Shown: positions 1-64,000, numbered from the stretch's first letter. The stretch: DNA of 64,000 bases from Candidatus Micrarchaeota archaeon (GCA_021850805.1 JAJZKO010000002.1:39520-103519), one strand, 5' to 3'. A program made the numbers and translations. Notes: generated by a model from the letters alone, not told the origin.

Positions 1-124
1 CGGAGGAGTCTGCCAACTCGGCACGTGTCCTCCTGCGAACAGGTGCGAGACAGCAATATCTTGCTCTTCGGCCTGCATTTCTGCAGGCGCAACAACCTGC
101 GATGTATGTGTAAATCTGATCGTA

Positions 125-388
125 GTGCAGCTCTGCCAGCTAATAGAAAGGATAAGGCTCGCCGCTGGGTCGTTTGCATTGCTGCTCTTTATATTTGGCG
201 GCATGCTCTTCGCCGCAGCGCATATGCTTCCTCAAAATCTGCGCAACATGCTTCACGGATTTGCCGTAGCGATGATAGTAGCAAGCGTAATATCCTTGGC
301 CATAATGATACTTGCCGGACCAATAATTACTGCAATAGCAAACCCTGGAAATATTCCTGTGGCGTCATGCAGCACTGTTGCGCTTTAG
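125..388 (+). CDS. possible small membrane protein (two hydrophobic helices); uncertain
   Basis: The translation has two long hydrophobic stretches (FALLLFIFGGMLFAAA, FAVAMIVASVISLAIMILAGPII). The start is GTG, and the frame stays open to the left window edge. A minus-strand frame is also open to the edge, so coding status is ambiguous. Confidence 0.25.
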   Translation: MQLCQLIERIRLAAGSFALLLFIFGGMLFAAAHMLPQNLRNMLHGFAVAMIVASVISLAIMILAGPIITAIANPGNIPVASCSTVAL

Positions 389-1504
389 CTAATCAACCAG
401 CATGAACCTGTCCATCTTTCCTTCCAGATTCTTCTTCTTGGATGCGTGATCCGAAAGGAATCCATTAATCCTCTTTGCAAGATCTTTTTTATGCTCTCCT
501 GCAAGGAGGCTTCCGTCCCGCTCCATCTTAAGTATTTTCTCCAGCTTTGCATCGTCAGGTTCGAATAGGAACGTATAATATTTGCATACTGCACATTTTT
601 CCGGATCTCCGCCTAATTCTTTCTGCAGCTCTGCCGTAGACTGCTGCCCGGTTATTGCCATATTGACTTTTTTCCTCACAGTCTCCTCATTGTCGCTTAA
701 GTATATTGTGTTCTTCGGATCGCTCGATGACATCTTAGGTCTCCCGTCCAGGCCAGGCAGGAACTTGGAATGCATTATTGCAGGCTTGTAATAGCCAAGT
801 TTTGGGAGAACATCACGCGCAATACGAAAATGAACATCCTGGTCTATTCCTAGAGGGATAAGGCATGGTACATTCCTGCCCTTCTCCAGAGACCCGAGCA
901 TTGCTGGAACCGCCTGCATGCTCGTATAAAATATGGTGCCTACATTGGTCTCATTTTTGAATCCAAAAGCGTCCTTAACCATAGAAAACGTTATATGTTT
1001 TGCTATTCTTACCGCATTCGTGTAGAGCGTCTTTGCATAATCTGTATTTACGAAGATCTTTGTATTCTTCTCATCGAATCCCAGCGCCGCTATATCCATT
1101 GCGTCCTCGTATGCAAGCCTGTGCGTATCCTCAAAACCGATTCCGCTCCTTGCCAGTGCCTTCTCCTCGTCAGGTATCTCTATTATAACTTCCGCGCCAA
1201 ATTTCTTCTGCAGCCACTCTGCCATCAGAAACGGCACCAGGTGTCCGAGGGTCATCCTGCCTGATGGCGCAATGCCCGTATATACATAAAATTTCTCTCC
1301 GGCTTCATACCTGTCAAGCAACCATCCAAGGTCCCTATCGGCAAAGAAGATACCGCGATCAATCATAAAATTTGAGCTTCCAGCAAGTCTCTCAAGGCGT
1401 TTCCTGAGAGTCTCGCTTATCCTCTCCACGCCGAATCTGGCAATAAGCTTGTCATAGTCAACACTGCCCTCCACTTCGTACGGCGTAACACTGAATTCTG
1501 CCAT
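389..1504 (-). CDS. trpS: tryptophanyl-tRNA synthetase (archaeal/eukaryal type)
   Basis: 371 aa. Class I aaRS signatures are present: a PSG..TLGHL HIGH-like motif and the KMSSS variant of KMSKS. The N-terminal VDYDKLIARFG motif is typical of TrpRS. Confidence 0.85.
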   Translation of the reverse strand: MAEFSVTPYEVEGSVDYDKLIARFGVERISETLRKRLERLAGSSNFMIDRGIFFADRDLGWLLDRYEAGEKFYVYTGIAPSGRMTLGHLVPFLMAEWLQKKFGAEVIIEIPDEEKALARSGIGFEDTHRLAYEDAMDIAALGFDEKNTKIFVNTDYAKTLYTNAVRIAKHITFSMVKDAFGFKNETNVGTIFYTSMQAVPAMLGSLEKGRNVPCLIPLGIDQDVHFRIARDVLPKLGYYKPAIMHSKFLPGLDGRPKMSSSDPKNTIYLSDNEETVRKKVNMAITGQQSTAELQKELGGDPEKCAVCKYYTFLFEPDDAKLEKILKMERDGSLLAGEHKKDLAKRINGFLSDHASKKKNLEGKMDRFMLVD

Positions 1505-1668
1505 AATATATCAAATGGATTTCTATTAATTATTATATAAATATGCAATCATTACAATCATACGTGCATAGTATCCGCACAGTGGCGCTACACAAAGCCT
1601 CTGCATACTCAGCGGGTGCAATGCCGCACTTCTTGTTAACCTATATCCAGGGAAAGGGAAATCATAGC

Positions 1669-1680
1669 AAAATATATAAG
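1669..1680 (+). promoter_or_regulatory. TATA-box-like element upstream of rpoH operon
   Basis: The sequence aaaatatataag lies about 40-60 nt upstream of the candidate rpoH starts. It sits in the only sizeable non-coding gap before the rpo operon. Confidence 0.4.
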
Positions 1681-1717
1681 CTTTTCCTGAAAAAGGAGAT
1701 TTATCAACGCTAGCGAA

Positions 1718-1969
1718 TTGCTAATTTTAGGTGTAGCCTTGGCGCCGACGAGCGAGCACGAATTAGTACCTATACATGAACTACTGAATGAAGAAGAAGC
1801 TCAGAAACTTCTATCTGAACTTAAGGTAAAGCTACAGAACCTTCCGAAGATACTCGATACCGATCCACAGTCGAAGAAGCTTGGTGCCAAGCCAGGACAG
1901 ATAATAAAGATATCGCGCAACGATAGGGGAAACAAGTACACCTATTACAGGCTGGTTGTTGAGGAATAG
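1718..1969 (+). CDS. rpoH: DNA-directed RNA polymerase subunit H (Rpo5)
   Basis: The core HELVPIHELL...LPKI...DP......GAKPGQIIKISR....G...YYRLVV matches archaeal RpoH. The start is TTG at 1718, or possibly TTG at 1739. The gene is followed directly by the rpoB genes. Confidence 0.85.
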   Translation: MLILGVALAPTSEHELVPIHELLNEEEAQKLLSELKVKLQNLPKILDTDPQSKKLGAKPGQIIKISRNDRGNKYTYYRLVVEE

Positions 1970-1979
1970 GTGCGAATAA

Positions 1980-3452
1980 ATGGAACCGATAATGCTTAGG
2001 TCATATCTAGAGTCTAATTCTCTCGTACAGCATCAGATAGAGAGCTTCAACAGGTTTGTGGACTTCGGTGCACAGAAAATAGTCAACAGGCAGAGCACAA
2101 TAGAGCCAAGCGTGGAGGGATTCGCCTTAAGGCTTGGGAAAGTAAGGCTTGACAAGGCCTCAATAATAGAGGCAGACGGATCACGACGTACAATAATGCC
2201 AAACGAGGCGAGACTAAGAAATCTGAATTATTCGGCGCCTGTTTTTATAGAAGTAGTGCCTGTAATAAGAGGGATAGAGAAGACGGCCTCGTTCGGAGAG
2301 GTATTTGTAGGGGAGGTTCCGATAATGGTGCGCTCAAACCTCTGCCATCTCAAGCAGCTGCCGCAGTCACAGGCAATAGAATACGGGGAAGACCCTGAAG
2401 ACCCTGGCGGATATTTTATAATAAAAGGAGTCGAGAGAGTGCTCATAGGGCTTGAGGACATCGCATCAAACCGTATAATAACGACAAGGGAGAAGGGAGG
2501 CACCATTACAAAGAGCACTGTATTCTCAACTGCACCAGGATTCAGGGCCAAGTGTGTGGTCTCAAGGACCCAGTCAGGCATGTTCGCCGTCGACTTCCCT
2601 ACAATATCAAAGAGTGTTGACTTCGTACTGCTCCTCAGATCCTTGGGCATGGAGCCTGCGGACATAACCAAGTACTCAGAAGACAACCATTCATTCAAGA
2701 ATGACATAATACTTAACATGGAGCTGACGCAGTCCAAGGATATAGATCCAAAGACATTCCTGGTAGAGTTCGGGAAGCTATCTGCGCCAGGGCAGGCAAG
2801 CGAATATCAGCAGAAGAGAGCCGAGACGCAGATAGATAATTATTTGCTGCCACACCTCGGGAGCGGGACGGAGGACAGGTTTGAGAAGGCCAAGTATATA
2901 ATACAGATGGCAAAGAAGGCCACTCTCGTATCGAACAGGATGGCAAGAGAAGACGACAAGGACCATTACGGCAACAAACGCGTAAAGTTTTCCGGAGATC
3001 TCATGGAAGAGCTCTTCGCATACGCATTCAGATTTTTCGTAAAGGAGGTAAAATACCAGATAGAAAGGACAAGCGCAAGAGGAAGAAAACTCAGTATACA
3101 GTCCATAATCAACCCTGATACTATAACTGAAAAAGTGCTTTACGCGATGGGTACTGGGACATGGGTCGCAGGGCAGACAGGAATCTCGCAGGTACTGGAC
3201 AGGACAAACATGATAAGCACATATACGCATCTGAGAAGGATAAAGTCCCCGCTGGCGAAGAAGCATCCTCATTTCAAGGCAAGGGACGTCCACGGAACGC
3301 AGTGGGGTAAGATATGCCCTTCAGAGACTCCGGAAGGACAGGAGGTAGGCCTTACGAAGTATCTGGCTCTCATGGCAAAGATAACTGTAGGTGCGGATGA
3401 GTCTGCCACGGAGAAGAAGATACGCGAGCTTTACAATGTGAAAGAGGTATAA
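1980..3452 (+). CDS. rpoB2: DNA-directed RNA polymerase subunit B'' (N-terminal half of split Rpo2)
   Basis: 490 aa. The N-terminus HQIESFNRFV is typical of RpoB. The ORF ends 17 nt before the B' ORF, giving a split-B arrangement. Confidence 0.95.
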   Translation: MEPIMLRSYLESNSLVQHQIESFNRFVDFGAQKIVNRQSTIEPSVEGFALRLGKVRLDKASIIEADGSRRTIMPNEARLRNLNYSAPVFIEVVPVIRGIEKTASFGEVFVGEVPIMVRSNLCHLKQLPQSQAIEYGEDPEDPGGYFIIKGVERVLIGLEDIASNRIITTREKGGTITKSTVFSTAPGFRAKCVVSRTQSGMFAVDFPTISKSVDFVLLLRSLGMEPADITKYSEDNHSFKNDIILNMELTQSKDIDPKTFLVEFGKLSAPGQASEYQQKRAETQIDNYLLPHLGSGTEDRFEKAKYIIQMAKKATLVSNRMAREDDKDHYGNKRVKFSGDLMEELFAYAFRFFVKEVKYQIERTSARGRKLSIQSIINPDTITEKVLYAMGTGTWVAGQTGISQVLDRTNMISTYTHLRRIKSPLAKKHPHFKARDVHGTQWGKICPSETPEGQEVGLTKYLALMAKITVGADESATEKKIRELYNVKEV

Positions 3453-3469
3453 TACTCAAAGGTTTTCAA

Positions 3470-5296
3470 ATGGTCAAAAAAGATGCAAAGGCATACGTAT
3501 ACATAAACGGCAAGATAATGGGTTTTGTCGATAACCCTGCCGACTTCGCAAACGAGATACGCGCCTCGCGGAGGAAGGGTATACTCTCCGGGGAGGTAAA
3601 CGTCGCTTATATGGAGAAAACAAACGAGATACACATAAATACCGATAGCGGAAGGGTCAGGAAGCCGTACATTATAGTTGAGAATGAGAAGTCAAAGCTT
3701 ACTCAGGATCTTGCGCAGAAGCTCAAGAACAAGGAGATAAACTTCAACTACCTGCTCAGGAACGGCATAGTCGAATATCTTGATGCGGAGGAGGAAGAAA
3801 ATGCCATGGTTGTTTTCAACGAGAAGGATATAAACGAAAAGACGACGCACATAGAGAGCGATCTGAGTGGCATATTCGGCTTCACCATCAACGTATCTCC
3901 TTTCCCCGAGCACAACAGCCTTGCAAGGCATGCGATGCTTGCAAACTTCACAAAGCAGGCAGAGGGACTCTACGCTTCAAATTTTAACATACGCTTCGAC
4001 TCCAGGTCTTATCTTCTCTTCTATCCCCAGATGCCCATAGTAAAGACCGCCACGTATGATTCTATAAACATGAAATCGCATCCGAGCGGACAGAATTTTG
4101 TGGTGGCGCTTTCCACTTATTACGGATACAACATGGCAGATGCAATAGTAATAAACAAGGCCGCGGTAGACCGCGGAATGGGGAGAAGCGTTTTCTACAA
4201 GACCTATTCCGATGAAGAGCGCAGATACCCGGGAGGCCAGAAAGACAGGTTCAAGCTTCCTCCGGCAACCACCGAAGGATACATGGGCGAACACGTATAC
4301 TCAAAACTGAGCGAAGACGGAATAATAGAGCCTGAGATGTCCGTGGAGGAGGGCGAGGTAATAATAGGCAAGGTGGCCCCTCCAAGGTTCCTCGAAGAAA
4401 ACCTCGGCGCAGGTGGACTTGAAGAGAAAATGAGGGACGATTCAACAATCCTCAAAGCAGGCGAGAAAGGTGTTGTGGACAGTGTAGTATTCACAGAGAC
4501 TACAGGCGCCACAAAGATCGTCAAGGTGAGGATCAGGAGCCTCAAGGTTCCGGAGAAAGGCGATAAGTTTGCAAGCAGGCACGGACAGAAGGGAGTTGTT
4601 GCACTGATTGTTCCGCAGGAAGATATGCCATTCAACAGCGATGGAATAGTCCCGGACCTTCTCCTAAACCCGCACAGCATACCCACAAGGCTTACATTCG
4701 GTCACCTGCTTGAGACACTTGCTGGAAAGGCAGGCGCAGTATCCGGCAAGACAATAGACGGCACTGCATTTGCTGAAGAAGGACCAAAGAGAATAGAGGC
4801 ATACTCAAAGATGCTTGAGGAAAGGGGATTCGAAAAATACGGCAACGAGACCCTCTACGATGGCATAACTGGCAGGCCTTTCAAGGCGCAGATATTCAAC
4901 GGAGTGGTATACTACAACAGGCTGTACCATATGGTCAGCAACAAGATACAGGTAAGGAGCAGGGGCAAGGTGCAGATACTAACGCATCAGCCCACGGAAG
5001 GAAAGGCAAGGCAGGGCGCCCTGAGGTTCGGGGAAATGGAAAGGGACGCACTTATAGGATATGGGGCCAGCCTCCTCCTGAAGGAGAGGCTGCTTGATCA
5101 GAGCGATAAGACTACAATAGCCATCTGCAAGTCATGCGGCGGCATGGGCTATTATGATCACATAAAGAGGATAACGATATGCTCCCTGTGCGGCAAGAAC
5201 GACTTCGAGGATGTAGAGATAAGCTATGCGTTCAAGATACTCCTTGACGAGATAAAGTCGCTTCACATACTGCCGACAATAAAACTGAAGGAATGA
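3470..5296 (+). CDS. rpoB1: DNA-directed RNA polymerase subunit B' (C-terminal half of split Rpo2)
   Basis: 608 aa. It contains the GDKFASRHGQKGV motif and a C-terminal zinc ribbon, CKSCGG...CSLCG. Confidence 0.95.
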   Translation: MVKKDAKAYVYINGKIMGFVDNPADFANEIRASRRKGILSGEVNVAYMEKTNEIHINTDSGRVRKPYIIVENEKSKLTQDLAQKLKNKEINFNYLLRNGIVEYLDAEEEENAMVVFNEKDINEKTTHIESDLSGIFGFTINVSPFPEHNSLARHAMLANFTKQAEGLYASNFNIRFDSRSYLLFYPQMPIVKTATYDSINMKSHPSGQNFVVALSTYYGYNMADAIVINKAAVDRGMGRSVFYKTYSDEERRYPGGQKDRFKLPPATTEGYMGEHVYSKLSEDGIIEPEMSVEEGEVIIGKVAPPRFLEENLGAGGLEEKMRDDSTILKAGEKGVVDSVVFTETTGATKIVKVRIRSLKVPEKGDKFASRHGQKGVVALIVPQEDMPFNSDGIVPDLLLNPHSIPTRLTFGHLLETLAGKAGAVSGKTIDGTAFAEEGPKRIEAYSKMLEERGFEKYGNETLYDGITGRPFKAQIFNGVVYYNRLYHMVSNKIQVRSRGKVQILTHQPTEGKARQGALRFGEMERDALIGYGASLLLKERLLDQSDKTTIAICKSCGGMGYYDHIKRITICSLCGKNDFEDVEISYAFKILLDEIKSLHILPTIKLKE

Positions 5297-5297
5297 G

Positions 5298-7877
5298 GTG
5301 CTCAACATGCAGGCTGAATTTATAGATTATATAAGATTCGGGATACTCTCCCCTGAACAGGCAAAGAAGCTTAGTGTAGCAAAGCTAAATGTACCAGACA
5401 CATACAATGAAGACGGATATCCGATAGATGGCGGCCTTCTCGACCAGCGCCTCGGAGTTATAGACCCTGGACTCATATGCAAGACATGCGGAGGGAGGGC
5501 GAAGTCATGCCCCGGGCACTTTGGGCACATAGAGCTGGTCAGACCTGTGATTCACTCTGAATTCTCCAAGGTAATACATACGCTTCTAGATGCGGTCTGC
5601 TTCAATTGCAACAGGGTAATGATAAAGGAGGCTCCCCCGAGCCCCATACCTGTCAAGGTCGTGGAGAAGCTCATCTCATCCAAAGAGGAGGAGGCTGCTA
5701 TCCTTACAGTCCCGCAGCAGGCGGAGAGCAAGAAGGATGCATCTGCAAAGATAAAACTAAGCAAAAAGTGTCCATTCTGCGGAACTCCAAAGAAGAAGAT
5801 AAAATTCTCCAGCCCGACATACTTCTATGTAGACGACTACAAGCTAAAGCCTGATGAGATAAGGGATACGCTTTCAAAGATAAGTAACGATGATCTGGAA
5901 AAGCTTGGCATAAACTCGGAGACGAGCAGGCCGGAGTGGTTCATACTCAGCAACCTGCTGGTACCTCCCGTAAACGTAAGGCCTTCCATCACCCTGGAGA
6001 GCGGGGAGAGGAGCGAGGACGACCTCACCCACAAACTTGTCGATATAATGCGGATAAACCAGAGGCTTGAGCAGAACCTAAATGCAGGCGCGCCGCAGAT
6101 AATAATAGACGATCTGTGGGAGCTGCTGCAATATCATGTGACAGCATACTTCAACAACGAGACCGCAGGCATACCACCCGCAAGGCATAGGAGCGGAAGA
6201 GCATTGAAGACTCTGGCTCAGAGGCTCAAGGGAAAGGAGGGAAGGTTCAGATACAACCTGAGCGGCAAGAGGGTCAACTTCTCAGCAAGAACCGTCATAA
6301 GCGTTGATCCCAGGCTGGACATAGACCAGGTGGGCGTCCCATACGAGATAGCCTCAAAGCTTACGGTGCCATTCTATGTAACTTCGTGGAATATGCAGCA
6401 GGCTAAGGAATTCCTCGTCCGCAAAGAATACCCTACGGCTGTCAACGTAATAACGAAGGACGGCAAGCGCAAGCGCGTAATAGACACGAACAGGGAAGAG
6501 CTTTTGGCCGCGCTTCAGGTGGGAGACATAATAGAGAGGCAGCTGAAGGATGATGATATAGCCATATTCAACAGACAGCCTTCACTCCACAGAATATCGA
6601 TAATGGCGCACAGGGTCAAGGTCCTGCCAGGCAAGACATTCAGGCTTAATTACTGCGTAACTCCGCCTTACAACGCAGATTTCGACGGAGACGAGATGAA
6701 CCTGCACATACCACAGACGCTTGAGGCACAGGCAGAAGCTAAGTACCTTATGGAAGTCCAGTACCAGATATTCTCGCAGAGAGACGGAGACGTGATAATA
6801 ACAAACAACGAAGACGGGATAACCGGCATGTTCCTCCTTACCCAGGACAGCACCAGGCTCTCAAGGGACGAGGCATCATACCTCCTCTCGCTTGCAGATA
6901 TATACGACCTTCCCAAGGCGGAGAAGGACGGGACATATGCGGGCAAAGAGATATTCTCAATGCTTCTTCCAAAAGGTTTCAACTTCCAGACAAAGACATC
7001 AATGGGGACATTCAGCATAAAGAATGGCAAGCTTGTTGAAGGAATAGTCAACAAGGATACTTACGGAAGGGGTGAAAACAGGCTGCTCATAAAAATAGGC
7101 ATGGACTATGGCCTGGAGGAGCTCAAGAAGTTCATATTCGCCTCATCAAAACTCTCTGACGCTTACGTTACCCTCGCCGGAGTTACAGTAGGGGTCAAGG
7201 AGTACATTGCCAACGCCCGCGTAGAGGAAGAGAGGGTCAAGCTCCTCAGCGAAGTCTCGGCAAAGGTCTCAGGGCTCATAGAGGATTACAAGAACAGGAA
7301 GCTCGAGCCTCTCCTCGGATACAACCTCAAGGAGTCGCTTGAGAGGATGATAATCGCAGAACTAAACCTGGCCAGGGACAAGGCAGGGGAGATGCTCCTA
7401 AAATACGAGAACAAAGACAACAGCGCACTCCAGATGGCCTTTGCTGGATCAAGAGGAAGCGTGCTTAACATAGAACAGATGTCCATGTTTCTCGGGCAGC
7501 AGTCAACCCTTAGCGGAGGGAGAATAAGGAGAGGATACTACACGGGCAGGGTGCTGCCTCACATCGTGCCAAGGGACGTAAGCCCGACAGCCAGGGGATT
7601 CGTCACTACCAACTATACAGCAGGCCTCTCTGCTATAGACCTCTTCATGCATGCAGTAGGGTCTAGAGGGTCTGAGGTGTACAAGGCGCTCCTTACCGCA
7701 AGGAGCGGATACCTATACAGGCGTCTCTCAAATGCGCTTCAGGACCTGTCCATAAAAGAAGATCTCAGCGTAAGGGATACCTCAGGAAATCTGGTGCAGA
7801 CGATATACGGCGGAGACGGCATAAGCCCTGCAAACGTTAAGTTCCTCAAGCTCGCAGGCGACGAGGCAAAAGCGTGA
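5298..7877 (+). CDS. rpoA1: DNA-directed RNA polymerase subunit A' (Rpo1N)
   Basis: 859 aa. It contains the zinc motif CKTCGG..KSCPGHFGHIEL and the catalytic NADFDGDEMNLH. ATG at 5307, preceded by GAGGTG, is a likely alternative to the GTG at 5298. Confidence 0.95.
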   Translation: MLNMQAEFIDYIRFGILSPEQAKKLSVAKLNVPDTYNEDGYPIDGGLLDQRLGVIDPGLICKTCGGRAKSCPGHFGHIELVRPVIHSEFSKVIHTLLDAVCFNCNRVMIKEAPPSPIPVKVVEKLISSKEEEAAILTVPQQAESKKDASAKIKLSKKCPFCGTPKKKIKFSSPTYFYVDDYKLKPDEIRDTLSKISNDDLEKLGINSETSRPEWFILSNLLVPPVNVRPSITLESGERSEDDLTHKLVDIMRINQRLEQNLNAGAPQIIIDDLWELLQYHVTAYFNNETAGIPPARHRSGRALKTLAQRLKGKEGRFRYNLSGKRVNFSARTVISVDPRLDIDQVGVPYEIASKLTVPFYVTSWNMQQAKEFLVRKEYPTAVNVITKDGKRKRVIDTNREELLAALQVGDIIERQLKDDDIAIFNRQPSLHRISIMAHRVKVLPGKTFRLNYCVTPPYNADFDGDEMNLHIPQTLEAQAEAKYLMEVQYQIFSQRDGDVIITNNEDGITGMFLLTQDSTRLSRDEASYLLSLADIYDLPKAEKDGTYAGKEIFSMLLPKGFNFQTKTSMGTFSIKNGKLVEGIVNKDTYGRGENRLLIKIGMDYGLEELKKFIFASSKLSDAYVTLAGVTVGVKEYIANARVEEERVKLLSEVSAKVSGLIEDYKNRKLEPLLGYNLKESLERMIIAELNLARDKAGEMLLKYENKDNSALQMAFAGSRGSVLNIEQMSMFLGQQSTLSGGRIRRGYYTGRVLPHIVPRDVSPTARGFVTTNYTAGLSAIDLFMHAVGSRGSEVYKALLTARSGYLYRRLSNALQDLSIKEDLSVRDTSGNLVQTIYGGDGISPANVKFLKLAGDEAKA

Positions 7878-8926
7878 TTATTATGGCTAAAAAATATTCT
7901 GATGGAAGGGAAGAGTTCCATGTGGAGAAGGGAGACCCTGTAGGCATGATAGCTGCGCAGTCAATGGGCGAACCTGGAACGCAGATGGTCCTCAGGGCGT
8001 TCCACCTTGCAGGGATAGAATCAACCATATCCACATCTGGACTTCCGCGTATAGCAGAGCTTGTCGATGCGAAGAAGAGCCCCGCAACACCTATAACATA
8101 TGTCTATCTTGACAAGAGCATAAACAAGGATCTCGAGAAGGTAGTCGCACTCATGAAGAAGATAAACGAGGTGCGCATGTCTACAATAATGCGCCACGCC
8201 CCGATGGAGAATTTCGGGAAGGGTCTGATAAAGATCAGCCTCAGCGGGCAGGAACTTGAGTCTGAGCAGCTTACAGCCAAGCAGGTCGCGTCAAAGCTTG
8301 CCAAGGAGCTCGAGGTGGAAGCTTACGAGAAGGATGGTGCAGTATACATAAACGCCCATACAAAGGACGCAAAGAAGATAAGGGCACTCAGCACTAAAAT
8401 ATCAAAGATGGTTGTAAGCGGCATAGAGGGCGCAGGAAAGACTACAGTGCAGAAGGATAAGAATACCGGAGAGTTCTACATAATAGCCGCAGGCAGCAAC
8501 ATAGAGAGCATAATAAACGTCGATGGTGTGGACAAATCCCGCCTTACCACTAACGATGTATTTGCAATATACCGGCTCTTCGGGATAGAGGCTGCAAGGA
8601 ATTCGATAATAAAAGAGCTTAACCAGACGCTGAAGGAGCAGAAGATATCTGTCGATGAACGCCACCTGATGCTAATCGCAGACTCTATGACAAGCGCCGG
8701 CTCGATAAAAGGTGTCGGCAGGCACGGACTGAGCGGTCAGAAAAACTCTGTCCTTGCCAGGGCAGCATATGAAGAGACGGTAAAGCACCTGATACACGCA
8801 GCCGCTTTCGGCGAGATAGATCCGATGGAAGGAGTCACGGAGAACATACTCGTAGGCAAGCAGATACCGATAGGGACAGGTTCTGTGAAGCTCGGCATCA
8901 AGACAGAGCAGCCGAAAAAGAAATAG
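7874..8926 (+). CDS. rpoA2: DNA-directed RNA polymerase subunit A'' (Rpo1C)
   Basis: 350 aa. It overlaps the rpoA1 stop by 4 nt. Conserved GEPGTQM and the C-terminal ENILVGKQIPIGTG are present. ATG at 7883 is an alternative start. Confidence 0.93.
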   Translation: MIIMAKKYSDGREEFHVEKGDPVGMIAAQSMGEPGTQMVLRAFHLAGIESTISTSGLPRIAELVDAKKSPATPITYVYLDKSINKDLEKVVALMKKINEVRMSTIMRHAPMENFGKGLIKISLSGQELESEQLTAKQVASKLAKELEVEAYEKDGAVYINAHTKDAKKIRALSTKISKMVVSGIEGAGKTTVQKDKNTGEFYIIAAGSNIESIINVDGVDKSRLTTNDVFAIYRLFGIEAARNSIIKELNQTLKEQKISVDERHLMLIADSMTSAGSIKGVGRHGLSGQKNSVLARAAYEETVKHLIHAAAFGEIDPMEGVTENILVGKQIPIGTGSVKLGIKTEQPKKK

Positions 8927-8973
8927 CTAATAAAGGTATGCGTGTAATCATAAATGCTAAAAGCGGTGTATAA

Positions 8974-9198
8974 ATGAATCAGGAAAGACCATTCGATCTT
9001 CTGAACAAGGCTGTCGGCCAGCAGGTAATGATAAAACTAAAGAACGGAGACGACATAAGGGGAAAGGTGGTCTCGTTTGACATGCACATGAATATCGTGC
9101 TTGATAATGCGGAGCAGCTTGAGGAAGGAAACCTAAAGGCAAAGATAGGGACAATGCTGCTTAGGGGCGGAAACATACTATTTATATCTCCTGCGTAA
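8974..9198 (+). CDS. Sm-like (LSm/SmAP) RNA-binding protein
   Basis: 74 aa. Sm1/Sm2 pattern: V.IKLKNG..IRG.VVSFDMHMNIVLDNAE followed by LLRGGNILFISP. Confidence 0.85.
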   Translation: MNQERPFDLLNKAVGQQVMIKLKNGDDIRGKVVSFDMHMNIVLDNAEQLEEGNLKAKIGTMLLRGGNILFISPA

Positions 9199-9212
9199 TA
9201 TATACCTCTGTT

Positions 9213-9310
9213 GGGCTTCTGGCGCAACGGTAGCGCGCCTGCATGGCATGCAGGAGGTTGCGGGTTCGAAACCGGCGATTACCTCGCCTGAGAAAATCCC
9301 GCGAAGTCCA
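9213..9310 (+). tRNA. tRNA-Ala (anticodon GGC) with ~26-nt insert in the T-loop
   Basis: - Acceptor stem GGGCTTC/GAAGTCC with a G3:U70 pair and A73.
- D-arm GCGC-AACGGTA-GCGC.
- Anticodon arm CCTGC-ATGGCAT-GCAGG.
- The T-stem GCGGG (9260-9264) pairs with CCCGC (9298-9302), but 33 nt lie between them instead of 7.
- Removing about 9271-9296 restores the T-loop TTCGAAT. Confidence 0.8.
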
Positions 9311-9344
9311 TCACCTTTTCTGCACGACACATCAGAAGGCAACA

Positions 9345-10952
9345 TCAGTCCAGTGTAGTTATCCCCTTCTTCTCATATGCCACCTTCAACCCTGAGGCTA
9401 TTCCCCACGGATAGAAGAGCAGCACAGATACAACTACAACAATCGCCGATGCCTCTATAAATGGCACAGTATTATACAAACCTGTGCTCCCTATTGCGGT
9501 CATAAAGAGCAGGAACGCTATGTATACAATATACCATATTGAGTTGTTGAAGTGCTCCCGTACCTTGAACCAGTATGCGAATACCGCAACTGCAACAGCA
9601 AGTATCAATATCGCATAAGGCACAGACGGCCATCCGCTCCAGAAAACTATCAAAGATGCAGCTGCAAATGCAATTGGGGCTATCACAGGCCCTGCCCTGC
9701 CGAGAAGCGGTTTCCTTGTAGTCCCCTGCCTCCTTGATATGATCATTGCAACAGGGTTCGTTGAGAAGCCTATATAGCCTGCCACTACTGCATCTGTAAG
9801 AAGTCCGTAAATGGAAGGCAACGGTGCAGCTATAAAAGCAACCACGCTGCCAACTATTGCAAATATCACGAGTGATATATACGGTATCGCATAAGTCTCG
9901 TTCAGCTTTTTCATTGACTTATTCACTATCCCTGACCTTCCCATGGCAAAGAGCAGCCTTGATCCGCCGCCAAGATAGATATATCCTGTCACAAACGGGC
10001 CTATTATCCCTACAAAAGCCGCGATTACCAGCAGCCATAGAGCATTATAATTGCCTGCCAGATAAACGAATGGGTTGCCTACAAGGCTGGAAAGGCTTGA
10101 CCACTGCCCAGCGGCAGTTGCCCCGAGAGATGTTATCGCAGTGGAAGCCCAGTTTATCCCTCCGACGAAGACGGCATCGAAAAGCAGGTAGATGAGCGAC
10201 TGCCCTACTATCGTCAGTATTATGGCTTTCCACAAGAAACTCTTCGATTTGAGCTCCTCCGCGTAATCCGGTATCACCCTTATGCCTCCGAAGGCAAACA
10301 TCGCAAGTGGTATTGCAGAGAATATGCCTGCGAATCCAAACGGCGCGAACCCGCCGCTGTATCCTGTAAAGTTCTTCGCGTTGAAGAATACAAATGCAAG
10401 CCCAAGCGCAACGACAACATACGCTATAATCTTTATTACTCCAAATGCCGCTGTAGACCTTCCGAATTTTCTAACCCCGAAGTAGTTGAACGGCACGAAG
10501 AGCAGAAGCAGTACCACGCCTATAACTGCACCTACTAGCGTGGGCGCTCCCGATGAAGTTAGAAGCGTAGGGAAGAAGTAATCCAAGCCTTCCACAACCG
10601 CAAGAGCCTCGACAGGCGGTATAAAAAGATACCATATCAGGTCCGCGAACGCATTTATGAGATTGGTGAACCTTCCGTGAGTGTACAGGGAATACCTAGA
10701 AGGCCCTCCCGCTTCAGGATGCACGGCAGAGAGCTCGACATATGTAAGTCCTATCGTAGCGTAAAAGAGCGCCCCTATAATCCAGGCAAGTATACTGCCA
10801 GGGCCGGCTATCGCAGTCATTCCCGCCGGACTGAATAATGCCGCAGTTCCTACTGCACCAACGACTCCTATTATGAAAATCTGAAACAGGCTAAGTTCCT
10901 TCTTAAGCCCAGGTTTGCGTTTTGTATTTTTACTTGCCGTTCCAACACCCAC
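9345..10952 (-). CDS. amino acid/polyamine (APC superfamily) permease
   Basis: 535 aa. It is highly hydrophobic, with at least 12 predicted TM segments, and glycine-rich helices typical of APC transporters. The family-level call rests only on overall pattern. Confidence 0.6.
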   Translation of the reverse strand: MGVGTASKNTKRKPGLKKELSLFQIFIIGVVGAVGTAALFSPAGMTAIAGPGSILAWIIGALFYATIGLTYVELSAVHPEAGGPSRYSLYTHGRFTNLINAFADLIWYLFIPPVEALAVVEGLDYFFPTLLTSSGAPTLVGAVIGVVLLLLFVPFNYFGVRKFGRSTAAFGVIKIIAYVVVALGLAFVFFNAKNFTGYSGGFAPFGFAGIFSAIPLAMFAFGGIRVIPDYAEELKSKSFLWKAIILTIVGQSLIYLLFDAVFVGGINWASTAITSLGATAAGQWSSLSSLVGNPFVYLAGNYNALWLLVIAAFVGIIGPFVTGYIYLGGGSRLLFAMGRSGIVNKSMKKLNETYAIPYISLVIFAIVGSVVAFIAAPLPSIYGLLTDAVVAGYIGFSTNPVAMIISRRQGTTRKPLLGRAGPVIAPIAFAAASLIVFWSGWPSVPYAILILAVAVAVFAYWFKVREHFNNSIWYIVYIAFLLFMTAIGSTGLYNTVPFIEASAIVVVVSVLLFYPWGIASGLKVAYEKKGITTLD

Positions 10953-11103
10953 TTTCTCTTCTCTGCAAAAGTTTTAAATACTTACTAATCAAAAGCAACA
11001 TTCCCAGCCATGGCAGCCAATAAATATAGCAAATTGCTGTAAATTTCAGCTAATAATTGATATTTTCAATAAAAAGTTATAAAAAAACAAAACATATATA
11101 TAC

Positions 11104-11589
11104 ATGCATGCATATAATCTTAGCATGCAGAGTGTCGAGCGTATAGTTATACGCTACACAAGCACGCCGCAGATAAATGACCTCACAGAGCTTTCGGTAT
11201 GGCTATGCATGGTGTTTGGCCTATCCAACGGGCAGGATCGCAGTGAAGCGAGGATCCTAGAAAGCATAATACAGAAGAGCATAACTGGAGATGGAATAAC
11301 GAGCAAGGAGATAAGCGAGACTGTAAAAGTCCCAAGAAGCACGGTAATATACCACCTTAATAGGTTTCTATCTTCTGGCCTCATAGTGCGCAGCGGAAGG
11401 AAGTATTTCCTCAGGTCTAACGATATGGCAAGCACGATAGAGGAGATAGAGTCCGACATGCTACGCGAATTCAACAGGCTAATACACATGGCAGAAAGAT
11501 TTGACCAGATAATGGGTGAAAACTCTCATGGACGAGGAAAAGAACCAAAAGCAGGCCGACAGCGCCAAAGGGCAGTCGCAGGCAGATAA
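11104..11589 (+). CDS. winged-helix transcriptional regulator upstream of grpE
   Basis: HTH-like segment GITSKEISETVKVPRSTVIYHLNRFLSSGLIVRSGRKYFL. The N-terminal extent is uncertain because internal Met codons exist. The 3' end overlaps the grpE ORF by about 74 nt in another frame. Confidence 0.55.
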   Translation: MHAYNLSMQSVERIVIRYTSTPQINDLTELSVWLCMVFGLSNGQDRSEARILESIIQKSITGDGITSKEISETVKVPRSTVIYHLNRFLSSGLIVRSGRKYFLRSNDMASTIEEIESDMLREFNRLIHMAERFDQIMGENSHGRGKEPKAGRQRQRAVAGR

Positions 11590-12097
11590 ACAGCAACCGA
11601 AGGAGGAAGCTGCACGGGCTCAGGAGCAGCCAAAGCCTGCACAGGCAGGCAATCCCGCGGAAGAGCTGAAGGAGCTCAGCGACAGGCACCTCCGCCTAGC
11701 GGCAGAGTTTGACAATTACAAAAAGAGGACGGCGAAGGATATAGAAAACTCAAAGAATATAGGCAAGGCTGAGATGCTAAGCAAAATCCTGCCGATACTG
11801 GATGAGTTTGAGATAGCCATAGACGCAATGGCGAAGAAGGGAGAGACGGACAGAGGCATGGAACTGATATTCTCAAACTTCGTGAGTGCGCTTAAGGGCG
11901 CCGGCTTGCAGGAGATAACAGCGGAGGGCAGTTCAGATCCGTACAAGCACGAGATACTCATGGCACGAGAGTCTGAAGAGGAAGACGGGAAGATACTCGA
12001 GGTCGTGCGGAAAGGCTATACGTTCAACGGCATAATGATACGCCCCGCTTCAGTAATCGTATCGAAAAAACAGGAATCAAGAAAAGATGATAAATAG
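11516..12097 (+). CDS. grpE: nucleotide exchange factor GrpE
   Basis: 193 aa. It contains [13 protein letters not shown] and a low-complexity N-terminus. The start is GTG at 11516 or ATG at 11528. dnaK follows. Confidence 0.9.
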
Positions 12098-12105
12098 GTG
12101 AAAAT

Positions 12106-13974
12106 ATGAAGATCATAGGAATAGATCTGGGAACATCAAACTCTGCAGCTTCAGTTCTTGAAGGTGGCAGACCAGTGCTCATACCGAGCTCCGAGGGTAC
12201 GTCATTATATGGGAAGTCATTCCCAAGCTACGTAGCATTTACCAAAGACGGCCAGCGGCTTGTAGGCGAGCCCGCGAAGCGCCAGGCAGTGGCAAATCCG
12301 GATGGTACGGTAAATGCATTCAAGAGAAAGATGGGAACCAACTACAAGTATAAGATATTCGGGAAGGAGTATACCCCGCAAGAATTATCCGCAATGGTGC
12401 TCCAGAAGATAAAGAAGGATGCGGAAGCCTTCCTCGGCGAAGAGGTAAAGAAGGCGGTGATAACCGTGCCTGCGTACTTCGACGATAACCAGCGCCAGGC
12501 AACAAAAGATGCAGGCGAGATAGCAGGCCTTGAAGTAGTCAGGCTTGTAAACGAGCCAACAGCAGCCTCACTGGCATACGGCCTTGACAAGCAGTCCAAG
12601 GAGATGAAGATACTTGTATACGACTTCGGAGGAGGAACCCTCGACGTCACAGTGATGGAATTCGGCAACGGTGTGTTCGAGGTAAAGTCGACAAGCGGCG
12701 ATACCCAGCTTGGAGGTACTGATATGGATTTCGCAATAGTCAATTTCCTACTAGGCGAGATAAAGAAGCAGCATAACGTTGATATCTCAAAGGACAATCA
12801 AGCCATGCAGCGCTTGAGGGAGGCTGCTGAGAAGGCAAAGATAGAGCTCTCAACAGTCCTGAGCAGCGACATAAACCTTCCCTTCCTCACGATGGGACCT
12901 GGCAATGCGCCCATACACTTCACATACTCGCTGACCAGGGCGAAGCTTGAGGATATCGTGGTCAGCATCGTAGAAAAGACAACGAAGCCTGTAATGCAGG
13001 CGCTCAAGGATGCGAAGCTTGAACCTAATGACATAAGCAAGATAATACTAGTTGGCGGACCTACAAGGATGCCAATAGTGCAGAGATATGTAGAGCAGCT
13101 CCTCGGGAAGAAGATAGAGCGCGGAGTGGATCCGATGGAAGCAGTGGCGTTCGGCGCCGCCATACAGGGAGGTGTGCTGACTGGCGAGGTAAAAGACATA
13201 GTGCTCCTCGACGTGACACCGCTCTCGCTGGGCTTGGAGACCTACGGCGGAGTAATGACAAAACTCATAGAGAGGAACACCACGATACCTGTAAAGAAGA
13301 CGCAAATCTTCACCACTGCAGAGGACAATCAGCCTGCTGTTGACATAAACATACTCCAAGGCGAGCGTGCGATGGCCAAATCAAACATAGAGCTTGGTAA
13401 ATTCCAGCTTACCGGTCTTCCTCCATCCCCGCGCGGCACTCCACAGATAGAAGTAACCTTCGATATAGACGCAAACGGGATACTGCATGTGAGCGCAAAA
13501 GACAAAGCTACCGGCAAGGAGCAGTCAATGAAAGTTGCCGCGCCCAATAAGATGAGCAGGGAAGAAATCGACAAAAAGATAAAGGAAGCGGAGGAGGCGG
13601 CGGATCAGGACAAGAAAGATCTAGAGCGGATACAGATGAAGAATGAGGCTGAAGCCACCGTATACACTACTGAGAGAACAATAAAGGAATTTAAGGATAA
13701 GGTTCCAAAGGAAATAATAGAAAAGGTCGAGAATGCGAACAATGCCCTGAAAGAGGCAATAAAGGCTGATAATACGGAGAGCATCGAAGGCAAGCTTAAT
13801 GAGCTGAAGAGCGTGCTGCAGGAGATAGGCTCCAGCATATACAAGGGCGGTGGTCCAGGAGAGTCTCCTGATGGGCAGGCCCAGGCTCAAGGCCCAAGCT
13901 CAGATGGAGCTCCGGGTCCAGATGGAGGCCAGCCTGGTGACACTATAAACACCGACTTCCAAGTCAAAAAATAG
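12106..13974 (+). CDS. dnaK: Hsp70 chaperone DnaK
   Basis: 622 aa. It contains [18 protein letters not shown] and VGGPTRMP. Confidence 0.97.
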
Positions 13975-13982
13975 TGTAGCGT

Positions 13983-15110
13983 ATGGATAAAGACTACTAC
14001 GATGTCCTCGGAGTGCAGAAATCCGCCTCCCAGGAAGAGATAAAGAAGGCCTACAGGGAACTGGCCCTAAAATACCATCCCGACAGGAACAAAGCCCCTG
14101 ATGCCGAGGAGAAATTCAAGGAGATAAACGAAGCATATGCTGTCCTCAGCGACCCCCAAAAGAGGACGCAGTACGACACATACGGTCCGGATAAGTTCGG
14201 GCAGAGGTATTCACAGGAGGATATCTTCAGGGGCTTCAACTTCGAAGACATATTCAAGGATATGGGAATAAACATAAACTTCGGAGGTTTCGAGAGCAGC
14301 GAAATATTCGGCAATCTCTTCGGAATGCCGCAGGCGCATGCAAGGGGGGATATAGGCCAGAACATACTCTACCGCATGGACCTGTCCCTAGAGGAGGCAG
14401 TTCTCGGAACACAAAAGGAGATAAACATAAGGCATGTAAAGAAATGCCAGAGCTGCGGCGGCTCAGGAGGAGATAAAGGTGCGAAGATGGTGCAGTGCAG
14501 CGCATGCCACGGATCAGGATACATTGCCATAGTTAGGAACTCCATGTTCGGGCGAGTGCAGACAATGTCGGCATGTGCGCGCTGTGGTGGCAGAGGCAAG
14601 TACTACGATAAAAAATGCAAGGTGTGCTCCGGTAAAGGCGGCGTACCTGCAACCGAGACTGTAGAGGTAAGAATTCCTGAGGGTGTAGAGGACGGCATGC
14701 GCCTCCGTCTCCAAGGCATGGGCGATTTCGGGAAGGATGGGAGCGGCGACCTATACGTGGAGGTCCATACGCTCGAGAGCGATAGGTTCAAGCGTGACGG
14801 CGACGACATAATAAGCGAAGTCAGCTTGCCTTTCTATACGGCCATACTGGGCGGCATCGTGCAGGCGCAAACAATACGCGGAAAGCATGAGATAGAGATA
14901 AGCCCAGGTACAGAACCTGGAAAGCGCATAATCATTAAAGGCGCAGGATCAAAGAGATTCAGGCACGGTGGATATGGGGACCACGTGTTCATAATAAAAG
15001 TGGAGATACCAAAGTCGCTCTCACCGGAGGAGAAGGAACTGATAAGCAGGTATAAGGATCTCAACGAGAAGCATCACGACGAATCCCGAAAGAAGTTCGG
15101 CATATTCTAG
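13983..15110 (+). CDS. dnaJ: Hsp40 co-chaperone DnaJ
   Basis: 375 aa. The J domain carries DYYDVLGV and HPD. There are four CxxCxGxG zinc motifs: [24 protein letters not shown] and CKVCSGKG. Confidence 0.95.
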
Positions 15111-16111
15111 ATGCTCCTTCCCTCCTTGCCTATCCTTGACAGAGTAAAGAGGAGCACTGCCATAACCAGGATGCCCATCGCAAAGAACTCTGATGCTGTC
15201 ACAATGCTCATGCCCTTTGCCAAATACGCTATGCCAAGCGCAATGTTGACAAAGGCAAACAGTGGCGGTATAGCAGGCAGGCCTATCATATACTTCTTAA
15301 GCAGCACCATTGTGGCTATAAGCCCTGCAAAGGCACCCACCACAACGAAATCTCCAAAGAACGTGCTTGCGAATCCGACATAAGCACCTACAGCAACCAT
15401 CAGAGGCACGGCAAGATCTCCGCTTCCAAGCATAATCTGCGATACGACGGGAAATCTCCCTTCCCTTGCATAATCCCTTATTATCTTATCCTTGTACATG
15501 CCTTCCTTCTTGAGTCTGTTAAGTATCTCTCCCTTCTTTTCCTTGAAGTAGCCCTTTGGCATTATCTCCACCTCAGAAGACCCTATGAGGAAAGCCAGAT
15601 TGAGGTTCAGGGCACCCTTCGCAAGCGCAAGCATGTGCTTGGTAACGAACACTGCAATGTAATCGTAAAGGGCTATTATCGCCATAAATGCGTACGCAAA
15701 CTGGAAACCGGAGATGCCAAGCGCAAGCCCCACTCCCATGCTTGCAAGGACAGCTGCGGTATTTCTCAGCGACTGCTTTTTATTTTTTGCAATAACCAAG
15801 CCAACCGCTAGCGCAGCCGATACAAGCGCTGCATATGTGTAATCTGCGGGACTCACAACAGATCCGATAACAAGGAAGAAGAGGAAGGATGTGGCTATCA
15901 GTATCACCGCAGCCTCAAAGAGCCTGTAGAGTATCTGCCCCTTGACCCTCTTGAAGAGCCATATGAGGGCAAAACTCACGACAAAAAGATAGACAATGAA
16001 TATCAGGAAGAATCCAGGAGTCGCCTGCGGCGTACCTGCAGACTGCAGGTTTTGACCCAGCGCATATATTGGAAAGGCAAACTCCGCAACGAGCAGACCG
16101 CCAAACTGCAC
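15107..16111 (-). CDS. presenilin/signal-peptide-peptidase-like intramembrane aspartyl protease (A22 family)
   Basis: 334 aa polytopic membrane protein. It has [13 protein letters not shown] (YD motif), [10 protein letters not shown] (GxGD motif) and a PAL-like GLPAIPP near the C-terminus. Confidence 0.7.
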
Positions 16112-16185
16112 TATAAGGAAAAGCGTAATTATGTTTGCCAGCTGCCTATACTCTATTATCCTTTCCAGACCAACACCGAATGCAT

Positions 16186-18249
16186 CTACTCCTCATCCCT
16201 CCGTACAGTCTTATATACCCCTGGCTTCGGGCAGAAGATGTCTCCCGAGCGCTCAAGTTCATATATATACTTCTCTGCCTGCCCCTTCTCCACTCCCTGC
16301 TTCTCAGCCTCTTCAAGTATCCTCACTATTTTCGCGGACCCCCCTTCCTGGCTCTCGAGGCTCTTAACTATGCCCATGATTATATTTATCTTGTTTACCT
16401 TTTCCCTTGGCATGCCTGTTATCAGCGTGTCTATATCCTTCCTGCCTCCCCTATCAACCGCAAGGGTGTTAAGCATAGTCTCAAAGAGCGATATGGCGAG
16501 CTCAGCATCTTTAACCTCTACAGTATTGGCCAGCCTGGACTTGGCACTGGCCTCTGCCATCCTTACAAGCCCCTCTATCTGCCTTGGGGTCATGGGCACA
16601 GCACCTTCCTTTATCCCGAGCGTCCTGAGTTCCACATAATACTCTTCTATCCTCTTGCTGGATTCCTGCGTAAGCCTGGGCTTTACCATCTTCTTTGCAT
16701 ATGCTATGTACTTCCTCAATATCTCCGAATCAAGCGGCGGAAGAGCCACCTGCTCATAATCCTTCATGTCTGCAAGCTGCTCTGCAGCAGCCTTATGCTG
16801 TATTAATATATGCCTTGCTATCACCCTGTCCTCCTCAGGATCCATCACGTCCCTTATTGGGAATATTAAGTCAAACCTCGAGAGCAGTGCAGGAGGTATG
16901 TCAAACTGGTCAGCTGGATAGTCATTGGGGTTGAATCTCCCGTACTTTGGATTTGCAGCCGCAAGCACCGAAGTCTTTGCGTTAAATTTCGCGACTATTC
17001 CTGCCTTAGCAACGCTTATAGTCTGAGACTCAAGGGCCTCGAGAAGCCCTGACTTGTCATCTGCGGTTATCTTGTCGAATTCGTCTATGCTGACCTCCCC
17101 TCCGGCGCCAAGCACAAGAGCCCCGGCCTTAAGTGTCCATCCTCCCTCGGCAAATTCATCACGCTCAGCAGTTGCCGTAAGGCCTGCAGATGTGGTTGAT
17201 TTGCCGCTTACGTAGATTCCCTTCGGGACAAGTGCAGTAACTGCCTGAAGCAATCTTGTCTTAGCGCTTCCAGGGTCTCCAATCAGCATTATATGTATGT
17301 CGCTCCTTATGGGCCCTCCATCTATAAGCTTCTTGTCAGGTGTCCCGCTGAAGAGCTGCAGGGCCAGCGCCTTCTTTATATCCTCATGACCGTATATTGA
17401 AGGCGCTATGGATTTGGCTATCTTCTGGAATATCTGCGGATCCTTTGACATCTCTATTATCCGCGCCTCGTCCTCCTTGGTTATGTCTATCTCTGCAAAT
17501 TCCTTCTGCTTGTGTACTACCGAGATGCTGTCCAAGAACATGGTGAATAGCACTTTGTCCTCCTTGCCCCTGAATGTCTTCCTTGGCTTTATCCTGAGTA
17601 TCCCAGTTATGCTTATCCTGTCACCAGGTATAACCGTATTTACCATGTCGTCCTCGAGCCATACCTCAAGCTGCCACGTTGGGGTATTCCCGCGCAGCCT
17701 CTCGAGCGGATCCTGAACTGCTATCCTCTGGAGATTTATGAACTCGGATTCTTCATTGACCTGTTTCAGCGACCTGCGCCTGCACTGCGGGCATATCTCC
17801 TGAACGTTGTCCCTGTCTATCTTGACCTTGAGTACTGTGGAGCAGAACCCGCACCTGAATACGCCTACATTGACCTTTGGTGTTATCTCTGACCTCTTGA
17901 CCACCAGAGAGTCGAGGGTAAGGAGCTTACCTATATACTGGGATCCGACATCCTGTATAAGCGGCATTCCTGCATCAGAGCCAAAGAACCTTGCATATAC
18001 AGGTTCCGTAAGCTGCTGGCCAGGGCTGAAGGAGGAGAGTGCGGCATTTGCTATCGGAATGACCTCGTCAGGGTTGTCCACCATGCTATCTGCAAGCTCT
18101 ATGTCAAACTTCTGCAGGTCGCTTATGTTAGGATTCAGGCTCCTCTTTGTCGGGTAGGAAACGAAGAGCTCGTTTATTGCATCTATATAGTATAAATTGA
18201 AGAAATCGACAAATTTCTCCTTGAAGTGTTCCTTGACAATGTCGTCCAT
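16186..18249 (-). CDS. mcm: replicative helicase MCM
   Basis: 687 aa. It has a zinc motif CGFC...CPQC, Walker A GDPGSAKT, Walker B IDEFDK and the arginine finger SRFDL. Its length indicates there is no intein. Confidence 0.95.
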   Translation of the reverse strand: MDDIVKEHFKEKFVDFFNLYYIDAINELFVSYPTKRSLNPNISDLQKFDIELADSMVDNPDEVIPIANAALSSFSPGQQLTEPVYARFFGSDAGMPLIQDVGSQYIGKLLTLDSLVVKRSEITPKVNVGVFRCGFCSTVLKVKIDRDNVQEICPQCRRRSLKQVNEESEFINLQRIAVQDPLERLRGNTPTWQLEVWLEDDMVNTVIPGDRISITGILRIKPRKTFRGKEDKVLFTMFLDSISVVHKQKEFAEIDITKEDEARIIEMSKDPQIFQKIAKSIAPSIYGHEDIKKALALQLFSGTPDKKLIDGGPIRSDIHIMLIGDPGSAKTRLLQAVTALVPKGIYVSGKSTTSAGLTATAERDEFAEGGWTLKAGALVLGAGGEVSIDEFDKITADDKSGLLEALESQTISVAKAGIVAKFNAKTSVLAAANPKYGRFNPNDYPADQFDIPPALLSRFDLIFPIRDVMDPEEDRVIARHILIQHKAAAEQLADMKDYEQVALPPLDSEILRKYIAYAKKMVKPRLTQESSKRIEEYYVELRTLGIKEGAVPMTPRQIEGLVRMAEASAKSRLANTVEVKDAELAISLFETMLNTLAVDRGGRKDIDTLITGMPREKVNKINIIMGIVKSLESQEGGSAKIVRILEEAEKQGVEKGQAEKYIYELERSGDIFCPKPGVYKTVRRDEE

Positions 18250-18346
18250 TATAAAACCCTGAGATATAGAGCAAAGAGGTTTCTCATGGCAGGATAATAA
18301 ATGTTTCTACGAATATAAAGATACATAAAATAAGAAGGGAGCTCCA

Positions 18347-19804
18347 GTGCAGAAATTCTATATAACCACCCCGATATACTATGTAAACGACAAGCCGCAC
18401 ATAGGGCACGCGTACACTACTGTAGCTGCTGACGTTCTTGCAAGATGGCACAGGATACGGGGCGATGAAGTATTCTTCCTCACCGGAACGGATGAGCACG
18501 GTGAAAAGATAAGCGAAGCAGCCAGGAAAAACTCTACAACCCCGAAGGAGTTTGTTGACAGCGTGGTTAAAAAATACATTGACACGTGGAAGATTCTGCA
18601 GATATCCAATGACGATTTCATAAGGACAAGCCAGGAGAGGCACGAGAAAGCTGTGGCCGAGTTTATAAAAAGAATGGACAAATCAGGCGATATATATAAG
18701 GGAGAGTATGAGGGCTGGTACTGCACCCCGGATGAGACATTTGTCACAGAGACGCAGCTCAAAGACGGAAAGTGCCCGTTCTGCGGCAGGGAGGTAAGAC
18801 GGATAAAGGAGGAATCATATTTCTTCAGGATGAGCGGATACAGGGACAGGCTTCTAGAACTATATAAGTCGAACCCTTCATTCCTCTCTCCTGATTTCCG
18901 CTCTGAAGAGATACTCAATAGGATCAACGCGGGCCTTAAGGATCTGAGCATAACCCGCACTGCGGTAAGCTGGGGAATACCGTTTCCACTTGACACAAAA
19001 CACACCATATACGTATGGGTCGAGGCGCTGATAAATTACATAAGCGCCCTCGGCCTCGGCACGGAGAAGTTTAGCGCGTTTTGGCCCGCAGACGTACATC
19101 TGGTAGGAAAGGAGATAAACTGGTTCCATTCGGTCATATGGCCTGCAATGCTCATGTCCGCAGGATTCGATATCCCTGATATGGTATTTGCGCATGGCTG
19201 GTGGACAATAGAGGGCACCAAGATGTCTAAATCCCTCGGCAATGCCGTAGATCCGGTGGAGATGTCAAGAAAATATTCTTCAGATGCATTCCGCTATTTC
19301 CTCCTAAGGGAGATGCCCCTCGGGCAGGATGGCGATTTCTCAGAAAGGGCAATGAAAGCAAGGATAAACAGCGAACTTGCATCGGAGATGGGCAATCTGC
19401 TGCACCGCACAATATCCATAGCCGAAAAATACGACGGCAAGATAAGAGGCCGGCCTGAACTTGATAAAACCCTGAACATCAGTGAGATAGATAGAAAGGT
19501 ATGCACGCTTGATACGTTCGGGGCCCTGGAAGAGATATGGAGGTTTGTGAAGGAGGCGAACAAGTATGTTAACCAGAAAGAGCCGTGGCATCTGGAAGGG
19601 GAAGAGCTCAGTGAGGTGCTCTGCAACCTGCTTGAGGCCTGCAGGGTGATATCCATACTAATCTACCCATTCATGCCTTCCACATCAAGCGAGATGGCAA
19701 AACAGCTCTCATGCACAGAGAAGCCTGAGCTGAAAAACTGCAGTTTCAGGAATGAAGCTCCGAGGCCAAAGAAGGGCAGCCTCCTATTCAAAAAATACGA
19801 GTAA
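18347..19804 (+). CDS. metG: methionyl-tRNA synthetase (core enzyme, no C-terminal tRNA-binding domain)
   Basis: 485 aa. It contains PHIGHAY (HIGH), KMSKSLGN and the zinc knuckle CTPDE...CPFCG. Confidence 0.93.
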   Translation: MQKFYITTPIYYVNDKPHIGHAYTTVAADVLARWHRIRGDEVFFLTGTDEHGEKISEAARKNSTTPKEFVDSVVKKYIDTWKILQISNDDFIRTSQERHEKAVAEFIKRMDKSGDIYKGEYEGWYCTPDETFVTETQLKDGKCPFCGREVRRIKEESYFFRMSGYRDRLLELYKSNPSFLSPDFRSEEILNRINAGLKDLSITRTAVSWGIPFPLDTKHTIYVWVEALINYISALGLGTEKFSAFWPADVHLVGKEINWFHSVIWPAMLMSAGFDIPDMVFAHGWWTIEGTKMSKSLGNAVDPVEMSRKYSSDAFRYFLLREMPLGQDGDFSERAMKARINSELASEMGNLLHRTISIAEKYDGKIRGRPELDKTLNISEIDRKVCTLDTFGALEEIWRFVKEANKYVNQKEPWHLEGEELSEVLCNLLEACRVISILIYPFMPSTSSEMAKQLSCTEKPELKNCSFRNEAPRPKKGSLLFKKYE

Positions 19805-19832
19805 ATGTGGAAAAGCGCCTCTTTACCCAAGT

Positions 19833-20366
19833 CTAAGTATACTTTGCAGTTAGGCTGACTACCTGCTCTATCCTGTTTGAGAATCCGGAAGTGCCCTCTA
19901 TCGTGTAATTTAGCCATAAGTACCCTGTATAATAATTTCCAAGTGGCCCAGCAGCTATCCCTCCGCTGTTGAAGCAGTACACGTTGAATGTATCGTATGT
20001 ATCGGTATAAACAACAGGTGCGTTAAATGTTGCCGGATAGTAAAGTGAATTTGCGGTAACCCAGGAGTTGCCGTAGAGCGGACCATTACCTGATGAATTG
20101 AACTGGCTGGAGCAGGCAATCCCATTTATCTTCATATTTCCGCCAAGGGCCTGTGCCAGGTTTATGGCCAATACGCCATTGCTGCTAAGCGAGTAAAATC
20201 CGCAAGAAAAGCCAGGGACTGACGCACAGTTCGGGCTCGCCTGTGCCGGCGCATTCACGCTCACGCTGAATATTATGAAAAGGGATATGGAGAGTACCAG
20301 AATTCCGAAACCGAGGGAAACAAGGTAATCGACTGCAGATTGCAGCCTTAGATTGCCGCGCTTCAT
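19833..20366 (-). CDS. pilin-like secreted protein with class III (type IV prepilin-like) signal peptide
   Basis: From ATG 20366 the N-terminus is MKRGNLRLQSAVDYLVSLGFGILVL. This is a basic leader, then Q, then a hydrophobic helix, in the style of QxSxEYL. The ORF track start (TTG at 20387) is less likely. Confidence 0.6.
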   Translation of the reverse strand: MKRGNLRLQSAVDYLVSLGFGILVLSISLFIIFSVSVNAPAQASPNCASVPGFSCGFYSLSSNGVLAINLAQALGGNMKINGIACSSQFNSSGNGPLYGNSWVTANSLYYPATFNAPVVYTDTYDTFNVYCFNSGGIAAGPLGNYYTGYLWLNYTIEGTSGFSNRIEQVVSLTAKYT

Positions 20367-20387
20367 TGCGTTTCTTGAGAGATCCAA

Positions 20388-21002
20388 CTACTTCGCCTTC
20401 ATCTCCACTTTCGCTTCGAAATCGGAGACCTGATACTTGAATTCCTCGTTTGATTTTATTAATCCTTTCTCCTTCAGGAATTCCCTTGCAAGAAGGTAAT
20501 AAATCAGGGCCAATGCCCTTCTGCCCTTGTTGTTGCACGGTATAATCATATCAACAAACTTTACCCAGTTGTCAGTGTCGCAGAGCGCCACGAGTGGTAT
20601 GTTGGTCTTGTTCGCCTCCTTCACTGCCTGCTTCTCATTCCTTGTATCGCTGACAAGTATTATCTCGGGCTCAATGTAGTCTTCCCTGTTCGGGTTTGTG
20701 AATATCCCTGGCATTACCCTGCCCTTAAGGAGCGTTGCATTTGTTATCTCTGCGAATTTTGATGCAGCGGAAATGGCATATACTCTGGATGCAGTCACAA
20801 CAATATCCTTCGGCTCATACTGGGCAAGCATCTTTGCCGCGTCCTTTATCCTGCTGTCTATTGTGGAGAGGTCAAGCATATACAGCCCATCCTCCCTTAC
20901 TTTATAGACAAACCTCTTCATTCCCGGCGTCCTTATCTTCGTGCCTATATGTATCCCTACCTCCAGATACTCCGCCTGATCCACAAGAAAATTGTTCTCC
21001 AT
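20388..21002 (-). CDS. rps2: 30S ribosomal protein S2 (uS2)
   Basis: 204 aa. The pattern EYLEVGIHIGTK...DGLYMLDL...IVVTASRVY is typical of archaeal S2. Confidence 0.9.
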   Translation of the reverse strand: MENNFLVDQAEYLEVGIHIGTKIRTPGMKRFVYKVREDGLYMLDLSTIDSRIKDAAKMLAQYEPKDIVVTASRVYAISAASKFAEITNATLLKGRVMPGIFTNPNREDYIEPEIILVSDTRNEKQAVKEANKTNIPLVALCDTDNWVKFVDMIIPCNNKGRRALALIYYLLAREFLKEKGLIKSNEEFKYQVSDFEAKVEMKAK

Positions 21003-21026
21003 TAACCATACCTCTCAAAATGCATT

Positions 21027-21136
21027 CGGGGTCGCCGAGATTTTCATGGCATAAAGCCCTTTGAATTCCCTAATATTTTATACTCGGGTCATGTGCTCCC
21101 TAAGCACAGAGCCTAACCAGACTAGCAGACGACCCC
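21027..21136 (-). tRNA. tRNA-Pro-like gene (anticodon reads AGG) with 36 extra nt in the T-arm
   Basis: All elements are read on the minus strand.
- Acceptor stem GGGGTCG/CGACCCC.
- D-arm contains GG.
- Anticodon arm TGTGC-TTAGGGA-GCACA, with G37.
- The T-stem CCGAG/CTCGG encloses 43 nt.
- A canonical TTCAAAT loop appears only if TATAAAATATTAGGGAA and GGGCTTTATGCCATGAAAA are both removed.
- The position between rpoN and S2 is where a tRNA is found in other archaea. Confidence 0.6.
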
Positions 21137-21190
21137 GTCCGCAGCAATATATTGATACTAAATGCTTTTTATCCTTATCGCACCCCGTCT

Positions 21191-21391
21191 TTACTTCATG
21201 CTGAAATTTATAATCTCATCTATGAGATCGACATGGCTTATCAGCATGCGCCTGCAGCAATACCTGCTTACCTTCAGTTCTCCAAGAACCTTCTCCGGGT
21301 CTTCCTTGTTCTTGTTGACCCTCATGTCAAATTCCTCCCATCTGTCCGCTACTACCTGCCCGCAAGAAAAGCATCTTACCGGTATCATCAT
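21191..21391 (-). CDS. rpoN: DNA-directed RNA polymerase subunit N (Rpo10)
   Basis: 66 aa. It contains MMIPVRCFSCGQVV...YCCRRML, the zinc-binding Rpo10 signature. Confidence 0.92.
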   Translation of the reverse strand: MMIPVRCFSCGQVVADRWEEFDMRVNKNKEDPEKVLGELKVSRYCCRRMLISHVDLIDEIINFSMK

Positions 21392-21397
21392 AGGAAA

Positions 21398-21952
21398 TCA
21401 CCTATAGGACTTCTGGAACCTCGCCCTTGCCTTAGGACCCTTGAATTTCTTCGGTTCCACCCGCCTATAATCATCAACAAGAAGTGCTCTGTCATAATCC
21501 ATGTATTTCTTCCTGAGGGATTCGTCTCCAGCCGCAGCTACAATCGCCTTTGCCAGTGCGCTTCGTGCAGCCTGCGCCTGCCCACTGCTTCCCCCTCCCT
21601 TTACGAATATCTCTATATCCGATTTCGCAGCAAGTTCAGAAGCCTTCTCGCTTACGAGAAGAGGCTCAAGTATGATATTCCTGAGGTCACTTGGTTTGAT
21701 TAGATCGGCGTTTATCCTATTTACCCTGATTATGCCGCTGCCGGAGACTATGCTGGCCCTTGCTATAGCCCTCTTCCTCTTGCCCCTGACGGTTATAACG
21801 CTCTCCCTAACCTTGGCTGCAGGCTTCTTCTTGTGCCTCGCAGCCTTCTTTGGCGCTTCCTGTTTCTGTTTTGGACTCTCCTTTACCTGCGAGAATTCAT
21901 TAAGTTCCTTGTTAAGGCTATCTGTTTTTTCTTCTGCCATATAAATCATCAA
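21398..21952 (-). CDS. rps9: 30S ribosomal protein S9 (uS9) with lysine-rich N-terminal extension
   Basis: 184 aa. The S9 body begins at GKRKRAIARA and ends with the typical RFQKSYR. It is preceded by about 50 aa of K/E/Q-rich sequence. Confidence 0.9.
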   Translation of the reverse strand: MMIYMAEEKTDSLNKELNEFSQVKESPKQKQEAPKKAARHKKKPAAKVRESVITVRGKRKRAIARASIVSGSGIIRVNRINADLIKPSDLRNIILEPLLVSEKASELAAKSDIEIFVKGGGSSGQAQAARSALAKAIVAAAGDESLRKKYMDYDRALLVDDYRRVEPKKFKGPKARARFQKSYR

Positions 21953-22389
21953 ATCTTATATCCAAGCTTGCCGGAAAGCTCCTTTATGCTTATGCATGTC
22001 TCAAAGACGCTCTCCTCCCTCTTTGCCTCTATCTCGCTGTATTTGATATCCTTGAAATTCTCTGGCACGCCTATATACACCTTAAGCCTGCTGTATGCCG
22101 CCTTTCCTGTTGCCTTCTTATAAGGCAGCATGCCACGCACTATTCTTTTGACGAAGAAGTCTGGCCTTCTTGACCAGTAAGGAGAGTGTTCGGGATTTGC
22201 CTTGTCCTGAAGCTCTATGTGGTGCTTGTACTTGCCGTATATGCTCTTCAGATGGCCGCTTATTACGAGTTCCTCTGCATTGAATAGGTTTACCTTGTTG
22301 CCCTGGAGGAGCAGCTTAGCTACTCTTGTCGATAGCCTGCCAAGAACATAACCTCTGCAATCTATGTTGTATTCCTGCACAAAAATCAC
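21949..22389 (-). CDS. rpl13: 50S ribosomal protein L13 (uL13)
   Basis: 146 aa. It contains IDCRGYVLGRLSTRVAKLLLQG. It overlaps S9 by 4 nt and L18e by 4 nt. Confidence 0.9.
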   Translation of the reverse strand: MIFVQEYNIDCRGYVLGRLSTRVAKLLLQGNKVNLFNAEELVISGHLKSIYGKYKHHIELQDKANPEHSPYWSRRPDFFVKRIVRGMLPYKKATGKAAYSRLKVYIGVPENFKDIKYSEIEAKREESVFETCISIKELSGKLGYKI

Positions 22390-22733
22390 ATAATAACTTT
22401 TATCTTGTCCTTTTTAAGCATTTGCCCTATGTCGACTATCTCACATCCGCTGCGCTCAAGCTTCTCCTGTGCCGAAGCCGAGTAGCTTATGGCAGAGATC
22501 CTGAACTTCTTGCTTATGCTGCCAACACCAAGCACTTTTCCAGGGACTACTATATCCGAGCCGTCTTCGGCGAGCATATCTATCTTATCCAGATTTACCG
22601 CTACCATCTGCCTCTTCGGCCTTGAGGCGAGCTCTGCAATCCTCTTTGCTGTTTTGCTTGCCCTTCCCGCGCCTGAGGCTAAGCTTATCCATTCTGCCTT
22701 GTCCTTGTTTTCTATTCTCCTTGTTCCTGCCAT
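22386..22733 (-). CDS. rpl18e: 50S ribosomal protein L18e
   Basis: The start was moved to ATG 22733 (MAGTRRIENK) because the longer ORF (to 22775) would overlap the tRNA-Leu gene. The body VVPGKVLGVGSISKKFRISAISYSASA is L18e-like. Confidence 0.85.
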   Translation of the reverse strand: MAGTRRIENKDKAEWISLASGAGRASKTAKRIAELASRPKRQMVAVNLDKIDMLAEDGSDIVVPGKVLGVGSISKKFRISAISYSASAQEKLERSGCEIVDIGQMLKKDKIKVIM

Positions 22734-22750
22734 TGCAAAACCTTTCCATA

Positions 22751-22836
22751 TGCGGGGGGTGAGATTTGAACTCACGCAAGTGCTAAACTACTGACCCCTC
22801 AAGCCAGCGCATTTGACCATGCTCTGCCACCCCCGC
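22751..22836 (-). tRNA. tRNA-Leu (anticodon GAG)
   Basis: Read on the minus strand: GCGGGGG-TG-GCAGAGCATGGTCAAATGC-G-CTGGC-TTGAGGG-GTCAG, then a long variable arm, then GTGAG-TTCAAAT-CTCAC-CCCCCGC-A. This is a canonical class II tRNA with discriminator A73. Confidence 0.92.
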
Positions 22837-22837
22837 G

Positions 22838-23413
22838 TTAATATTTCTTTACCTCTTTGTATACTTCTTTTATGTCATCTGTTATTATACTTAACGCCTT
22901 TCTCAGCACCTCTTGGGGTGGCAGCTGTCCGAAACTCTCTATGTAAAACTCAAAATCTGTATCGGAGAGCGCCTTATAGGTAACCAGCGCAGGCTGGAAC
23001 TTTGCGCTCCTTGCCGCATTGTTCATAACCGCCTTGCCGTCAAGCCTTATGCTCTGCCCCTCCCTTAGCTTCATTATCGGTATGTTCTCGTTAGCTACCC
23101 TTACTTCCTTGTCACTGCTCCTGAGGTCCTTAGAATACACTACAGTAGGTCCCGAAGCATTCATTGAAAAGACTATCTGATCGTTCTTTGTATATCCGCT
23201 CAGCGGTGTATGTATTGGCACCAGCCCTATGCGGTGCGCAAGATATTCATCAAACATCGCACCTGAGTTTTCATACAGGGTAACACTGTCTATAGCAAAA
23301 GTATCAACGCTGTTTATTGCAATCCTTCTGAGCGAATTTGCAAAGTTAAAACTGATGCCACTCAACTTGAACCTAATCGAATTCTTATTAGACTCTATCA
23401 TTTCCAGCTTCAT
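22838..23413 (-). CDS. rpoD: DNA-directed RNA polymerase subunit D (Rpo3)
   Basis: 191 aa. It contains FANSLRRIAINSVDTFAIDSV...EYLAHRIGLVPI. It is shorter than many Rpo3 proteins and has no obvious Fe-S cysteine cluster. Confidence 0.88.
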   Translation of the reverse strand: MKLEMIESNKNSIRFKLSGISFNFANSLRRIAINSVDTFAIDSVTLYENSGAMFDEYLAHRIGLVPIHTPLSGYTKNDQIVFSMNASGPTVVYSKDLRSSDKEVRVANENIPIMKLREGQSIRLDGKAVMNNAARSAKFQPALVTYKALSDTDFEFYIESFGQLPPQEVLRKALSIITDDIKEVYKEVKKY

Positions 23414-23518
23414 GCAATCATAAAAGGCGTATTAATACTATATAGCGTAATATTCTTAAACCTTATTTATGTGTATGCTTTTCCGTGCAAAACCCATATA
23501 CCATGCAGAATCATGAAC

Positions 23519-24913
23519 CTAACCGGCAAAGCAGGATTCATACTGCAGCCCGCTAGGGAAGGAAGAGGTTGCAATCCAATTGCCAACACCGCTGGAAGTA
23601 AGCGCGGCGTAATATACGTTAGAAGTAAGTCCTGCAGGTGTGTACCCTCCGACGCAGTATATGTAGTTATTAACCACTGCGCATGACTCCCCACCAACTT
23701 GGAGAGGATAGCTGCTACTCTGTTTCCATGCTCCTATCCCGCCGCTTCCTACAGCTGCATAATAAACGTTTCCAGTCTCACCTACTGAAGCCCCACTGTT
23801 GGTGTACCCTCCGACGCAATAAACAATGTTTCCGCTTATCACGCACGGCTGCCCTGCTATGGTAATTGGATACGGCTGCGTAGCAAGCCAGTTTCCATCA
23901 GCGCCTGAAGCGATACTTGCATAATAAGTGTCTGTTGTGAATACACTTGCTCCATTGGATCCGCCTATGCAGTATAAATATCCAAGATATGTAACGCATG
24001 ATGTGCCTGTTATCTGCGCTATGGGATATGGGGTCCCTGCGCTCCATCCTCCAAGCCCCGAGGCTCCCGCAGAGGAGTAGAAGATATCATTTGTGTAAGC
24101 ACTGTCGTAATATCCTCCCACGCAATACAAATCACCAGTATAGCTTCCAAATGCGCACTCTTCCCCGACAACGCTTCCAGGATAACTGGCAGCTGTATCC
24201 CATCCTTGTACACCGGTATAAGCCGATGAGATTGGCGCGTAGTATACGGAATTTGAGGATGTGGATCCGCTTCCTCCCACGCAAAAGACCTCCGCGCCGT
24301 TAGAGGCACACGATTGGTCCTGCACATTAGCAGGATATGTTACCGGTGACTTCTTCCATGTCTGAAGCCCGTTCTGTGTCACACCGCCATAATAATCATA
24401 GGTGGTGCCTGTACTTCCAGTATCCCCTCCGACACAATATACAAAGCCCTGTGACGTAGTAGATACAGTTGCACTGATGCTTGCGATCATCTGGCTGAGG
24501 CCTGTCTGAGAGCCCTCAGAATATACAATCCATAAATATCCATTGAAGTGCGAACCTATTGCTGAATTACTCAATGGACACGAGAAAGAAAGGTTATACG
24601 TCTGCCCGGCAAGAAAATTAAGGGCAACAGGAGAGTAAGATGTCGGGGGTGTCTGGTTCGTGGTGCAAGCAATTCCCTGAACAGTGATTCCCGTACCTAC
24701 ATATCCTATGTCTGCGGTAAGTATTCCTCCGCTTGAAAGTTCCGGATTACCACACTTGAATCCTGAATATGCAACGCATGCTGTCGGCAGGCCCGATCCG
24801 CTAAAAACCCCCAGCTCAAAGAGCGCGCCCAGAACCACAGCAATGATTAGTATCGCCCATCCATACGTCATCAGGTACTCCATGGCGCTCTGGATCCTGA
24901 GGTAAGGAACCAT
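23519..24913 (-). CDS. class III signal peptide (pilin-like) protein fused to six Kelch-like beta-propeller repeats
   Basis: The N-terminus is MVPYLRIQSAMEYLMTYGWAILIIAVVLGALFELGVF. The C-terminal two thirds contain six repeats, each ending in [YF]C[VI]GG (FVYCVGG, VFCVGG, LYCVGG, LYCIGG, VYCVGG, IYCVGG). Each repeat also has a YYA...G...W....YP motif. Confidence 0.8.
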   Translation of the reverse strand: MVPYLRIQSAMEYLMTYGWAILIIAVVLGALFELGVFSGSGLPTACVAYSGFKCGNPELSSGGILTADIGYVGTGITVQGIACTTNQTPPTSYSPVALNFLAGQTYNLSFSCPLSNSAIGSHFNGYLWIVYSEGSQTGLSQMIASISATVSTTSQGFVYCVGGDTGSTGTTYDYYGGVTQNGLQTWKKSPVTYPANVQDQSCASNGAEVFCVGGSGSTSSNSVYYAPISSAYTGVQGWDTAASYPGSVVGEECAFGSYTGDLYCVGGYYDSAYTNDIFYSSAGASGLGGWSAGTPYPIAQITGTSCVTYLGYLYCIGGSNGASVFTTDTYYASIASGADGNWLATQPYPITIAGQPCVISGNIVYCVGGYTNSGASVGETGNVYYAAVGSGGIGAWKQSSSYPLQVGGESCAVVNNYIYCVGGYTPAGLTSNVYYAALTSSGVGNWIATSSFPSGLQYESCFAG

Positions 24914-24934
24914 TATTCTATATACCTATATAAT

Positions 24935-24943
24935 GATTTAAAT
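24935..24943 (-). promoter_or_regulatory. TATA box (ATTTAAATC) for the Kelch-pilin gene, leaderless geometry
   Basis: An ATTTAAAT element on the minus strand lies about 23 nt upstream of the ATG at 24913. The same ATTTAAAT element precedes the LamG-pilin gene. Confidence 0.45.
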
Positions 24944-24944
24944 C

Positions 24945-26195
24945 CTATCTCTTGATCCTGCCATGGCTCGAGGATAAATCCTTCGCAGCCTCAGCGCAGA
25001 GAAGGTTAAGCTCTCCTGCAAGGCAGACCGCAGCTATAACCTCAGCAAGCTGCAGTCTTGATGTTCCCTCAGGATCATTATCCCCGTACAGACCCATCAT
25101 CTTCAAAACTTCCATCTGTGTCTCTCTCTTAGTGCCGCCACCATAAGTCCCTACCTCTATTGAAGGCAGATAACACGAGATATACAGACCGCCTCTTACA
25201 GCAGTAGCATCGGTAAGAGCCTGCGCTCCTTCAACAACCTGTGCCATATCCTGCCCGAGGGCTAGATACAAAGAGGCAAGCATGTTTGCAACATGCCCGT
25301 TAAAACCATGTGAACCGGCAAGTGCCGAACCGCTCAGGTTCTTTGACTTGTTCAGATCTGCCACTGCTTCAGGCTTAAGTCCAAATCTCTTCTCAAGAAG
25401 CGCTGCAGGTATGAACATATCTACAATCACCGAAACTCCCCTGCCTTCTATAAAATTTATCAAAGCGGGTTTTTTGTCTGAGCACATGTTTCCCGACTCA
25501 CTTACTATCCCTGCCTCTATCCCCTTGCTCTTGCCGAACTCAATTACGATTGCATCAGATGCCATCTTGGAGGCTATGGTGACCATATTCATTCCCATCG
25601 CCGCCCCAGTTGTAGCCCTGAAACGGAGATGCACATCCCTTCCTGATGGGTAAGGCCTGCATTCTATAAACCTCCCATGCCTGGTGCTCCTGGAGAATGC
25701 CTTCCTGAGTATCTCCTGCCCTGCAGCGCTGGACACGAAAGCTGAGAATGCCGCAGCCTCCTTGACGTTTCCGGTCCTTATAAGCACATCTCTAGTCATA
25801 CCATCCCTTATTACTGCGGCATTTATCCCGCCTGCCTCATTCGATGCAGATATTCCCCTGGATATTCCCGCGACGAGTTTGCCCTCCGTAGTCGCAAGAA
25901 GTATGGGATAACTTCTCGAGGCATGCATACCATTGACCTTTATCTCCCCTGCATATCCAAGCGGTACGTGCACTGCTCCAACAGGGTTCTCTATATTCCT
26001 GTCAACAGCATCATTGAAGTCGAGGATTCCTGATCCTACGGCAGAGAGGCTGCATCCGAACTTCTTTTCCAGATAAACCCTCCTTATCATAGTTGCTGTA
26101 TTGCTGTCAATGCCAAGGGACTTCTCCAGGGCGTAAAGTTTTAATTCCCCGTTCTCCATCCTCTTCAACGCCTCATCAATATTTTTCTTATCCAT
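24945..26195 (-). CDS. hmgA: HMG-CoA reductase, class I type
   Basis: 416 aa. It contains ENPVG, LATTEGKLVAG (catalytic Glu), GAAMGMNM, CSDKKPA (catalytic Asp), VGTYGGGT and a C-terminal SSSHG (His). Confidence 0.9.
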   Translation of the reverse strand: MDKKNIDEALKRMENGELKLYALEKSLGIDSNTATMIRRVYLEKKFGCSLSAVGSGILDFNDAVDRNIENPVGAVHVPLGYAGEIKVNGMHASRSYPILLATTEGKLVAGISRGISASNEAGGINAAVIRDGMTRDVLIRTGNVKEAAAFSAFVSSAAGQEILRKAFSRSTRHGRFIECRPYPSGRDVHLRFRATTGAAMGMNMVTIASKMASDAIVIEFGKSKGIEAGIVSESGNMCSDKKPALINFIEGRGVSVIVDMFIPAALLEKRFGLKPEAVADLNKSKNLSGSALAGSHGFNGHVANMLASLYLALGQDMAQVVEGAQALTDATAVRGGLYISCYLPSIEVGTYGGGTKRETQMEVLKMMGLYGDNDPEGTSRLQLAEVIAAVCLAGELNLLCAEAAKDLSSSHGRIKR

Positions 26196-26204
26196 AAAAG
26201 CACC

Positions 26205-27650
26205 TCATATAAGTTTCTCTTTTGTATTTGCCAGCCCATCATTATAAGCCAGCCTGTGCTGATTCAGGCCTCCTGCAAGAGCCGCAGCCGCTGTAAATGC
26301 CGCAACACGGATAGAATTAGATCCAGGGGCTGCATCTCTGCGCAGACCCATTATCGCTTCGCATTCCTTTCTTGTCGGGGAGTCCAACCCTTCGCTCCCC
26401 CACTCGAAATTGGCAAGTGTAACAGAGTACATTATGCCTGATGCGCCATTCACCTTATAGGGCTCCGCATCAGTAACGCATGATGAAGATAATATCGGAG
26501 GAGAGCCCGCGACTGCAGCCATCACTCCAGCTATTATCTCCGGCTCCATTCCACACATATGCGCTCCAGCTCCCAATCTCTCCCTCCAGAGGTGATTCTT
26601 AGAGTAACTCATAATATGCATATCCTCCGCACCGCCGTGTCCTCCTCTTCCGGAGATTTCGTGCACTATATATGATTCTGGAAGGAAGACAGACGCTTTA
26701 ACCTTCCTGCCGCGTATGCTCTTGGCAGAAACTGCCATGTCCCCGTCTTCGCCTCCGGCCAGCCAGAGGCTCCTGTGGGGTATCTTTTCCGCATCAAGTT
26801 TCGCAGTAAGGAAGTTCCTCAGTAGTATGCCTGTAGCATAGGTAGCTATCTCATGCCCGTAAAAATCCCCGTGCATCCTGTATATGAAATTCACCGAGAG
26901 CTCATGCCTATCTCCATTCTTCGCATAAGAGCACGTTATCTCTCCAAGCACACCACCTTTCTGCGAGAGTATCCTGTTAGCAGCATCGTATATATCGGAT
27001 AGGAATTCCGCTGAAGTCATCGCTCTGCGCGCTGCCTCCGCATCTTCAAAATTTTCGAACATGAAAGTCGGCGATCTAGTCGCCACAGAATCCCTTTCCG
27101 CATAAACTTTCACCGTTCCGCTTGAACCGTAATCAACAAGCTTCTTAATCATCTTTATGCCAAAGCTCACTCCTTCAGTAACTCCACCCCTAAAATTACA
27201 CATCGGTATAAATTCCGAGGCGCCAAAACCAGCTTCCTTGTGCCCGTTTTCATTTACCTCAACCTCGATGCTTACCGGCCCCGCAATTGTTATCCTGTCC
27301 CCGCCTATGTATTGCACATATTCCGGTTTTCCTGACTCTGTGGCAAGATCCCAGTGGGCAGAATTCCTCAGGTAGTCAAGCCTGACTCCGTTTCCGGATG
27401 CTTCCATATGCCTCTCCACTCCCCGTCTAAGCACTTCTCCGGCGTAGTACTGATAAAAAGCGGCAATCTCATTCTCTGCGAATGCAGAAGTATATGCTCT
27501 TACCCTGCCCTGTTCGAACCTCTTCTCGATCTCCTGTGGAACCTTGTGGAGCGGCACACGCCCCCTGAAAACTCCCTCTGCAAGGGAGTCAAGGACGCCT
27601 TCAAGCTTCTTTCTCTGCGCAGGGTACCTTCTCTCTATCTCGTAAGCCAT
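26205..27650 (-). CDS. divergent HMG-CoA-reductase-fold paralogue lacking canonical catalytic residues; function unknown
   Basis: 481 aa. By eye it aligns along its length to the adjacent hmgA. Examples are VATRSPTFMFENFEDAEAA against the HMGR GMTR.P..RF motif, IRGRKVKASVFLPE against IEGRGVSVIVDMFIP, and EAIMGL...AAFTAAAALAGGLN against EVLKMMGL...IAAVCLAGELN. However, TTEG is replaced by NFRG, DAMGMNM by RMHGDFYG, and SDKK by VSAKS. Confidence 0.6.
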   Translation of the reverse strand: MAYEIERRYPAQRKKLEGVLDSLAEGVFRGRVPLHKVPQEIEKRFEQGRVRAYTSAFAENEIAAFYQYYAGEVLRRGVERHMEASGNGVRLDYLRNSAHWDLATESGKPEYVQYIGGDRITIAGPVSIEVEVNENGHKEAGFGASEFIPMCNFRGGVTEGVSFGIKMIKKLVDYGSSGTVKVYAERDSVATRSPTFMFENFEDAEAARRAMTSAEFLSDIYDAANRILSQKGGVLGEITCSYAKNGDRHELSVNFIYRMHGDFYGHEIATYATGILLRNFLTAKLDAEKIPHRSLWLAGGEDGDMAVSAKSIRGRKVKASVFLPESYIVHEISGRGGHGGAEDMHIMSYSKNHLWRERLGAGAHMCGMEPEIIAGVMAAVAGSPPILSSSCVTDAEPYKVNGASGIMYSVTLANFEWGSEGLDSPTRKECEAIMGLRRDAAPGSNSIRVAAFTAAAALAGGLNQHRLAYNDGLANTKEKLI

Positions 27651-27654
27651 TACA

Positions 27655-28530
27655 TCACATTTCCTCTTCTATAAGCCGAACGGTCTCCCTTGGCGTAGAT
27701 CCGAATGGTATTCCCGCCTTCTTGAATGCAGCGACCTTCTCTTCTATACTCCCGCCGCTTCCAGAGACTATTGCACCAGCATGGCCCATCTTCCTGCCCA
27801 TAGGCGCATACCTGCCTGCCATATATGCTACAACTGGCTTTTTTATCAATCCATCCAATACCATCGATGCTACTTCCTCCTCCTGCGAACCGCCTATCTC
27901 GCCTACGAGCAATATTGCTTTAGTATCACTATCTTCCTCGAAGAGCCTGCATATCTGCGAGAACCTCAAGCCCTGCACCGGATCTCCCCCAACTCCTACG
28001 CATGTGGATTCTCCAAGCCCTGCCTCAGACATTCGTGAAGCCATCTCATACATCAGCGTGCCGCTCCTTGAGGCTATCCCTATCTTTCCAGGAGAAAAAA
28101 CGGCATTAGGCACAAAGCCTATCTTAACCTTTAGCATGGGATCTATTATCCCTGCAGTATTAGGCCCTATAAGAACGGCTCCTGACCTTCTCGCAGCAGA
28201 GACCATCCGTACCTCGCTGTGCAACGGTATGTTTTCTGGAGGAGCCACAACCAGCTTTATCCCGGCGTTGAAGGCTTCAAGCGCCGCGTCGAGCGCAGCC
28301 GCAGGAGGCACAAAAAGAACAGAAGAATTTGCATCCGTAGCATCGACAGCTTCTGATACAGTATCGAATACCGGCACTCCATTGACATCCTTGCCTCCTG
28401 CACCAGGCCTCACCCCTCCTACTACGCGTGTGCCATACTCTAGCATGGTTATCGCATGCATGCTGCCTGCCCTGCCAGTTATACCCTGCACTATGACCTT
28501 CGTATCCTTATTTAGTATTATTCCCATCAA
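27655..28530 (-). CDS. succinyl-CoA synthetase alpha-subunit-like protein (CoA-binding, phosphohistidine subunit)
   Basis: 291 aa. It contains KVIVQGITGRAGSMH and GVPVFDTV, plus the phosphohistidine loop MGHAGAIVSG. It overlaps the beta-like gene by 4 nt. Confidence 0.8.
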   Translation of the reverse strand: MMGIILNKDTKVIVQGITGRAGSMHAITMLEYGTRVVGGVRPGAGGKDVNGVPVFDTVSEAVDATDANSSVLFVPPAAALDAALEAFNAGIKLVVAPPENIPLHSEVRMVSAARRSGAVLIGPNTAGIIDPMLKVKIGFVPNAVFSPGKIGIASRSGTLMYEMASRMSEAGLGESTCVGVGGDPVQGLRFSQICRLFEEDSDTKAILLVGEIGGSQEEEVASMVLDGLIKKPVVAYMAGRYAPMGRKMGHAGAIVSGSGGSIEEKVAAFKKAGIPFGSTPRETVRLIEEEM

Positions 28531-29597
28531 GCATCAACCGCCGCCTTCACCGCACTCTCCAGGTCTGCAAAATTACGTATGCCACACCTTAGCAGAACAT
28601 TCTCGCCGCTTCTAACCATGTTTCCAGCCATTCTGACGACAATCTTGAATCCTGGCTTCCTATCCTCTACAAATCTGCGCACGCCTTCCGCCATCTCGTC
28701 GCACCTGTTCAGCCCTGCAAATAGGTTCACCAGCATCGCCTTCATGGATCCGCGTTCGCTGAGAATGCAGCACGCTTCGTACAAGCCGTCCCCATCAACC
28801 TGCGCCAGGTCTAAGAAGTTCGCAGGTTTTCCACCGGCCATGCTTATCATATCCAGTGTGGCCATCGCAAGCCCTGCACCACTGCATACCAGACCTATAT
28901 CCCCGCCGATATCAACATAAGACCATCCCTTCTTCCACATCCTTGCTTCTATCCCATCCTTTACCTCATTGGTGCGTATCTGCGTACTATCAACCGATAT
29001 AACCGCATCAAGAGCTATCAGCTTCCCGCTGCGGTCCACCCCTGCAGGGTTTATCTCCACCGTCTCGGCGCCGTAATCACGGAATATCTTGTAAATTCCC
29101 ATAATAAGCCTGCCTGCCTCTTCCCTCTCGGCAATACCCGCTGCCTCTATAAGCCTGTGCGCTTCCTCAACACCAAACCCGTCATCAAGATCAAAATAGT
29201 GCCTTTCCAAGGAGGCCTTTCCATCCTCAACGTTGATGCCGCCATTACCGGCTATTGCAACTGCCTTCGCACTTGAGAAATCAAGCGAGAATGCGAAGTA
29301 ATATTCCTTAGAAGCATCCACGCGCTCCTCAATTATAAGGCTGTCTACAACATGCCCGTCCACGTTCAAACCTAGCATCCGTGCAGAGGCATCTGCAGCC
29401 TCATCCTCGGATGAGACAAAAGAGACAAGCCCGCGCTTTCCCCTTCCCTTTATCCCAATAGGTTTTATTACTGCACTACTTCCCAAAGCCCTGAATCTTT
29501 GAACTGCTTCTGCAACTGTGAATACCTCAAAGCCCATGGGAATGCGTATCCCTTCTTTCTTAAAAATCGCTTTTCCATCAGTCTCCTTTATATTCAC
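28527..29597 (-). CDS. succinyl-CoA synthetase beta-subunit-like ATP-grasp protein
   Basis: 356 aa. The N-terminus MNIKETDGKAIFKKEGIRIP...VIKPIGIKGRGKRG resembles the ATP-grasp domain of SucC/ADP-forming ligases. It is somewhat shorter than typical SucC. The substrate cannot be read from the sequence. Confidence 0.7.
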   Translation of the reverse strand: MNIKETDGKAIFKKEGIRIPMGFEVFTVAEAVQRFRALGSSAVIKPIGIKGRGKRGLVSFVSSEDEAADASARMLGLNVDGHVVDSLIIEERVDASKEYYFAFSLDFSSAKAVAIAGNGGINVEDGKASLERHYFDLDDGFGVEEAHRLIEAAGIAEREEAGRLIMGIYKIFRDYGAETVEINPAGVDRSGKLIALDAVISVDSTQIRTNEVKDGIEARMWKKGWSYVDIGGDIGLVCSGAGLAMATLDMISMAGGKPANFLDLAQVDGDGLYEACCILSERGSMKAMLVNLFAGLNRCDEMAEGVRRFVEDRKPGFKIVVRMAGNMVRSGENVLLRCGIRNFADLESAVKAAVDA

Positions 29598-29736
29598 CAG
29601 GCTTCACCCTACAGCGACATCAAGCATATTTGCTGCCAACGCGTATCTGACAGCATCAGATACATGCCCAAATCCCATATTTAATTAAGGATATGTGCAT
29701 CGTCATGTAACGTTGCATAGAAAATCTGCAGACAAG

Positions 29737-30774
29737 TCATACGCGGCCTTTCAGGAACGCTGCCCCTCCTCTCAGCGAGACGCTCACAGGTGTGCATTCA
29801 AATCCTTCCTTCCTAATACACCTGCAAGTTTCCTCATTGCATAGTATTATTGCCATTCCTCCTCCGCCGCCTCCGCTGAGCTTGGCTCCATACGCGCCGC
29901 AGGCCTTAGCGCAAGAGACTAGCCTGTCCAGACCATCGCTCGAGACCCCAAGCCTAACAAGTGCATCGTGATTTGCATACATCTCCTTGCCGACAGCATC
30001 AAAATCACCTACTCTAATCGCTTCTATGCCCCTCCTTGCACATGAGTCTATGCTATCAAACAGTCTCTCTGCATAAGGGGTATCATTTTCATGCAGCCTT
30101 GAGACTATTCCCACAGTCTCCGCTGTGCTCTTTTTAGGTCCTGTATCTACAATCGCAATGTCCATTCCTGCGCCGAGCTCTTCCCTGCGTACTCCGCTTC
30201 CCTTGCTGTAGCTTATGCATCCGCCGTAGAAAGAAGTGGGCACGTCTATCCTCCCGGCATTCTCATTTCTATGTATTATCCTGTCGCCGTCAAGCGCGCG
30301 CTCTATCACCTCGCCTTCAGTGTAAGAGCCTTCATAGAGATTTGCTGCAGCAACAGAGAGCGCAACAGAGCACGCAGCGCTGCTGGCCAGCCCCTTCTGC
30401 ACCGGTATCATAGAGCGTATCTCGAATCTTTTCGGGCCGATGCTGCCACCATCAGCACAGTACCTGCCAATGATAGTGGCGTAAGGCAGGAGCCTTGAAT
30501 CCACCCTTCGTTTAAAATTATCGACATACGCGTTTATCGAGTCACGTGCAGAATATTCCGATGCAATATCCAAGAGCTCTGCATCCGAGAATACTGTTTC
30601 CAATGAGAAATCCGGAAGGGATATGTGCACCTTGCCTTCATTGTCATTTGCATCTACCGAAACGCTTGAATACAAACTCACGGCTATCGCGGCAGAGAGC
30701 CTGCCATAAACTACTGCATGTTCACCAAACAGCTTGATTACGCCTGGAGCCTGCACAACGGCCAAAGGAACCAC
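29737..30774 (-). CDS. mvk: mevalonate kinase (GHMP kinase family)
   Basis: 345 aa. It contains APGVIKLFGEHAVVYG, the GHMP motif GLASSAA, and a C-terminal GAKLSGGGGGG. Confidence 0.8.
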   Translation of the reverse strand: MVPLAVVQAPGVIKLFGEHAVVYGRLSAAIAVSLYSSVSVDANDNEGKVHISLPDFSLETVFSDAELLDIASEYSARDSINAYVDNFKRRVDSRLLPYATIIGRYCADGGSIGPKRFEIRSMIPVQKGLASSAACSVALSVAAANLYEGSYTEGEVIERALDGDRIIHRNENAGRIDVPTSFYGGCISYSKGSGVRREELGAGMDIAIVDTGPKKSTAETVGIVSRLHENDTPYAERLFDSIDSCARRGIEAIRVGDFDAVGKEMYANHDALVRLGVSSDGLDRLVSCAKACGAYGAKLSGGGGGGMAIILCNEETCRCIRKEGFECTPVSVSLRGGAAFLKGRV

Positions 30775-30788
30775 CCGGAGGTGATTCC

Positions 30789-31313
30789 TTATTTCCTGGC
30801 TAACATTATATTTAGCTTTGCCTTTAGCCTGCCTGCTATCTCATCCAGCTCCTTGTTTCCCGAGGAGAAGCCTATGAGATCGACAGCAAAAGATGCAAAA
30901 TTAGCACGCTCATAAGTACCCATGCTGAACATATGCACACTAGACGCGCCCTCTTCTATGACTTTGATTAAGCTAATCTCTGCCTTGCGCAGGGAAGGCG
31001 AAACGGCAGAGCTATAGTTGCTCTTTTCCGTTTCTATCTTCTGGAAAAACTCTATCGCATATATCGGTGACATTCTTCCGGATTCGGAGAGCTCTTGCGC
31101 TCTTTTCATGGCAATGTCAAAGGTCTCCTCCCTGAGCCTTATGGACTTCTGATCATAGCCTCCGGTCTTCGACAATGCCCCTATCAATTTAAGCAACGCC
31201 AGCGCATCAGCCGAACAGGCAGTGTCCATCAACCTATTAAAATCCTCCTTCGGAGGGGATTTCAGATAAGGAGACTGTTGGATAAAACCATCCAATATAA
31301 CATCTCTTTTCAC
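30789..31313 (-). CDS. hypothetical protein (helical, no recognised motif)
   Basis: 174-aa ORF with no competing long ORF. It is divergent from the next hypothetical gene. Confidence 0.5.
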   Translation of the reverse strand: MKRDVILDGFIQQSPYLKSPPKEDFNRLMDTACSADALALLKLIGALSKTGGYDQKSIRLREETFDIAMKRAQELSESGRMSPIYAIEFFQKIETEKSNYSSAVSPSLRKAEISLIKVIEEGASSVHMFSMGTYERANFASFAVDLIGFSSGNKELDEIAGRLKAKLNIMLARK

Positions 31314-31445
31314 ATATTTATATCATCCCTAATCCTTATGGGTTAAATTTGCCACTCAAAAACATCAGCCAAGTACATGCGGTGAGTGCACCATCGGAGT
31401 TGATATCGAGTAAGCAGGCACATAAACACGAATTAATATGTTTCT

Positions 31446-32102
31446 GTGCAATTAAATTTCATGGACATGTGGCAGAGCTATGAGAAAAGGCGCTTGGCTA
31501 CTGATTTTGGGACCCGCCGCATCCTACTGTCCAGCGGAGAAAGGTGGAATGCCTCATTAAACCGGGTAGCGCCTAAAGCGGTGAGCCTTGAATCTAACGC
31601 AACAACCAAACTTAAATATACAGAGCAGGCAAGGTACATCATCGCCAAGGACATACTTGAAGATTTGCTGGTAACAGCATACGATGTAAACTCATTTTAC
31701 TGCTTTGCAGCAAGGATTACAGACGAGATGCCGCATAAGATAATCCGCGAACTAAACGCATTCAGGAAAGAGCTAAGGAACCCTAATGTGGAGATGAGGT
31801 TCATAGGCTTTCAGAATGGGGCAAGGAACCTTACCCAGCACATAGATTCCATAAAGAGGCTCAATATCGGCCATTCTGCAGAGTTTGACTTGTTTGGAGC
31901 AGACAGGAGGCATATAGTTATGGATACCAAGGTAGGCAAGCCCTATAATCTTCTTCTGCTAAACAGGCTATACCGCCCCGGGGAGCTATCTACAATAGTG
32001 TTAAAGCCGCAGCCGGCACCTTCGCCGCCCAGTTCCCAGCCGCCAAATTCCCCAAGGCAGCAGGACAAAGAAGCCCAGGCGCCGCCTACAAATAAAGCTT
32101 AA
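31446..32102 (+). CDS. hypothetical protein with proline-rich C-terminal tail
   Basis: 218 aa from GTG 31446 (ATG at 31461 is possible). The C-terminus is KPQPAPSPPSSQPPNSPRQQDKEAQAPP. I recognised no confident family. Confidence 0.5.
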   Translation: MQLNFMDMWQSYEKRRLATDFGTRRILLSSGERWNASLNRVAPKAVSLESNATTKLKYTEQARYIIAKDILEDLLVTAYDVNSFYCFAARITDEMPHKIIRELNAFRKELRNPNVEMRFIGFQNGARNLTQHIDSIKRLNIGHSAEFDLFGADRRHIVMDTKVGKPYNLLLLNRLYRPGELSTIVLKPQPAPSPPSSQPPNSPRQQDKEAQAPPTNKA

Positions 32103-32637
32103 AGCAGAAGACGTTGCTATAAACCGGACCTTCGCTATGGAGTTCGCTTTTCTTGATATAAAGCTTGTCCACCCTGAAGGTTCCGAATTCAGTATCCTTA
32201 TATGTCGATAACAGTGCATATATCTTATCCAAGCCCTCGAGGCTCTTTACCCTGCCAAGGGTCACATGCGGTACGAACTCCTCCTCATGCTTAACTTCTA
32301 TCCCATATGATTCCAGATATTTGCTGAAGTCCTCGTTTATCCTTCGTATGTTTTCCCCAGAATCATCTACATTCGCGTATACCACCCTGGGTATGCGCGT
32401 CCCGAAATAAGAGACGCCAGCGACACCTACTCCGAAGCTTTTTCGTAGCGATCCACTAGGCCTATAATTCTCGACAGACTTCAGGCTCTTATGTCCAAGA
32501 TCTCCTATAAACTGCACTGTTATGTGTATGTTCTCTTCCTTCACCGCAGAGAAGCCTTCAACATCAAATTCCTCGGCAACCCTGCTTAGCCTGGCCCTGA
32601 GTTCCACAGGAAGATCTATCGCAAGGAAAATCCTCAT
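32086..32637 (-). CDS. thpR: RNA 2',3'-cyclic phosphodiesterase / 2'-5' RNA ligase (2H phosphoesterase, LigT/ThpR)
   Basis: 183 aa with two HxT motifs (HITVQF and HVTLGR) at the spacing typical of the 2H superfamily. Confidence 0.8.
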   Translation of the reverse strand: MRIFLAIDLPVELRARLSRVAEEFDVEGFSAVKEENIHITVQFIGDLGHKSLKSVENYRPSGSLRKSFGVGVAGVSYFGTRIPRVVYANVDDSGENIRRINEDFSKYLESYGIEVKHEEEFVPHVTLGRVKSLEGLDKIYALLSTYKDTEFGTFRVDKLYIKKSELHSEGPVYSNVFCFKLYL

Positions 32638-32678
32638 AAAACCTTATAAATATTAAACAATTAAATACTGGTGTTTAT

Positions 32679-33008
32679 ATGGCCACTATAGCTCAATTCT
32701 CAGAAATTGATATAAGAGTTGGCCGCATAACAGAAGTTGAAGACCATCCCACAGCAAGGAAGCCGATGTACAAACTTTCCGTCGATTTTGGAGCAGATGT
32801 GGGGCGGAGGACGATAATAGCAGGAATAAAGGATTATTACAAGGGAGAGGAGCTTATAGGAAAGAAAGTAGTAGCCATAATAAATCTGGAGCCAAAAAGC
32901 ATAGCAGGTATAATATCAGAAGCAATGCTTCTCGCCGCGGAAGACGAATCTGCAGTCTCGTTGCTCACTACGGATAAAGAGATAAAGGAAGGAGGCAAAA
33001 TAAGATAA
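32679..33008 (+). CDS. stand-alone tRNA-binding domain protein (CsaA/Trbp111-like OB fold)
   Basis: 109 aa. The pattern IDIRVGRITEVEDHP.ARKPMYKLSVDFG....RTIIAGIKDYY..EELIGKKVVAIINLEPK is the pattern of the MetRS C-terminal/Trbp111 domain. Confidence 0.8.
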   Translation: MATIAQFSEIDIRVGRITEVEDHPTARKPMYKLSVDFGADVGRRTIIAGIKDYYKGEELIGKKVVAIINLEPKSIAGIISEAMLLAAEDESAVSLLTTDKEIKEGGKIR

Positions 33009-33019
33009 AGAGGTTTACC

Positions 33020-33604
33020 ATGCCGAAGACTAACCAGAAAACCGTAATAGGGATATGCGGCCTAGGCGGCGCAGGGAAAGATACTGCCATAAAAGAGATA
33101 TCAAAGATAAGAAAGATATCCGAGATACAGCTGAGAACGATAGTTGAAGACCAGCTCAAGCTCGAAGGCAAGGAGATCAACAACGAGAACCTGCGCCTCT
33201 GCGCTACAAAGCTCAGGGAGAAATACGGCCAGGATGTGATAGCCAAGAGGGCCGTGAAGAAGGTCAAGAAGATGCTTCTTGATACTGATTTCGTCATAAT
33301 AAACTCGATAAAATCCCTGGAAGAAGCAGACACATTCAGAAAGGGCCTCAAATCAAAGTTTATACTTCTATCTGTATATGCAAGCCCTAAGACGAGGTTC
33401 GGGAGGTTATCGAAGCGCGGTCTTGCATGGGACATGACTGATTACAAGAGCTTTGAATGGAGGGACAGGGTAGAGCTGAGCTGGGGCCTAGGCGGTGCAA
33501 TAGCCATGGCTGATTTTATAATATTAAACGAAGGAACAATAGCAGAGCTAAACAGGGACGTAATATCCCTTATAAAAAGAATGGAAAAACAAAAACGGCG
33601 CTGA
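33020..33604 (+). CDS. P-loop nucleotide/nucleoside kinase-like protein (dephospho-CoA-kinase-like, UPF0200-type)
   Basis: 194 aa. The Walker A motif is GICGLGGAGKDT. Size and layout fit small archaeal P-loop kinases. The substrate is unknown. Confidence 0.55.
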   Translation: MPKTNQKTVIGICGLGGAGKDTAIKEISKIRKISEIQLRTIVEDQLKLEGKEINNENLRLCATKLREKYGQDVIAKRAVKKVKKMLLDTDFVIINSIKSLEEADTFRKGLKSKFILLSVYASPKTRFGRLSKRGLAWDMTDYKSFEWRDRVELSWGLGGAIAMADFIILNEGTIAELNRDVISLIKRMEKQKRR

Positions 33605-33623
33605 GAGCATCAGGGAAGTGAAC

Positions 33624-33950
33624 CTACCCCCTCTGGTACACTACCCCCTCCTCCGCTCCACCTGTCATGCGCTTCATGTTGGCGCGAAGAACCAGGATCC
33701 CACTTTCCGTAAGGTGCAGAGGCCTTTCCTCTTCGCCTTTCTCAGTGAAATCCAGATGGCCCTCGCGCTTCAGTTTCTTCAGAGTATACCAAACCCCACT
33801 CACAGAAACTTCGTATTTTTCAGCGACAAGCTCTACGAACTCCGTAGCCGTAGGCATCTCACCCAGCCCGATCTCCGAGAGGATCGCTAACTCCTTCATG
33901 CTGAGGTGAGGAATTGTATAAACATTACTATCTCTATATAATAGTTGCAT
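33624..33950 (-). CDS. small winged-helix DNA-binding protein
   Basis: 108 aa. HTH-like segment TATEFVELVAEKYEVSVSGVWYTLKKLKREGHL. Confidence 0.55.
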   Translation of the reverse strand: MQLLYRDSNVYTIPHLSMKELAILSEIGLGEMPTATEFVELVAEKYEVSVSGVWYTLKKLKREGHLDFTEKGEEERPLHLTESGILVLRANMKRMTGGAEEGVVYQRG

Positions 33951-34154
33951 AAGAGCACCAAAAAAACTTTTTATTTTTTTATTCGCTCTTATGCAGCGGA
34001 TAATATATTGACTTGCCTATCAAGAAGAAGCAGTTCATTACTGTATTTACTGCTCCAGCTAGTACTACCGGCATTGTATTGGCGTCAAGCCCAACCCAAA
34101 CCGCACTACTAGCCTGCATACTAAACACAGTAATCTCTATTGTGGAGAGTCAGG

Positions 34155-34174
34155 TATTTAAATCTTTTCTACAA
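34155..34174 (+). promoter_or_regulatory. promoter-like element TATTTAAATCTTTTCTACAA (copy A)
   Basis: This is an exact 20-nt match to 60004-60023. The first 13 nt recur as TATTTAAACCTTT at 42173. The element begins with an archaeal TATA-like TTTAAAT. Confidence 0.45.
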
Positions 34175-34274
34175 ATGCGGCTCCAATCATAGTGCCATTG
34201 CAGGATACGTGCACGCAGATTCAAGGCACATAGAATATAAAGATTTGACGTGCATACCATAAGATGCAACCGCG

Positions 34275-35201
34275 GTGCATGGGCAACAGACCAATCTTCA
34301 GCATCGCATGCATACAAATCTGAAAAATGTGAATGACCATATGTTACCTGAATTCATACCTCTCTCGTTTCTTCTTGCAATATCAGTCATATATGCAGTA
34401 TTCGATGTCTTCAACAACCGCAACATACCAAATCTCTTCGTATACGTATGTCTTGCCGCAGGACTCATAATAACACTTACATATCCGTATCCTATTGCAA
34501 TAAACAGCATACTAATAGCATTCGTCATACTCTCCCTTGGCTACATACTATACAGAAGCGGCATACTCGGTGCAGGCGACGTCATGGAATTTGCTACGAT
34601 AAGCCTGATACTGCCACTTCAGGGCTCCGTAATACTTCATGTGCCGCAGCTTGGGCTTCCATTCATACTATCTGTATTCGTAGGCACTGGATATGCGGCA
34701 AGCATAGGCATACCAATATACTATGTCCTCATATCCGGTAAAAAAGCAGCCGGATTGAAGGCAAGAGCCGTACAGGCACACAGGAAAGCCACAGGAGTAG
34801 CGCTATTCGCCGCATACCTGGTGTTTGCCGCAATAATATATACTTATTCAAGCCTGACGCTATTGGGCGCAGTACTCATCCTTCTGATAGCCGTATCATC
34901 CTCTTCGATGATAATAATGGAGGATAAGATATATGCTGGAATGGTATCGCTGATAAGCACGTCCCAACTTCAGGAGGAAGACATGATAGCAACAAATATG
35001 CTGAGCAACAGCGAGAGGGCGTATTTCGAGAAAAAATATCCAAAATTTGGCAGGTTGGCCACAAGGAGCCTTATAAAAAGCATGAGATACGAGAAGAAGA
35101 AGATACCTGTCTACAAAAACGCAGCGCCTCTCTCACTCTTCATACTCATAGGCGTAATCGTCTCCTTGCTCCTAGGTAATCTCATCTTGCTGGTAATATA
35201 A
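34275..35201 (+). CDS. type IV prepilin/preflagellin peptidase (A24 family aspartyl protease)
   Basis: Polytopic membrane protein with the two catalytic Asp contexts AVFDVFNNRNIPN and GILGAGDVMEF. ATG at 34341 (MLPEF) is a likely alternative start. Confidence 0.75.
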   Translation: MHGQQTNLQHRMHTNLKNVNDHMLPEFIPLSFLLAISVIYAVFDVFNNRNIPNLFVYVCLAAGLIITLTYPYPIAINSILIAFVILSLGYILYRSGILGAGDVMEFATISLILPLQGSVILHVPQLGLPFILSVFVGTGYAASIGIPIYYVLISGKKAAGLKARAVQAHRKATGVALFAAYLVFAAIIYTYSSLTLLGAVLILLIAVSSSSMIIMEDKIYAGMVSLISTSQLQEEDMIATNMLSNSERAYFEKKYPKFGRLATRSLIKSMRYEKKKIPVYKNAAPLSLFILIGVIVSLLLGNLILLVI

Positions 35202-35220
35202 CGCACATATGTAGCTGCGG

Positions 35221-35964
35221 CTAATCAACTTCCGATAGAAATTCTGAAAGTACTTCGGCAACTTCGATATGATTTGTGTAATGCGGACTATGCCCTGCCC
35301 CATTTATAACATAAAGCCTGCTTCCAGGTATCCTTTCACTGAATAGCCTCCCATATGCCAACGGTATCCTCTTGTCTTCGGACCCCCATATTATAGCGGT
35401 CGGCTTCTTTATCATCGCAAGGGATCTGGAATCTAAGGTATCTGCAGATGTCAGCGAATCTAGGAAGCTATCCACAACCATCTTGTCTGATCCCAATACC
35501 CTCGAAGCCCTCACCAATTCTTCCTTGTTTGCCGCAGGGTCTCTACCCGACGCAAGCTCTGTCATGTACTCCTCAAGCCCCGCAGAATCCTCAAGTATCA
35601 GGCCAGAATATGCATTATTTCTTGCAGCATAGAGCGCGGCGACCCACCCTCCATAAGAATGCCCGAATACGAATGGAGCGCCTATCTTAAGCTTTCTTAT
35701 TGCCTCTTCAAGCATCAATACCTGCATATCTACGTCGTAGCTTCCTTCAGGCGCTGAAGTTTTTCCATGACCAAGAAGATCAAATAAATATATCTCAATC
35801 TCGTCCTCAAGATCCGCGACCAGCCTTGTCCATACTTTTGTGCTGCCGGACAAGCCGTGCAGGAATATTATCTTCTTTCCCGAGCCCGCATGGAGCCTGT
35901 AATGCACTTCCGCATGCTTTGTCTGAATATATTCATCAGAAAATGATTCATTGTAATCAGGCAT
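35221..35964 (-). CDS. alpha/beta-fold hydrolase
   Basis: 247 aa. It has the oxyanion region IIFLHGLSGS, the nucleophile elbow GHSYGG, and a C-terminal GAGHSPH. Confidence 0.8.
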   Translation of the reverse strand: MPDYNESFSDEYIQTKHAEVHYRLHAGSGKKIIFLHGLSGSTKVWTRLVADLEDEIEIYLFDLLGHGKTSAPEGSYDVDMQVLMLEEAIRKLKIGAPFVFGHSYGGWVAALYAARNNAYSGLILEDSAGLEEYMTELASGRDPAANKEELVRASRVLGSDKMVVDSFLDSLTSADTLDSRSLAMIKKPTAIIWGSEDKRIPLAYGRLFSERIPGSRLYVINGAGHSPHYTNHIEVAEVLSEFLSEVD

Positions 35965-36025
35965 AAACCTACTTTAAAAGAAAAATTTATAAAGAAAGAA
36001 GCACACATCTCTATTAGATGGTTCC

Positions 36026-36679
36026 TTGCCTGATAAAAACTCACAGACAGGTATTACATACCTGATAGCCGCGCTCCTGATACTTATAGCGATACTCCTC
36101 GCAGAGCAGGACGCCGCACTATCATCTCTTAGGGCGCAACTCGTGTCATCTACCATGCTATCATCCGGGGCGAGCGCGCAGAACACATCCGCCGAGATAA
36201 ATGCAACAACGCATAAAAGCCCAACACCCGCAGCGATGCTTCAGATAAATCTATACGCATCTCCACTGCGCACAGTGCAAAACCTTCACATAAATGTTTC
36301 CGGCCCGGGCCTCTCTTTCTCGCTGCCGCTAAACTATACAGGCACGTATCCGTATCTGGCAGCCAACGCACTTGAGCAGAACAGCACCTATAACTCTACG
36401 ATGGCGATTAACTCCTCGCAAACGCAAATCTCCGCGAATGGAAGCGCAACCACTGGGTCATATCCTGCGATAATACCATACTTCTATCCTGAGCGGTATT
36501 CTCTGATTTTTGCAAATCTCAGGGAATACTCCTACTATAACGTTACTATAAGCGGATATTCGCGTCCATACTGCTACCGCGGTGTGGCGTGTCCAATGTT
36601 CATATCCCTTATACACATGAATTACACAATAGAGACAGGAGGACCGGGAAGCATATCTGAACTCAACATAAGTGCCTGA
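36026..36679 (+). CDS. secreted/anchored sequon-rich protein, possibly pilin-like
   Basis: TTG start. The N-terminus KNSQTGITYLIAALLILIAILLAE is a basic segment, then Q, then a hydrophobic helix. About eleven N-x-S/T sequons follow (NTS, NAT, NVS, NYT, NST, NSS, NGS, NVT, NIS and others). Confidence 0.5.
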   Translation: MPDKNSQTGITYLIAALLILIAILLAEQDAALSSLRAQLVSSTMLSSGASAQNTSAEINATTHKSPTPAAMLQINLYASPLRTVQNLHINVSGPGLSFSLPLNYTGTYPYLAANALEQNSTYNSTMAINSSQTQISANGSATTGSYPAIIPYFYPERYSLIFANLREYSYYNVTISGYSRPYCYRGVACPMFISLIHMNYTIETGGPGSISELNISA

Positions 36680-36722
36680 AGGATATAAATCGAGCATGCA
36701 TATGCGGTCATCTGACAACATA

Positions 36723-37613
36723 TCATGGATGCTGATAATTAGACTCCCAGTCAGTTAGGTATACCATATTCACAGCGTTGCCGTTATTGCCATTTCCGCT
36801 GTAGTCATTCCCGTTTCCATTCAGCGGCCACCACGCCAGCAAGCCATGCAGGTCTATGGGATCACCCCCTATCCCTTCAGCATAGAGCGCTGATATTCCA
36901 TTTGAAGATAGCATTGTGTTATAGACCTGCACGTTCGATATATATCCGTCTATCCCATCGTTGGGGCATCCGCCGCTACCCATGTCGCATCCTATGTATG
37001 TATCGTAAAAAGTCGGGGTTATTATCGGATCCGAGACAGTCTCCGTACCCACCTGCGTGCCATTTATATACCAATAAATATGGTTGTCCTGTGAAGAAAT
37101 TGCAAGAAAGACCCACTTGTGCATAGGGAAACTTCCGTATTGATTGAAATTATACCCCAAGGACGCTTCCAGGCCGCAATTGCCTGATGAAGGGTTGCAG
37201 TGAAGCTCCATTCCATAGCTATTCTCCCTGTCTATGACATCCTGCGACTGTGATGTGCTCTGCGAGCCGTTCACGTAAACCCATGCTGTTATAGTTATGT
37301 TGTTTGTAGTCAGGTTCAGCATGCTGCTTTTGGATTCGGAATTAATCTCCACATAACCATCTGTTATCATCGAGACATATTTTGGAAGTCCATTATTGCA
37401 TGTGCCCTGCAGACTTATCTGCTCTGTAGTTCCCGGGCCGTATGGCCGCTGCACTATGCAAGATCCCGGGTTAACTGTAGGTACAAAAGCAGAGCCGCTG
37501 AAGACCCCAAGCTCAAACAACGCACCTAAGACTATGGCAATTATGAGTATGGCCCACCCATATGTAGTAAGATACTCCATTGCTGACTGATTTTTGGCCT
37601 GAATCATGATCAT
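36723..37613 (-). CDS. class III signal peptide (pilin-like) protein with LamG/concanavalin-like lectin domain
   Basis: The N-terminus is MIMIQAKNQSAMEYLTTYGWAILIIAIVLGALFELGVFSGS. The body has LamG-like strands: ITITAWVYVNG, WVFLAISSQDNHIYWYINGTQVG and DGYISNVQVYNTMLS. Confidence 0.75.
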   Translation of the reverse strand: MIMIQAKNQSAMEYLTTYGWAILIIAIVLGALFELGVFSGSAFVPTVNPGSCIVQRPYGPGTTEQISLQGTCNNGLPKYVSMITDGYVEINSESKSSMLNLTTNNITITAWVYVNGSQSTSQSQDVIDRENSYGMELHCNPSSGNCGLEASLGYNFNQYGSFPMHKWVFLAISSQDNHIYWYINGTQVGTETVSDPIITPTFYDTYIGCDMGSGGCPNDGIDGYISNVQVYNTMLSSNGISALYAEGIGGDPIDLHGLLAWWPLNGNGNDYSGNGNNGNAVNMVYLTDWESNYQHP

Positions 37614-37628
37614 ATATATAAAAGCTAA

Positions 37629-37636
37629 ATTTAAAT
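37629..37636 (-). promoter_or_regulatory. TATA box (ATTTAAAT) for LamG-pilin gene
   Basis: ATTTAAAT lies 16-25 nt upstream of the two candidate ATGs (37613 and 37607), suggesting a leaderless transcript. Confidence 0.4.
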
Positions 37637-37662
37637 GCTTGCTAACGCCAACCTATTTTTCA

Positions 37663-39078
37663 TCACGCAGTACAGCAGCTTAACCTTGACACGTCCTCAT
37701 AAAAAGACTGTGCAGCAAGTTTGAAGCTCTCGCTGAGAGTAGGGAAGACATGCACAGTATCTATTATGTCATCTATAGTAAGGCCGAATTTCACCGCTAA
37801 CACGCCTTCATGTATCATATCCGCAGCGTGAGATGCAAGCATATGCACACCAAGTATCTTCTTGGTCTTGTGGTCAATTACTATCTTAACTACTCCCCTA
37901 TAATCTCCTACAATCTTTGCCTTAGGAACAAGGGCAAGGTTCAAAGGGCTGCAAGCGCACCGTATCCCGTCTTTCACTACTTGCTCTTCAGTCATCCCGA
38001 CCATCGCCGCTTCTGGATATGTAAATATGGCACTTGGTATCTCATTCAAATTTATTCTTTTCTTAGCATGCTGGAAGATATTTGACGTTGCTACATTTCC
38101 CTCTTTCGCTGCGAGGGTCTCAAGCATCGGCTGCCCAGTTACGTCACCAGCTGCATATATCACCTTTGATGATGTCCTTAGGGTCTTGTCCACAATTACG
38201 AACTTCTTACCATCAAGCCTGATTCCTGCCGCTGTTGCATTGAGCTTTTCAGTATTCGCAGCCCTTCCAGTCGCAAACAAGACCTCATCCGCTTCGTAAT
38301 AAAACGTCCTTTCCCCTATCTTCGCTTTCAGGATCTTCCGTCCCCTGTTTTTGTCTATGCCAACCGGTTCTGCATCTGTTACTATCTTAACCCCTCCTTT
38401 CTCCAGGTAACTTTTAAGATACTCGCTTATCTCAGGCTCCCAGTTAGGTATTATCCTGCTGCTCCTCTGGAGCAACGTAACCTTAACCCCAAAATCTGAG
38501 AACATCTGCGCAAATTCAAGCCCTATAGCTCTCCCGCCGATTATTAAGATAGAGTCTGGCAGCTTCCTCAAGGATAGTGCATCCTCGCTTGTCAGATAAT
38601 CCACTTTTGACAAACCTTCGAGCTCCGGGACCATGGCACGCGCTCCTGTAGCTACAAGCGTATTTTTTGCGGCAATCTCCATTCTGCCTGCCTTGATCGT
38701 ATCCTCGTCTATAAAAGATCCGAAAGAATTGATGTACGTCACATTCTCAAGTGATTCTAGAACAGTGCCGTACTTCTCATTCCTAAGCTTCTCCACGAGC
38801 CGCTTCTTCTCCTGGAAAATCTCTTCATAGTCAATTCCGTTAACATGATAATCGACCCCGCGGAATCTTCTCTCGCCAAGCTCCCTGAAGAATGTGCTTA
38901 CGGTGAGTAGCCTCTTACTCGGAACGCATCCTACATTGATGCATGTACCACCAAGAATTGTGCCTTTGGTCGCATTCCTCCCTATCATAACCGTGCGCAC
39001 TCCTAAGCTATTTGCCTTTATAGCCGCAGAGAAGGCGGCCGAACCTTGGCCTATTATGGCATAATCAAATTTCTCTAT
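37663..39078 (-). CDS. merA: mercuric reductase MerA (core enzyme without NmerA domain); start codon non-canonical or unresolved
   Basis: It has the redox-active CINVGCVPSK and a C-terminal vicinal pair SRLSCCTA. The Rossmann motif FDYAIIGQGSAAFSAA is encoded in frame at 39016-39069, upstream of the first ATG/GTG. Between the in-frame TGA (39079-39081) and that motif, the only start-like codon is ATA at 39076-39078. Confidence 0.75.
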   Translation of the reverse strand: MEKFDYAIIGQGSAAFSAAIKANSLGVRTVMIGRNATKGTILGGTCINVGCVPSKRLLTVSTFFRELGERRFRGVDYHVNGIDYEEIFQEKKRLVEKLRNEKYGTVLESLENVTYINSFGSFIDEDTIKAGRMEIAAKNTLVATGARAMVPELEGLSKVDYLTSEDALSLRKLPDSILIIGGRAIGLEFAQMFSDFGVKVTLLQRSSRIIPNWEPEISEYLKSYLEKGGVKIVTDAEPVGIDKNRGRKILKAKIGERTFYYEADEVLFATGRAANTEKLNATAAGIRLDGKKFVIVDKTLRTSSKVIYAAGDVTGQPMLETLAAKEGNVATSNIFQHAKKRINLNEIPSAIFTYPEAAMVGMTEEQVVKDGIRCACSPLNLALVPKAKIVGDYRGVVKIVIDHKTKKILGVHMLASHAADMIHEGVLAVKFGLTIDDIIDTVHVFPTLSESFKLAAQSFYEDVSRLSCCTA

Positions 39079-39407
39079 TCAATCGCCCTGTAAATATAGT
39101 CCTTATCTGCTATGTTGCACGAGATTATATCCTTCTTATACTTATCTATGTGCCCTATTATGTCCCTGATTATCGGTCTGACTTCGCCATTAAGCCCATA
39201 GATCCTCTCCTTGCCTTCCTTCCTTGCGCTTACGAATCCGCAGTTGAGAAGGCAGACCATATGGTGTGAGACATTGCTCTGCTCTATCCCAGTGGATGAT
39301 ACTATATCACTAACCCTGAGCTCCTTGTCAAGCAAAGCCGCAAGTATGCTGAACCTGCTGTAATCGCCTATTGCGAAGAAGAAAGTCTTAACTGCTATCT
39401 TATCCAT
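39075..39407 (-). CDS. ArsR/SmtB-family metalloregulator
   Basis: 110 aa. HTH segment LRVSDIVSSTGIEQSNVSHHMVCLLNCGFVSARKEGKERIY, with cysteines in the recognition region. It lies immediately upstream of merA. Confidence 0.8.
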   Translation of the reverse strand: MDKIAVKTFFFAIGDYSRFSILAALLDKELRVSDIVSSTGIEQSNVSHHMVCLLNCGFVSARKEGKERIYGLNGEVRPIIRDIIGHIDKYKKDIISCNIADKDYIYRAIE

Positions 39408-39411
39408 AAAA

Positions 39412-39975
39412 TCACTCTATAGAAGCATTTATCGCATCCTTAAGCTGCGGCAAGGTAACTGAGGGCGAGCCATTTATGTATAATACGGTGCCGTTTGCAG
39501 AAACTAAGTAATATATATCCAGGTATCCCTCCGGATCGTAAGCAGCAGTAATATTATAGCCCGCTACTCCTGGTGTTATGGTGCCGTTTGCATAAGCATC
39601 AGGTGCATAAGAGCTAACAAACTCACCTATTGGCTGGCCTGCATAGCCAAGGTCCTTGTAAAGTTCCAGCTCCACTATCTTCACGCCTCTCTTCCTGAAA
39701 AAGCTATAGTTTCCATTCAATGCAGAGTTCCCCTGCGCACACGTCGGGCACCATGTGGCAACAAACCAAAAAAGAACCTCATGCCCCCTATATGATGAGA
39801 CATTAGCCTCTGAGCCGTTTTCAAGAAGGAAGGAATAGTTTGGCGCCTTCATTCCTACAGTAATATTCCGAATGCCTGGGCTGCTATGACTATTCCCCTG
39901 AAAAACAGAGTAGAGAATGACCAAAGCAATTATCCCTAGAATAAGCACAGCAGGAACGATATATTTTAGTCTCAT
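39412..39975 (-). CDS. membrane-anchored thioredoxin-fold protein (TlpA/redoxin-like)
   Basis: It has an N-terminal TM anchor and then FWFVATWCPTCAQG (CxxC). ATG at 39975 forms an ATGA overlap with the stop of the upstream membrane-protein gene. The ORF track start at 39993 is also possible. Confidence 0.75.
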   Translation of the reverse strand: MRLKYIVPAVLILGIIALVILYSVFQGNSHSSPGIRNITVGMKAPNYSFLLENGSEANVSSYRGHEVLFWFVATWCPTCAQGNSALNGNYSFFRKRGVKIVELELYKDLGYAGQPIGEFVSSYAPDAYANGTITPGVAGYNITAAYDPEGYLDIYYLVSANGTVLYINGSPSVTLPQLKDAINASIE

Positions 39976-40499
39976 TTTTTCACCATGCAGCATCTCCCAA
40001 CTTTCATGGCCTCCATCAATACGCTTATCACAAGAAGTGCAGCAGATGCAAGCATAATCGGAATCTCGTAAGTCGCAAAAGGCCCCTGCAGCTTCCCCGT
40101 AACTCCTATTATAGTAGATGTCGATGCGCCAATTGCGGCAAGCAGTGCAGGTATAACTGAGGTGCAGCAGAGGGCTCCGGGGATTGCAATGGCTATTGCA
40201 GCTCCAAGACCTGATTTAGTGCTCATCTTCACACTATTCGAGAATGCGAAAGCATTGATGACTATTGATAGTGACAACAGCACTCCAATAATTGCAGCAA
40301 AAGAAATTGCATAAAGACCAAGCCCAAGAGCAAGATGCGGTGCAGCGAGGTTTAACGAGGAGCCACGCAGCAGATACGAATAAGCGAAGAAGAAAAGTAT
40401 TGCAAGGAATGCAAACGCCGCAAGGTATGCCCTGCGCCCAAGAACCATGCGTATTCCATTAGACGCCTCAGTCCGCATAACATATGAATGGCCATTCAT
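39972..40499 (-). CDS. small polytopic membrane protein with two vicinal cysteine pairs (candidate Hg(II)/thiol transporter)
   Basis: 175 aa with four to five hydrophobic segments. One CC pair sits inside a helix (IPGALCCTSVIPALL) and one at the C-terminus (VGRCCMVKK). This is the first gene of the merA-containing operon. Confidence 0.55.
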   Translation of the reverse strand: MNGHSYVMRTEASNGIRMVLGRRAYLAAFAFLAILFFFAYSYLLRGSSLNLAAPHLALGLGLYAISFAAIIGVLLSLSIVINAFAFSNSVKMSTKSGLGAAIAIAIPGALCCTSVIPALLAAIGASTSTIIGVTGKLQGPFATYEIPIMLASAALLVISVLMEAMKVGRCCMVKK

Positions 40500-40597
40500 A
40501 TTTATATTCTTTACTACACTTAATGCATCTGCGGTGTTATAGAGTCATGCATACCATTATACTGTCTGGGCCTCTATACAAAACCCAAAATTACATT

Positions 40598-40672
40598 TGC
40601 TCCCATCGGGATTTGAACCCGAGTTGCGGGGTTGAAAGCCCCACGTCCTTGGCCGGACTAGACGATAGGAGC
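40598..40672 (-). tRNA. tRNA-Glu (anticodon UUC)
   Basis: Read on the minus strand: GCTCCTA-TC-GTCT-AGTCCGGCCA-AGGAC-G-TGGGG-CTTTCAA-CCCCG-CAAC-TCGGG-TTCAAAT-CCCGA-TGGGAGC-A. This is a canonical cloverleaf. Confidence 0.92.
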
Positions 40673-40675
40673 GCA

Positions 40676-41266
40676 TTAAATTTTATCCTCAATCACAGAT
40701 AAAATACTATCCCTGATGCTGCTCTCGTCTCTCGAAGCATCAATCATGACAAATCCGCCATATCTCTTTGAGAGCATAAGGTAGCCTTCTCTAACCCTCC
40801 TAAGAAAGTCAAGCTTCTCAAAGAACTCTCCTCTCTCATTCCGCTTCCCTATCCTCTGAACAGCCGCTTCTGGATCAATGTCCATCAGGAATGTTATATC
40901 CGGAATCCTGAACCTGGAATTAAGCTTCTCTATCCATTCCACCTCGAGCCCAGCGCCGTATCCGTAAGCCAGGGTTGAGAAGAGATACCTGTCAGTTATA
41001 ACTCCGTGCCCTTCCTTTAGCATCGGCTCGACGAATGTCTCCATGTGATACGCCCTGTCCGCCGTGAAGAGTAGCTGTATAGTATCCTGGCTGAGCTCTT
41101 GCTCCTTGAGGAGCTCTTTTATGAACATCCCTATCCTGCTCTCCGTGGGCTCCTTGGTGAGTACGAACCCCTTTCCTTTCAGGCTTTCGTAGAGAAGGCG
41201 TGCAACAGTGCTCTTTCCGGAGCCATCTATGCCCTCTAAGGCTACGAACATAATATCACAGGACAA
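40676..41266 (-). CDS. tmk: thymidylate kinase
   Basis: 196 aa. It has the P-loop ALEGIDGSGKST, plus TDRYLFSTLAYG. Confidence 0.85.
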   Translation of the reverse strand: MSCDIMFVALEGIDGSGKSTVARLLYESLKGKGFVLTKEPTESRIGMFIKELLKEQELSQDTIQLLFTADRAYHMETFVEPMLKEGHGVITDRYLFSTLAYGYGAGLEVEWIEKLNSRFRIPDITFLMDIDPEAAVQRIGKRNERGEFFEKLDFLRRVREGYLMLSKRYGGFVMIDASRDESSIRDSILSVIEDKI

Positions 41267-41316
41267 GAGTTAATCGGGTTACTGGTTTTAATATTTTATG
41301 CAAGCATCTTGGTAGT

Positions 41317-41856
41317 ATGATACTTTCAGACTTTGACCTTGAGAGCCTTATAAAGGAGAAGAGGCTTGTGATAAAGCCATTCAAGAAGGACATTATAAGG
41401 GAAAACGGCCTTGACCTGCGCCTCTCGAACGAGATAGCAAAGCACATCAAGCGTCCGGCAGGGTTTGTACTGGATCCTTCCAACCCAAAACACGTCAACA
41501 ACGAATACGTATCTGAGAAGAACAGCCGAGAACTTATAATAGAGTCCGGATCGCAGGTGCTTCTCTCTACTATAGAGAATGTGAAGCTCCCAGAAAATCT
41601 TATAGGATTCGTTGAACTGAGGAGCACATGGGCACGCCACGGCCTCATAATGCCGCCCACAATCATAGATGCAGGTTTCGCAGGCAATATAACGCTTGAG
41701 GTGTTCAATGCCGCAAGCAGCGGCATACTTCTAAGGCCTGGAACAAGATTTGCGCACGTTATATTTGCCACTACACTGAATAGGGTACGCAATCCTTACA
41801 AGGGCACGTACCTCAATCAGAAGGGGATAAAATTCCCCAAAGTAATAGGAAAGTAG
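41317..41856 (+). CDS. dcd: dCTP deaminase (dUTPase superfamily)
   Basis: 179 aa. It contains MILSDFDL...LVIKPF, ENGLDLRL and the pattern IDAGFAGNITLE. Confidence 0.8.
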   Translation: MILSDFDLESLIKEKRLVIKPFKKDIIRENGLDLRLSNEIAKHIKRPAGFVLDPSNPKHVNNEYVSEKNSRELIIESGSQVLLSTIENVKLPENLIGFVELRSTWARHGLIMPPTIIDAGFAGNITLEVFNAASSGILLRPGTRFAHVIFATTLNRVRNPYKGTYLNQKGIKFPKVIGK

Positions 41857-41860
41857 GAAA

Positions 41861-42139
41861 TTACCTTGTAAGGTCTTCCACTTCGTCTTTTCTCGCTTCC
41901 TGGGATCCTGGGACAGGTGCTGATACCAGAACCACGTCGCCTACATTCTTTACGCTCTTGTAGAGTATGCTCTTCTGCCTCAAGGCACCCTTTGCGTCTC
42001 CGCGTATGTTCTTCCAAGGAACCATAAGAAGCCTGCTCACTTCGCCCTTCTCAAGATCCACTATAACATCCTGCACTTCACCAAGATACTGACCGGAATC
42101 GCTGTATATATCCATGCTATATATTTCAGAGATCTTCAT
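41861..42139 (-). CDS. PRC-barrel domain protein
   Basis: 92 aa. The motif DIYSDSGQYLGEVQDVIVDLEKGEVSRLLM is typical of archaeal PRC-barrel proteins. Confidence 0.65.
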   Translation of the reverse strand: MKISEIYSMDIYSDSGQYLGEVQDVIVDLEKGEVSRLLMVPWKNIRGDAKGALRQKSILYKSVKNVGDVVLVSAPVPGSQEARKDEVEDLTR

Positions 42140-42172
42140 GCCATCGCCTATGAATAGTATTCATGAGGCATG

Positions 42173-42189
42173 TATTTAAACCTTTGTAG
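42173..42189 (+). promoter_or_regulatory. promoter-like element TATTTAAACCTTTGTAG (related to the 20-mer at 34155/60004)
   Basis: It shares TATTTAAAYCTTT with the other two copies. It lies about 90 nt upstream of the ATP-grasp gene start at 42278. Confidence 0.35.
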
Positions 42190-42277
42190 AGGGAAAGCGC
42201 CACCATATATCAGCGATGCTCTTACGCCAAACAACCCTAATATAAATTACCGCTTCCGATAAGTATACGCGATTGGG

Positions 42278-43174
42278 ATGGAAATAGGCGTTATATCATC
42301 ATCAGAAGGCTACTCGAACGAAGAGCTCAGGGACCTCAAGAAGGCGATATCCAAGAGCGGCGCAGAGTACATAAACATAAACCTCTCAGAGTCGTTTGTC
42401 AGGATAGAGAAAGGTGCGGTTGCTGTAATGCACACAGATGGCGGCAAGGCGGAACGCATAACCCCAGAAGCTGCGGTAATGAGGAGCATAGGGATAATAA
42501 GGGATTATGAGCAGTTTAGCCACAGGCTCTGGCTCGCGCAGGCAATGGAACTAAATGGCATGACCATATCAAACAAGATATCTTCATGGGTATCTGCAAG
42601 CGACAAGCTCGGCACTCTCGTAATCCTCTCAAAGCACAAAATACCTGTGCCAGATACCACATCAAGCGAGAACTTCTTCCACGGATATGCCGCAGTCAGG
42701 AAATATGCCGATACGGTGATAAAGCCGCTAAGGAGCGGCAAGGGCATAGGCGTCTTCCGCATAAGCGATCCTGATGCGGCAATGCATATATTCAGTTATT
42801 TCACCAACCTGAGCAAGCCAATATACGTACAGCGATTTCTGGAGAAGAAAGGCAGCGGCGACTTCAGGGTGGTGGTAGTTAATGGCGAGGTGATAGGCGC
42901 AGAGTTCAGGAAGGCAAAAAGCTGGAAGAGCAACGTCGCCCAGGGCGCCGAGCCTAGAAAGGCACACATAAATGCGGAAATGAGAGAGATTGCGATAAAA
43001 GCTACTGGGGCGCTTAAGCTGGATTACGCAGGGATAGACATAGCAGATACAAAAGACGGATATTACGTGCTCGAGGCCAACCCTACCATATCCTGGTCGG
43101 GGTTCAGGAGAGTTACCGGAGTTAACCCTGCGCCCTATATAATAAAAAACCTGATCTCAAAGGCAAGGAACTAG
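42278..43174 (+). CDS. RimK-family ATP-grasp ligase (alpha-L-glutamate/amino-acid ligase type)
   Basis: 298 aa. ATP-grasp layout: VIKPLRSGKGIGVFR, YVQRFLEK..GDFRVVVVNGEVIG, and AGIDIADTKDGYYVLEANPT. Confidence 0.75.
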   Translation: MEIGVISSSEGYSNEELRDLKKAISKSGAEYININLSESFVRIEKGAVAVMHTDGGKAERITPEAAVMRSIGIIRDYEQFSHRLWLAQAMELNGMTISNKISSWVSASDKLGTLVILSKHKIPVPDTTSSENFFHGYAAVRKYADTVIKPLRSGKGIGVFRISDPDAAMHIFSYFTNLSKPIYVQRFLEKKGSGDFRVVVVNGEVIGAEFRKAKSWKSNVAQGAEPRKAHINAEMREIAIKATGALKLDYAGIDIADTKDGYYVLEANPTISWSGFRRVTGVNPAPYIIKNLISKARN

Positions 43175-43182
43175 CATGCGCT

Positions 43183-44337
43183 TTATGGCTGCATCCAGTC
43201 TATCTCATAGTATTCGTTCTTGCTTCCCGAGATTTTTATCTGCCTTACCTTGTAATATGTAACCGAAGTCTCCCTGTCAGCTATGGCAACTATAAGTTCC
43301 ATCTTCTTCTCTTTGGCAGCCTTTATTGCTCCTGCAAATTCTGCCCCGCCTATGTACTCCTCCTCGCTCAGCGAGAGCATGCAGTATCGCGGAGCCGCGC
43401 TGTCAGGGTTTTCCGCATCGCCTCCCTTCCTATGGTAAAGTATAAAGTCTATACCCACCTTTTTCGCCACCGTGCCTCCGGTAACGGCCAGTATGAACGT
43501 CTTCCTCACAGAATGTGCAACCCTTATTACCCTCGCCCATTCCGATATAAGCAGCCTAGACTCACGCGGGAATACGTGTATCACATGCTTTGAGTGTATC
43601 CAGTCCTTTGCCCCCTCCTTAACCGGCTTTGCGCCTGGAAAATACAGTCTGAAATGAGTGCCGAACTTGAAGCCTGTCTTTATCACGTAACCTTTCTCCC
43701 TCCAGTCCCTGTAGACTTCGTATAAGCTTAGGAAATCAGCCCTCCTTGCCTTGGCAAGACGGATCAGCTCCTGCTTGCTTATATTAAGCTTCAGCATGCC
43801 CATCTCCATCAGGAAGAGGCTCTCGTATACATCAAGTTTGTTGAGCTGCCCTCTCTCGGCAGCTTTGTAAGATCCGTACTGTCCGAACCAGAGAGTCTCA
43901 TAAAGCTCCTTACCTTTCTCATTATCGTCCACTATTGATATGAGGTCGCTCTTGAAGAAAATCCCTGATACAGAGTAATCAGGAAGCGATAACCCCGCTT
44001 TCGGGTAGGATTTCACAGGGGTCTTGTCAGGCGGCTTATATTCCGATGCAGTCCCTCTTACTACCAGCCCCCTGTCCCTCCAATCCTTATATGTGAAGTA
44101 TCTCGCAGTGAATTTCTTGTCGCTCCAGAATCTTGCTGCGATATCATTAAAGGAGACGCCTCTGCCCATACTGGTGCATTTTGCGTTCCTTACGTCTATA
44201 AGATACAGCGCCTCTTCAGGGATGAGCATTGTGCGCCTGCCTGCCTCTTCCCCGAAGAATCCTTTCTTAAGCAGATCCTTGGATGACTGGTCGCTTGCAA
44301 ATATGCTCTTCCTTGACTTAAACTCTATCTCAAGCAT
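43183..44337 (-). CDS. endA: tRNA-splicing endonuclease EndA, long multi-unit form
   Basis: - Catalytic unit: YEVYRDWREKGYVIKTGFKFGTHFRLYFPG...HSKHVIHV...AHSVRKTFILAV, carrying the Y/H/K triad.
- N-terminal side: a partial EndA-like unit (YFTYKDWRDRGLVVRG).
- C-terminal side: a structural-unit-like segment (ELIVAIADRETSVTYYKV).
- The start was set at ATG 44337, 4 nt after the GT4 stop. The ORF is open up to 44490. Confidence 0.8.
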   Translation of the reverse strand: MLEIEFKSRKSIFASDQSSKDLLKKGFFGEEAGRRTMLIPEEALYLIDVRNAKCTSMGRGVSFNDIAARFWSDKKFTARYFTYKDWRDRGLVVRGTASEYKPPDKTPVKSYPKAGLSLPDYSVSGIFFKSDLISIVDDNEKGKELYETLWFGQYGSYKAAERGQLNKLDVYESLFLMEMGMLKLNISKQELIRLAKARRADFLSLYEVYRDWREKGYVIKTGFKFGTHFRLYFPGAKPVKEGAKDWIHSKHVIHVFPRESRLLISEWARVIRVAHSVRKTFILAVTGGTVAKKVGIDFILYHRKGGDAENPDSAAPRYCMLSLSEEEYIGGAEFAGAIKAAKEKKMELIVAIADRETSVTYYKVRQIKISGSKNEYYEIDWMQP

Positions 44338-44341
44338 CCAA

Positions 44342-45505
44342 TCATTTCCCGGGATTTGCATTATCTTCTTCCTTCCCCTTTTTAATCCTTTCCAGCTCGG
44401 CATCGAAGAGCGAGAAAAACCTTTCCCAGGTGTACTTCCTTTCCACTTCCCTTCTTCCTTCCTTTCCCATGCGCTCGGCACTCTTAGCATCCTTGGCCAG
44501 AAGAAGCATCTTCTCCGCCATCTCCTGAGGTGAGTTTACAAGGAAGCCAGTCTTACCATCCCTTATCGTCTCCGTCGGGCCTCCTTCATTGACGGATATT
44601 ACGGGCTTCGAAGAAGCCATGGCCTCAAGGGGTATAAATCCAAAGTCCTCATTTATTGCAGCGAACATCACAGCCATGGCTCCGCTGTAAAGTTTGGTGA
44701 GCTTGCTCTCATCGACATTAGTCATTATCTGTATCTTGTAACCTTCAGCCATCTTCTTTATGCGGTTCATGTAAGCCTGGTGCTCCGGATCCTTGGAGAG
44801 GGTGCCGGCTATTACCAGCTTGAACTTCCCTCTTCCGTCCTTCTTCTCAAAACGCTTGAAGGCGTCTATAACATAATCCTGCCTCTTATTTACCAGTATC
44901 CTCGAAGGATAAAAAAAGTAGTCTTCGTAAGAGGAGTTCTTATACTTCTCGACGTCTACACCTGGGTTTATAACCGTTGCCTCTCTGCCGTAATACTTGC
45001 GTATCCTGCCCCTTGTCGTCTCGCTGTTTGTTGCAATGCCCTCAAGATCCTTCACTATCTTGTTGGCTATCATCTTGTACGCCCTGGCAAAAGTTGCATA
45101 TATTATCTTGTCCCCGTATCCCCTCCCCTTCATCCTTGTGGAATAGAGATCGTACACTTCCCTCGGAGGCGTATGGCAGTACCACAGGACACGCTCGTTC
45201 TTGTGCCGTATCCATTCGCTCGGGGATATATGCGGGTTGAGAACATCATAGTCCTCATCTATCCGTATGTTGTAAAAATTATATCCATACTTAAGCCCCT
45301 GCGAAGCCCTATACGGGAGCCTGCCCTGGAGCGGCACATCCTTGCCTATCTTCCTTATATCGAGCTTCCCGAAGTCTTCAAAGGAAGAACCCTTCTCATA
45401 TTCGAGGGTGTATATGGGCGCCTTGTAGTGCTCTGCTATCTTCAGGAGCACCCTGTCGACACCGCCTCTAAGGTTGATATACGGCTGAAGTACAATTAGC
45501 TTCAT
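44342..45505 (-). CDS. GT4-family glycosyltransferase
   Basis: 387 aa. It has the C-terminal Ex7E region EDFGFIPLEAMASSKPVISVNEGGPTETI. Confidence 0.85.
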   Translation of the reverse strand: MKLIVLQPYINLRGGVDRVLLKIAEHYKAPIYTLEYEKGSSFEDFGKLDIRKIGKDVPLQGRLPYRASQGLKYGYNFYNIRIDEDYDVLNPHISPSEWIRHKNERVLWYCHTPPREVYDLYSTRMKGRGYGDKIIYATFARAYKMIANKIVKDLEGIATNSETTRGRIRKYYGREATVINPGVDVEKYKNSSYEDYFFYPSRILVNKRQDYVIDAFKRFEKKDGRGKFKLVIAGTLSKDPEHQAYMNRIKKMAEGYKIQIMTNVDESKLTKLYSGAMAVMFAAINEDFGFIPLEAMASSKPVISVNEGGPTETIRDGKTGFLVNSPQEMAEKMLLLAKDAKSAERMGKEGRREVERKYTWERFFSLFDAELERIKKGKEEDNANPGK

Positions 45506-45522
45506 ATCGACGCTGACCCGCT

Positions 45523-48500
45523 TTATCCAGGAATGGAATAATTATTATGTATCCAGCTCGGCTTAGGCACCACATAAGGTAGCGTGCCTGTGAAATTGTC
45601 AAGCTTGAATATCATTATATGATTACCAGTATTATTCACATAATTGACTCCTGTCACGTTTGAAGGATACACCAAAGTGAATCCGGGAAGCTTCCCAAGG
45701 AAGAACCCCCTATAGTAATTCGACTGGTAGAACTCGGAGGGTGCATTGGTGATCGTGTCATTCGGCCCGTTTGGCATGTATATGGCCATGAAGCTTAGGA
45801 ACGTCTGGTTATTGCTCGTAGGCACCGCTCCCTCAAAGAAGCTATCAGATACTGCTATATTGGTCTCCGTGCCGTTCTGGTAAAAGAGACGCACTGGCGC
45901 TCCTGTAGAGAGGAACGATTCGGGCATGCAATACGTAGTATTTCCTACAGTTCCGAATGGGAAACTGCCAGTGAACTGCAGGGCTTTTATGTAAACGTTT
46001 GTACTATTTGAGATCGAGCAATAATCGCCTATGCTTGACCCTGTGCTGGTCAAGACCGATTCCGGTATCATTATATATGACGGGTCGTGAGCAAGCTCGC
46101 ATCTGGAAGTTCCAAGCACATAAGACTGACCATACTGCTGCCCTGCGCTTATTGCAAAAGTCCTGGTGGTCTCATTAACACCTACGCAAGCCAGGAAATC
46201 CAGCGCACCCCACTTGGGTACAAGCTGATCATCGAAAAGCACATAGCCCGCCTGCGCAGAGTCCATGAAATGCGCAAGTTCCGTATAATTATATCCATCA
46301 GCAGGACCTAAGACGTACTGGGCCGCAACCTTGTAATCATATGTAGGCACCGCATTGTCGCCCCTTATAACCGCGTTGCTGTTTCCAAACCAGTTAATCC
46401 AATCCCCGTAATCCCACCATGAGAGTATCCTTGGTGCGTTAGGCCCGACGTTTGCCCTCATCCAATCCGTGGCCGCTATCCAGCTTGGCGATATTGTATT
46501 GCAATACAGGAAATTGCCAATCTGATTATTGCTATTCTGTATGGTAGTGCAGTTGGGGTTAAGGGCTGCCGCAGAAGCAGAATAAAGTACAGGTATGAAT
46601 ATTGACATAGCCAGCAGGCCTATCAGCGCATATGCCGTATAAACGTAAATCTTATCCTTAAGCCCCTTCTCTGCTATGATTATTATCTCCCCTATTATAA
46701 CCGATAACGCTATGGCATATGCCACTGCGAAATGCGGAAGATACTTGACCTCGCTGAACCCTGCAAAAGCAAGCACGATTATTACAGACACTGCAAGTAT
46801 GCTTGTCTGCGAGTTCTTGTAAAAGATATTCATTGCAGATATGATAAGGAAGATCGCCAGTACACCAAGGACGAGAAGATTGCCTGGCAGATGCAGCGCA
46901 ACCGAACCCATGCCTGCGCTGTCAAAGTTGAAGTTCAGCCCTGTCGGTGCAAACTCCTGCACCGTCATGAAAAGCGGCGTATTAGGGGTTGTAAAATGCG
47001 CGCCTATGCTCAAGTAATTCAATATTGGCTTACCTAACGGAGTAAAGAAAGTAACGAGCAGGCCGATTACTATTATTGCTGCAAGCATAGCTATTCTTGT
47101 TATTAAGAGATCCTTCTCCGGTACATCGATACTCATAACCTTGCTTGTGTATTTCCTTATGCTCTTGGGCAGATCATCTGTCCTTGGCAGGTAGTCCAAG
47201 AGGAATATGACTGCAAGAGCAAAGACAGGTATTGCTATAATTATAGGAATGCCTGCTACGCTCGGTGTCCTGTTCGTAAGTGATGCTCCGTATGGCGCAT
47301 AGAGCAGGTAAGTTATTATTATTACCCCTATAACGATTGCATTCATTATGTAGAAATCAGTGTTATCCTTCTCCCTTAGTAGATTAACAGCTCCTTGCAG
47401 GAATATGTAAAGCCCTATGATTGCCGCAGGTACAAAGTAATAGTGTGCACCTAGGAAGTTGGAGGCAAACGCTATTCCAGCAAGTACTGCATAGCGCTTC
47501 TCCTTCATGTTCCTTATCGCAACGATATAAGTGGCAAAGAAGAAGAAGAGCGCAAATATGCCCCACGGTTCGAGAAGCTGCTCCCCAGCTATGAACGGCT
47601 GGTAGATAACCGGCATCGCGGCAACAAGCGTAGCGCCAAACAGGGCAGCTTTCTCCCCGTAATCATATTTTATGAAGATGAATACCACGAATACAAGGAG
47701 CGCGGCAACAAGGGGCGGATAAAGGCTGCTCACCTGGCTAAGGAGCGTATTATTCAGATATTTATAGTGGAAATTGGTATTTGCAAGGTCATACCAGTAT
47801 ACCTCCAGATACGGCACAAGAGGCTGTATCCTGTGATTGACTCCCTGCACAACAGACGGCCACGCGGCATGGTCAAACGGTATCTGATAGCCGTAAGTAA
47901 GTATATACTGCGCGCTTACCATGTCAAAATAAGGATCGAACTCGAAGTATTTCGGCGCTACTCCAAAGCTGAGCATACGGCTCGTAAAAGTGAATATTAG
48001 AAGAAGAACAAAAAGGAAAGTTATTATGTTGCTGGTGCTCAGAAGCGGCTTCTTACTGCGGTGCGCATGTACTTTGTCTCCATGAGCATCTCTGGTAAAG
48101 GCGATCTCACGGTGAAGATGACGTTCTTCAAGGCGTCTCTTCTCCTCCTTGTGCGATTCGGAGATGCGCTTCCTCTCCTCTTCGCTTGAATCCTTGAGAA
48201 GAGCCATCTCGCGTTCGTGTTCCTCTTCAAGTTCCTTCTCCTTCTTCCTATGCTCCTCAAGCATCGCAGCTCCTTCCTCGCCTCCATGCTCATGTATCCA
48301 CTTCCTTACGGAGTGTATGCTTGACGAATCGAGATCAGCAGGCAGAGCTCCTGTTCCTGCACTGCCTTTTAACATGCCCAAGCCAGAGTTCAGGTCAAGC
48401 ACTCCCTGCTTAATGCAGAGCACAAGGCCTATCAATGAAAGAATTATTACATTGGCGTTGTACAGCCATATCGAGTACGAAAAGAAATGCAGATATGGTA

Positions 48501-48672
48501 TCAGGTACGCCTCAAGCCACTGTAGTGTAGGGGGAAAGATGAGTCCGAATATTACGCCTATCGAATATATCTCCACCCTTGGCATTCTTGTTTTTCCCAG
48601 CAGCGCAAAGGCAAGGAGGAAACCTGGCACAATGACAGCCAGTATGCCAAATAGTATTACCAAAAATAGCAC
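45523..48672 (-). CDS. aglB: archaeal oligosaccharyltransferase AglB (STT3 family) with long N-terminal extension
   Basis: 1049 aa, GTG start. It contains FEFDPYFD (first acidic loop motif) and WWDYGDWI (WWDYG motif). About 210 extra N-terminal residues include three hydrophobic helices and a highly charged E/K/R/H segment. Confidence 0.9.
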   Translation of the reverse strand: MLFLVILFGILAVIVPGFLLAFALLGKTRMPRVEIYSIGVIFGLIFPPTLQWLEAYLIPYLHFFSYSIWLYNANVIILSLIGLVLCIKQGVLDLNSGLGMLKGSAGTGALPADLDSSSIHSVRKWIHEHGGEEGAAMLEEHRKKEKELEEEHEREMALLKDSSEEERKRISESHKEEKRRLEERHLHREIAFTRDAHGDKVHAHRSKKPLLSTSNIITFLFVLLLIFTFTSRMLSFGVAPKYFEFDPYFDMVSAQYILTYGYQIPFDHAAWPSVVQGVNHRIQPLVPYLEVYWYDLANTNFHYKYLNNTLLSQVSSLYPPLVAALLVFVVFIFIKYDYGEKAALFGATLVAAMPVIYQPFIAGEQLLEPWGIFALFFFFATYIVAIRNMKEKRYAVLAGIAFASNFLGAHYYFVPAAIIGLYIFLQGAVNLLREKDNTDFYIMNAIVIGVIIITYLLYAPYGASLTNRTPSVAGIPIIIAIPVFALAVIFLLDYLPRTDDLPKSIRKYTSKVMSIDVPEKDLLITRIAMLAAIIVIGLLVTFFTPLGKPILNYLSIGAHFTTPNTPLFMTVQEFAPTGLNFNFDSAGMGSVALHLPGNLLVLGVLAIFLIISAMNIFYKNSQTSILAVSVIIVLAFAGFSEVKYLPHFAVAYAIALSVIIGEIIIIAEKGLKDKIYVYTAYALIGLLAMSIFIPVLYSASAAALNPNCTTIQNSNNQIGNFLYCNTISPSWIAATDWMRANVGPNAPRILSWWDYGDWINWFGNSNAVIRGDNAVPTYDYKVAAQYVLGPADGYNYTELAHFMDSAQAGYVLFDDQLVPKWGALDFLACVGVNETTRTFAISAGQQYGQSYVLGTSRCELAHDPSYIMIPESVLTSTGSSIGDYCSISNSTNVYIKALQFTGSFPFGTVGNTTYCMPESFLSTGAPVRLFYQNGTETNIAVSDSFFEGAVPTSNNQTFLSFMAIYMPNGPNDTITNAPSEFYQSNYYRGFFLGKLPGFTLVYPSNVTGVNYVNNTGNHIMIFKLDNFTGTLPYVVPKPSWIHNNYSIPG

Positions 48673-48884
48673 TATAAAGACCCAGATAACATATCTTTTT
48701 CAGCATATATTTTTAAATAGCTATCTAAATATAACGGTGGTGAAAACTTGTTGCACAAAAACAGCACGCATATAACCTATATCATTATTGCAACTGGGCG
48801 CAACGCCTCTCAAAACCTAATGATTGCACAAGCTCTAAATATAAGGCGCAACAAGACAAACTGACCTATCTGGGATGCTTTAGA

Positions 48885-49991
48885 ATGCAAAGAAAAGTCA
48901 ATGTTGTAGGAGCCGGAAATGCAGGATTAATGGCCGCAAAGACCATAGCAAGATACGGCATAGACGTAACCATATACGACCAGAAGCGGAAGCCCGGCTA
49001 TCCGATAAGGGCTTCTGGAATCGTATCTGCAAACGGGCTCTCGCGCCTTGGCGTTAACTGCTCCAAAGCGCTTACCAATTCATTATCAGGAGCACGGATA
49101 CACGCAGGCAATTCGGTACTGGAGGTAAAGGCGAAGGCTCCGGTAGCAAAGGTGCTTGACAGGGGAATTCTCAACGAGATATGCATGGGCGAGGCGGCAA
49201 GCGAGGGCGCATCCATAGTAGTAGGCAAGAGGCTCTCCGCTGCCGAAATTATAGCAATGTCAAAGAATGATATAATAATAGGCGCAGACGGCGCAGTATC
49301 AGAAGTTGCAAAGGCATTCCACATGGGAGCAGTCAAGAGATACGTCCTAACATATAGGGTCGAATACAACACAGAGCCGCAGGACATCGAGAGCGTCGAC
49401 ATATACCTTAACAACAGCATCTCCCCCGGGTTATTCTCATGGGTATGCCCGAACGGGAAAGACGTCCTTGAAGTCGGCATAGGCGTATCCTCCTCGCATG
49501 GGAACAGCAAGAGGGCATTCGACAGGTTCGTAAGCCATTACGGAATCACCAAAATAATATCCGGGGCAAAGATAATTTCCGAAGGCGCAAGCATAATACC
49601 AATAGGACTGCGGCAGAGGATAGTAGATGATAGAAACCAGGTACTCCTTGCAGGCGATGCTGCAGGGCAGACAAAAGCCACGACAGGAGGAGGAATAGTA
49701 TTCGGCTCGCAGGGCGGGATCATGGCCGGCGAGGCAGTGGCAGACCATATAATACACGGATCAAAACTCTCCTCTTATGAAAGCAAGTTCAGGAGAAAGA
49801 ATAGGCTGGATCTTGCCATGCACTCAATGATAAGCAGAGCATACGGATCCCTAGGCGAGAGGGAGATTGGGATGGTGATAAGCATGCTGAATAAAGCCGG
49901 CATTGGCAAAGTCCTGGGGGACTACGGCGATATGGACAGACCAACAGAGATTATAAAGCGCTTTATCCTGCGCAGGAAGATAGTCTCTTAG
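48885..49991 (+). CDS. geranylgeranyl reductase-family flavoprotein
   Basis: 368 aa. It has the N-terminal FAD motif VVGAGNAGLMAAKTIARYGIDVTIYDQ, and later LLAGDAAGQTKATTGGGI. Confidence 0.8.
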   Translation: MQRKVNVVGAGNAGLMAAKTIARYGIDVTIYDQKRKPGYPIRASGIVSANGLSRLGVNCSKALTNSLSGARIHAGNSVLEVKAKAPVAKVLDRGILNEICMGEAASEGASIVVGKRLSAAEIIAMSKNDIIIGADGAVSEVAKAFHMGAVKRYVLTYRVEYNTEPQDIESVDIYLNNSISPGLFSWVCPNGKDVLEVGIGVSSSHGNSKRAFDRFVSHYGITKIISGAKIISEGASIIPIGLRQRIVDDRNQVLLAGDAAGQTKATTGGGIVFGSQGGIMAGEAVADHIIHGSKLSSYESKFRRKNRLDLAMHSMISRAYGSLGEREIGMVISMLNKAGIGKVLGDYGDMDRPTEIIKRFILRRKIVS

Positions 49992-50494
49992 CTGCTGCCT
50001 TCCTTCTTTCCCAATATCTGCTTGCCTATCTCCTCGCGCGACTTCATATTCTCCTGTATGCGCTTATACTCATCCTCATTAAGCACCCTGCTCAGTATGT
50101 AATTGGAATATTCGATTGATATCTGTGCAAGATCGAGCATAAGGGACTGCATCATGGGCATCTTGATTACATACTCGTTCTCAGGTCTGAGTATGTTTAT
50201 GCCTACAGGCGCGAAGTTGAATGATATCTCCACAAGCGCCTTTATATCCTTGAACAATATCTCTACGGTAGCTGCAGTGGAATAACCATCGCCGAGCGCT
50301 ATAGGCGACTCTACGCTTCCATGGCAGTAGACAACGCCCCTTGTCTTCAGAAGCCTGTTGTTTATAAGATCCACCATGAGCGGCTGAAGTTCTTCCTTGT
50401 TCTTACCGTGTATGTCAAAATAAAGCACTGCAAGTACACCGCCGCTGCGCAGGGTCTTCTCCGTTACCTCATCAACTTCGCTGTTTCTGGCCAT
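49988..50494 (-). CDS. hypothetical protein
   Basis: 168-aa ORF packed directly after hisS (its start at 50494 abuts the hisS stop at 50495). It overlaps the reductase gene end by 4 nt. No motif recognised. Confidence 0.5.
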   Translation of the reverse strand: MARNSEVDEVTEKTLRSGGVLAVLYFDIHGKNKEELQPLMVDLINNRLLKTRGVVYCHGSVESPIALGDGYSTAATVEILFKDIKALVEISFNFAPVGINILRPENEYVIKMPMMQSLMLDLAQISIEYSNYILSRVLNEDEYKRIQENMKSREEIGKQILGKKEGSS

Positions 50495-51772
50495 CTAACC
50501 ACCGCCAAGCTTACTTATGGCCTCCTGCAGATCAAGGAGCTCCTCAGTCCCGCTTGACATGTTCCTGAGCTTTACCTTATTCAGCTCTATTTCCTTCTTA
50601 CCTATTATTAAACCATTGGATATCCCCATTCCGTTCGCATACTCGAGGTTCTTCGAGATGCCTCTCTCGATTATCGCAAGATCCGTGCATATGCCAGCTG
50701 CCCTCAGCCTATTTGCAATACCAAGGGCGTACCTGAATTCATCCTTAGTCACTGGTATAACTATAACTTTGGCATAAGTCTTCTCGCGCGCTTCCAGTCC
50801 AAGCATGCTCACTACCCTGTCTATGCCTATCGAAGATCCAACTGCCGGAATCTCCCTTCCGGAGTAGCTTCCTATCAGCTTGTCGTACCTTCCTCCCCCT
50901 CCGAGGCTTGGGAGCACGGTCCCATCCTTAATCGCAATAAATTCCCATACCGCACCTGTATAATAATCAAGCCCCCTGGCAAGCGAGGGATCAAATCTCA
51001 ACTGGCCTGCTACGCCGTAGCTTGCAACCAGCTCCATGATCTCTGAGAATGCCTTTATCTCTTCCTTCAGGCCAGGGAGCATGGCAGACACTTTTTCCAG
51101 CGTGCTTCCTCCCTCGCCATCCCCTTCTAGAAATGCCACGATGGATTCCGCCTTCCCGCGCTCTACACCAATTCCGGTTATTCCATCGACTACTGCAGCC
51201 CCTCCTATCTTCGCCTTCTTGTCTATGATACGTATTGCCTGGCTATGGTCCTTCTCCGGGATCGAGAAGTAATCGAGAAGCCCTCCGAGCAGCTTCCTGT
51301 CATTCATCCTTATCTCGTAATTCCCAACTCCCGCATCTTCGAGAGCAAGGGCAGTAGCCGCTATTACCTCAGCATCCGCCGCAGGAGCGCCGCATCCAAC
51401 TATATCTACATCTGCCTGCGTGAATTCCCTGAATCGCATATGCTGCGGCTCGTCCCTTCTCCATATATCCCCTATCTGGTACCTCTTGAAGGGCATCTGC
51501 AGGCTCTTGTCCGAGGAGACGTATCTTGCCAGCGGCACTGTCATATCATATCTGAGGCCGATGTCGCCGTTGTCAAGAAAGAATATTTCCTTCTCTGCAT
51601 CATCACCATAAGTCTTGGCCAGAAGGGTGTCCTTCTTTTCCAAAGCAGGCGTCTTCAGCGGGTAAAATCCAAATCTCTTGAATATTGCCTCTACCTTATC
51701 AGCAATAGATTTCGATATTATGGCTGCATTAGGCGGGAAATCCCTCATGCCGCGAGCAAGCTCAAAGGGCAT
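50495..51772 (-). CDS. hisS: histidyl-tRNA synthetase
   Basis: 425 aa. It contains ARGMRDFPP, FKRYQIGDIWRRDEPQ..RFREFTQ and GGGGRYD. Confidence 0.92.
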   Translation of the reverse strand: MPFELARGMRDFPPNAAIISKSIADKVEAIFKRFGFYPLKTPALEKKDTLLAKTYGDDAEKEIFFLDNGDIGLRYDMTVPLARYVSSDKSLQMPFKRYQIGDIWRRDEPQHMRFREFTQADVDIVGCGAPAADAEVIAATALALEDAGVGNYEIRMNDRKLLGGLLDYFSIPEKDHSQAIRIIDKKAKIGGAAVVDGITGIGVERGKAESIVAFLEGDGEGGSTLEKVSAMLPGLKEEIKAFSEIMELVASYGVAGQLRFDPSLARGLDYYTGAVWEFIAIKDGTVLPSLGGGGRYDKLIGSYSGREIPAVGSSIGIDRVVSMLGLEAREKTYAKVIVIPVTKDEFRYALGIANRLRAAGICTDLAIIERGISKNLEYANGMGISNGLIIGKKEIELNKVKLRNMSSGTEELLDLQEAISKLGGG

Positions 51773-51784
51773 CGCAACAACGCA

Positions 51785-52111
51785 TTACAGGTTCTTATCG
51801 AGCCATTTCTTGAATGTATCCTCAGGAAGAGCGCCCACTGACATTGACTTAACTTTGCCATCTTCAAAAATCAGGACTGTAGGTATGCTCATTATGTTGT
51901 ACTCCTGTGCTATCTTGTTGTTCTCATCTACATTCAGCTTCCCGAAATTGACTTTGCCATCATAGGCCTTGGATACCTTCTCTATGACTGGAGAGAATAT
52001 CCTGCAAGGACCGCACCATTCAGCCCAGAAGTCTACAACGACAGGGAGCTTGGATTTTATTACGCTGCCTTCAAAATTTCCTTCATTCAATTCCATCATA
52101 TAATACACCAA
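51785..52111 (-). CDS. trxA: thioredoxin
   Basis: 108 aa. It contains VVDFWAEWCGPCR. Several closely spaced Met codons leave the exact start uncertain. Confidence 0.9.
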   Translation of the reverse strand: MVYYMMELNEGNFEGSVIKSKLPVVVDFWAEWCGPCRIFSPVIEKVSKAYDGKVNFGKLNVDENNKIAQEYNIMSIPTVLIFEDGKVKSMSVGALPEDTFKKWLDKNL

Positions 52112-52166
52112 TTAGTAATCGCAATAGATATTACACATTATTAATATAAAAATCAATCCTATGCTG

Positions 52167-53084
52167 CTATAGGGCCTTCTTCAGTTCCTCTATAAGGCTC
52201 ACGTCTGTAGGGTTGACTCCGCGCATCTTTCCAAGATGGTAGGATAAGTAATCCCCGTAATGTATCATATAAAAGAGCCTCGCTGCAAGGCTCTTCCCTT
52301 CAACTTCTATAAAATTGAACTTCGTCTGCGTAAGCCTTGAGGTTATCGCTATCCTTTCCTTTATCTCTTTCCTGTCCGAGTCAAATACCATGATGTAAAA
52401 TTCATCCTTCCTGTAAGTCTCAGCAAGAGCCATAGTATCATTATGATTTAATTCAGGAAAGCTGCTGCAATACGACAGGACCTTTGCGTTTTCGTTGAAC
52501 TGCGTCTTCCATCTGTACGCTACGCTGCTGAGAGGGTACGCGCCGTACACTACCGGTATCTTCTTGTTCCTCGATATCCTCTTTGCGTGCGTAAAGCATT
52601 CCTGGTTGTTGCGGTCAAGGCTCCCTATAACCCTATGTGCTTCTCTAATCCCTGCGGAATCAACGAGCCCAAAGCCGTTCATGAAAGGCATGAGCATGTA
52701 TCCTATTGCGGATCTCGGCTGCAGATCGGATCTAGGTATGCGTATCTTCTGGTCGCCGTATTCTTCTAGTGCGCCGCCAGAAGAGATGGTAACAACTCTG
52801 CATCCTTTCTGCACAGCACGTTTTGCCGCCTTTATAGTCTCTTCAGTATTGCCGGAATAGCTTACTGCAATGAAGAGCGTATCATTAGATAGATGCGCAG
52901 GCATGTTATACCCGTCTATAAGCGTTACTGGTTTCTCCGTGTATATCTCGCTGAATATCTTTCCGACTATGCCGGAGCCCCCCATTCCTGCAACAGCCAC
53001 ATTCCTGAATCTCTTTCCCGCATATATCTTCTCGCCAAAAAGCACCTGCTCCTTGAGAAAACCCAATTCCTCTGCAAATTCCAT
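52167..53084 (-). CDS. bifunctional phosphoglucose/phosphomannose isomerase (SIS domain, archaeal PGI/PMI type)
   Basis: 305 aa. It has the SIS motif VAGMGGSGIVG, plus FIAVSYSGNTEET. The size is typical of the PGI/PMI family. Confidence 0.7.
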   Translation of the reverse strand: MEFAEELGFLKEQVLFGEKIYAGKRFRNVAVAGMGGSGIVGKIFSEIYTEKPVTLIDGYNMPAHLSNDTLFIAVSYSGNTEETIKAAKRAVQKGCRVVTISSGGALEEYGDQKIRIPRSDLQPRSAIGYMLMPFMNGFGLVDSAGIREAHRVIGSLDRNNQECFTHAKRISRNKKIPVVYGAYPLSSVAYRWKTQFNENAKVLSYCSSFPELNHNDTMALAETYRKDEFYIMVFDSDRKEIKERIAITSRLTQTKFNFIEVEGKSLAARLFYMIHYGDYLSYHLGKMRGVNPTDVSLIEELKKAL

Positions 53085-53092
53085 AAGAAAAC

Positions 53093-54616
53093 CTATTTCA
53101 TTACCGTCTTCAGCACCTTCCTGCTAAGATCGAATACCCTAAGCATATGATTATTTGTATCTGTTATATATAGCTGACCGCGATAAACTTTTACGTCGTT
53201 AGGTTCGTAAAGCCCAAAGGCATCGCACTCCTTGTCTCCAAACCTGCACTCGGATCCTGCATGCGGTCTGCCTACAAGCCTGGTCACATTCTTCCTCTCT
53301 TCGTCTATGACCTTTACTGCACCGTTATAGGTATCTGCAACGTAGATATTCTTCCCTTCCTTGCAAATCCCCATGGGATGCTGGAGCATTGCATCAGGCA
53401 GCTGGCCTGCTTTGTCCCCATAAACGAAAAGCCCCCTGCCAATTATGGTACTCACGAAATCGAGATCAAGCGGAATGCTTCTTATCGATGAAGACTCGCT
53501 ATCTGCCGTATACACCCTCTTCCCATATGCAAAGATTCCGCTTGGCTGTGCAAACTCCGCGTTCCTTCTTCTGTCGTCGATAAGATTCTCATATCCATTC
53601 CCCGCAAAGACCTCAAGATAACCATTTTCAAGATCCAAAGTCCATATCTGGTGAAGCCCTGCCATGGCTATGAATGCCAATCCCTCCCACTCGCTGAAAG
53701 TAACATCCCATGGCGAATTCATATCGGTCTTAAGGCCCTCCATCCTTCTTCCAAATCTTACATATTGGCCTTTCTTTCCCGTCCCTGCTACAGTCTGGAC
53801 ACCTTTTTTGCTGCCTATGGATATGGCCTTTAGACTATGGTTACCCGTATCCGATACAAGAATCCTCCCGTCAGACAGCCAGCATAACCCCTGCGGATTG
53901 GCAAACGACGCGCTTTTCATCGGCTTTCCATTAAACCTCCCGTTTCCTATGATGTCCGATACCTCTGCCTTATTCCCCTTTATCCATCCTATGAGAATGC
54001 GTCCATTGCCAGAGTCGCTCAATGCAAATGCTCCTCCATGTCCCCCGCGGAAAGAGATCTTCGAAGGAAAGTTGAGGAAGGACTCTCTATTCCTCACCGC
54101 ACTCTTCCTCACCCAACTTATTCTGGACAATCTCCTGCCCGATGCAGGATACTTCCTCACCCTAATCTCTATCTTCCTGATTTCTTCCTCAAGCTGCGCT
54201 TCAGACTGTTCGCCGGCCTTCCTGTACCTTACGATCCCATCTGAATCTACGATAACTATTGTTGGCCATGCGTTGACAGAGTAGGCCTTCCATATCCTGC
54301 GATCCTTGTCCAGCACTACAGGGTGGGAGATGCCATACCTTGCAATTGCCTCTGCTACATTTGCCTCATCATTCTCCCCATCGAACTTTGCAGAATGTAT
54401 GCCTATGAAGACAACTCTTCCATCCATGCGTCTATCCTCTACACGCTTAAATACAGGGACCATATGCATGCAGTTTATGCAGCAATAGGTCCAGAAATCA
54501 AGGACCACTATCCTGCCGCGTAGAGCATCCATTGAGATACTTCCACTGAAGTTCACGAATTTTGTGTTATCTGGAAAAGCAGGTGCCATCCTCCCGGCAA
54601 ATCCCCCAAGCATCAA
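53093..54616 (-). CDS. thioredoxin-like domain fused to NHL-repeat beta-propeller
   Basis: 507 aa. The N-terminus VVLDFWTYCCINCMH is redoxin-like. It is followed by repeated NHL-like units (ADTGNH/ADSESS/ADTYNG/TDTNNH contexts). Confidence 0.75.
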   Translation of the reverse strand: MMLGGFAGRMAPAFPDNTKFVNFSGSISMDALRGRIVVLDFWTYCCINCMHMVPVFKRVEDRRMDGRVVFIGIHSAKFDGENDEANVAEAIARYGISHPVVLDKDRRIWKAYSVNAWPTIVIVDSDGIVRYRKAGEQSEAQLEEEIRKIEIRVRKYPASGRRLSRISWVRKSAVRNRESFLNFPSKISFRGGHGGAFALSDSGNGRILIGWIKGNKAEVSDIIGNGRFNGKPMKSASFANPQGLCWLSDGRILVSDTGNHSLKAISIGSKKGVQTVAGTGKKGQYVRFGRRMEGLKTDMNSPWDVTFSEWEGLAFIAMAGLHQIWTLDLENGYLEVFAGNGYENLIDDRRRNAEFAQPSGIFAYGKRVYTADSESSSIRSIPLDLDFVSTIIGRGLFVYGDKAGQLPDAMLQHPMGICKEGKNIYVADTYNGAVKVIDEERKNVTRLVGRPHAGSECRFGDKECDAFGLYEPNDVKVYRGQLYITDTNNHMLRVFDLSRKVLKTVMK

Positions 54617-54679
54617 ACCAAAATTGATTTGGAGTAAACCCTTTTAACCCTTCCCAGGAACAGCTAAAGTGGTGAATAT

Positions 54680-54967
54680 ATGGGGGCAGAAGAGGAAAGA
54701 CGAACAAGACGCAGAGAGACAAGGAGAAATGCAAGGGAAGCCGTAGACGAAGCGCGTCTGCAGGAGGTTCTCAAGGCAGCAGGAGCAAGGAGAGTGAACC
54801 CCGAAGCCGCACGTGCGTTGCGCGCAGTTACTGAGGAGGAAGCCGCAAGGCTTGCCGAAGAAGCAGTTGCTGTTGCTGAGGAAAGGGAAGAAGCGCAGGA
54901 AGTGCAGGCACAGCACGTTGCAGTAGCAGCAGCGAGGTTGAGGCAGCGGGCAAGGGAGGAAAGGTAA
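54680..54967 (+). CDS. histone-fold protein with Arg-rich N-terminal tail (atypical archaeal histone candidate)
   Basis: 95 aa. GGTGA lies 4 nt upstream of the ATG. The core LKAAGARRVNPEAARALRAVTEEEAARLAEEAVAVA...VQAQHVAVAAARL aligns position by position with the archaeal histone pattern KDAGAERVSDDA...L...EE....IA.EA...A....RKTI.AEDI.LA. The N-terminus is EEERRTRRRETRRNAR. Confidence 0.5.
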   Translation: MGAEEERRTRRRETRRNAREAVDEARLQEVLKAAGARRVNPEAARALRAVTEEEAARLAEEAVAVAEEREEAQEVQAQHVAVAAARLRQRAREER

Positions 54968-55081
54968 AAACCATCGTAAGTAAAGATTTGGGGGCGACCC
55001 CACTTTCATTATTTCCTATTATACGATAGTACACAACCTAATTGCAGGCATAAATTACTCACCACCAGCCCATGGAACAGT

Positions 55082-55855
55082 TCAGTATCCGCGTATCCCA
55101 GCAGCCACAAGCGCTTCCTTTTCCGCGAATGATATTGAGGCAGGCACAATTATGCAGAGTGCCTTTCCTGCAAGTCTGCTGCCGTCGTAAATCCTCATCT
55201 CATCAAGAGTGGCAGAGAACCTTACCGCACTATCCTTTCCGGCATCGGCCATTACTATGAACCTAATAGTCTCCAGCCTATTCCCACCGGACGCCTTGAT
55301 TGCATTCCCAAGTATCTCCGCAGCTTCTGCAAGCGTCATCGGGGTCCCTGGTTTGCGTATGTCAAGCAGAAGTAGCGTATGCTCTCCATTCTCAAGATTC
55401 CTCTCCACGTTCTTCAGGAAAGATATCGGCCTATAATTCTCCGACCAGAAGGGCAGGGTAACCGTAGGTCCGAACCTGTAGAAATCGAGGCCGCTCTCCC
55501 CTATCGCAGCAGAAAATACAGATGAAGAATGAAGAACGACAGTTTCTATCCCATGCCTCTGCGCTTCTGCGATTATTATCTTATGTGTCGTGGCTATAAG
55601 CGGATCCCCTCCTACGAGAATGCCTATGTCGCTGTTCTTGGCAGCCTTAATCGTATCCCACACCCTGTCCTCCAGGGCATTTCTCTCAATAGGCAATATT
55701 GCCTTGCCTAGCATATCGCTTAAGAAGGAGAGGTATTCGCCTGATACAAAAGAAGTATACGAATCAAAATATATGGCACCGCAGCGCTTCAGGTAATCCA
55801 AGGACCTCAGCGAGATATCCCCCTTCTCCAGCCCGAGACCTGCCAGTACGAGCAT
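55082..55855 (-). CDS. dph5: diphthine synthase
   Basis: 257 aa. It is a tetrapyrrole-methylase-fold protein with MLVLAGLGLEKGDISLRSLDYLKRCGAIYFDSYTS and VGGDPLIATTH. Confidence 0.85.
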   Translation of the reverse strand: MLVLAGLGLEKGDISLRSLDYLKRCGAIYFDSYTSFVSGEYLSFLSDMLGKAILPIERNALEDRVWDTIKAAKNSDIGILVGGDPLIATTHKIIIAEAQRHGIETVVLHSSSVFSAAIGESGLDFYRFGPTVTLPFWSENYRPISFLKNVERNLENGEHTLLLLDIRKPGTPMTLAEAAEILGNAIKASGGNRLETIRFIVMADAGKDSAVRFSATLDEMRIYDGSRLAGKALCIIVPASISFAEKEALVAAGIRGY

Positions 55856-55862
55856 CGAAACA

Positions 55863-56813
55863 CTAATCCTTTATGCCGTTGGTCGTAATCTTTATTACCG
55901 CCTCGCCTTCAGGCATATTTGGCGAGTCCACAAGCCTTACTATCCTCTTCTCCTCCTTGCTCTTGCGCATGTATAACCTTGTAGTTGCTGCGTGCGCTAT
56001 TACATTCCCCCCTACCGGTGTTGTCGGATCCCCAAAAAGTATTGCTGGATTGTCCATTACCTGGTTTGTTATGTAAACCGCAAGGCCGTACGTATCTGCA
56101 AGCATCTGCAGCTTGTGGATATGGCTGTTAAGTTTCTGCTGCCTCTCCCCAAGCGCCCCCCTGCCCATGAACTCTGACCTGAAGAGGGCCATCATCGAAT
56201 CCACTACGATAAGCTTTATGTTATTCTCCCTTATCAGTTTGTCGGCCCTTTCTATTGTAAGTATCTGCTGGGAAGTCGTGAGCGCCCTGACGAAATATAT
56301 CCTGCTCAGCGCATCTTTAGGGTCCATTCCCGCAGCCTTGGCTATTGATTCTATCCTCTCCGGCCTGAAGGTTCCTTCGGTATCAAGGAAGAGGATGCTT
56401 CCATCCAGTCCTCCTTTTCCCACGGGAAGCTGCACGTTGACGCATAGCTGGAAACCCAACTGTGTCTTACCAGATGCGAACTTTCCGTAAGCTTCGGTTA
56501 TGGCGCTAGTCTCTACCCCTCCGCCAAGGAGTTCATCCAAAGCCTCAGATCCTGTATTTATCTTTCCAAGGGCCTTCCTCTTTTCGTAGGCATCGTATCC
56601 AGTAGTAAAATCCACAGTGGTGGCCTGCCTAGCCGCCTCCACAGCTTTTTTAGCAGCCTCTGAACTCATGCCTGTAAGCTCTGCAATCTCGTATGGCGAA
56701 GCTGCAGCTATCTTCTCTATATCATCATATCCCTTCTCCTTGAGCTTATCCGCAGTAGCTGGTCCTATTCCTGGCAGGTCCTCAACGCCGTGTATGCCTT
56801 TTTCCTTAGCCAT
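55863..56813 (-). CDS. radA: DNA repair and recombination protein RadA
   Basis: 316 aa. It has an N-terminal HhH (LPGIGPATADKL), Walker A GKFASGKTQ and Walker B LIVVDS. Confidence 0.95.
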   Translation of the reverse strand: MAKEKGIHGVEDLPGIGPATADKLKEKGYDDIEKIAAASPYEIAELTGMSSEAAKKAVEAARQATTVDFTTGYDAYEKRKALGKINTGSEALDELLGGGVETSAITEAYGKFASGKTQLGFQLCVNVQLPVGKGGLDGSILFLDTEGTFRPERIESIAKAAGMDPKDALSRIYFVRALTTSQQILTIERADKLIRENNIKLIVVDSMMALFRSEFMGRGALGERQQKLNSHIHKLQMLADTYGLAVYITNQVMDNPAILFGDPTTPVGGNVIAHAATTRLYMRKSKEEKRIVRLVDSPNMPEGEAVIKITTNGIKD

Positions 56814-56900
56814 AAGAAATCACAAAATTAGCTCCTTAGACGTTATGGCTCTAAAATTATATAAACCTGCGCAGGGAGGCGCCGCCGAAGGCGATATCAT

Positions 56901-57599
56901 TCAATTCCGCTTCAGCTCGAAGATTGCAACATCGTACTCTACACCAGTCCTTCCCTCAGGTGCAAGCTCCGCATTTATCGAAGGAACATAGGCAAGCGGC
57001 GTATCCTGCACCCATGTGAACCTGCTTACCTCCCTCGCACTTCTGCGTGAACCTTCTATTACTTCCCCGATATCAAAGTACTCTCTTGATTCCGTAAACG
57101 GCTCCCTTCCATTTACCAGAATGGTGGTGGTTCTAGATATGGTATCAATCGCAAAGAGCCTCCCGTCCTCTTTCAGGACCCTGCACGCTTCTTTGTACGC
57201 TGCAATACTGTCCCCTATATCGCCTTTTCTGCCCCCGACTCCTGTTCTCTGCAGCTGCGAAAGAATGAGGGAGAGCACTGCCGAATCAAATTGCATGTCC
57301 TGTAACGGAAGTGCAACCGCATTTGCATTAACCGCCTTTGCATGTGTATGGAGCCTTGCTGCGTTGGCAACCGCTTCTTTATTAAGATCAACGAGCGTAC
57401 CACTAAACCCTGCTGGAAGCTCAAATCCATACCCGCACCCGATAACAAGCGCACCACTACCCGCTAAATTTTTATCACGGTAAAATTCCCTAAGTGGCGA
57501 ATAAAGGGTTGCATCCCATCTGGCAGAGTCTCCCATACTTATAAAAGTTCCGGCAAACCTGCCGGCATAACGCTGCACCATATGCCAATCAGCCATCAA
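56901..57599 (-). CDS. class I SAM-dependent methyltransferase
   Basis: 232 aa. It has motif I (ALVIGCGYGFE), followed by LVDLN and FDSAVLSLIL. It overlaps the upstream amidohydrolase gene by 11 nt. Confidence 0.6.
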   Translation of the reverse strand: MMADWHMVQRYAGRFAGTFISMGDSARWDATLYSPLREFYRDKNLAGSGALVIGCGYGFELPAGFSGTLVDLNKEAVANAARLHTHAKAVNANAVALPLQDMQFDSAVLSLILSQLQRTGVGGRKGDIGDSIAAYKEACRVLKEDGRLFAIDTISRTTTILVNGREPFTESREYFDIGEVIEGSRRSAREVSRFTWVQDTPLAYVPSINAELAPEGRTGVEYDVAIFELKRN

Positions 57600-58341
57600 G
57601 CTTCAGGAGCTTCGATATGTTTCCTCCAAGGACCTTCCTCTCGTCAGACCTGGAAAGTCCCGCCTTCTTTATCTTAAGCAGCTCTATCTCCTGATCCGAG
57701 TATGGGGCATCAGAGCCGAATATCACTTTATCAGCCCCTACCACCTTCTTCGTGACATAACCTATTAGGTAATTGCTAGAGAGCACAGAGGTCTCAACAT
57801 ACAGGTTGCGCCGTGCGGCTATCTCACCGAACGCGACATTTGACGCGCCGGCGAAGTGCCCTATTATTATATTCATCCTTGGGAAGAGTGCCGCGAGCTT
57901 GACTATCCTGTCAGGGTCGCTATTCGGGTTGTTCTCCTTTCTCGTATGGAATATTACCGGCTTGCGCGAATCCTCAATCATCTTATACACCCAGAAATAC
58001 TTCTTGTCAAGAGGGTCGAAGTTCTGGCTTCTCGGATGCAGCTTAACTCCCCTGAAAAGCGGCAGGTGCTCCTCCAAAGTATCCTTCGTTATTCTCTTGG
58101 GGTCGAATCTCAGGAAGTTTATGAACCTCCTATCCTTTCCGCATTTGCCAAGGAGCTCAATGCTCTTCTCGAGCACGTTTCCCTTTTCATTGAACGGGAA
58201 GACCACGGCCTTATCTATCTTATTGGCCTTCATGGAGAGCAGGAGCTCCTCCTTGCTCTGCATCGCACCGTCCAGATCTCCGCCTATATGCGTATGGACA
58301 TCAACTATCATGCCAACACTACTGATATCTTCCCTAATCAA
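57589..58341 (-). CDS. metal-dependent amidohydrolase (TIM-barrel, amidohydrolase_2-like)
   Basis: 250 aa. It has the N-terminal VDVHTHIG metal motif, an internal IIGHFAG, and a C-terminal FGSDAPY. Confidence 0.7.
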   Translation of the reverse strand: MIREDISSVGMIVDVHTHIGGDLDGAMQSKEELLLSMKANKIDKAVVFPFNEKGNVLEKSIELLGKCGKDRRFINFLRFDPKRITKDTLEEHLPLFRGVKLHPRSQNFDPLDKKYFWVYKMIEDSRKPVIFHTRKENNPNSDPDRIVKLAALFPRMNIIIGHFAGASNVAFGEIAARRNLYVETSVLSSNYLIGYVTKKVVGADKVIFGSDAPYSDQEIELLKIKKAGLSRSDERKVLGGNISKLLKLDG

Positions 58342-58357
58342 TTTAACTGCTTATGCA

Positions 58358-59776
58358 TCAGCCCCTGAACCTCATGCTCTCGACCAGTGCAGCCCTCACC
58401 TTTGCATCGTCACCTCCAGAGACCTTCACAAGATCGTCGTAAAGCCTGCGTGTCCTAACAGCCGGGTTCTCCATTGCGTCGAGGTTGTCGTATAAAGGTT
58501 TCAGGTAGGAAGGATCCTCGCCGCTCCTCTCAAGCCCGCGCCGTGCAATGTCAAGCATGTCCCTCGCCAGCTCCTCCACAGGCTCCTTCCCTACATGTGC
58601 GCCAAACCCTTCTCTGAGCGCCTCCTCCCTGCCACGCCTGAGCTCTTCTAAAGTATACCTGCTTACACGCTCCTCCGCTTCCACCCTGTTCTCCGCAATA
58701 CCTTTCGTAACCGCAGCTATTGCCATTATCTCCGCAGTGGAACCCTGGAACGCGCATGCACGTGACTCTACAGTGCCGTATGCGCTCTTAGCCCTGGCCT
58801 CATGCCATACTGTTCCTTCGAGGAATGCAAGATCTACATGGTTAAGCTCTACTACAAACGCCCTGTCCCCAAATATCAGCGATACCTCCGCCTGGCCTTC
58901 CGAGAGATGCTCGGCCATGCTCCTGAGCTTGTTGTATGCAACATACTCGCCCTCCCTTTTCGTCAGGAACGGGACAAACCTGGCAATCAGCTCAAAAGCA
59001 CCATCTTCACCAGAAAGCCTTGGAGCTACGCCAACGCGATCGCTCTCGAGCTTTCCCTCCGCTACAATATTGTCCCATGCGACACCCCTGAACTCCAGAT
59101 AGCCGCTCTTTCTACCCTCAACTATTGTGGAATTTGCTGTAAGCGCTATCATCGCAGGCGCAAAGCCGTTCAGGGCATTTATCACTCCGCTTACCTCCCC
59201 CTTACTTACATCTATATGACACTGTGCGGCTGCGGTGAGAGTCATGTTAAGGAGGTTGTCACCCATTACTCTATGCATGTGTGAATACCTCTCCTTAGGC
59301 ATCATGACATCAACTGAAGGAGGGGTAAATGGCTGCACACCCACGCCTAAGAGGTATAAGCCCCTCGCCTCCGCTGCCTCGGATACCATTCCAAGCAGCG
59401 ACCTTACGTACTCTTCGCTCTTTCTGAGCGTAGTGGCAGGCGGTATTGTTATCTCTACAGTCCCCTTGCCCAGATCTGTAGTTACAGTAGCCTTATACCC
59501 GCCGATTTCCTTCTCTACCGCTGTGCACATCTCTCTCTCTGTGCCGTTTACCATAAGTTTTTCCTTGACTAGCGTCCAGGATCCGTCTCTGGCATTCATG
59601 CTCTCAAAGAGGCCAGTTATCTCCCTAAGGCGCGGTGCCATACCGTCAGAAGCCCTTACCAGTATGCCTTCTATCTCCGGCCCTACCTTGCGCACCGCTA
59701 CGTTATCTACGAAGCCGTTCCTATAGGCTTCCTTCATCTTCTCGTAAAGACCTCCGCCTCTCACAACTCGTTCCAT
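58358..59776 (-). CDS. glutamate-cysteine-ligase-family (GCS2/carboxylate-amine ligase) protein
   Basis: It shows the pattern VGPEIEGILV, ERYSHMH, TAAAQCHID, ALTANSTIVEGRKSGYLEFRGVAWD and WHEARAK...VESRACAFQ. The start is taken as ATG 59776. The ORF track extends to TTG at 59818. Confidence 0.65.
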   Translation of the reverse strand: MERVVRGGGLYEKMKEAYRNGFVDNVAVRKVGPEIEGILVRASDGMAPRLREITGLFESMNARDGSWTLVKEKLMVNGTEREMCTAVEKEIGGYKATVTTDLGKGTVEITIPPATTLRKSEEYVRSLLGMVSEAAEARGLYLLGVGVQPFTPPSVDVMMPKERYSHMHRVMGDNLLNMTLTAAAQCHIDVSKGEVSGVINALNGFAPAMIALTANSTIVEGRKSGYLEFRGVAWDNIVAEGKLESDRVGVAPRLSGEDGAFELIARFVPFLTKREGEYVAYNKLRSMAEHLSEGQAEVSLIFGDRAFVVELNHVDLAFLEGTVWHEARAKSAYGTVESRACAFQGSTAEIMAIAAVTKGIAENRVEAEERVSRYTLEELRRGREEALREGFGAHVGKEPVEELARDMLDIARRGLERSGEDPSYLKPLYDNLDAMENPAVRTRRLYDDLVKVSGGDDAKVRAALVESMRFRG

Positions 59777-60003
59777 ATATATTACCAATTCCCTGCGCTC
59801 CCGAAATCCGCTGAGCAAAAAGCATTAAACATACTGCATCTCATACAAAGCACCAAAGCAAAAGAAGGTTTTACCTTGACGCTTACGCCAATATGGCAAA
59901 CAAGCGCATTACTATGGCAGCTATGCTAAATGCGCTGGAAGCAGGAAAAGTGATTGCATCTTCAAATGCCCATTCTGCCATACATCTCTTGCCCTTTCCA
60001 ATC

Positions 60004-60023
60004 TATTTAAATCTTTTCTACAA
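60004..60023 (+). promoter_or_regulatory. promoter-like element TATTTAAATCTTTTCTACAA (copy B)
   Basis: This is an exact 20-nt repeat of 34155-34174. An ATG at 60031 lies at the distance expected for a leaderless transcript. Confidence 0.4.
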
Positions 60024-60312
60024 CGCAAGGATGTTTGCAAAAATAGCGGATTATGAATTAGACGTCTTAAATACAGAGCTGAAACACCGAAGCGCATTAG
60101 AAAAGTATTTATACCTTTACTGCCATAACGATATGGCTATAAGTCGCTATTACAATATTTCTCCTAAAATCTATTGTAGCGGGTGGTCTCTCAGGAGTTG
60201 ATAGCTCTTGTTGAAGGGGTTCAGCATATAACATAAAAATAACGCTTCAAACAACTGTAAAAAACTTGCAAAAATCAAAAGACAAAACTAATGCTTAAAT
60301 ATAGGTGAATTT

Positions 60313-61977
60313 ATGGCAGAAAATCAATTAGGAGGACAACAGTATCTGGTATTGCCGGAAGGCGCGAGCAGGCTAATAGGCAAGGAAGCTCAGAGGACCA
60401 ATATAGCAGTAGGCTATGCGGTAGCAAGTATAGTCCGCTCAACCCTCGGCCCGAAGGGGATGGATAAGATGCTTGTCAGCGAGCTTGGCGACATCGTAAT
60501 AACAAACGACGGCGCAACAATACTCGAGGAGATGAATGTAGAGCATCCGATAGCAAAGATCCTATCCGAAGTGGCAAAGACACAGGACAAGGAAGTAGGA
60601 GACGGCACAACTACTGCGGTAATAATAGCAGGCGACCTTCTCAAGAACGCAGGCAACCTGCTGGATCAGGGAGTGCCTCCTGCATCGATAATAAAGGGAT
60701 ACGAGATGGCAAAGGAGCGCGCGATAGCCGCTCTCAGGGCAATAGCCACTGACATATCCATTGAAGATGACGATAAGCTTGACAAGGTAGCCAGAGTATC
60801 AGTAGGCTCCAAGAACATAGGAAGCGACGCCACAAAGAAGTACCTCACAAAGCTCGCCATACAGGCTGTGAAGCAGGTAGCAACCAAGGAAGGCTCCAAG
60901 TCCCACGTAGACAGGGATTTCATAAAGATAGAGAAGAAGGAGGGCGGAAGCATAGAGGACACGCAGCTGATAAACGGAGTTCTCATAGACAAGGAGATAT
61001 CCCATCCTGGCATGCCAAAGCAGATAAAGAATGCATCAATAGCCCTGTTGGACATAGCTCTTGAGATAGAGAAGACCGAGACAGATGCGAAGATAGAGAT
61101 AACATCCCCGGAGCAGATGCAGGCATTCCTCGAACAGGAGGAGAAGATGCTTAAGGAAATGGTCGAGAAGATAGTGAAGAGCAAGGCCAACGTGATATTC
61201 GTGCAGAAGGGAATAGACGACGTGGCGCAGCACTACCTCTCAAAGAACGGGATAACCGCGGTAAGGAGGGTGAAGAAGAGCGACATGGAGAAGCTCTCAA
61301 AGGCAACAGGCGCACGCCTGGTAACAAGCCTGGACGATCTCTCGCAGGCAGACTTGGGCTTCGCGGGCATGGTCGAGGAGCGCAAGATATCAGGAGAACA
61401 GATGGTCTTCGTGGAGAAGTGCAAGGATCCTAAGAGCGTAACGCTATTCATACGCGGAGGCACAAAGCAGACCGTGGATGAAGTCGAGAGGGCAATTGTG
61501 GACGTAATAGGCGCGCTGATGAGCGCAATAGAGGACGGCAAGTGCGTAACCGGAGGAGGAAGCACCGAAGTCGATGTCGCTATGAGGCTCAGGGACGCAG
61601 CCACGGATGTGGGCGGAAGGGAGCAGCTCGCCATACAGGCATTCGCTGACGCCTTGGAGATAATACCGAAGTCACTCGCTGACAGCGCGGGAATGGATCC
61701 AATAGAGACCCTCGTCCAGCTGAGGAACAAGCATAAGTCAAAGGACGGGAAGAACTTCGGCATAGATGTATTCAAGAATTCCATATCCGATACAGACAAG
61801 CTTGGCATAATAGAGCCGCTGAAGGTAAAGATCCAGGCAATATCAAGTGCTACGGAGGCTTCTGTCTCTATTCTAAGAATAGATGACATGATAAGCTCGA
61901 AGGGCACCAGAGGCATGGGCGGCGGACAGGGCGGAATGCCTGGCGGCCCAGGCGGAATGGGCGGAATGGAGGAGTAA
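60313..61977 (+). CDS. ths: thermosome subunit (group II chaperonin)
   Basis: 554 aa. It contains [17 protein letters not shown] and VGDGTTTAV, and ends in a GGM-type tail [20 protein letters not shown]. Confidence 0.97.
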
Positions 61978-62002
61978 TGCCTCTGCACACAGAAGGATAA
62001 GA

Positions 62003-62033
62003 GAGGGCGTCATCGCCCTCATTTGATTTTTTT
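62003..62033 (+). terminator. hairpin plus oligo-T terminator after thermosome gene
   Basis: The hairpin GAGGGCG-TCAT-CGCCCTC is followed by ATTTGATTTTTTT and begins 26 nt after the stop codon. Confidence 0.6.
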
Positions 62034-62103
62034 GCCTTTTCAGGATTTTCTGGCAAAGTAATAAATATGGGATAAAGCATAAACGTATTATACTGCTGTT
62101 TCA

Positions 62104-62670
62104 ATGACCAAGCTTATAATATTCACAGGCACCCCTGGCTCCGGCAAGAGCACTGTCCTCGCAGAGCTTGCAAAGAATGGTGTCAAGGTCGTAAACCTGG
62201 GAAGCGAGATGCTCAAAGTCGCGCAGAGGAAGGGGGTCACTGACAGGGACAAGCTAAGGTACATGAGCGATGATGATATAATAGAGACAAGAGTCGAGGC
62301 CCTCAAAGGCATAATAGAGGCGAAGGAGGACACCATAATAGATACGCATGCTACTGTAAAGCAGGGCAGCAGATATGTGCCGGGGCTCTCGATAACAGAG
62401 CTTACCAATATACGGATAAAAGCCGTGGTCTATATAGATGCGACGTCAAAAGAGGTTCTCAGGCGCAGGCAGAATGACACCACGAGGAAGCGCGAGCAGG
62501 AGACAGAGGGGGACATAGACGAGCAGCGCAGCGTTAATATAGCAATAATATCCGCATTCGCGCTTCATTACAACATACCCATTTACATAATAGACAACAA
62601 GGAGGACAAGGTTGCAGATACTGTAAGCGAGATAAGCAAAATAGTCGCAGAACTATTCTCTGGCGAATAA
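62104..62670 (+). CDS. adkA: archaeal-type adenylate kinase
   Basis: 188 aa. It has the P-loop FTGTPGSGKST. Size and gene order (adk-DUF106-L34e-cmk) are as in archaeal spc-operon tails. Confidence 0.85.
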   Translation: MTKLIIFTGTPGSGKSTVLAELAKNGVKVVNLGSEMLKVAQRKGVTDRDKLRYMSDDDIIETRVEALKGIIEAKEDTIIDTHATVKQGSRYVPGLSITELTNIRIKAVVYIDATSKEVLRRRQNDTTRKREQETEGDIDEQRSVNIAIISAFALHYNIPIYIIDNKEDKVADTVSEISKIVAELFSGE

Positions 62671-62671
62671 T

Positions 62672-63142
62672 ATGGATCCCGCAATAATAATACTGGTGGC
62701 TCTTGCAATAGGCTATGTGGCACTCTCCACGTTCCTCCAGAGGAAACTCGCGAACTCGAAGAGGCTCATAGAGATAGACGCCATAATGAAGAAGAAAATG
62801 GCAGAGCTGAAGGAGCATGCAAAGAACGAGGAGCACGAGCTGATGATGGCGAAGAACAAGGAGCTCGCCGCACTTATGAAGGAGAGCACTACCGCACGGC
62901 TCAAGCCTACATTGGTGATACTGCCAGTTTTCTTTATATTGATATATGTGATACTCCCTGCGCTGATACCATCAAACAGCTTCAGCGTAACGATAATGTC
63001 CTTTAAGTTTACCGCTGAGACCTTCTTCGTTGCCGTAGCCTTTGTCATAGGCTTTCCATCATCAATGGTGATACTTGCAATGGACAGGAAAAAGGCAGCA
63101 AAAATCAACAAAGATAATATAAACCTTAACAAACAAGTATGA
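62672..63142 (+). CDS. DUF106/EMC3-TMCO1-like membrane protein (archaeal Oxa1-superfamily insertase candidate)
   Basis: 156 aa. It consists of a TM helix, then a charged coiled segment (IDAIMKKKMAELKEHAKNEEHELMMAKNKEL), then two TM helices. It occupies the conserved position after adk. Confidence 0.7.
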   Translation: MDPAIIILVALAIGYVALSTFLQRKLANSKRLIEIDAIMKKKMAELKEHAKNEEHELMMAKNKELAALMKESTTARLKPTLVILPVFFILIYVILPALIPSNSFSVTIMSFKFTAETFFVAVAFVIGFPSSMVILAMDRKKAAKINKDNINLNKQV

Positions 63143-63160
63143 TGACATAACGGTGCTCAT

Positions 63161-63487
63161 ATGCCAAAACCTATGCACAGATCAAGAAGTTTTAGGCGCT
63201 TAGACCGCGTAACACCAAAAGGGAAGCACGTAATACATTATGCGCGGAGGCGCGGAAGCCTTCCTAAATGCTCAATATGCAGCAAAGAGCTGAACGGTTT
63301 AAAGACTGATCAGCTAAACAGGCCAAAGACCCAGAAAACAAACGCGAGGATATTCGGTGGAGTCCTCTGTTCAAGATGCACGTCAGAGGTGGTAAAGCTC
63401 GCAAGCCGGATAGAGAATGGGGAGATGAAGCTAAACGATATAAGCATAAGGCAGAGAAACTACATACTCCAGATGACTTCGCACTAG
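63161..63487 (+). CDS. rpl34e: 50S ribosomal protein L34e
   Basis: 108 aa. It begins MPKPMHRSRSFRR and has the zinc motif CSIC...CSRC. Confidence 0.88.
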   Translation: MPKPMHRSRSFRRLDRVTPKGKHVIHYARRRGSLPKCSICSKELNGLKTDQLNRPKTQKTNARIFGGVLCSRCTSEVVKLASRIENGEMKLNDISIRQRNYILQMTSH

Positions 63488-63503
63488 TTTCTGGCGGGTT
63501 CTC

Positions 63504-64000
63504 ATGATGTCCATAGTCATATGCGGTATGGCTGCCACAGGTAAGACCACAGTCGCAAGCATAATAAGCAGGAAACTCTCCCTTCCCCTGATCGGAGGAG
63601 GAGATATACTGAAAGAGATGGCTCAGGAAAGGGGCTACAGCCCAAGCGGGGATAACTGGTGGGATACCGAAGAGGGAGTCAAGTTTCTCATGGAGAGGCA
63701 GAAGAATCCGGAATTTGACAAAGAAGCGGACAGGAAGCTTGTCGAGAAGATAAAGAAAGGCAACATAGTAGTTACAAGCTGGACGGCTCCATGGATAACC
63801 GGCGCAGGATTCAAGGTGTGGCTCTCCGCCTCGGAAGAGACACGCGCCAAGAGGATGTCGCTAAGGGACAAGACCAATATAAAAGAAAGCTCAGAGATGA
63901 TAAGGATAAGGGACAGGGAGAACTACAGCTTATACAAGGAGATGTACAACATAAACCTCGGCAAGGACAAGACCCCATTCAACCTAATAATAAATACGGA
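63504..64000 (+). CDS. cmk: cytidylate kinase, archaeal type (3' end beyond window)
   Basis: My own translation is MMSIVICGMAATGKTTVASIISRKLSLPLIGGGDILKEMAQERGY...VVTSWTAPW...KVWLSASEETRAKRM. The frame is open to the window end. It is absent from the ORF track because there is no stop within the window. Confidence 0.85.
   Translation, partial: MMSIVICGMAATGKTTVASIISRKLSLPLIGGGDILKEMAQERGYSPSGDNWWDTEEGVKFLMERQKNPEFDKEADRKLVEKIKKGNIVVTSWTAPWITGAGFKVWLSASEETRAKRMSLRDKTNIKESSEMIRIRDRENYSLYKEMYNINLGKDKTPFNLIINT

Follow-up and report, generated by a model that had tools for sequence, protein, structure and literature searches.

Archaeal histones serve as the reference point for the origin of eukaryotic chromatin, and recent surveys have aimed to list all of the prokaryotic types. 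Here, we ask whether a short open reading frame (ORF) of a Candidatus Micrarchaeota archaeon from acid mine drainage belongs among them and, if so, what its product might do. The DNA analyzed (hereafter, the window) is a 64,000-nucleotide stretch of contig 20 of genome G000, which is 0.88 Mb in size and 84% complete. A preliminary description of the window had singled out a 95-amino acid (aa) ORF as a histone-fold candidate, and both profile matches to histones and an AlphaFold2 (AF2) model support that proposal. We are highly confident in the joint claim that the ORF is a real gene, that its product is a histone-fold homologue, and that it belongs to an undescribed family.

A constrained gene on the plus strand

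The ORF occupies positions 54680-54967 (+), and its ATG at 54680 is the sole possible start in the stop-to-stop frame. Its composition is extreme, with 24 Ala, 20 Glu, and 20 Arg making up 67% of residues. As first described, the DNA is richer in G, C, and purines than its surroundings (GC of 0.58 versus 0.48 for the window; purine content of 0.68-0.75 versus ~0.5 in the flanks), and the opposite strand is also open, with an ORF of 121 aa at 54644-55009 (-). Coding status was accordingly said to need confirmation, which the same-genus genome G001 provides. The two versions of the plus-strand ORF differ at 19 nucleotides, comprising 18 synonymous changes (16 at third positions and 2 at first positions of Leu and Arg codons) and a single replacement (Asn40 to Ser). 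Other reading frames accumulate 4-17 replacements, or stop codons, in the same comparison. The antisense ORF, which has no Pfam match, contains stops and 32 amino acid differences in G001, and we regard it as spurious. The 95-aa ORF is a genuine plus-strand protein-coding gene under strong purifying selection.

The gene stands alone on the plus strand with no same-strand partner adjoining. Its divergent neighbor is a thioredoxin-NHL gene at 53093-54616 (-), and its convergent neighbors are diphthine synthase (Dph5) at 55082-55855 (-) and RadA at 55863-56813 (-). Identities between G000 and G001 are 80% for thioredoxin-NHL, 84% for Dph5, and 99.5% for RadA. With one replacement where two neighbors are 80% and 84% identical, the 95-aa protein is therefore among the most constrained at the locus. 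DNA of the window was present in mine-drainage, tailings, and sediment metagenomes from nine studies. A 99%-identical copy of the gene was found on a Candidatus Micrarchaeota metagenome-assembled genome (MAG) contig, and a scan with a narrower family alignment returned three Micrarchaeota contigs.

Several further observations concern the surrounding DNA. The first 92 nt of the ORF carry no changes relative to G001 and the other 196 nt carry all 19 (P ~0.001 if evenly spread), only three changes fall in the 60 nt 5' of the ORF, and positions 54616-54771 are 75% purine. This latter segment may be under extra constraint, from 5' mRNA structure, the translation start signal, or the promoter shared with the divergent gene; alternatively, recent recombination may have left a tract here. 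The thioredoxin-NHL product is a 507-aa protein with a thioredoxin-like/AhpC-TSA domain fused to NHL repeats. Short, high-depth contigs from three metagenomes match only 54460-54505, its active-site region, and then continue into unlike sequence, and the organism's own metagenome contigs tend to end between 54486 and 54700. The pattern probably stems from assembly around a conserved motif that other, more abundant organisms share. A box C/D guide RNA was also considered, and an Rfam scan over 54450-55150 with an E limit of 10 returned sub-threshold noise only.

Expression signals and transcription

Signals expected of an expressed gene surround the ORF. A putative TATA-like box, CTTTTAAC, lies at 54641-54648 (+), 32-39 nt 5' of the ATG, and is assigned from its position and its identity in G001. 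Most family genes in relatives have a TATA box at equal distance, often preceded by a CCGCAAAA-like element. The GGTGA reported upstream of the ORF is present at 54671-54675 (+), 5 to 9 nt before the ATG, resembles a Shine-Dalgarno (SD) sequence, and is conserved in G001. It recurs in orthologues, with GGTGA or GGGTGA 5-9 nt before the ATG in the acidic-clade genes (see below) of G051, G231, G057, G029, G045, G147, and G271. Downstream, a terminator-like hairpin (GGGG-GCGA-CCCC with flanking T runs) at 54987-55014 (+) is kept in G001 while the 20-nt spacer between stop and hairpin has diverged, and it may end the transcript. As a separate observation, many of the regions upstream of family genes in relatives (loci L028-L067) show CCGCAAAA(A/C), then TTTAAATA or TTATATAT at ~30-40 nt upstream of the ATG, together with a GGTG-type SD. 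This uniform pattern could provide a usable BRE/TATA consensus for Micrarchaeaceae.

Transcript evidence was searched for and consisted of one contig. A metatranscriptome library (run X18) from one of the source studies of the window DNA contains a 421-nt contig that covers 54682-55101 with no mismatches, and the rest of 52000-58000 was without cover in this run. The contig would fit an mRNA with a short leader. It is unstranded, and because an RNA library can contain DNA, it amounts to a hint rather than proof of transcription. Since the X18 data are contigs, they cannot rank the expression level of the gene.

Homology to archaeal histones and predicted fold

Having established that the gene is real, we turn to the identity of its product. 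A search with the histone-fold profile CBFD_NFYB_HMF (Pfam PF00808) gave a near full-length match (E = 0.0029, profile positions 6-64 of 65), but its score of 18.3 bits misses the curated cut-off of 21.4 bits. The NCBIfam model archaea_histone (NF043032) matched with E = 1.5e-6 and 28.6 bits, under its cut-off of 50. A family profile of 17 sequences searched against the PDB matched HMfA at E = 1.1e-6, followed by HPhA, HMfB, Asgard HHoB, and the M. kandleri doublet; the top seven matches were all histones and nothing else was significant. A profile-profile check with hhalign against the canonical histones of related genomes returned a 95.3% probability (E = 2e-8) over 58 columns. The protein is, by profile comparison, a homologue of archaeal histones. 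It had been described as matching HMf-type histones almost residue by residue, and while the alignment is beyond chance, that wording was overstated for a protein with ~27% identity to HMfB. Polar residues or Ala occupy several positions of the alpha2 core.

AF2 applied to a 43-row alignment produced a model with a pLDDT of 94.1 and a pTM of 0.80, in which DSSP assigns helices to residues 3-21, 24-33, 41-68, and 77-94. The predicted histone-fold core at 54749-54907 (+) comprises alpha1 (residues 24-33), L1 (34-40, with Arg38 equivalent to R19 of HMf), alpha2 (41-68), and an acidic L2 (69-76). It is followed by alpha3 (77-94) at 54908-54961 (+), which ends in RLRQRAREER and is ~8 residues longer than in HMfB. 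Residues 20-88 of the model superimpose on HMfB with a TM of 0.93 and an rmsd of 0.8 Å. A second superposition on HMfB gave Z = 9.0 and an rmsd of 1.0 Å over 67 residues, although Z scores of ~9 are reachable by chance for helical proteins and the weight of the comparison lies in its agreement with the sequence profiles. In a structure search of 48,161 representative chains that was independent of Foldseek, histone folds accounted for 47 of the 50 best matches. In the ESM Atlas, the nearest clusters were all archaeal histones, which we treat as a lead only. These structural comparisons rest on single-chain predicted models, and overlapping family alignments (A1 and A4) underlie both the profiles and the AF2 model, making the lines of evidence partly independent. 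Together they predict with high confidence a full-length histone fold with alpha2 and alpha3 of nucleosomal length.

Replacement of DNA-contact and tetramer residues

We next considered which of the defining HMf residues are kept. These residues were taken from PMC6136690 and PMC11390915, and their positions were mapped via profile alignments to HMfA and canonical histones. Among the DNA-anchoring residues R10, R19, K53, and T54, only R19 in loop 1 is kept (as R38), with R10 replaced by E29 and the loop-2 DNA contacts K53 and T54 replaced by Q73 and E74. In HMf-type histones, the R52-D59 salt bridge, or RxTxxxxD motif, structures L2 (PMC6136690, PMC11390915). Here, R52 corresponds to E71 and D59, which is also a tetramer contact, to H79; no family member has an Asp at the clamp column of alpha3. 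The tetramer contact H49 is replaced by E68, whereas L46 and L62 are conservatively replaced by V65 and V82. By this mapping, the protein has therefore lost the RxTxxxxD clamp, its loop-2 DNA contacts, and the polar contacts of the tetramer. The preliminary description had stated that the RKT of loop 2 is replaced by EEAQE, and R52-K53-T54 of HMfA do lie opposite E71-(A72)-Q73-E74.

The distribution of charge is altered along with these residues. Canonical histones of relatives carry mean net charges of +0.2 in the alpha-N segment, +2.5 in alpha1, and +3.3 in L2, versus +2.9, -1.1, and -1.4 in the acidic clade and +3, -1, and -4 in the 95-aa protein itself. The Arg-rich C-terminal stretch noted at the outset is present at residues 86-95, and the C-terminal extension has a charge of +2. 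Overall, the protein has a net charge of 0 (20 Arg, 1 Lys, 20 Glu, and 1 Asp) and a pI of 6.6. L2 charge ranges from -5 to +2 across the acidic clade, and the acidic loop is therefore not a fixed feature of the family.

A structured N-terminal helix

The N-terminal extension, originally likened to an Arg-dominated histone tail, deserves separate attention. An extension is present (residues 1-21), and 9 Arg fall within residues 7-26. The likeness to a tail did not hold, in that the protein has a single Lys (Lys32, in alpha1) and the extension is predicted to be helical and is conserved in the family. DSSP on the AF2 model places an Arg/Glu-rich helix, alpha-N, at residues 3-21 (54686-54742, +) with a pLDDT of 86-93. 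Ala18 of this helix is more than 90% conserved across the family. A representative of the basic clade with far more ordinary composition is also modeled with an N-terminal helix (residues 4-32, pLDDT > 90 for 11-30), and the helix is common to the family of some 45 protein clusters, basic clade included. Because the extension is predicted to be helical, conserves Ala18, and recurs as a helix in the basic-clade model, we predict that it is a structured family feature rather than a eukaryote-like disordered tail.

With alpha-N included, the best full-length structural match of the model was TAF11, at Z = 9.1 over 88 of 89 residues with an rmsd of 3.2 Å and 20-22% identity. Further full-length matches were 1bh9_B (Z = 8.8) and then TAF9, NC2, and CENP-S/X. 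H3 with its alpha-N helix aligned over 85-89 residues at ~5 Å rmsd. No match to Pfam TAF11 was found in any of the 17 family members scanned.

An unnamed family restricted to Micrarchaeales

Family membership was defined by a full-length profile match including the N-terminal helix, a length of 85-105 aa, and an Ala-rich alpha3 without the clamp Asp. The 95-aa protein has all of these features, scoring 81.8 bits over positions 8-91 of the family profile (alignment A4), which includes the query itself. A word-index search with the single protein returned only its self-match. Exhaustive search and the genomes of relatives provided full-length orthologues at 40-60% identity, and a profile search added 28 clusters. 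One row of alignments A1 and A4 comes from an unpublished genome (G050, locus L016). No count or claim depends on this row, and it was omitted from alignment A6, from the tree, and from the co-occurrence count. The family is missed by Pfam, NCBIfam, and PGAP naming: there was no precomputed Pfam domain on any member, member P0011 had no NCBIfam match at all, and every member found was named 'hypothetical'. About 45 clusters of 'hypothetical protein' can now be named histone-fold proteins.

Among 300 sampled genomes of the phylum, family matches (N-terminal helix included, at least about 40 bits) were confined to the window's own order, Micrarchaeales. These counts come from samples of incomplete MAGs, and absence means not found in those searched. 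Matches occurred in 57 of the 74 genomes sampled from the family holding the cultivated ARM-1, for which the name Micrarchaeaceae is taken from the accessible part of a survey table (PMC13260811). In the window's own family, they occurred in 2 of 54 genomes besides G000 and its congener G001. The best matches outside the order (up to 40 bits) were to N-terminally extended but otherwise canonical histones keeping RHAGR...RED, which form the sister group to the family in a quick maximum likelihood (ML) tree (SH-aLRT 85-89).

A quick ML tree of 93 columns divides the family into two clades. The 95-aa protein belongs to an acidic-to-neutral, Ala/Glu/Arg-rich clade of 10 rows (SH-aLRT 92), and the other clade of 29 rows (support 90) is basic, with a pI of ~10 and a loop 2 like AKRRG-TK. 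The two clades are old. Each of the seven published Micrarchaeaceae genomes in which an acidic-clade gene was found has a basic-clade gene as well, and G051 carries one of each. Given the probable assignment of G051 to ARM-1, this cultivated Micrarchaeon appears to hold one copy per clade, and the biology of the family is therefore testable at the bench.

The window's family holds the acidic clade alone, in G000, G001, G029, and G031, which represent three genera. Its acidic sequences interleave with those of Micrarchaeaceae in the tree, with modest support from the 93 columns. Interleaving together with acidic-only genera suggests that the patchy acidic clade arose through lateral transfer or much loss. 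No relatives of the protein were found in the viral contigs searched, and hence there is no sign that phages carried this patchy distribution. No conserved neighborhood emerged across five orthologues, whose flanks were unrelated (amino-acid kinase, PNP, MscS, malic enzyme, CDC48, and H+-PPase), and the thioredoxin-NHL, Dph5, and RadA neighborhood was common only to G001.

Other histones of the genome

A search for a canonical histone partner elsewhere in G000 found two genes. The first, on contig 9, encodes 64 aa and scores 78.5 bits. The second, on contig 25 (L002:1405-1803, -), scores 57.3 bits against NCBIfam and has a canonical core, QHAGRKT...DD. The contig 25 histone has N- and C-terminal extensions, with an ORF of up to 132 aa. 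N-extended histones resembling it in other Micrarchaeota families (G211 and G296) are sister to the new family, and from this position in the tree such histones may represent an intermediate step in its evolution. A fourth histone-fold gene was observed on contig 6 of G000 (L003:1465-1713, -). Its product is 82 aa with a short N-terminal extension and a loop 2 of EKRSKVTKKD, and its scores of 19.8 bits (Pfam) and 34.8 bits (NCBIfam) are below both cut-offs.

Possible functions

Given that the canonical DNA-contact residues are missing, the 95-aa protein probably deals with DNA in a way unlike that of ordinary archaeal histones. The reading that we favor, tentatively and with somewhat less than even confidence, is a dimeric accessory chromatin protein that contacts nucleic acid via its Arg-rich terminal helices and forms no hypernucleosomes. 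Extrapolating from the predicted fold, dimerization by the histone handshake would be kept. Positive charge would have moved from alpha1 and L2 to the alpha-N helix and the C-terminal extension of alpha3, and DNA, possibly RNA, would most likely be bound through these terminal helices, comparable to the way the H3 alpha-N helix touches DNA. The four-helix-bundle tetramers and hypernucleosomes of canonical histones would not be formed. A protein that bound in this way and made no tetramers would have an accessory role in chromatin, architectural or regulatory, alongside the two canonical histones of G000. Among the observations that weigh against this reading, the net charge is 0, the Arg/Glu alternation of alpha-N resembles a stable single alpha-helix spacer that need not bind DNA, the alpha2 core has the polar or Ala positions noted above, and the best full-length structural match, TAF11, is a histone fold that binds proteins and does not wrap DNA.

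A possible but distinctly less probable explanation is that the protein forms a heterodimer with a DNA-binding histone, either canonical or, where present, the basic-clade paralogue, and thereby serves as a capstone or decoy. In the mixed dimer, one L1-L2 site would be impaired or acidic and the tetramer interface would be missing. The dimer would therefore end or limit histone polymers, or buffer free histone, rather than the protein binding DNA by itself. Capstone histone variants have been proposed in other archaea, G000 has two canonical histone genes as potential partners, and the tetramer contacts H49 and D59 are lost. Furthermore, acidic and basic copies co-occur in 7 of 7 published sister-family genomes with an acidic copy, and the loop charges of the acidic and basic clades are partly complementary (L1 of +0.4 versus -1.3; L2 of -1.4 versus +4.0). 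However, the acidic clade occurs by itself in the window's family (the four genomes above), and pairing with the basic clade is therefore not obligatory. The wide range of L2 charge within the acidic clade also argues against a role built on a fixed acidic loop.

It is unlikely that the protein is a non-chromatin adaptor like TAF11/TAF13, NC2, or CENP-S/X, in which the fold and helices would serve protein contacts with, for example, TBP/TFB or repair factors rather than general packing of DNA. The order of full-length structural matches (TAF11, then TAF9, NC2, and CENP-S/X), the loss of canonical DNA-binding residues, and the net charge of zero are in keeping with such a role. At the level of sequence, however, no TAF-family match passed threshold, matches to TAF10 and TFIID-31kDa were weak and rare among members, and the closest relatives are archaeal nucleosomal-type histones. 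Moreover, there is no conserved gene neighborhood indicating a partner, and the pI of ~10 in the basic clade is that expected of nucleic-acid binders.

More speculatively, and by analogy with H3/H4 and H2A/H2B, the acidic and basic clades might constitute a dedicated heterodimer pair, a proposal to which we give only a slim chance. Such an asymmetric dimer, with an H3-like alpha-N, would form a discrete, non-polymerizing particle. Acidic-clade L1 and basic-clade L2 would together make one L1-L2 site strongly basic, the other site would be acidic, and in acidic-only lineages such as G000 the partner would be a canonical histone. If true, obligate histone heterodimers would have arisen independently in a lineage other than eukaryotes and giant viruses.

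Finally, the notion that there is no gene, or that the minus ORF is the real one, and that the histone likeness is an accident of Ala/Glu/Arg low complexity draws on the extreme composition, both strands being open, and single-sequence matches under curated cut-offs, but is very improbable in light of the 18 synonymous changes versus one replacement, a minus ORF that is broken in G001, full-length orthologues, the same fold predicted for the less biased basic clade, and significant histone matches at the profile level.

Comparison with known histone systems

HMf-type histone dimers wrap about 30 bp and polymerize into hypernucleosomes. Like HMf-type histones (HMfA/HMfB; PDB 1B67, 1A7W, and 5T5K), the 95-aa protein is predicted to have the alpha1-L1-alpha2-L2-alpha3 layout with an alpha2 of 28 residues and a full alpha3. 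It also keeps the AAGA-R-V loop-1 motif with the R19-equivalent Arg, and it is encoded by a small stand-alone gene. Unlike HMf-type histones (PF00808, NF043032), it scores below both cut-offs, carries 20 extra residues as an N-terminal helix, and has a longer alpha3. Its replacements at R10, the R52-D59 clamp, K53, T54, and H49 are accompanied by reversed charge in alpha1 and L2, and its pI is 6.6 versus ~9.5.

A second point of comparison is cluster 2 of Laursen & Luger 2026 (PMC13260811), the acidic singlet histones. These are ~68 aa, tail-less, have a median pI of 6.6, and are reported to retain a basic DNA-binding ridge. The 95-aa protein resembles them in its single fold, near-neutral pI, and basic singlets in the same genome, and it differs in its length of 95 aa, added helices, and acidic L2. 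The ARM-1 genome is 814,439 bp (PMC8784108), and the portion of the survey's source table available to us credits it with one histone, which is canonical. Neither the family motifs nor ARM-1's two family members were among the entries examined in that table (PMC13260811), which is weak evidence given the portion covered.

Tailed archaeal histones of Heimdallarchaeota LC_3, Huberarchaea, and Bathyarchaeota B23 (Henneman et al. 2018, PMC6136690) have Lys-containing, H4-like tails that were modeled as disordered. They share with the 95-aa protein a positively charged N-terminal extension before the histone fold. Unlike these histones, which have canonical cores (PMC6136690), its extension alternates Arg and Glu, is predicted to be helical, and is conserved, and its core is non-canonical.

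Schwab et al. 2024 (PMC11390915) described 17 categories of prokaryotic histones, including face-to-face, coiled-coil, and NCC histones. The family is akin to these categories in being a lineage-restricted histone-fold variant in a DPANN archaeon. It is unlike the alpha3-truncated and face-to-face histones (PMC11390915), in which alpha3 has 3-4 residues and alpha2 is 4-5 residues shorter, as its predicted alpha3 has 18 residues (77-94) and its alpha2 spans 41-68; HTkC (9f2c) matched the model with a Z of only 5.6. It appears to differ from the coiled-coil and NCC bridging histones (PMC11390915) in having no predicted long C-terminal coiled coil, no extra domain, and no operon partner, its alpha3 extending only ~8 residues beyond that of HMfB. 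Compared by their descriptions, none of the 17 categories (PMC11390915) pairs an N-terminal helix with a full histone fold that is without RxTxxxxD. We did not find a published description of the family, including in the two recent histone surveys (PMC11390915 and the accessible part of the source table of PMC13260811). The family shows that histone lists are still incomplete.

The layout of alpha-N plus histone fold, as predicted, is most like that of TAF11 (TAFII28) and H3. Unlike a true relative of either, the protein has no detectable sequence relationship to them, and the orientation of its alpha-N differs from that of H3. The resemblance is architectural only and most simply the product of convergence. 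In comparison with these known systems, what is new in the family is its H3/TAF11-like N-terminal helix, the placement of charge off the classical DNA-binding loops, and the split into acidic and basic paralogues.
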